NCBI GenBank assembly: GCA_964549075.1
Contig: CAZJUB010000052.1
Span: forward strand, 1 to 18,509
Reading direction: 5' to 3'
From: an uncultured archaeon
GTDB taxonomy: Archaea; Asgardarchaeota; Heimdallarchaeia; Heimdallarchaeales; Heimdallarchaeaceae
DNA: 18,509 nucleotides
The notes under the pieces are model-generated. The model saw only the letters and a list, made by a program, of their open reading frames with translations. It was not told the DNA's origin and ran no database searches. This document shows positions 1 to 18,509 of this stretch, one piece after another. The first letter of the stretch is position 1, and every line of letters starts with the position of its first letter. A program made the position numbers and the translations under genes.

Positions 1-2
1 CA

Positions 3-1050
3 GGAATACCCTTAGTTAAATCGTCTTTCACCACTTCAACAGGTAAAGTACTTGAAGGAAAATGGGAATTACCTGAATCTTTACAAGATGAAACAGGAAT
101 AATTTTCGCTTCAGCCTTTCCAGGATATGATAATTTAATAAAAGAAATTCAAGAGTATCAAGCTCTGGAAAATGACAAACAATTCAGTAGAAACTTCCTT
201 TTTAAAATTCTGTCTATGGGACATTCACAGTTTGCTCAACTCATCAAAGCAAAAGGACCTAACACTCAAATTAATGCTGCTTGCGCTTCTACAACTCAAG
301 CAGTTGGTATTGCAGAAGATTGGATTAGGACTGGACGATGTAATAGAGTAATTGTAATAGCAGCAGATGATGCTTCAAGTGAACATCTATTACCTTGGAT
401 TGGATCTGGTTTTCTGGTTGCTGGTGGAGTCACAACAGAAGAAGAAGTTCAAAACGCTGCTCTTCCATTTGGTAAAAATAGACATGGATTAATTATCGGA
501 GCTGCAGCTGCTGCATTAGTTCTTGAAAATGAAGATTCATATAAAAAGAGGGGAACAAAGCCAATTGTTGATTTATTGGGCTCTTCATTTGTAAACAGCG
601 GTTTTCATGGTTCAAGACTAGATGTTTCACATATTTCTGATGTTTTCCAAAAATTCATTGAAAGAATAGAGAAAGAGTATAACATTCCAAGAGAAGAACT
701 CGCAAGAGATGGTATATTTGTCTCGCATGAAACCTACACTCCTGCACGAGGAGGAAGTGCTGAATCTGAGATAGAAGCATTAAGAAGAGTGTTTGGAAAG
801 GATGCTAATAAAATTACAATTGTTAATACAAAAGGTTTTACCGGACATGCAATGGGAGCTGGACTTGAAGAATGTGTAGCAATAAAAGCTATGGAAAAAG
901 GAAAGATTCCACCAATAGCAAATTTTGATAAGATTGATCCTCTTTTCTCAGATTTAAAATTCTCTAAAGGAGAAGATAGAAGAGTAAAATATGCAATACG
1001 CTTAGCAGCTGGTTTTGGATCACAAGTCGCTTTTACAGCTTTTAGATTAA
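3..1050 (+). other. Ketosynthase domain (C-terminal part) with intact Cys-His-His triad
   Basis: Cys codon 282-284 (NAACAS), His 726-728 (SHETYT), His 846-848 (TGHAMG). The closing AAGFGSQVA motif corresponds to SFGFGG of FabF/FabB. Boundaries approximate. Confidence 0.9.
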
Positions 1051-4000
1051 ATACTTACGAAGATAGATTTGATGTAATTCTTCACGAAGAATGGTTAAAT
1101 CAATTAGGAGGTTCAATAGCTAGTATTTTCCAAGATGGTCGAGTTCTCAAAATGAACATCACACACAAGATTCCAGAAACTACTGAAATTATTTCTCAAA
1201 TTCCTTCCACAAAACCAGTTACCTCTACAGAAATTCTCTCAAGTGTCATCTCAATAATTTCTGAGACAACAGGTTATGAACCTAATCTAGTCGAAGCAGA
1301 AATGCATCTAGAAGAAGATTTGGGAATTGATACAGTTAAACAAGCTGAAATTTTTGGGATTCTCAGAGAAAAATGGAATTTGAGTTTAGATGATTCACTA
1401 AGTCTTGCTGAATTTACAACTCCGTTAAAAATTGCAGAATACATTCAGATGAATGCACAAAATGTAAAAATTTCTACAAGTGCTTCAACTAAAACAACAT
1501 CTTCTAACAAATCAGATTTGGCAAACAAAATACGAGAAGTTATCTCGGAAACTACTGGATATGATCAAGATTTGATAGAATTTGATATGGATTTGGAAGA
1601 GGATTTAGGTATAGATACAATTAAACAAGCAGAGATTTTTGGAGATATAAGAGAAATATTTGATCTCCCAATAGATGATACTGTTAGTCTAGCTGAATTT
1701 CGTACTATAACTGATATTACCAACTATGTAGTAGAAACTATCGGTGATAATCAGCAGATTGAAGTAATATCTGATGAGAAATCTGTAGAAAAAACTGAAG
1801 TTAAAGAAGAAGAACAGGATGAAGATTCGGTAAGAGTAGATAGGTTGATAACACTACCAAAACCTCTAGACAAACATATTGCAGAGAAAATCAAAATAAA
1901 AGAGACCTCTGCTCTTATAATAAACATTAATTCATCATTACAGAAAGAGCTTTCTGCAGAATTAGAAAACAAATTTGCTTCTATTAAAAGTTTTGATTTA
2001 CTAAAAGAACAAATTTCCACATTTGAAGGGAATCAGTTTGGTTTTTACATAGTTTTAGTTCCTGATTTCAGAGAAAAACAAGGACAAGAAGATCAAGAGA
2101 TTTACAGGCAATTATTCTCTCTCTTTCAACAGCTTGAACTCGATACTAACAAGAAAATTCTTGCTATTTCGAATGAGAATTTCTTTGGTCATATTGACTC
2201 TGCTAATCCTATTTCTGGAGGTATCTCTGGATTCATTAAAACACTTGGTATTGAATTTGAAATGAAGTATAAACATGTCTATTCTGATAAAGTTCCAGAA
2301 ATCGTTCAAGAGTTAGAATTTTGGGATGATAGTTCAGAAATTGCTTATTACAAGAAAAATCGTTTCGCTTTATCAAATCTTAACATTAGTAAATCGCTCA
2401 CTCAGTCTTCTAAAATTGATATAAAAGAAAATGATTTGTTATTAGTATCAGGTGGAGGACGAGGAATTACCTATAAATGTCTTGAATCTTTGAGTTCTAT
2501 TATTAAACCTAAAGTAGCTATCTTAGGTCTTGAAGATATTTCTGAAATAACACCTGAAATGTTAATTTGGTCAGAAAGTGATTTGGTTAGAAGAAAAGAA
2601 GAACTTATAGAACAAATGAAAGAAACAGAAGAGAAGTTAACTCCAGTTTTAATTGAGAAACAATGGAGTAAATTCCTCTTCAATCTCGAAGTTTATCGTA
2701 ATTTAGAGAAACTTAGAAAAATGAAAATACAAGTAGAATATAGAAGTGTAGATGTTACAAAAAAAGAGGCTGTTGAAAACGCTATAAAGGATGTTGAAAA
2801 GCATTTTAACACTTCAATCACACACATCGTACACGGTGCTGGACTTGAAGAATCAAAGTCTTTTAAAAAGAAGAACATAGATTTTTCAAATCTCATTGTT
2901 GCTGTAAAAGTTCAAGGTATTTGGAACATTCTTAACTCAATAAACATGAATAAACTCAAGCGTGTTATCTGTTTTACTTCTATTGCTGGAAGATATGGTA
3001 ACCGAGGTCAAGTTGATTATTCTTTTGCAAATGGTTATCTTGCAAGATTATGTTGGATGTTAAATCAAAAAGGAATATCATCTCTTGCATGTGATTGGTC
3101 AGCTTGGGGAGGTGTGGGTATGGCAACTCGTGGATCTATAATGGATATTCTAACTTCTCAAGGAATTCATCCAATCTCATTAGAGCAAGGAACTGATATT
3201 TTTGTAAGATTATTCCTTAACACAATAGGAAGCGAAGTCATTGTTTCTTGTGGTTTGGGACCGTTTGAACAAATGAATGAAGTTAAGGCAAAATTAAATG
3301 AAAATCAATACCCAATGTTAGAAAGTTATGAGTATGCGAATTCAGAGTTCCAAGTAAAGAAAACTCTCTCTGTTACTACTGATTTATATCTACGAGATCA
3401 TCAGATACAGCAGACTCCTATCTTTCCAGCTGTAATGGGAATCGAAATGTTTGCAGAGTGTATTGATTTCATAAATAAGACAAAACCAACTGCTTTCAGT
3501 GATCTTGAGTTCAACACTGCTTTGAAGATTCATCCAGATAAATCAAAAGAAATCAAAGTTCTGTATAAACCAGAGACCGAAGAATTATTTCTTAAATCAG
3601 AATTTGTAGCAAAAATAATTCCAAGTAACAAAAGAGAAATCGAACACTTCAAAGGTAAAGTTGCACATATTACTAAAACAAACAAATCTAAACCTACCTC
3701 TTCAGAAATACGAGACTCGAATATTGATTTATTGTCAAAAGAAGATATTTATTCCTTCTTCTTCCATGGTAAAAGCTTTCAGGTGTTAGAATGTTTAAAG
3801 GAACTAAATGGAAGCCAAGCTATAACAAAAATAAAATTATCCAAGAGTAAACTTTTTTCAAATACAAAAAATAAAACTCTTCTGAATCCTCTTGCAATAG
3901 AAGCAGCTTTACAAACATCAGGATTATACGATTATATCGTCAATAATAAAACATCACTTCCTTCACGAATAGATTATTTGAAAATATACAATACAAAGAA

Positions 4001-4889
4001 ACCAAAATATATTGTTTCTAAATTCAGAGAAATAACAAACACTCATAGTATTTTTGATGTAGAAGTTTTAGACCAGAGTAGCAAAATTATCTTATCTATA
4101 TCTGGTTTAAGTATGATTCATACACAATTCTCCTTTAATGAGACTTCAAAATTACAGGAAAAGTTGGAATCAACACTACAATATTGGAATATATCTAATT
4201 CTTTGAGTAGTGAAAATTTCAGAATAATTCCAGTAAGTGTTGTATCTACTTTCTCTCAAGGAGATAAATCAATTATATCTGCATATCTGACAGAAAATGA
4301 AAAGACCAAATATGATGAAATTAAAAATCCTAAAAGAAAAACAGAATATCTTTCTGGAATAATAGCTTCTAAGGAGCTATACTCTAAATTGCAAAACAAA
4401 AGCTTCAAATTAAAGAATATTGAAATCAGAAAGGAAAAGAAAGGTCAACCTTATTTCTTTGATCTTAAATCAAAGAAAAGAAGTGATTTACATTTATCAA
4501 TTACTCATTCAGGTGATTTTGCTATTGCAGCAATTGATAAAACACCTATAGGAGTTGATTTAGAGCAAATTGAAGAAAGAAGTGAATCTTTCTATAAAGA
4601 AGCTTTTACTGAAAAAGAAAGGAATGAAATTTCTTTAAATGCAGAAAAAGGAACAATTTATTGGACTATCAAAGAAGCGATAACTAAAGCTTTAGGAGAA
4701 GGCTTGCATCTGAACCTTCATGATATTGAAATATCAGAAAATCAAGAAAAATCTTCATACACAATTGGTTTCTCTTCAAAGATTGCTGAAACAGTCCCTT
4801 ATAGTCCTGAAGAATTTGAGATTACAAATAAAAGTTTCCAGAATTATACTATAAGTTACTGCCAGATAAAGAAGGAGGAAACTAAATGA
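3..4889 (+). CDS. Large type I polyketide/fatty-acid synthase-like multidomain protein, 5'-truncated by the window (visible: KS-ACP-ACP-KR-DH-PPTase)
   Basis: The frame is open from base 3 (GIPLVKSSF...WELPESLQDETGIIFASAFPG...FLFKILSMGHSQ), so Met216 in the ORF track is internal. KS motifs: NAACAS, SHETYT, KGFTGHAMG, AAGFG. Two ACP repeats (EEDLGIDT). KR motifs: SGGGRGI and DYSFAN. DH motifs: DHQIQQTPIFP and FHGKSFQ. PPTase motifs: SITHS, GVDLE, WTIKEA. Confidence 0.93.
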   Translation, partial: GIPLVKSSFTTSTGKVLEGKWELPESLQDETGIIFASAFPGYDNLIKEIQEYQALENDKQFSRNFLFKILSMGHSQFAQLIKAKGPNTQINAACASTTQAVGIAEDWIRTGRCNRVIVIAADDASSEHLLPWIGSGFLVAGGVTTEEEVQNAALPFGKNRHGLIIGAAAAALVLENEDSYKKRGTKPIVDLLGSSFVNSGFHGSRLDVSHISDVFQKFIERIEKEYNIPREELARDGIFVSHETYTPARGGSAESEIEALRRVFGKDANKITIVNTKGFTGHAMGAGLEECVAIKAMEKGKIPPIANFDKIDPLFSDLKFSKGEDRRVKYAIRLAAGFGSQVAFTAFRLNTYEDRFDVILHEEWLNQLGGSIASIFQDGRVLKMNITHKIPETTEIISQIPSTKPVTSTEILSSVISIISETTGYEPNLVEAEMHLEEDLGIDTVKQAEIFGILREKWNLSLDDSLSLAEFTTPLKIAEYIQMNAQNVKISTSASTKTTSSNKSDLANKIREVISETTGYDQDLIEFDMDLEEDLGIDTIKQAEIFGDIREIFDLPIDDTVSLAEFRTITDITNYVVETIGDNQQIEVISDEKSVEKTEVKEEEQDEDSVRVDRLITLPKPLDKHIAEKIKIKETSALIININSSLQKELSAELENKFASIKSFDLLKEQISTFEGNQFGFYIVLVPDFREKQGQEDQEIYRQLFSLFQQLELDTNKKILAISNENFFGHIDSANPISGGISGFIKTLGIEFEMKYKHVYSDKVPEIVQELEFWDDSSEIAYYKKNRFALSNLNISKSLTQSSKIDIKENDLLLVSGGGRGITYKCLESLSSIIKPKVAILGLEDISEITPEMLIWSESDLVRRKEELIEQMKETEEKLTPVLIEKQWSKFLFNLEVYRNLEKLRKMKIQVEYRSVDVTKKEAVENAIKDVEKHFNTSITHIVHGAGLEESKSFKKKNIDFSNLIVAVKVQGIWNILNSINMNKLKRVICFTSIAGRYGNRGQVDYSFANGYLARLCWMLNQKGISSLACDWSAWGGVGMATRGSIMDILTSQGIHPISLEQGTDIFVRLFLNTIGSEVIVSCGLGPFEQMNEVKAKLNENQYPMLESYEYANSEFQVKKTLSVTTDLYLRDHQIQQTPIFPAVMGIEMFAECIDFINKTKPTAFSDLEFNTALKIHPDKSKEIKVLYKPETEELFLKSEFVAKIIPSNKREIEHFKGKVAHITKTNKSKPTSSEIRDSNIDLLSKEDIYSFFFHGKSFQVLECLKELNGSQAITKIKLSKSKLFSNTKNKTLLNPLAIEAALQTSGLYDYIVNNKTSLPSRIDYLKIYNTKKPKYIVSKFREITNTHSIFDVEVLDQSSKIILSISGLSMIHTQFSFNETSKLQEKLESTLQYWNISNSLSSENFRIIPVSVVSTFSQGDKSIISAYLTENEKTKYDEIKNPKRKTEYLSGIIASKELYSKLQNKSFKLKNIEIRKEKKGQPYFFDLKSKKRSDLHLSITHSGDFAIAAIDKTPIGVDLEQIEERSESFYKEAFTEKERNEISLNAEKGTIYWTIKEAITKALGEGLHLNLHDIEISENQEKSSYTIGFSSKIAETVPYSPEEFEITNKSFQNYTISYCQIKKEETK
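1221..1740 (+). repeat. Two tandem acyl-carrier-protein domains (about 1221-1455 and 1512-1740)
   Basis: ISETTGYEPNLVEAEMHLEEDLGIDTVKQAEIFG...SLAEF versus ISETTGYDQDLIEFDMDLEEDLGIDTIKQAEIFG...SLAEF, joined by a Ser/Thr-rich linker. Resembles PfaA-type tandem ACPs. Confidence 0.88.
2430..3260 (+). other. Ketoreductase (PfaA/PKS-type SDR) catalytic domain
   Basis: LLVSGGGRGIT Rossmann motif, HGAG, FTSIAGRYGNRGQVDYSFAN (Tyr 3018-3020, YxxxN), WSAW-GGVGM. Boundaries approximate. Confidence 0.9.
3310..4125 (+). other. Double hot-dog dehydratase (PKS DH-like) domain
   Basis: YLRDHQIQQTPIFPAVMGIE (His 3399-3401), FFHGKSFQVL, LNPLAIEAALQ, LPSRID. Boundaries approximate. Confidence 0.8.
4270..4880 (+). 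other. C-terminal fused 4'-phosphopantetheinyl transferase (Sfp-like)
   Basis: YLTENE...KRKTEYLSGIIASKE, KGQP, LSITHSG, IGVDLE (GVDLE at 4551-4565), FTEKE, YWTIKEAITKALGEG. Confidence 0.9.
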
Positions 4890-5650
4890 AAATAGAGCCT
4901 ACTGATATAAATTTCAGACAAGAAACTATTAATGGTGTTTTATATCTCCCAGAGACTATAAAATCTGCACCATTAGTTGTTCATTTAAATGGTATGCCAG
5001 GATTGGAACCAGAGAAGGAAGGCGAAAGATATGCTGAAGATTTAGTAAGTAATGGAATTGCCTATTATGCATTTGATTATACAGGTGTAAGAAATAGTAC
5101 TGGGGTGTTTGGATATTATTATTCACAAGAGAATATCAGTAAGATTCTATCTTATTTAGTCCATCACTCAAAAATAGAACCAACAAAAATAGCAATTCTT
5201 GGAGAAAGCTTTGGGGGAGCTATGGGAATATCTCATACTGCAAGAGATAAAAGAATAAAATGTCTAGCAGTCAGATCTCCTGTATATGATACAGATAAAG
5301 TTGCAAAATTGAAAATATTCGATGGACTATCGCAATTGTGGAAAAGAAGCAAACAAATGAGGTTTCCTGAAGTAAATTTAAAAAAATGGTTTCTACAACA
5401 AACTTCTCAGTATAATCCAGCAAAGCTTATTCAGAGTATACACTGTCCTATTAGAGTAATTACTGGAACAAAAGATGAGATTCTTTCTGTGGATCAAATC
5501 AAAAAACTCTATAGCCAACTACCTGCTGATACTGAAAAAGAACTTAAAATAATTGAGAATGCTGACCACAATTTTTCAGATCTTAAACACTTTGAAATTA
5601 TGAAAAAATATGTTGTCCAATTCTTTAAAGAATCACTCATCGCAGCTTAA
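4886..5650 (+). CDS. Alpha/beta-fold serine hydrolase; candidate thioesterase for the upstream synthase
   Basis: NGMPG oxyanion region, GESFG nucleophile elbow (Ser 5207-5209), GTKDE Asp, ADHNF His. ATGA overlap with the synthase stop and AAGGAGG at 4872-4878. The thioesterase role is inferred from context only. Confidence 0.85.
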   Translation: MKIEPTDINFRQETINGVLYLPETIKSAPLVVHLNGMPGLEPEKEGERYAEDLVSNGIAYYAFDYTGVRNSTGVFGYYYSQENISKILSYLVHHSKIEPTKIAILGESFGGAMGISHTARDKRIKCLAVRSPVYDTDKVAKLKIFDGLSQLWKRSKQMRFPEVNLKKWFLQQTSQYNPAKLIQSIHCPIRVITGTKDEILSVDQIKKLYSQLPADTEKELKIIENADHNFSDLKHFEIMKKYVVQFFKESLIAA

Positions 5651-6126
5651 GACTGTATGATGAGTAATTTTTGATCCTGTTCAACATTATCATTTTCTTT
5701 TACTTCAATTTGGACAATTTCTCCATCATCAGGTGCAAATATCCTATTCCGCATTTTCATTGCTTCAAGAATAAGAAGTTCTTGATCTTTGGACACACTT
5801 TGACCTTGTTTGACAAGTATTTTTGTTATTTTACCAGGTATAGGAGCTATAACTTTGATCTCACGTTTAGCAATTTCTGAAGACTTCTTACTCAAAACTG
5901 GAATATATGGTTTAATTGTAAATTCTGTTTTTTCTCCATCTATTAAGAATTCATCATTTGATATCTCTATAGTAAATCTTGTACCATCAACATCAACTTT
6001 ATAGATAGCATTTATCCCTTGTTTTATTTCTGCAGTAAAAAGCTCCCCATCAACATTAATGTCACCGTTAGAGAGTAACTCAATAATGTAATCTCTATCT
6101 TTGAATCTAACCTTTTTCTTTGTCAT
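5647..6126 (-). CDS. Biotin carboxyl carrier protein of an acyl-CoA carboxylase
   Basis: VIAPIPGKI...LEAMKMRNRI biotinylation motif. ATG at 6126 with AAGGTG upstream is preferred over GTG at 6135. Confidence 0.92.
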   Translation of the reverse strand: MTKKKVRFKDRDYIIELLSNGDINVDGELFTAEIKQGINAIYKVDVDGTRFTIEISNDEFLIDGEKTEFTIKPYIPVLSKKSSEIAKREIKVIAPIPGKITKILVKQGQSVSKDQELLILEAMKMRNRIFAPDDGEIVQIEVKENDNVEQDQKLLIIQS

Positions 6127-6137
6127 AGGTGGCACCT

Positions 6138-7640
6138 TTAAAGATAACCTTTTTGTTGTTCAAATTTACTCTGTTCTCGCCACCTATTGAAATTTTCTGG
6201 TTTATCATGCACGACCAAAATATCATTTTCTTGTGATTCTTTGTGAGTAGAATATGCTTTAAACAAAGCTACTAGTCTCAGTTTTTCGTAATGGTTGAGA
6301 ATCTCATTAATTTTATTGTGTTTTAGAAATTCTGTTGTAATTTTTCTTTTCAAAAATTCTGGTGTCTCTATTATAGCTTTGTGGAGTGATATATTTGTTA
6401 TTAATCCAGAAATCGCTAATTCATTCAATGCTAATTTTGATTTTTGAATTGCATCTTGTCGATTCTCTCCTTTAACTATAAGCTTACCAACTAAAGAATC
6501 ATATTGATTTGGTAAAATATAATTAGGATAAACAAAAGTATCAAATCTCACTTCATTCCCACCAGGTATATTCACCCCTGATATCTTTCCTGATTGGGGG
6601 TAGAAAGCTTTCAAAGGATCTTCTGCGTTTATTCTGAACTCAAAAGCATGACCAGAGAACTTTATGTCTTTCTGAGTATAAGTTAATTCTTCATTATTTG
6701 CAATCTTAAGTTGTTGAACGACGATATCTATCCCCGTAATCATTTCTGAAACGGGATGTTCAACTTGAATTCTTGGATTTATTTCATTGAAATAGAGTTT
6801 ATTATTTTTCCAAAGAAATTCAGCTGTTCCAGCATTTCTATAAGAGATATTTTTTGCTAAATTACAGATTTTTTCTCCTAAAATTTCTCTCTTTCTGGCT
6901 GTAATAAAGGATGGTGCTTCTTCAATGATTTTCTGATGTATTCTTTGTATCGAGCATTCACGATCGCCTAAATGGATAACATTTCCGTAATTATCAGCAA
7001 GAAATTGAATCTCGATGTGCCTTGGAGATTGAATGAATTTTTCAATAAACACTTCTTTTCTCCCAAAGAATTTTTTAGCAATAGATTGACATCCCATTAA
7101 ACTGATTTCTAAACTCTCTGGATTTTCAACAATTTCCATTCCTCTACCCCCTCCACCAAATGCTGCCTTTATTATAATAGGATATCCAATTTTTAATGCG
7201 ATTTTTTCTGCTTCTTCAACAGAATCTATATACCCAAGAGAACCTGGAACTGTTTGAATGCCCACTTCTCTTGCCATTTGTTTAGCTTCAATTTTATCTC
7301 CAAGTTTTTTAATCACCGAAGGTGAAGGTCCAATGAAAATCATTCCATTTTTTTCTACTTCATCAGCAAAAATTGCACTTTCACTTAAAAATCCATAACC
7401 TGGATGAATAGCATCAGTATTAGACTCTGTTGCAATATTGATTATCTTTTCTGTGTTTAAGTAAGTATCTTCAACAGAACCATTTCCTAAACAATAAGCT
7501 TCATCTGCCATTCTTACATGAAGAGCAGAAGAATCTGTATCAGAAAAAATAGCTACAGTTTTGAAATCAAGTAATCTACAAGCTCTAATAATTCGAATTG
7601 CTATTTCACCACGATTTGCAATAAGAACTGTAGAGAGCAT
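6138..7640 (-). CDS. accC: Biotin carboxylase subunit (acetyl/propionyl-CoA carboxylase, AccC/PccA-like)
   Basis: VLIANRGEIA, IHPGYGFLSE, KAAFGGGGRGM, RECSIQR, EINPRIQVEH, RINAEDP, YDSLVGKLIV. ATG at 7640 is preferred over TTG at 7646. Substrate specificity is not determinable. Confidence 0.93.
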   Translation of the reverse strand: MLSTVLIANRGEIAIRIIRACRLLDFKTVAIFSDTDSSALHVRMADEAYCLGNGSVEDTYLNTEKIINIATESNTDAIHPGYGFLSESAIFADEVEKNGMIFIGPSPSVIKKLGDKIEAKQMAREVGIQTVPGSLGYIDSVEEAEKIALKIGYPIIIKAAFGGGGRGMEIVENPESLEISLMGCQSIAKKFFGRKEVFIEKFIQSPRHIEIQFLADNYGNVIHLGDRECSIQRIHQKIIEEAPSFITARKREILGEKICNLAKNISYRNAGTAEFLWKNNKLYFNEINPRIQVEHPVSEMITGIDIVVQQLKIANNEELTYTQKDIKFSGHAFEFRINAEDPLKAFYPQSGKISGVNIPGGNEVRFDTFVYPNYILPNQYDSLVGKLIVKGENRQDAIQKSKLALNELAISGLITNISLHKAIIETPEFLKRKITTEFLKHNKINEILNHYEKLRLVALFKAYSTHKESQENDILVVHDKPENFNRWREQSKFEQQKGYL

Positions 7641-7662
7641 GGACAATATTTACTTGGGCATT

Positions 7663-7678
7663 TATTTAAAGGCTTTTT
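7663..7678 (-). promoter_or_regulatory. Archaeal BRE/TATA promoter for the biotin carboxylase-BCCP operon, probably leaderless
   Basis: The minus strand reads AAAAAGCC-TTTAAATA, with the TATA box 30-23 nt upstream of ATG 7640. Confidence 0.6.
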
Positions 7679-7725
7679 TATTTTATATCAGCAAAATATC
7701 TTAGAACTTGTAAAACCGAAGAATC

Positions 7726-8958
7726 TTAATCGAGAAATGATATTGATTTGTCTGTAGTAACCGACAAGGCATCTAACATATATGACCATCTTTTACTAAG
7801 TTTTTCAAAAGCATTTTCAGATTGATTATCAAAAGTCTTGTTCTCTTCAAGTTGAAGGTTGAATAAATGAAGTATTTTCTCTTTCTTGTCAAAACTAGCT
7901 TCTACCCTTCCAAAAAAATGCCCTTCATAAAGTAGAGGAAGGACATAGTATCCCCATTTACGATCTTTAGGTATTTTGTAAACTTCCCAAACATATTCAA
8001 AATCGAAAATTTTCTGTGCAAATTCTCGATCCCAAATTAATGGATCTAGAGGAGCAATTGCTTTCATTTCTTGGTCAATATTCTGGTGGAGATAATTTTC
8101 CCAGTTAGCTGGTACCGCACAGTAAATGTTCGTGTCTTCAATATTAACAATTCTCGGACTTTCAGGATCATCATTTTTTTCAAACCATTTTGGTGATAAT
8201 CTTTTTCTTTTCCCCAAAACCAGTCCTTTGCTCTTAGACCAAGTTATTTTTCCTAAATTAATTAAAGGATAGGATTTTTGTTTGATAAGAAATTTTTGAT
8301 AGTAAATCTCCTCATCATTAAGGTTGCTTTCATTCAAAAAAGATGAATCAAAAAAATCCTCTACAAGTCCATAAGTTTTTCTCCAGTATTCATCTCTGTC
8401 ATGGATAGCAACTTTACCTAAAAGCCATAATAACTCAAGTGACATCCCAGCTAAATTACTTGTTTTCCAAAAAGATAAATCAGGTTTAATTTTAGCTAAT
8501 TCTTTAAGATCAGCTGCTTTTGATGGACCATTGGTTCTAAGAAAATTTATTGTCTTCTCTAAGAAATCTGACATTTTTTCCTCTATCTTGTCGATTCTAG
8601 TTTGATAATATTTGTGTAAATATTTCTTTTTCATTTGAGGAAGAAATATAGGAAAATAATCTTTTGAAATTGCCTTTAAATTAGGAAAATAACATTCAAA
8701 AACTTCTCGTTGAGGATATGCTAGTTTCTGAAAAAGATTAATTTTATATTTAGTCATTCTGGATAAGAAAAATAAATCATGATTTCGTCCAGCTGGATTC
8801 AAAGGATCTAGTTGAACTGAAGCTTGTTCATGAAAAACCTTCATAGTATCTTTTTCATCTTGACCATGCCATTGATGAAGGTGTGTTCCTACAATTGCAA
8901 TCTTTTGGAGTTCTTCTTTTGATACTTCAGTAACAAGTTCATCAAACATTTCTTCCAC
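7726..8958 (-). CDS. ycaQ: YcaQ/AlkZ-family (HTH_42) interstrand-crosslink DNA glycosylase
   Basis: N-terminal QLDP (QxD) motif with RNHDL. C-terminal PLDPLIWDR...FDFEYVWEVY...RKWGYYVLPLL...GRVE signature. Start is either GTG 8958 or ATG 8949. Confidence 0.85.
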   Translation of the reverse strand: MEEMFDELVTEVSKEELQKIAIVGTHLHQWHGQDEKDTMKVFHEQASVQLDPLNPAGRNHDLFFLSRMTKYKINLFQKLAYPQREVFECYFPNLKAISKDYFPIFLPQMKKKYLHKYYQTRIDKIEEKMSDFLEKTINFLRTNGPSKAADLKELAKIKPDLSFWKTSNLAGMSLELLWLLGKVAIHDRDEYWRKTYGLVEDFFDSSFLNESNLNDEEIYYQKFLIKQKSYPLINLGKITWSKSKGLVLGKRKRLSPKWFEKNDDPESPRIVNIEDTNIYCAVPANWENYLHQNIDQEMKAIAPLDPLIWDREFAQKIFDFEYVWEVYKIPKDRKWGYYVLPLLYEGHFFGRVEASFDKKEKILHLFNLQLEENKTFDNQSENAFEKLSKRWSYMLDALSVTTDKSISFLD

Positions 8959-9024
8959 ATCAGAATATCAATGATTAGTTTTTGATAAATTTTTGAGTAT
9001 AAAAAATAAATGAAAGAAAAGATA

Positions 9025-10410
9025 TTAATTTTGAGTAGATATATTAATACCTTTTACTTTTATCTTTGGTGTTCTCATAAATCCATTGGAACATTCTAAT
9101 TCTTTGGTCATTCCAGTTATGTTCATCAATAATCCTAGGATATTTCCACCAATTGTAACGTTGACAAGAGGTGTGGTTAGTTCTCCATTCTCTATTAATT
9201 GAGCACCTTTAGCGACACCACTGAAAATACCATTTTCAGCTCTGAAGGAACCTGAAAAATATTCAAATGTGATACCTGTTTTAATATCTTCTAGAAGCTC
9301 TTCATAGGTTTGATCTCCTCCACGAATTATTGGCGCATTCGGAAATATGTTACTAGGAGGATTCATAAAACGAGGACCTCCAAGAGATCTCCAAGAATTA
9401 CCTGTTGATGTAGCATTCATTTTACTTGCCCTTAATTCATCAAAAAGGAAATTTTCTAGAATACCGTCTTTAATTATTGATGTTTGTTTTGTAGCTGTAC
9501 CTTCATCATCAAATGATCTAGCACCTCCACCTATATCAGAATTGAGAGAATCATCAACCATACTGAATTCTTGAATTGCCACTGTATCTGCTAATTTGTC
9601 TTTCCACATGGAGCGTTGTTGGAGAACATTATGAGCGGCGATAGCTTGAAAAATTACAATTCCTATAGGATTGAACATACTATCTTTTTGGAATACAACT
9701 GTATCCGATTCTATTTTGGAAGGAGCGATCGCAGATATATTTCGAACAGCTCTTTGAGTGAGTTCTTTTCCAAATTTGGTTAAGTCAACACTTTTTGGAT
9801 CATGGGTGAAGAAGTCATCAAATACAAACGATCCTACTTTTTCACCTTCCCTTGGAACAACAAAAAAGCCACCAGCATAGTTATTAGATTTCTCAAATGC
9901 TTCTACTCCTTGGGAATTAACTATTCCATACCATTCTTCTTGTTTTGTTAAACTACTCAAATTAGTCCTAACATCAACAGTCGCCTCTATCATTGGTGTT
10001 AAGATAGTTTTAGCATCTTCTATTAACTCGTCAATTGTAAGATTTGCAACTGAGGAAGTATAAATGCCAGAAATTTGTTTATATTTAGATGGTTTAGGTA
10101 ATCTCAATCCCGGATTAGAAGGCGCTACAGAAGCAATACCCAGCGCATCATCAGCTGTTGCTTTTAGCGATTCTAAATCACTTTTGTTACAATAAGAGAA
10201 TCCTTCTGAGTCACCTTTTATAATTCTAATTGAAAAACCTAGTTCTTCCTTCAATCTTTCATTTGCTATTGATTGACCTTCTGTCATAACTTGAGTTAAA
10301 GAATTCATAAATGAAAATACTTCAACAGCATCTGCTTTCTTTGAAAGAGCATAATCTACTGTTTTATGAGATAGTGAAAGCATCTCTTCTTTTGAAATTT
10401 CTGTTGTCAT
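9025..10410 (-). CDS. pmbA: PmbA/TldE-family protein
   Basis: FDDEGT, IIKDGILENFL, STGNS, GIFSG, IENGEL motifs. No HExxH. Directly downstream of tldD with a GGAGGT RBS. Confidence 0.9.
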   Translation of the reverse strand: MTTEISKEEMLSLSHKTVDYALSKKADAVEVFSFMNSLTQVMTEGQSIANERLKEELGFSIRIIKGDSEGFSYCNKSDLESLKATADDALGIASVAPSNPGLRLPKPSKYKQISGIYTSSVANLTIDELIEDAKTILTPMIEATVDVRTNLSSLTKQEEWYGIVNSQGVEAFEKSNNYAGGFFVVPREGEKVGSFVFDDFFTHDPKSVDLTKFGKELTQRAVRNISAIAPSKIESDTVVFQKDSMFNPIGIVIFQAIAAHNVLQQRSMWKDKLADTVAIQEFSMVDDSLNSDIGGGARSFDDEGTATKQTSIIKDGILENFLFDELRASKMNATSTGNSWRSLGGPRFMNPPSNIFPNAPIIRGGDQTYEELLEDIKTGITFEYFSGSFRAENGIFSGVAKGAQLIENGELTTPLVNVTIGGNILGLLMNITGMTKELECSNGFMRTPKIKVKGINISTQN

Positions 10411-10411
10411 C

Positions 10412-11818
10412 TTAATTACCTCCAGCTAACATAGCTTTAACAGCTAGAAAAGGACCACCTGCATCGACTTTTGCTGGTTGTTCTTTACCACAAAAACCTG
10501 CTCCTAAATTTGTATCAAAATTATTACCAATTCCAATAACGTTACTTAAAACCTCAAACGCATTTCCAGTAAGAACAGGATTTTGGTATAATTCTTCTGT
10601 TAATTCTCCATTTTTGATGGCATAGCATTCAACAGCACCAAACATAAATTCACTTGAGCTGTCAGCTTGACCATTTTGTAATGAACATAGGAAGAATCCT
10701 TCGCCAATAGCTTCATATAATTCTTCAAGACTCATATCTCCCGCTTCTATGTAGGTATTTCTCATTCGAACTATAGGTTCATCTCTGAAAGTATATGCTC
10801 GAGCATTTCCTGTAGCTTCGACACCTAATTCAGCTGCGAAAGCTCTATTTGTCATATAGCTATTCATTATACCTTCTTTAATGATGTAAGTTTTCTTTCC
10901 TTTCACACCTTCATCATCGAAAGGAAGCCATCCTGAACCTTCCCAATTTGATCCTTTCAAAGTAGGTGAATCAACTAAACTGATTCTTTCATCACATACT
11001 TTTTGTCCAAGTTTGCCTTTAGTAAATGATCCTGCTTGAACTAAATCAGCCTCTGCTGTGTGTCCAACTGCTTCATGAGCAAGAACACCAACTAATTGAT
11101 GATCCAGTAACAAACTAGCTACCCCACTAGGAGGAAGTGAGGCTTTAACTAACCTAGTTGCCTTATCAGCACTCTCATCCATTATCTGACTAAGAGGATG
11201 CAAATCAAAGAATTCTGCACCACAAGTGTGAGACCAAGAAGTATAGCCACTAGCCATTTTTCCTTCTTCAATAGCTACACAGTACGCAATAACTGTTGGT
11301 TTCATGTCTTCCCATTCTACACGTGTCCCTTCATTGGTTACAACCATTCTCTTATCGATAACTTCATTATAGTTGATCATATAACTTTTAACAAATTCAT
11401 AATCTTTAACGACCTTTGTAGAGTCTATAAGTTTCTGAATTTTTTCTTCAACGGAAATATCTTTCAAATGTATCTTTCGAGGAGAGATAGCTTCATCTTC
11501 AATAATATCAACTTCAGCTAAAGATATTTTAGAATCTTTATGAGAAGCAGAGCCTTGAGCCATTTTAACAGCATTTTTAACAGATTTAAAAATACTTTCT
11601 TGATCAGTTTTACTTGTAGCAGCTAAACCCCAGCTTCCATCAACCAAAACTCTTGTACATATACCTTCTCTGGAGCCAGTTGTGCTAATTAACTCTCCAT
11701 CCCTATACATGAAATTAGCAAGGTATTTGTCTTGGTAACGAAATTCGACATAGTCAGCACCAAGTTTTTCACCTTCATCTAATCCTTTTACTAATAGATC
11801 TTGATTATAGAAATCCAT
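10412..11818 (-). CDS. tldD: TldD-family metalloprotease
   Basis: AHEAVGHTAEAD zinc motif, FDDEG, TGNARA, RMRNTYI, CGK. ATG 11818 preceded by AGGTGAG is preferred over the track start at 11863. Confidence 0.92.
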   Translation of the reverse strand: MDFYNQDLLVKGLDEGEKLGADYVEFRYQDKYLANFMYRDGELISTTGSREGICTRVLVDGSWGLAATSKTDQESIFKSVKNAVKMAQGSASHKDSKISLAEVDIIEDEAISPRKIHLKDISVEEKIQKLIDSTKVVKDYEFVKSYMINYNEVIDKRMVVTNEGTRVEWEDMKPTVIAYCVAIEEGKMASGYTSWSHTCGAEFFDLHPLSQIMDESADKATRLVKASLPPSGVASLLLDHQLVGVLAHEAVGHTAEADLVQAGSFTKGKLGQKVCDERISLVDSPTLKGSNWEGSGWLPFDDEGVKGKKTYIIKEGIMNSYMTNRAFAAELGVEATGNARAYTFRDEPIVRMRNTYIEAGDMSLEELYEAIGEGFFLCSLQNGQADSSSEFMFGAVECYAIKNGELTEELYQNPVLTGNAFEVLSNVIGIGNNFDTNLGAGFCGKEQPAKVDAGGPFLAVKAMLAGGN

Positions 11819-11942
11819 TAACTCACCTATTTTCTTAAAAACAAAAAGAATTAATAAAGACACTGGTCAGGAGTGACCATCAAATTGAGATTGAATTAAA
11901 CATTCTTGATCGTGAGAAACTTTATTTCTTTTTCAAGGGATT

Positions 11943-13190
11943 TCATGAAGTTAGAAACATATCTAATTTTGTTTGTCTCTTATTATAATCATACATTTTT
12001 GATTTGTTCTTCCAGTATTTGACAGGATATTGAAAATAGCTTGAAAGAAGATTAAAAGCTTGGTCGATTGAATCAGCAGTAATATAATTCTTCTTCATTG
12101 CTCCTCTAACACCTACTCTAATAACCCATACACCTAATGGGAATCGATATTCATCTGAGATTTCTCGAAGCACAATTACTTGCGCTTGTCTTTGAATTTT
12201 GAGTAAATATTCTGTTACTGCTAAGCGAGCTGCATAATATGCTCCTGTAACATTAGACGCATATTCTGTTCGACCGTCATACCATTCATAATCACCCATT
12301 CCAATATCGATATTACTCGGATTCATGAAAGCTCCTTTAAACCAAACTTCGACCATCTCATAAGACCAAACACTAGGTACTAAAATGATGACAAATCTAT
12401 TCCCAAAGAAAACATTTGAGAAAATTCTTATTTCTCCTAATTCTTGGAATTTTTTTGTTTTTTCCGCATTTTGTTTTGAAATTATATCATCTACTGCTGT
12501 TATACTCCATCTCGTTGGAACTAGTTTTCTGTTTTCCTTTTTTCCAAGCATTCCAGCTGAAAAAACTCGAGTAATTGTATAAACATCAATTTTATCTTTA
12601 CTTAGAGTTTTAACAGCATCAGTCGCAATTAAATCTGTATCATAATAAGACTTCTCTATAACATTTATAGGTGTTTGATTTTCAGTTAAATCTATTTTCT
12701 TAATTGGAGCTATAGGGCCATATGGAGCCATTCTCTCATCTAAAGAAATCCTGGGAATTATCTTTTTCTCAAGTGTGACTTCTACATCGACTGCTTTCTT
12801 ACCAAGCAGCATTTCATGACTTTTTTGAATAATATCAGAATCCAGTGGATGTTTCACATTGATCTTTGATCGTGTTCTAAGAAGTGAAATTCTCATTTTT
12901 ACTATGTCTTCTTGAGTTTTCTTGATCCAATTATCTGCATTGTCGATATAATCAGAACCTAATCTATCAACTGTTAACATCGGTCCTGCATTTATTTGTG
13001 GATATCCTGACCATCCTACGAAGAATGCTGGTGGAGTAAAAGAATCATCAAGATTTTCTATTTTAGGCTGGTCAATTGAATACTTTCTAGACCATTGTTG
13101 TAATAATGGACAGTTCCTTCTCCCACATAACATTCTAGATGTCTTACAGACTACACATAATTCGAAATTTATGGGTGAATCCTCAGACAT
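11943..13190 (-). CDS. nreA: Archaeal DNA repair protein Nre
   Basis: N-terminal CxxCK...LCGxxxCP, GYP, RKLVPTRWSITAVD, YYAARLAV, PLGVWVIR, and C-terminal PIP box QTKLDMF. Confidence 0.93.
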   Translation of the reverse strand: MSEDSPINFELCVVCKTSRMLCGRRNCPLLQQWSRKYSIDQPKIENLDDSFTPPAFFVGWSGYPQINAGPMLTVDRLGSDYIDNADNWIKKTQEDIVKMRISLLRTRSKINVKHPLDSDIIQKSHEMLLGKKAVDVEVTLEKKIIPRISLDERMAPYGPIAPIKKIDLTENQTPINVIEKSYYDTDLIATDAVKTLSKDKIDVYTITRVFSAGMLGKKENRKLVPTRWSITAVDDIISKQNAEKTKKFQELGEIRIFSNVFFGNRFVIILVPSVWSYEMVEVWFKGAFMNPSNIDIGMGDYEWYDGRTEYASNVTGAYYAARLAVTEYLLKIQRQAQVIVLREISDEYRFPLGVWVIRVGVRGAMKKNYITADSIDQAFNLLSSYFQYPVKYWKNKSKMYDYNKRQTKLDMFLTS

Positions 13191-13217
13191 AATATCAAGT
13201 TATTCATCACTTTTTCA

Positions 13218-13276
13218 TATTAAAAGCTGGTGTTGAGTTAATAATATCTTTGAAAAAAGGAAAATCTTTTTTATAT
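13218..13276. promoter_or_regulatory. Divergent archaeal promoter region (nre / Rag-like GTPase)
   Basis: TTTATAT at 13270-13276 with purine-rich sequence upstream, 28-22 nt before ATG 13298. Minus-strand TTTTAATA at 13225-13218 lies upstream of the nre ATG. Confidence 0.5.
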
Positions 13277-13297
13277 CGCGTTAGTTAACTGTTTAAA

Positions 13298-13882
13298 ATG
13301 AGCTACCTTGAAGACGAAATAGATAAAGATAATAAACTAGTAAAAGCAGTAGAAAATGGTGGTTTTGGATTAAAACTACTCTTTTTAGGATTAGCTCAAA
13401 CTGGAAAATCCTCAATCATTCAGGTAATTTTTGAAGATAAACCTCCTGAAACAACTAAGAAAATTCAAGCAACGATAGGAGTCAGAAGAAAATTACTCGA
13501 ATTTTCAAATTTGTCTCTAAATGTATATGATGTTGGAGGACAAATAACCTATCTAGAAGAAGCTTTTATCGATCTCAGAGAAAGTATCTTCTCCCATATA
13601 AAAACTATGTTTTTTGTTGTTGATATGTCCAAATTAAATGAATTTAATACAGCTAAACTGTATTTCGATAGGGCAATTAAGAATTTAAGTGAATATAGTC
13701 CAGAAGCACGATTACACGTATTAGCTCACAAAAGCGATTTAATTCCTAAAGAACAAAGAACCAAAGCAATTGATCTTATTGCTGAGTTGTTCGAATTGGA
13801 TCTTTATCCTAATGTTGAAATTCATGAAACCTCTATTTATGAACCTACACTATTCAGCGCTATTGAACATGCAATAAAATAA
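13298..13882 (+). CDS. Rag/Gtr1-like small GTPase (G-domain only)
   Basis: G1 GLAQTGKSSI followed by VIF, G2 ATIG, G3 DVGGQ, FVVD, G4 HKSD, G5 TSIY. The HKxD and TSI(Y/W) pattern is typical of the Rag/Gtr family. Confidence 0.85.
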   Translation: MSYLEDEIDKDNKLVKAVENGGFGLKLLFLGLAQTGKSSIIQVIFEDKPPETTKKIQATIGVRRKLLEFSNLSLNVYDVGGQITYLEEAFIDLRESIFSHIKTMFFVVDMSKLNEFNTAKLYFDRAIKNLSEYSPEARLHVLAHKSDLIPKEQRTKAIDLIAELFELDLYPNVEIHETSIYEPTLFSAIEHAIK

Positions 13883-13965
13883 AATTCAGCTTTTCTGTTT
13901 GATTGAAGAAAAAAATATGACCAATGTGAATTTTAAAATATAGATTTTAAGTAACAGAATATTAT

Positions 13966-14391
13966 ATGATAAACAAACCGATATATCCAATAACGTTTTT
14001 AAGAACTAATAATCTTCAAATAACTAGACTTTTTTATGAGAAAATCATGAATTTTCCTGTAGCTTTGGAACAAAGTGGTTGTGTAATTTTCAGAATAGGT
14101 AATTTTGGTTATTGGGGTTTTTGTGAGACAGAAGAAGAGATTATTGGACCAGAGAAAGTGTGTTTAACTGTTGTTGTAGAAGAGAGAGAAGAAGTAGAAG
14201 AGTGGCACAAGTATCTTATGGAGAATAATGTGAAACTCAAGAGAGTACCTCAAATCTCTTCACTATATAAAATCTATAATAGTTTCTATTTTGATCCAAA
14301 TGGATATGTGTTAGAAATTCAAGCATTTGATCAAGATAGCAGACCGATTGGTCACGATGTTTTTCTAAAGAAAAGTGAGAGTGATAATTAA
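13966..14391 (+). CDS. VOC (glyoxalase/bleomycin-resistance) family protein
   Basis: ITFL...FYEKIMNF N-terminus and FYFDPNGYVLEI C-terminus; 141 aa. Confidence 0.85.
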   Translation: MINKPIYPITFLRTNNLQITRLFYEKIMNFPVALEQSGCVIFRIGNFGYWGFCETEEEIIGPEKVCLTVVVEEREEVEEWHKYLMENNVKLKRVPQISSLYKIYNSFYFDPNGYVLEIQAFDQDSRPIGHDVFLKKSESDN

Positions 14392-14783
14392 TGAAGAGAG
14401 TTACAGGATTAGGAGGAGTTTTTTTCAAATCTACAAATCCCGAAAAGCTAAAGGAATGGTATATAAAGCATTTAGGAGTCCCTCTAGTTCAAGAAGAAAC
14501 TGGTTCTTATGTTATATTTGATTGGCAAAAACAAGTTAAATTAGAAAAAAATGGTTATACCCTTTGGGGTCCGTTTAAAGAAGAGACAAAATATTTTGAA
14601 CCTAGTAATAAGTCGTTTATGTTCAATTTTACAGTAGATAATCTTGAAGAACTTCTTAAAATCCTTCAAAAAGAAGGAATCCAACTTATTGATAAAATAG
14701 AAGAAAATGAACAAGGCAAATTTGGTTGGATTTTAGATCCTGAAGGAAACAAAATCGAATTATGGGAACCTGCAAAAAAGTAA
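14391..14783 (+). CDS. VOC (glyoxalase/bleomycin-resistance) family protein
   Basis: MKRVTGLGGVFFK, NFTVDNL, GKFGWILDPEGNKIELWEP. TAATG stop/start overlap with the preceding gene. Confidence 0.9.
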   Translation: MKRVTGLGGVFFKSTNPEKLKEWYIKHLGVPLVQEETGSYVIFDWQKQVKLEKNGYTLWGPFKEETKYFEPSNKSFMFNFTVDNLEELLKILQKEGIQLIDKIEENEQGKFGWILDPEGNKIELWEPAKK

Positions 14784-14849
14784 ACTTATTACATGTTTTT
14801 TGGAATAGATTTAAAATAGTTCTTTCTTCTTTTAGCTAAAGGTGTCTAT

Positions 14850-17036
14850 ATGACTATTAAGGAATTCAAATACGATGTTCCTATTCTAGATAAAGGATAT
14901 GCAAATAAATCTCTCTACATTAACCTTGATACTTATGAAATCAAGATTGAAGATGTAACAAAAGAGATGAAAGAGAAATTCATTGGTGGTAAAGGTTTCG
15001 ACCTTTACATGATGTGGAAATATTTGCCCAAAGAGAAAAAAACTAACTGGGATGACACAGAAAATGTGCTTTGTATTGCAAGTGGAGCTCTAGGTGGTAC
15101 AACAAACTTTCCAGGTTCAGGAAAGAGTATCGTAACATCTGTTTCACCTTTAACTGGTTTAATCATTGATTCTAACGTTGGAGGATATTTTGGTCCTTTC
15201 TTAAAATATGCAGGATTTGATGTTCTTACGATTCAAGGAAAATCTGAGAAAGAAATATATATTTACATTGATGGCGAAGAAGGAAAAATAATAATTGAAG
15301 ATGCAGAAGAACTTCCCTCAGAAACCTACCAACTAGGTACCATTCTAACAAACAAATATTGTGGAGAAGAAAGGTATAAAAGAGATGTTTCTGTTGTTTC
15401 TGCTGGTCCTGGAGCTGAAAACACTCGTTGGGGTTGTCTTAACTTCAGTTGGTTTGATCCTCGAAGAGGTTATACTAGGTATAAACAGGCTGGTCGAGGA
15501 GGAACAGGTACTGTTTTTAGAAATAAAAAACTCAAAGCACTAGTTGTCAAGAAGTTAGAGGTTATAACCAAAGGTAATAATCCAGCTGAACCAGAAATAT
15601 TGAAAGAAATAGGTAAGAAACACACTCAGGAAATGGTAAAACTTGACCCAAAACAAAACGAAATGAGGATGATAGGTACAACTCATTTGATTCCTATTAT
15701 GAATGATCATGATCTTTTACCAACTAAAAATTTCAAATACGGAAGTGATCCCCAGGCTGATAAGATAGGATCTGAAGTATATCGACAATTATTTGAAAAA
15801 GGTCCAGATCCTTGTTGGAAAGGATGTGCTGTGGCATGTACTCACGGTGTAAAGGAATTTGTACCCAAAACTGGTCCTTACAAAGGACAAAAGGTGTCAG
15901 TTGATGGACCTGAATACGAAACAATTGCTGGGGTTGGATCAAACTGGTACGTATGGGATCCTGATGCAGTAATTGAAACAAATTTCTATTGCGATAATTA
16001 TGGTTTAGATACAATTTCTGTTGGCACTGGAATCGCTTTCGCTATGGAGTGTTATGAATATGGAATCTTAGACAAGGAAAAAACAGGTGGCCTTGAATTA
16101 AATTGGGGAAATCATGCTGCTGCAATGGAGTTAATTCATCAGATGGCTAGAGGTGAAGGTTTTGGTATTATTGTTGGTCAAGGCGTTCGTAGAATGAAAA
16201 AATATTTCGCGAAGGAATTTGGTGCTGATATTAATTTACTAAACGATATAGGTATGGAATCCAAAGGATTAGAATTTAGTGAATATATGACAAAAGAAAG
16301 TTTAGCTCAACAAGGTGGGTATGGTTTTACACTCAAAGGTGCTCAACATGATGAAGCTTGGCTGATTTTTGAAGATATGGTACGAGGAAATTTACCTACT
16401 TTTGAGATAAAAGCTGAAGCTTTACATTGGTTCCCAATGTGGAGAACTTCATTTAGTTTACTTGGTTTATGCAAACTTCCTTGGAATGACATCGTACCTG
16501 AAGATAACAGAGAATATGCTACAGGAAAAATTAGAAAAGATGGAATGTATGTTCCTGATGATTTAGCAGATCCAGCGAAGATTCCAGAACATGTTCAGAA
16601 TTATGTTACATACTATAGAGCTGTGACAGGAAACAAAATAGATTCTGTTGAATATATACGAATGAGCGAGAGAGTCTATAACTTCCAAAGAACACTGAAT
16701 CTTATGTTGATTCCTGAAAATGTTAGCTATCGCGAATTAGACTCCTTACCTTATAGGGCTATGGGTCCAGTAACACAAGAGGAATATCTCTCACGAGAAA
16801 ATGAGTACTATCTCAAAGAATTGAAAAAAGATATCGGTCTTAATCCTGAAGGAATGAGTGTTAAGGAAAAAATGGCTGCTATACGAAAACACCGTGAAGA
16901 ATCATATGAAAAGCTCAAAGATGCTGTTTATGAACGAAGAGGATGGACTAAAAACGGTGTACCAACAATAAAGAAAATGAAAGAATTAGGAATGAATTTT
17001 CCAGAAATCATAGATTTATTAAGTAAACATCAATAG
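14850..17036 (+). CDS. aor: Tungsten-dependent aldehyde:ferredoxin oxidoreductase family protein
   Basis: FIGGKG, SPLTG, DSNVGG, QAGRGGTG, CWKGCAVAC plus GLCK Fe-S cysteines, GPEYET, CDNYGLDTIS, YERRGW...GVP. AAAGGTG RBS at 14838-14844. Confidence 0.93.
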   Translation: MTIKEFKYDVPILDKGYANKSLYINLDTYEIKIEDVTKEMKEKFIGGKGFDLYMMWKYLPKEKKTNWDDTENVLCIASGALGGTTNFPGSGKSIVTSVSPLTGLIIDSNVGGYFGPFLKYAGFDVLTIQGKSEKEIYIYIDGEEGKIIIEDAEELPSETYQLGTILTNKYCGEERYKRDVSVVSAGPGAENTRWGCLNFSWFDPRRGYTRYKQAGRGGTGTVFRNKKLKALVVKKLEVITKGNNPAEPEILKEIGKKHTQEMVKLDPKQNEMRMIGTTHLIPIMNDHDLLPTKNFKYGSDPQADKIGSEVYRQLFEKGPDPCWKGCAVACTHGVKEFVPKTGPYKGQKVSVDGPEYETIAGVGSNWYVWDPDAVIETNFYCDNYGLDTISVGTGIAFAMECYEYGILDKEKTGGLELNWGNHAAAMELIHQMARGEGFGIIVGQGVRRMKKYFAKEFGADINLLNDIGMESKGLEFSEYMTKESLAQQGGYGFTLKGAQHDEAWLIFEDMVRGNLPTFEIKAEALHWFPMWRTSFSLLGLCKLPWNDIVPEDNREYATGKIRKDGMYVPDDLADPAKIPEHVQNYVTYYRAVTGNKIDSVEYIRMSERVYNFQRTLNLMLIPENVSYRELDSLPYRAMGPVTQEEYLSRENEYYLKELKKDIGLNPEGMSVKEKMAAIRKHREESYEKLKDAVYERRGWTKNGVPTIKKMKELGMNFPEIIDLLSKHQ

Positions 17037-17049
17037 CTTAATTCTTCTA

Positions 17050-17064
17050 ATTTTCTTTTTTTTT
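17050..17064 (+). terminator. Oligo-T archaeal-type terminator after aor
   Basis: TTTTCTTTTTTTTT begins about 15 nt after the stop codon. Confidence 0.55.
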
Positions 17065-17217
17065 GATGCACTTTTTTTGATTCAATTACTTTGATTACAC
17101 AGACAATTTCTTGATCTTACTTTTGCAGTTTTTGATTGTAGTTTATTATTTGGTAAAGGAATAGTAGAATCTTTCTTGTGGTTTGTAGATGAATTAGAAA
17201 TGAAGAAAAATACCTAG
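17065..17217 (+). pseudogene. Remnant (C-terminal ~50 codons) of an Arf-like GTPase paralog
   Basis: Translates DALFLIQLL*LHRQFLDLTFAVFDCSLLFGKGIVESFLWFVDELEMKKNT*. It aligns without gaps to the C-terminus of 17386..17940 (29/49 identical by hand count), with an in-frame TGA at 17092-17094 opposite Gly. Confidence 0.9.
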
Positions 17218-17385
17218 TTTCTATATTCTTTTTTACTTGTTTTTTGAAAATTACTTATGCTATTTGTACTAGGACAATCCTAAATGTTAAATACCTCGTT
17301 CATATTATTATTTGAACAGAACTGACGTGGGGTTCAAAAACAGAATACGTTCAGATTCTGTTACTCTCATGAAAGGGGTCAGAAA

Positions 17386-17940
17386 ATGAGCATGTTTGCA
17401 TCTTTATTTTCGAGAACAAAACAAGAGAAAAAAGCTAAAGTTTTAATTCTTGGTTTAGCAGCAGCTGGTAAGACTACATTAACTAAATATTTACGATATG
17501 GAGAATATGTTGCTGATACAATGCCAACAATAGGGCAAAATGTGGATTCTCTTGAATATGAAGGATGGAGGATAACAACCATTGATGTAGCAGGGCAACA
17601 AGACTTTAGGTTTCTATGGGATGCACATTATCCTGGAACTTCAGCAGTGATTTTTGTTATAGACGCAGCTGATATAGAAGCACTTCCCGAAGCTCGAGAT
17701 ATTCTAAAGAAACACGTTTTTAATAATCCTCAATTATCAGATGTTCCAGTTTTAATTATTGCAAACAAACAAGATTTAGCAGGAGCTGTAGAAGCACCAT
17801 TACTTATACAACTTCTTGGCTTGCATTTAGAAATGACTGATAGAACTTTTGCTGTCTTTGATGCAAGTATTCTTTATGGAAGTGGAGTTGTAGAAGCATT
17901 TTCTTGGGTAGTAAATCAGTTAGAATTGAAGAAAAATTAA
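17386..17940 (+). CDS. Arf/Sar-family-like small GTPase
   Basis: KVLILGLAAAGKTT, TMPTIGQNV, DVAGQ, FRFLW, VIFVIDAAD, ANKQDL, GVVEAFSW. N-terminal MFASLFS amphipathic-looking segment. Confidence 0.92.
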   Translation: MSMFASLFSRTKQEKKAKVLILGLAAAGKTTLTKYLRYGEYVADTMPTIGQNVDSLEYEGWRITTIDVAGQQDFRFLWDAHYPGTSAVIFVIDAADIEALPEARDILKKHVFNNPQLSDVPVLIIANKQDLAGAVEAPLLIQLLGLHLEMTDRTFAVFDASILYGSGVVEAFSWVVNQLELKKN

Positions 17941-17952
17941 TCCTACTCTAAA

Positions 17953-17970
17953 ATTTTTTTCCTTTTATTT
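17953..17970 (+). terminator. Oligo-T terminator after the Arf-like gene
   Basis: TTTTTTTCCTTTTATTT shortly after the stop codon. Confidence 0.45.
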
Positions 17971-18026
17971 CATATAGATTTATTAAGGCATAGAGAGAAA
18001 AATAATCTAAATAAATCTGTGATTTT

Positions 18027-18509
18027 ATGTTCAGTAGTAAGTTAAGTAACAGTGAGAAATTATCATATGCCTTTGTTGTGTTTCTAATATCTGGGTTGTT
18101 GGTAGCTACCTGTTGTGTAACAGCTCAAAAACAGTCACCATCATTCTGTCTCCCTTCTCTTTTAAAAATAGAAAATATTGATAATAATAGTCAAGTTGAG
18201 CTTTCACAAGATTTGACTGATGCAATAGAAATGAGAAGTTTAATTCTATCAATTATTCTTGGACAATATGCTAAGTATAATTTAGTGGGTATGACTTATT
18301 CTGTTGTTAAAGATGGTACTTTATTAGTCTCTGGAGGATATGGTTCAAGCAATATTACAGCATCAACACTAGTTGATCCTAACAATACCTTATTTCGAGT
18401 TGGATCCATTTCTAAGACATTTATAGCTATTTCAATATTGCAGTTGATGGAGGATGGTTTAATTGATCTAGATGCAGATGTTAATACTTACTTAACTTCT
18501 TTTAAGATA
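18027..18509 (+). CDS. Beta-lactamase-family (SxxK) serine hydrolase with N-terminal signal/TM segment, 3'-truncated; absent from the ORF track
   Basis: MFSSKLSNSEKLSYAFVVFLISGLLVATCC...GMTYSVVKDG...GGYG...DPNNTLFRVGSISKTF...LQLMEDGLIDLDADVNTYL. The frame is open to the window end. Confidence 0.9.
   Translation, partial: MFSSKLSNSEKLSYAFVVFLISGLLVATCCVTAQKQSPSFCLPSLLKIENIDNNSQVELSQDLTDAIEMRSLILSIILGQYAKYNLVGMTYSVVKDGTLLVSGGYGSSNITASTLVDPNNTLFRVGSISKTFIAISILQLMEDGLIDLDADVNTYLTSFKI

What the first reader, a model, noticed from the sequence alone, without database searches (positions are those of the whole stretch)
1311..1640. Both ACP domains have Thr (GIDT) at the normally invariant phosphopantetheinylated Ser
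Seen: DLGIDTVKQ (ACA at 1332-1334) and DLGIDTIKQ (ACA at 1617-1619). The same substitution occurs in two otherwise diverged copies, which argues against sequencing error or random decay. Known: carrier proteins are modified on the Ser of GxDS. Inference: either a non-canonical threonine-linked phosphopantetheine installed by the fused PPTase, or these ACPs are structural and a Ser-ACP lies upstream. The KS triad and the KR Tyr are intact, so the enzyme does not look dead.
Basis: partly seen in the sequence, partly recalled or inferred. Interest (0 to 1): 0.8.

Follow-up and report, generated by a model that had tools for sequence, protein, structure and literature searches.

The report
Threonine carrier domains in lipid megasynthase
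Both carrier domains of this Asgard-archaeal fatty-acid-synthase-like giant enzyme have threonine where textbook carrier proteins have the serine that holds their swinging arm, and the same threonine is the rule in hundreds of related bacterial and archaeal enzymes, so it is probably a working attachment site that I found described nowhere.

Summary
ACA (Thr) lies at 1332-1334 and 1617-1619, inside two ACP domains that are 49% identical, at the column where solved ACPs have the phosphopantetheinylated Ser.

It is not decay or error. The gene is the 3' part of a roughly 3,380-aa Asgard megasynthase (ER-KS-AT-KS'-ACP-ACP-KR-DH-PPTase) that is split over two contigs. Complete orthologues in the same genus have only these two ACPs, and both carry Thr.

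The motif DLG[IV]DT[VI]KQAE marks a large clade. It corresponds to the "Type R secondary lipid synthase" of Shulse & Allen 2011 and occurs in Asgard and Marine Group II archaea and in many bacterial phyla.
- A search seeded on the KR domain found 166 Thr and 10 Ser at the site.
- All four ACN codons are used.
- Ser and Thr swapped at least 5 times on a KR tree.
- Some proteins carry both.

A PPTase with invariant catalytic residues is fused to the synthase in Asgard. In bacteria it lies just downstream in 42 of 48 full-length loci. In five related genomes, two of them single-contig, every detected carrier domain lies inside the megasynthase and nearly every PPTase match does too.

Best reading (about 0.65): Thr is the real phosphopantetheine attachment site. 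This is not biochemically shown. I found no paper that mentions it.

The parts
3..4889 (+). 3' part (1628 aa plus stop) of a megasynthase gene cut by the contig start: KS'-ACP-ACP-KR-DH-PPTase. The 5' part (ER-KS-AT) lies on contig C129 of the same assembly.
   Evidence: ORF list and translation. The window starts at the contig start. C129 holds P0218, with NMO-type ER, KS and AT, running off its contig end. Same-genus genomes carry one open frame of 3326-3395 aa. A 10,148-nt contig of run X1 runs on upstream of window position 1.
3..1052 (+). Second ketosynthase (KS'; called 'CLF' in the Type R description), N-terminus missing. Cys/His/His are retained.
   Evidence: Pfam ketoacyl-synt and Ketoacyl-synt_C. 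The alignment to FabF 1ox0 keeps the Cys (INAACAST), His (SHETYTPA) and His (KGFTGHAM).
1233..1472 (+). ACP domain 1 (aa 411-490)
   Evidence: PDB phmmer alignment to PigH and AcpM; member of ACP alignments A1 and A3.
1332..1334 (+). ACA = Thr444, at the position of the phosphopantetheinylated Ser (DLGIDTVKQ)
   Evidence: Invariant column T34 of A3. Touches PPTase Glu163 in the model.
1518..1757 (+). ACP domain 2 (aa 506-585)
   Evidence: Pfam PP-binding best stretch aa 509-576; genome search C52:1527-1730 at 35.5 bits.
1617..1619 (+). ACA = Thr539, at the position of the phosphopantetheinylated Ser (DLGIDTIKQ)
2370..3332 (+). Ketoreductase region (aa 790-1110) with the YSFAN motif
   Evidence: Pfam KR at 94.2 bits. 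NCBIfam PfaA model matches aa 762-1329. This region was the query for the unbiased homologue search.
3339..4115 (+). PKS-type dehydratase (PKS_DH_N plus PS-DH)
   Evidence: Pfam, (aa 1113-1192 and 1253-1371).
4188..4886 (+). Fused Sfp-type 4'-phosphopantetheinyl transferase domain (aa 1396-1628) with GVDLE and WTIKEAITK
   Evidence: Pfam ACPS at 72.5 bits. It is the only PPTase match in the assembly. Nearest solved chains are AcpS 1f7l and Sfp 1qr0/4mrt. The catalytic columns are invariant in 12 of 12 cognate PPTases.
4886..5650 (+). Alpha/beta hydrolase whose start overlaps the megasynthase stop; a candidate product-release enzyme (inferred)
   Evidence: Pfam Hydrolase_4 / Peptidase_S9 / BAAT_C. 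An ORF of 254-268 aa follows the megasynthase in G033, G015 and G134; I did not run these ORFs against Pfam.
5647..7646 (-). Biotin carboxyl carrier protein (5647-6135) and biotin carboxylase (6138-7646). With the carboxyltransferase on C129 these form an acyl-CoA carboxylase set flanking the synthase.
   Evidence: Pfam. Same gene order in G033 by ORF size and position.

Best explanation
The two domains are working acyl carrier domains of a distinct 'T-type', sister to the Ser-type tandem ACPs of PUFA synthases. In this type the hydroxyl that receives 4'-phosphopantetheine is that of Thr (motif DLG[IV]DT[VI]KQAE). The Sfp-type PPTase fused to the C-terminus (a separate gene just downstream in bacteria) transfers phosphopantetheine from CoA to this Thr. 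The holo-ACPs then shuttle malonyl and acyl thioesters between AT, KS/KS', KR, DH and the N-terminal FabK/NMO-type ER. The enzyme is thus a self-activating, iterative, FAS-like lipid synthase fed by the flanking acyl-CoA carboxylase genes. Shown here: the position of the Thr, its conservation, the interchange with Ser, the linkage to a PPTase, and the absence of other carriers. Inferred: that Thr is actually modified, what the product is, and that the hydrolase releases it. Why Thr rather than Ser is speculation. Possible reasons are insulation from other PPTases or phosphodiesterases, or a more stable phosphodiester.
For: (1) Thr sits on the attachment Ser in alignments to solved ACPs.
(2) Conservation does not depend on how the relatives were selected.
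- A homologue search seeded on the KR region gave 96 new proteins. Of these, 87 had ACP matches, with 166 Thr, 10 Ser and 3 unreadable sites.
- In an exhaustive profile search, 148 top proteins were tallied, holding 633 ACP domains: 415 Thr, 208 Ser and 10 other or gap. Thr goes with DTVKQAE and Ser with DSIKRVE or DSIKKAQ.
(3) Purifying selection acts on the amino acid. At 77 sites in 32 Asgard loci (two further loci lacked the region) the codons are ACT 37, ACA 21, ACC 9, ACG 4 and AGT(Ser) 6. That count includes the window itself and two refetched genomes.
(4) Ser and Thr interchange within orthologues.
- There are at least 5 changes on a KR tree of 169 rows, at least 4 of them forced by starred branches, against a shuffled mean of about 22.
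- G015 and G016, in the same family as the window, have Ser, Thr, Ser in one protein with the same fused PPTase.
(5) No other invariant Ser exists in the domain. The invariant columns are T16 Y18 E30 L33 G34 I35 D36 T37 K39 Q40 A41 T66.
(6) No alternative carrier was found.
- The own assembly has only these ACPs plus a 20.7-bit 81-aa ORF that also lacks Ser.
- In G134 and G015 (single contigs), G204, G033 and G081, all 14 PP-binding matches lie in the megasynthase frame.
- 5 of the 6 PPTase matches in those genomes lie there too. The sixth is a 208-aa ORF about 2.5 kb downstream in G015.
(7) A PPTase is dedicated to the system.
- The own assembly's only PPTase is the fused domain.
- A PPTase ORF is present in 64 of 80 bacterial T-ACP loci and in 42 of 48 loci of full 20-kb length. 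It lies on the same strand just downstream in nearly all of them.
- GxDxE, WxxKExxxK and R131 are invariant in 12 of 12.
(8) The other catalytic domains are intact.
(9) Complex model of PPTase + CoA + Mg + ACP1: score 0.75, best of 3 controls 0.00.
- The mark was reached by 58 of 80 solved complexes and 2 of 110 mismatched pairs.
- The runs agree in at least 94% of contacts, and the partner pLDDT is at least 81.
- Listed contacts include PPTase Glu163 with ACP Thr34, and Glu126 with residue 35.
- Like complexes (Sfp-PCP 4mrt, AcpS-ACP 1f80) are solved, so this pass may come from memory. It shows likeness of docking only.
Against: - There is no biochemical evidence. I know of no characterised Thr-linked phosphopantetheine.
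- From memory, not from a call: the S36T mutant of E. coli ACP is not modified by AcpS.
- A secondary alcohol is a more hindered nucleophile.
- PPTase linkage is also typical of Ser-type pfa clusters (pfaE; Shulse & Allen, passages read). It therefore shows that a PPTase is needed, not that it is Thr-specific.
- I did not test whether these PPTases form a clade apart from those of Ser-type clusters.
- The tree is FastTree on one domain with a midpoint root.
- Most genomes are incomplete MAGs. The window's own is 89.7% complete.
- The two word-seeded or pattern-seeded searches are biased towards the motif.
Confidence: 0.65

Rival explanations
1. The Thr-ACPs are never modified. They are structural or docking domains, and the synthase works on CoA thioesters or on a carrier supplied in trans.
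For: Archaea are generally thought to lack ACP-dependent fatty-acid synthesis (recalled). Ser-to-Thr exchange blocks modification in E. coli ACP (recalled). G015 and G016 keep two Ser-ACPs beside one Thr-ACP, which could mean that only the Ser copies work there.
Against: Most family members have only Thr-ACPs, up to 6 or 7 in tandem. No other carrier was detected in the own assembly or in five relatives. A PPTase with invariant catalytic residues is fused or adjacent and would have no substrate. The motif around the Thr is more conserved than the rest of the domain.
Confidence: 0.12
2. The Thr carries something other than a standard phosphopantetheine arm. It could be a different CoA-derived group, or direct O-acylation of Thr as an oxoester carrier. 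Alternatively the arm sits on another conserved residue of the domain, such as T16, Y18 or T66.
For: Thr-specific selection (Thr kept although Ser is one base change away) suggests that the methyl group matters. The covarying VKQ (against IKR or IKK in Ser-types) points to an altered local surface. Other invariant hydroxyl residues exist.
Against: The partner enzyme is an ordinary Sfp-type PPTase with the canonical Mg and base residues. The model puts the Thr, not the other residues, at Glu163. From memory, TGY is also part of Ser-type PUFA ACPs. Repeated Ser/Thr exchange argues for the same chemistry.
Confidence: 0.12
3. Sequencing or assembly error, or a decaying pseudogene.
For: The gene is broken over two contigs of a MAG.
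Against: The frame is open over 1628 aa. Both codons are reproduced in contigs of other runs. The same residue appears in 30 related genomes with synonymous codon variation and in hundreds of proteins from other phyla.
Confidence: 0.01

Closest known systems
Type R secondary lipid synthase (Shulse & Allen 2011, PLoS One, PMC3098273; passages read)
   Same: A pfaA homologue with KS-MAT-'CLF'-ACP(3-6)-KR, a PPTase gene downstream, sometimes an ACC gene in between, and an unknown product. The paper names Elusimicrobium minutum, Koribacter, Solibacter and Roseiflexus. An E. minutum locus (L095) carries four DTVKQA ACPs. It aligns collinearly with the window protein: 37% identity over KS'-ACP-ACP (E 5e-141) and 27% over KR-DH (E 2e-56).
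   Different: The Asgard form adds an N-terminal FabK/NMO-type ER, has only 2 ACPs, fuses the PPTase to the C-terminus, and is followed by an alpha/beta hydrolase. The 'CLF' keeps Cys/His/His. The words threonine and serine occur 0 times in the paper's main text, so the Thr site is not described there. Its supplements could not be seen.
PfaA of PUFA synthases (NCBIfam TIGR02813) and its tandem Ser-ACPs
   Same: Tandem ACPs with the motif TGYP...DLGID-x-[IV]K..E, followed by KR and a PKS-type DH. TIGR02813 is the best NCBIfam match. Ser-type PUFA ACPs (DSIKRVE) are the next relatives of the T-type domains in the exhaustive search.
   Different: The attachment residue is Ser, and the local motif is DSIKRVE rather than DTVKQAE. 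The window fragment scores 270.7 bits, the complete G033 orthologue 883.8 and E. minutum 926, all below the cut-off of 1010.1. I did not look for separate pfaB, pfaC or pfaD partners. Here the ER is fused.
Enediyne polyketide synthase PKSE (for example CalE8, SgcE). The architecture is recalled; the only trace in a call is a title in the listing.
   Same: An iterative KS-AT-ACP-KR-DH synthase with a C-terminal integrated PPTase that self-activates its ACP.
   Different: It has a single Ser-ACP, no ER, no second KS, a hotdog thioesterase partner and a polyene product. No enediyne-PKS model appears among the best 25 NCBIfam families shown for the fragment, or among the 23 families listed for the complete orthologue.
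Fungal / CMN-bacterial type I FAS (recalled)
   Same: A complete FAS cycle in a megasynthase with an FMN-type (FabK/NMO-like) ER and a fused PPTase.
   Different: The domain order and fold are different and it has one Ser-ACP. Sequence relatedness was not tested here.

Membership tests
Acyl/peptidyl carrier protein (Pfam PF00550 PP-binding) | Sequence profile of the four-helix carrier domain | tested here: met
   44.6 bits against a cut-off of 20.8. PDB ACP hits down to E 6.5e-12.
Acyl/peptidyl carrier protein (Pfam PF00550 PP-binding) | Ser of the (D/H)S motif at the N-terminus of helix II as the attachment site | tested here: not met
   Thr in both domains.
Acyl/peptidyl carrier protein (Pfam PF00550 PP-binding) | Post-translational 4'-phosphopantetheinylation | not testable with these tools
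   Support is indirect only: PPTase linkage and a docking model.
PfaA, polyketide-type PUFA synthase (TIGR02813) | Whole-protein score over the curated cut-off | tested here: not met
   270.7 bits (fragment), 883.8 (complete G033 orthologue) and 926 (E. minutum), against 1010.1.
PfaA, polyketide-type PUFA synthase (TIGR02813) | Tandem ACPs followed by KR and a PKS-type DH | tested here: met
Type R secondary lipid synthase (Shulse & Allen 2011) | KS-MAT-CLF-ACP(n)-KR in one pfaA homologue | tested here: met
   The G033 orthologue and P0218 + P0001 give ER-KS-AT-KS'-ACP2-KR-DH-PPTase. n is 2 rather than 3-6, and there are extra ER and PPTase fusions.
Type R secondary lipid synthase (Shulse & Allen 2011) | PPTase encoded directly downstream | tested here: met
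   Fused here. A PPTase ORF is present in 64 of 80 bacterial loci, just downstream in nearly all.
Type R secondary lipid synthase (Shulse & Allen 2011) | Homology to a named Type R member | tested here: met
   Collinear BLASTP to the E. minutum locus L095, E 5e-141 and 2e-56.
Sfp-type PPTase (PF01648) | Profile match and two-lobed length | tested here: met
   ACPS at 72.5 bits with 2 stretches. AASDHPPT_N at 20.5 bits, below its cut-off of 27. Sfp 1qr0 and 4mrt are hits.
Sfp-type PPTase (PF01648) | Mg-binding GxDxE and the WxxKExxxK base/Lys motif | tested here: met
   GVDLE and WTIKEAITK. The columns G122 D124 E126 W159 K162 E163 K167 are invariant in 12 of 12. Equating them with the Sfp residues is from memory.
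Enediyne PKS (PKSE) | Sequence membership | tested here: inconclusive
   No enediyne-PKS model is visible among the NCBIfam families shown (best 25 of 59; all 23 at E<=1e-20). No direct comparison was made.

The most novel reading that the evidence does not exclude
O-phosphopantetheinyl-threonine is a natural and widespread prosthetic linkage. A whole class of PUFA-synthase-like megasynthases uses Thr, not Ser, as the arm attachment site, served by its own PPTases. The class comprises the bacterial 'Type R' systems and their relatives in Asgard and Marine Group II archaea. In Asgard archaea this would be a self-contained, ACP-dependent, self-activating type-I fatty-acid synthase with its own malonyl-CoA supply. 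It would be direct evidence that relatives of the eukaryotic host lineage can make fatty acyl chains the bacterial/eukaryotic way.
Probability: 0.55. Interest if true: 0.85.

Novelty: new variant of a known kind. Interest (0 to 1): 0.75.

Why it matters
- **The Ser rule.** The Ser attachment site is treated as invariant. It is written into sequence patterns, into annotation rules, and into the habit of calling non-Ser carrier domains 'inactive'. A large, conserved Thr class would change how such domains are read in genome mining.
- **New tools.** It would define a new PPTase/carrier pair, possibly orthogonal to Sfp and AcpS, and so useful for labelling and pathway engineering.
- **An uncharacterised family.** It gives a concrete handle on a widespread lipid-synthase family of unknown product (Type R).
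- **Archaeal lipids.** In Asgard (64 of 400 genomes of the phylum) and in Marine Group II archaea, a complete ACP-dependent FAS-like enzyme bears on the 'lipid divide' and on models of eukaryote origin.
- **Testability.** The claim can be tested within days by mass spectrometry of one excised domain.

Tried and rejected
**Literature.** Ten full-text searches were run.
- Searches covered motif strings (GIDTVKQ, DTVKQAE and others), 'threonine instead of serine', 'phosphopantetheinylated threonine' and variants, Asgard or Marine Group II with PKS/ACP, and tandem ACP with threonine.
- None returned a paper describing a Thr attachment site. The library lacks most subscription journals, and supplements were closed.
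- The swf sponge-symbiont PKS paper (PMC3908369, passages read) proved irrelevant to the Thr question.

**Earlier findings of this scan.** Nothing to show.

**RNA evidence.** No RNA holder was listed, so nothing can be said on expression.

**'Ser-ACP upstream' idea.** Rejected.

**Alternative genetic code.** Not pursued. All four ACN codons occur at the site and the frame is open under table 11.

**81-aa ORF on contig C10.**
- It matches PP-binding at 20.7-21.6 bits and was considered as a possible Ser-type carrier in trans.
- It has no Ser at the site either (EEDLDLTKDD), and the match is marginal.

**First homologue search.** It is not used as unbiased evidence because its word index favours the motif itself. 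The same holds.

**Thr-specific PPTase clade.** Whether the cognate PPTases form a Thr-specific clade was not tested, because no PPTases of Ser-type clusters were in hand.
Full report
**What is in the sequence**

The window is the first 18,509 bases of contig C52 of a 3.2-Mb assembly in 217 contigs, 89.7% complete. An open frame runs from the contig edge to 4889 (1628 aa). Pfam finds a C-terminal part of a ketosynthase, PP-binding, KR, PKS-type DH and an ACPS-type PPTase. The two ACP motifs read EEDLGIDTVKQAEIF and EEDLGIDTIKQAEIF, with ACA at 1332-1334 and 1617-1619.

phmmer against all PDB chains aligns both Thr residues with the attachment Ser of PigH (5y08), AcpM (1klp) and bacterial ACPs. 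The two domains share 49% identity. Contigs of the public runs X6 and X7, which are not flagged as possible sources, reproduce both codons.

**The whole gene and its setting**

The neighbours include archaeal Nre, Gtr1/RagA-like and Arf-like GTPases, and an aldehyde:ferredoxin oxidoreductase. The closest proteins are named Heimdall-, Thor-, Loki- and Promethearchaeota. The organism is therefore an Asgard archaeon.

The gene is cut by the contig start. Contig C129 (5,904 bp) encodes a carboxyltransferase followed by a 1426-aa frame that runs off its end. That frame holds a FabK/NMO-type enoyl reductase, a KS and an AT. In same-genus genomes the KR-DH match lies in a single frame of 3326-3395 aa.

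The G033 orthologue is 3382 aa and has exactly two ACPs, both Thr. Its gene order is carboxyltransferase, megasynthase, 254-aa ORF, then BCCP, biotin carboxylase and an AlkZ-like gene on the other strand. This matches C129 plus the window by ORF size and position.

The enzyme is thus ER-KS-AT-KS'-ACP-ACP-KR-DH-PPTase, with every activity of a fatty-acid cycle, its own activating enzyme, and carboxylase genes on both sides. KS' keeps Cys/His/His, and the KR has YSFAN.

**Is the Thr a family trait?**

- *Search on the ACP region.* It returned 120 listed proteins, with 337 Thr and 4 Ser at ACP-like motifs. That tool seeds on shared 5-mers, so it favours the motif.
- *Search seeded on the KR region (aa 790-1110).* This one cannot select on the ACP. 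Of 120 listed hits, 96 were new. Of those, 87 had ACP matches, with 166 Thr, 10 Ser and 3 unreadable sites. The remaining 9 were fragments without an ACP.
- *Exhaustive HMMER profile search of 1.84 billion representatives.*
  - It found 7,575 proteins at E<=1e-3, 4,710 at E<=1e-10 and 1,488 at E<=1e-30.
  - I tallied 148 of the 150 best. They hold 633 ACP domains: 415 Thr, 208 Ser and 10 other or gap.
  - Proteins are almost always uniform. Thr goes with DTVKQAE. Ser goes with DSIKRVE or DSIKKAQ, the PUFA-synthase type.
- *Pattern scan of one genome per prokaryote species.*
  - The 80 loci kept come from Chloroflexota, Elusimicrobiota, Acidobacteriota, Actinomycetota, Myxococcota, Gemmatimonadota, Calditrichota, Bacteroidota, Leptospiraceae and Lysobacterales.
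  - Their large ORFs carry 247 Thr motifs plus one stray pattern match.

Within the phylum, 64 of 400 genomes have the KR-DH region at E<=1e-20. The distribution is patchy by family: f1 26/30, f4 10/12, f7 11/12, f19 3/14 and f20 11/135.

**Selection at the site**

At 77 sites in 32 Asgard loci the codons are ACT 37, ACA 21, ACC 9, ACG 4 and AGT (Ser) 6. Two further loci lacked the region. The count includes the window itself and second fetches of G033 and G015. Without those two refetches it is 72 sites with 4 Ser. Synonymous turnover with a fixed amino acid, when Ser is one base change away, indicates selection for Thr.

The Ser cases are G015 and G016. They belong to the same family as the window, and their protein reads Ser, Thr, Ser.

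On a FastTree of the KR region the Ser/Thr label needs at least 5 changes, at least 4 of them forced by starred branches. The tree has 169 rows after redundancy filtering: 145 Thr, 23 Ser and 1 mixed. Shuffled labels need about 22 changes. The exchange is therefore rare but repeated, which is what one expects if both residues do the same job. No other Ser is invariant in the domain.

**The PPTase**

The fused domain is the only PPTase match in the assembly. It has GVDLE and WTIKEAITK, and it resembles Sfp and AcpS.

I ran Pfam on 40 ORFs from six bacterial loci. The cassette is:
- an acyl-CoA-dehydrogenase-like gene (with ETF genes upstream in one locus), or a PfaD/NMO-type ER;
- the megasynthase (KS-AT-KS'-ACPn-KR-DH);
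- often a single-chain ACC of about 1,800-1,900 aa;
- a PPTase, found in four of the six loci.

With an HMM built from five of these PPTases, a PPTase ORF is found in 64 of 80 loci and in 42 of 48 loci of full length. It lies on the same strand just downstream in nearly all of them. The ACAD-like gene is found in 42 of 80 loci, ACC in 35 of 80 and the NMO-type ER in 16 of 80. In an alignment of five fused Asgard and seven free-standing bacterial PPTases, G122, D124, E126, E129, R131, W159, K162, E163 and K167 are invariant.

In five relatives all 14 PP-binding matches lie within the megasynthase frame. The five are G134 and G015 (single contigs), G204 (100% complete), G033 and G081. Five of the six PPTase matches lie there too. 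The sixth is a duplicated 208-aa ORF downstream in G015. In G134 all five ACPs are Thr. There, a conserved PPTase has nothing detectable to act on except Thr-ACPs.

A model of the PPTase domain with CoA, Mg and ACP1 scored 0.75 in three runs against 0.00 for the best of 3 controls.
- The mark was reached by 58 of 80 solved complexes and 2 of 110 mismatched pairs.
- The runs agree in at least 94% of contacts, and the partner pLDDT is 81-82.
- Glu163 touches Thr34 and Glu126 touches residue 35.
- Sfp-PCP and AcpS-ACP complexes are solved, so this shows canonical docking by likeness and nothing more.

**Interpretation**

The first, Thr-linked phosphopantetheine, is the best-supported reading at about 0.65. 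It rests wholly on comparative evidence. Against it stand three points:
- there is no known precedent;
- from memory, S36T E. coli ACP is not a substrate of AcpS;
- PPTase linkage is also normal for Ser-type pfa clusters.

The rivals are unmodified scaffold domains, another modification or another site, and an artefact. The first two are each much less likely, for the reasons given under the rival explanations. The artefact is excluded.

**Comparison with what is known**

The family corresponds to the 'Type R secondary lipid synthase' of Shulse & Allen 2011. That type is KS-MAT-CLF-ACP(3-6)-KR with a downstream PPTase, in Koribacter, Solibacter, Elusimicrobium minutum and Roseiflexus, and its product is unknown. 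I read passages of the paper, not the whole text. An E. minutum locus carries four Thr-ACPs and aligns collinearly with the window protein. The paper's main text contains neither 'threonine' nor 'serine'.

By NCBIfam the proteins fall short of PfaA proper: 270.7, 883.8 and 926 bits against a cut-off of 1010.1. The fused PPTase recalls enediyne PKSs and fungal FAS, but those comparisons are from memory.

Ten literature searches found no mention of a Thr attachment site. The library omits most subscription journals, and supplements were closed, so prior description cannot be excluded.

**Verdict**

This is a real, strongly selected, family-wide Ser-to-Thr substitution at the carrier attachment site, found in a known but uncharacterised synthase family. 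It is reported here in an Asgard variant with fused ER and PPTase. It is a new variant of a known kind, of high interest, and can be tested directly by mass spectrometry.

Noticed in passing
G000 contig C129 (locus L008) 3-4280 (-) and 4291-5712 (-): This is the missing 5' part of the megasynthase (NMO-type ER, KS, AT; 1426 aa, running off the contig end), preceded by a carboxyltransferase. The assembly is broken inside the gene. About 330 aa appear to be missing between C129 and the window, judged from same-genus frames of about 3,380 aa.
   Followed up: yes
G000 contig C10, locus L003 1480-1725 (+): An 81-aa ORF with a marginal PP-binding match (20.7-21.6 bits). Its motif reads EEDLDLTKDD, so it also lacks Ser at the site. 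It lies directly after a luciferase-like monooxygenase and is followed, on the opposite strand, by a DUF1015 gene. It may be a second, free-standing non-Ser carrier-like protein.
   Followed up: partly
L040 (G015:C1:480000-499900) 15571-19515: In the single-contig relative G015 the region after the megasynthase holds two 254-aa ORFs and, before the second, a 208-aa ORF that matches PPTase with the same score as the fused domain (52.8 bits). This looks like a tandem duplication of the 3' end of the locus. The same genome splits the synthase into two ORFs (1510 + 2729 aa) and has Ser, Thr, Ser ACPs.
   Followed up: partly
Loci L104, L087 and L085 (with other bacterial loci): Bacterial T-ACP synthase loci often carry a single-chain, eukaryote-like acetyl-CoA carboxylase (BC-BCCP-ACC_central-CT, about 1,800-1,900 aa). 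They also carry an acyl-CoA-dehydrogenase-like gene upstream of the synthase, with ETF alpha/beta genes and a CCG-domain gene before it in L087. This suggests an ETF-linked enoyl reduction in place of the FabK/NMO-type ER used by Chloroflexota and Asgard.
   Followed up: partly
window 13298-13882 (+) and 17386-17940 (+): Gtr1/RagA-family and Arf-family small GTPases, which are eukaryotic signature proteins. An archaeal Nre gene lies nearby at 11943-13190 (-).
   Followed up: no
window 9025-11863 (-): Two adjacent TldD/PmbA-family metallopeptidase genes (461 and 483 aa), preceded by an AlkZ-like DNA glycosylase at 7726-8958 (-).
   Followed up: no
P0055 and similar Anaerolineae proteins; loci L043-L062: Many Chloroflexota members carry an extra T-type ACP between the first KS and the AT (for example at aa ~542 of 2760), in addition to the tandem ACPs before the KR. 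This architecture, KS-ACP-AT-KS'-ACP-ACP-KR-DH, is not part of the Type R description.
   Followed up: no
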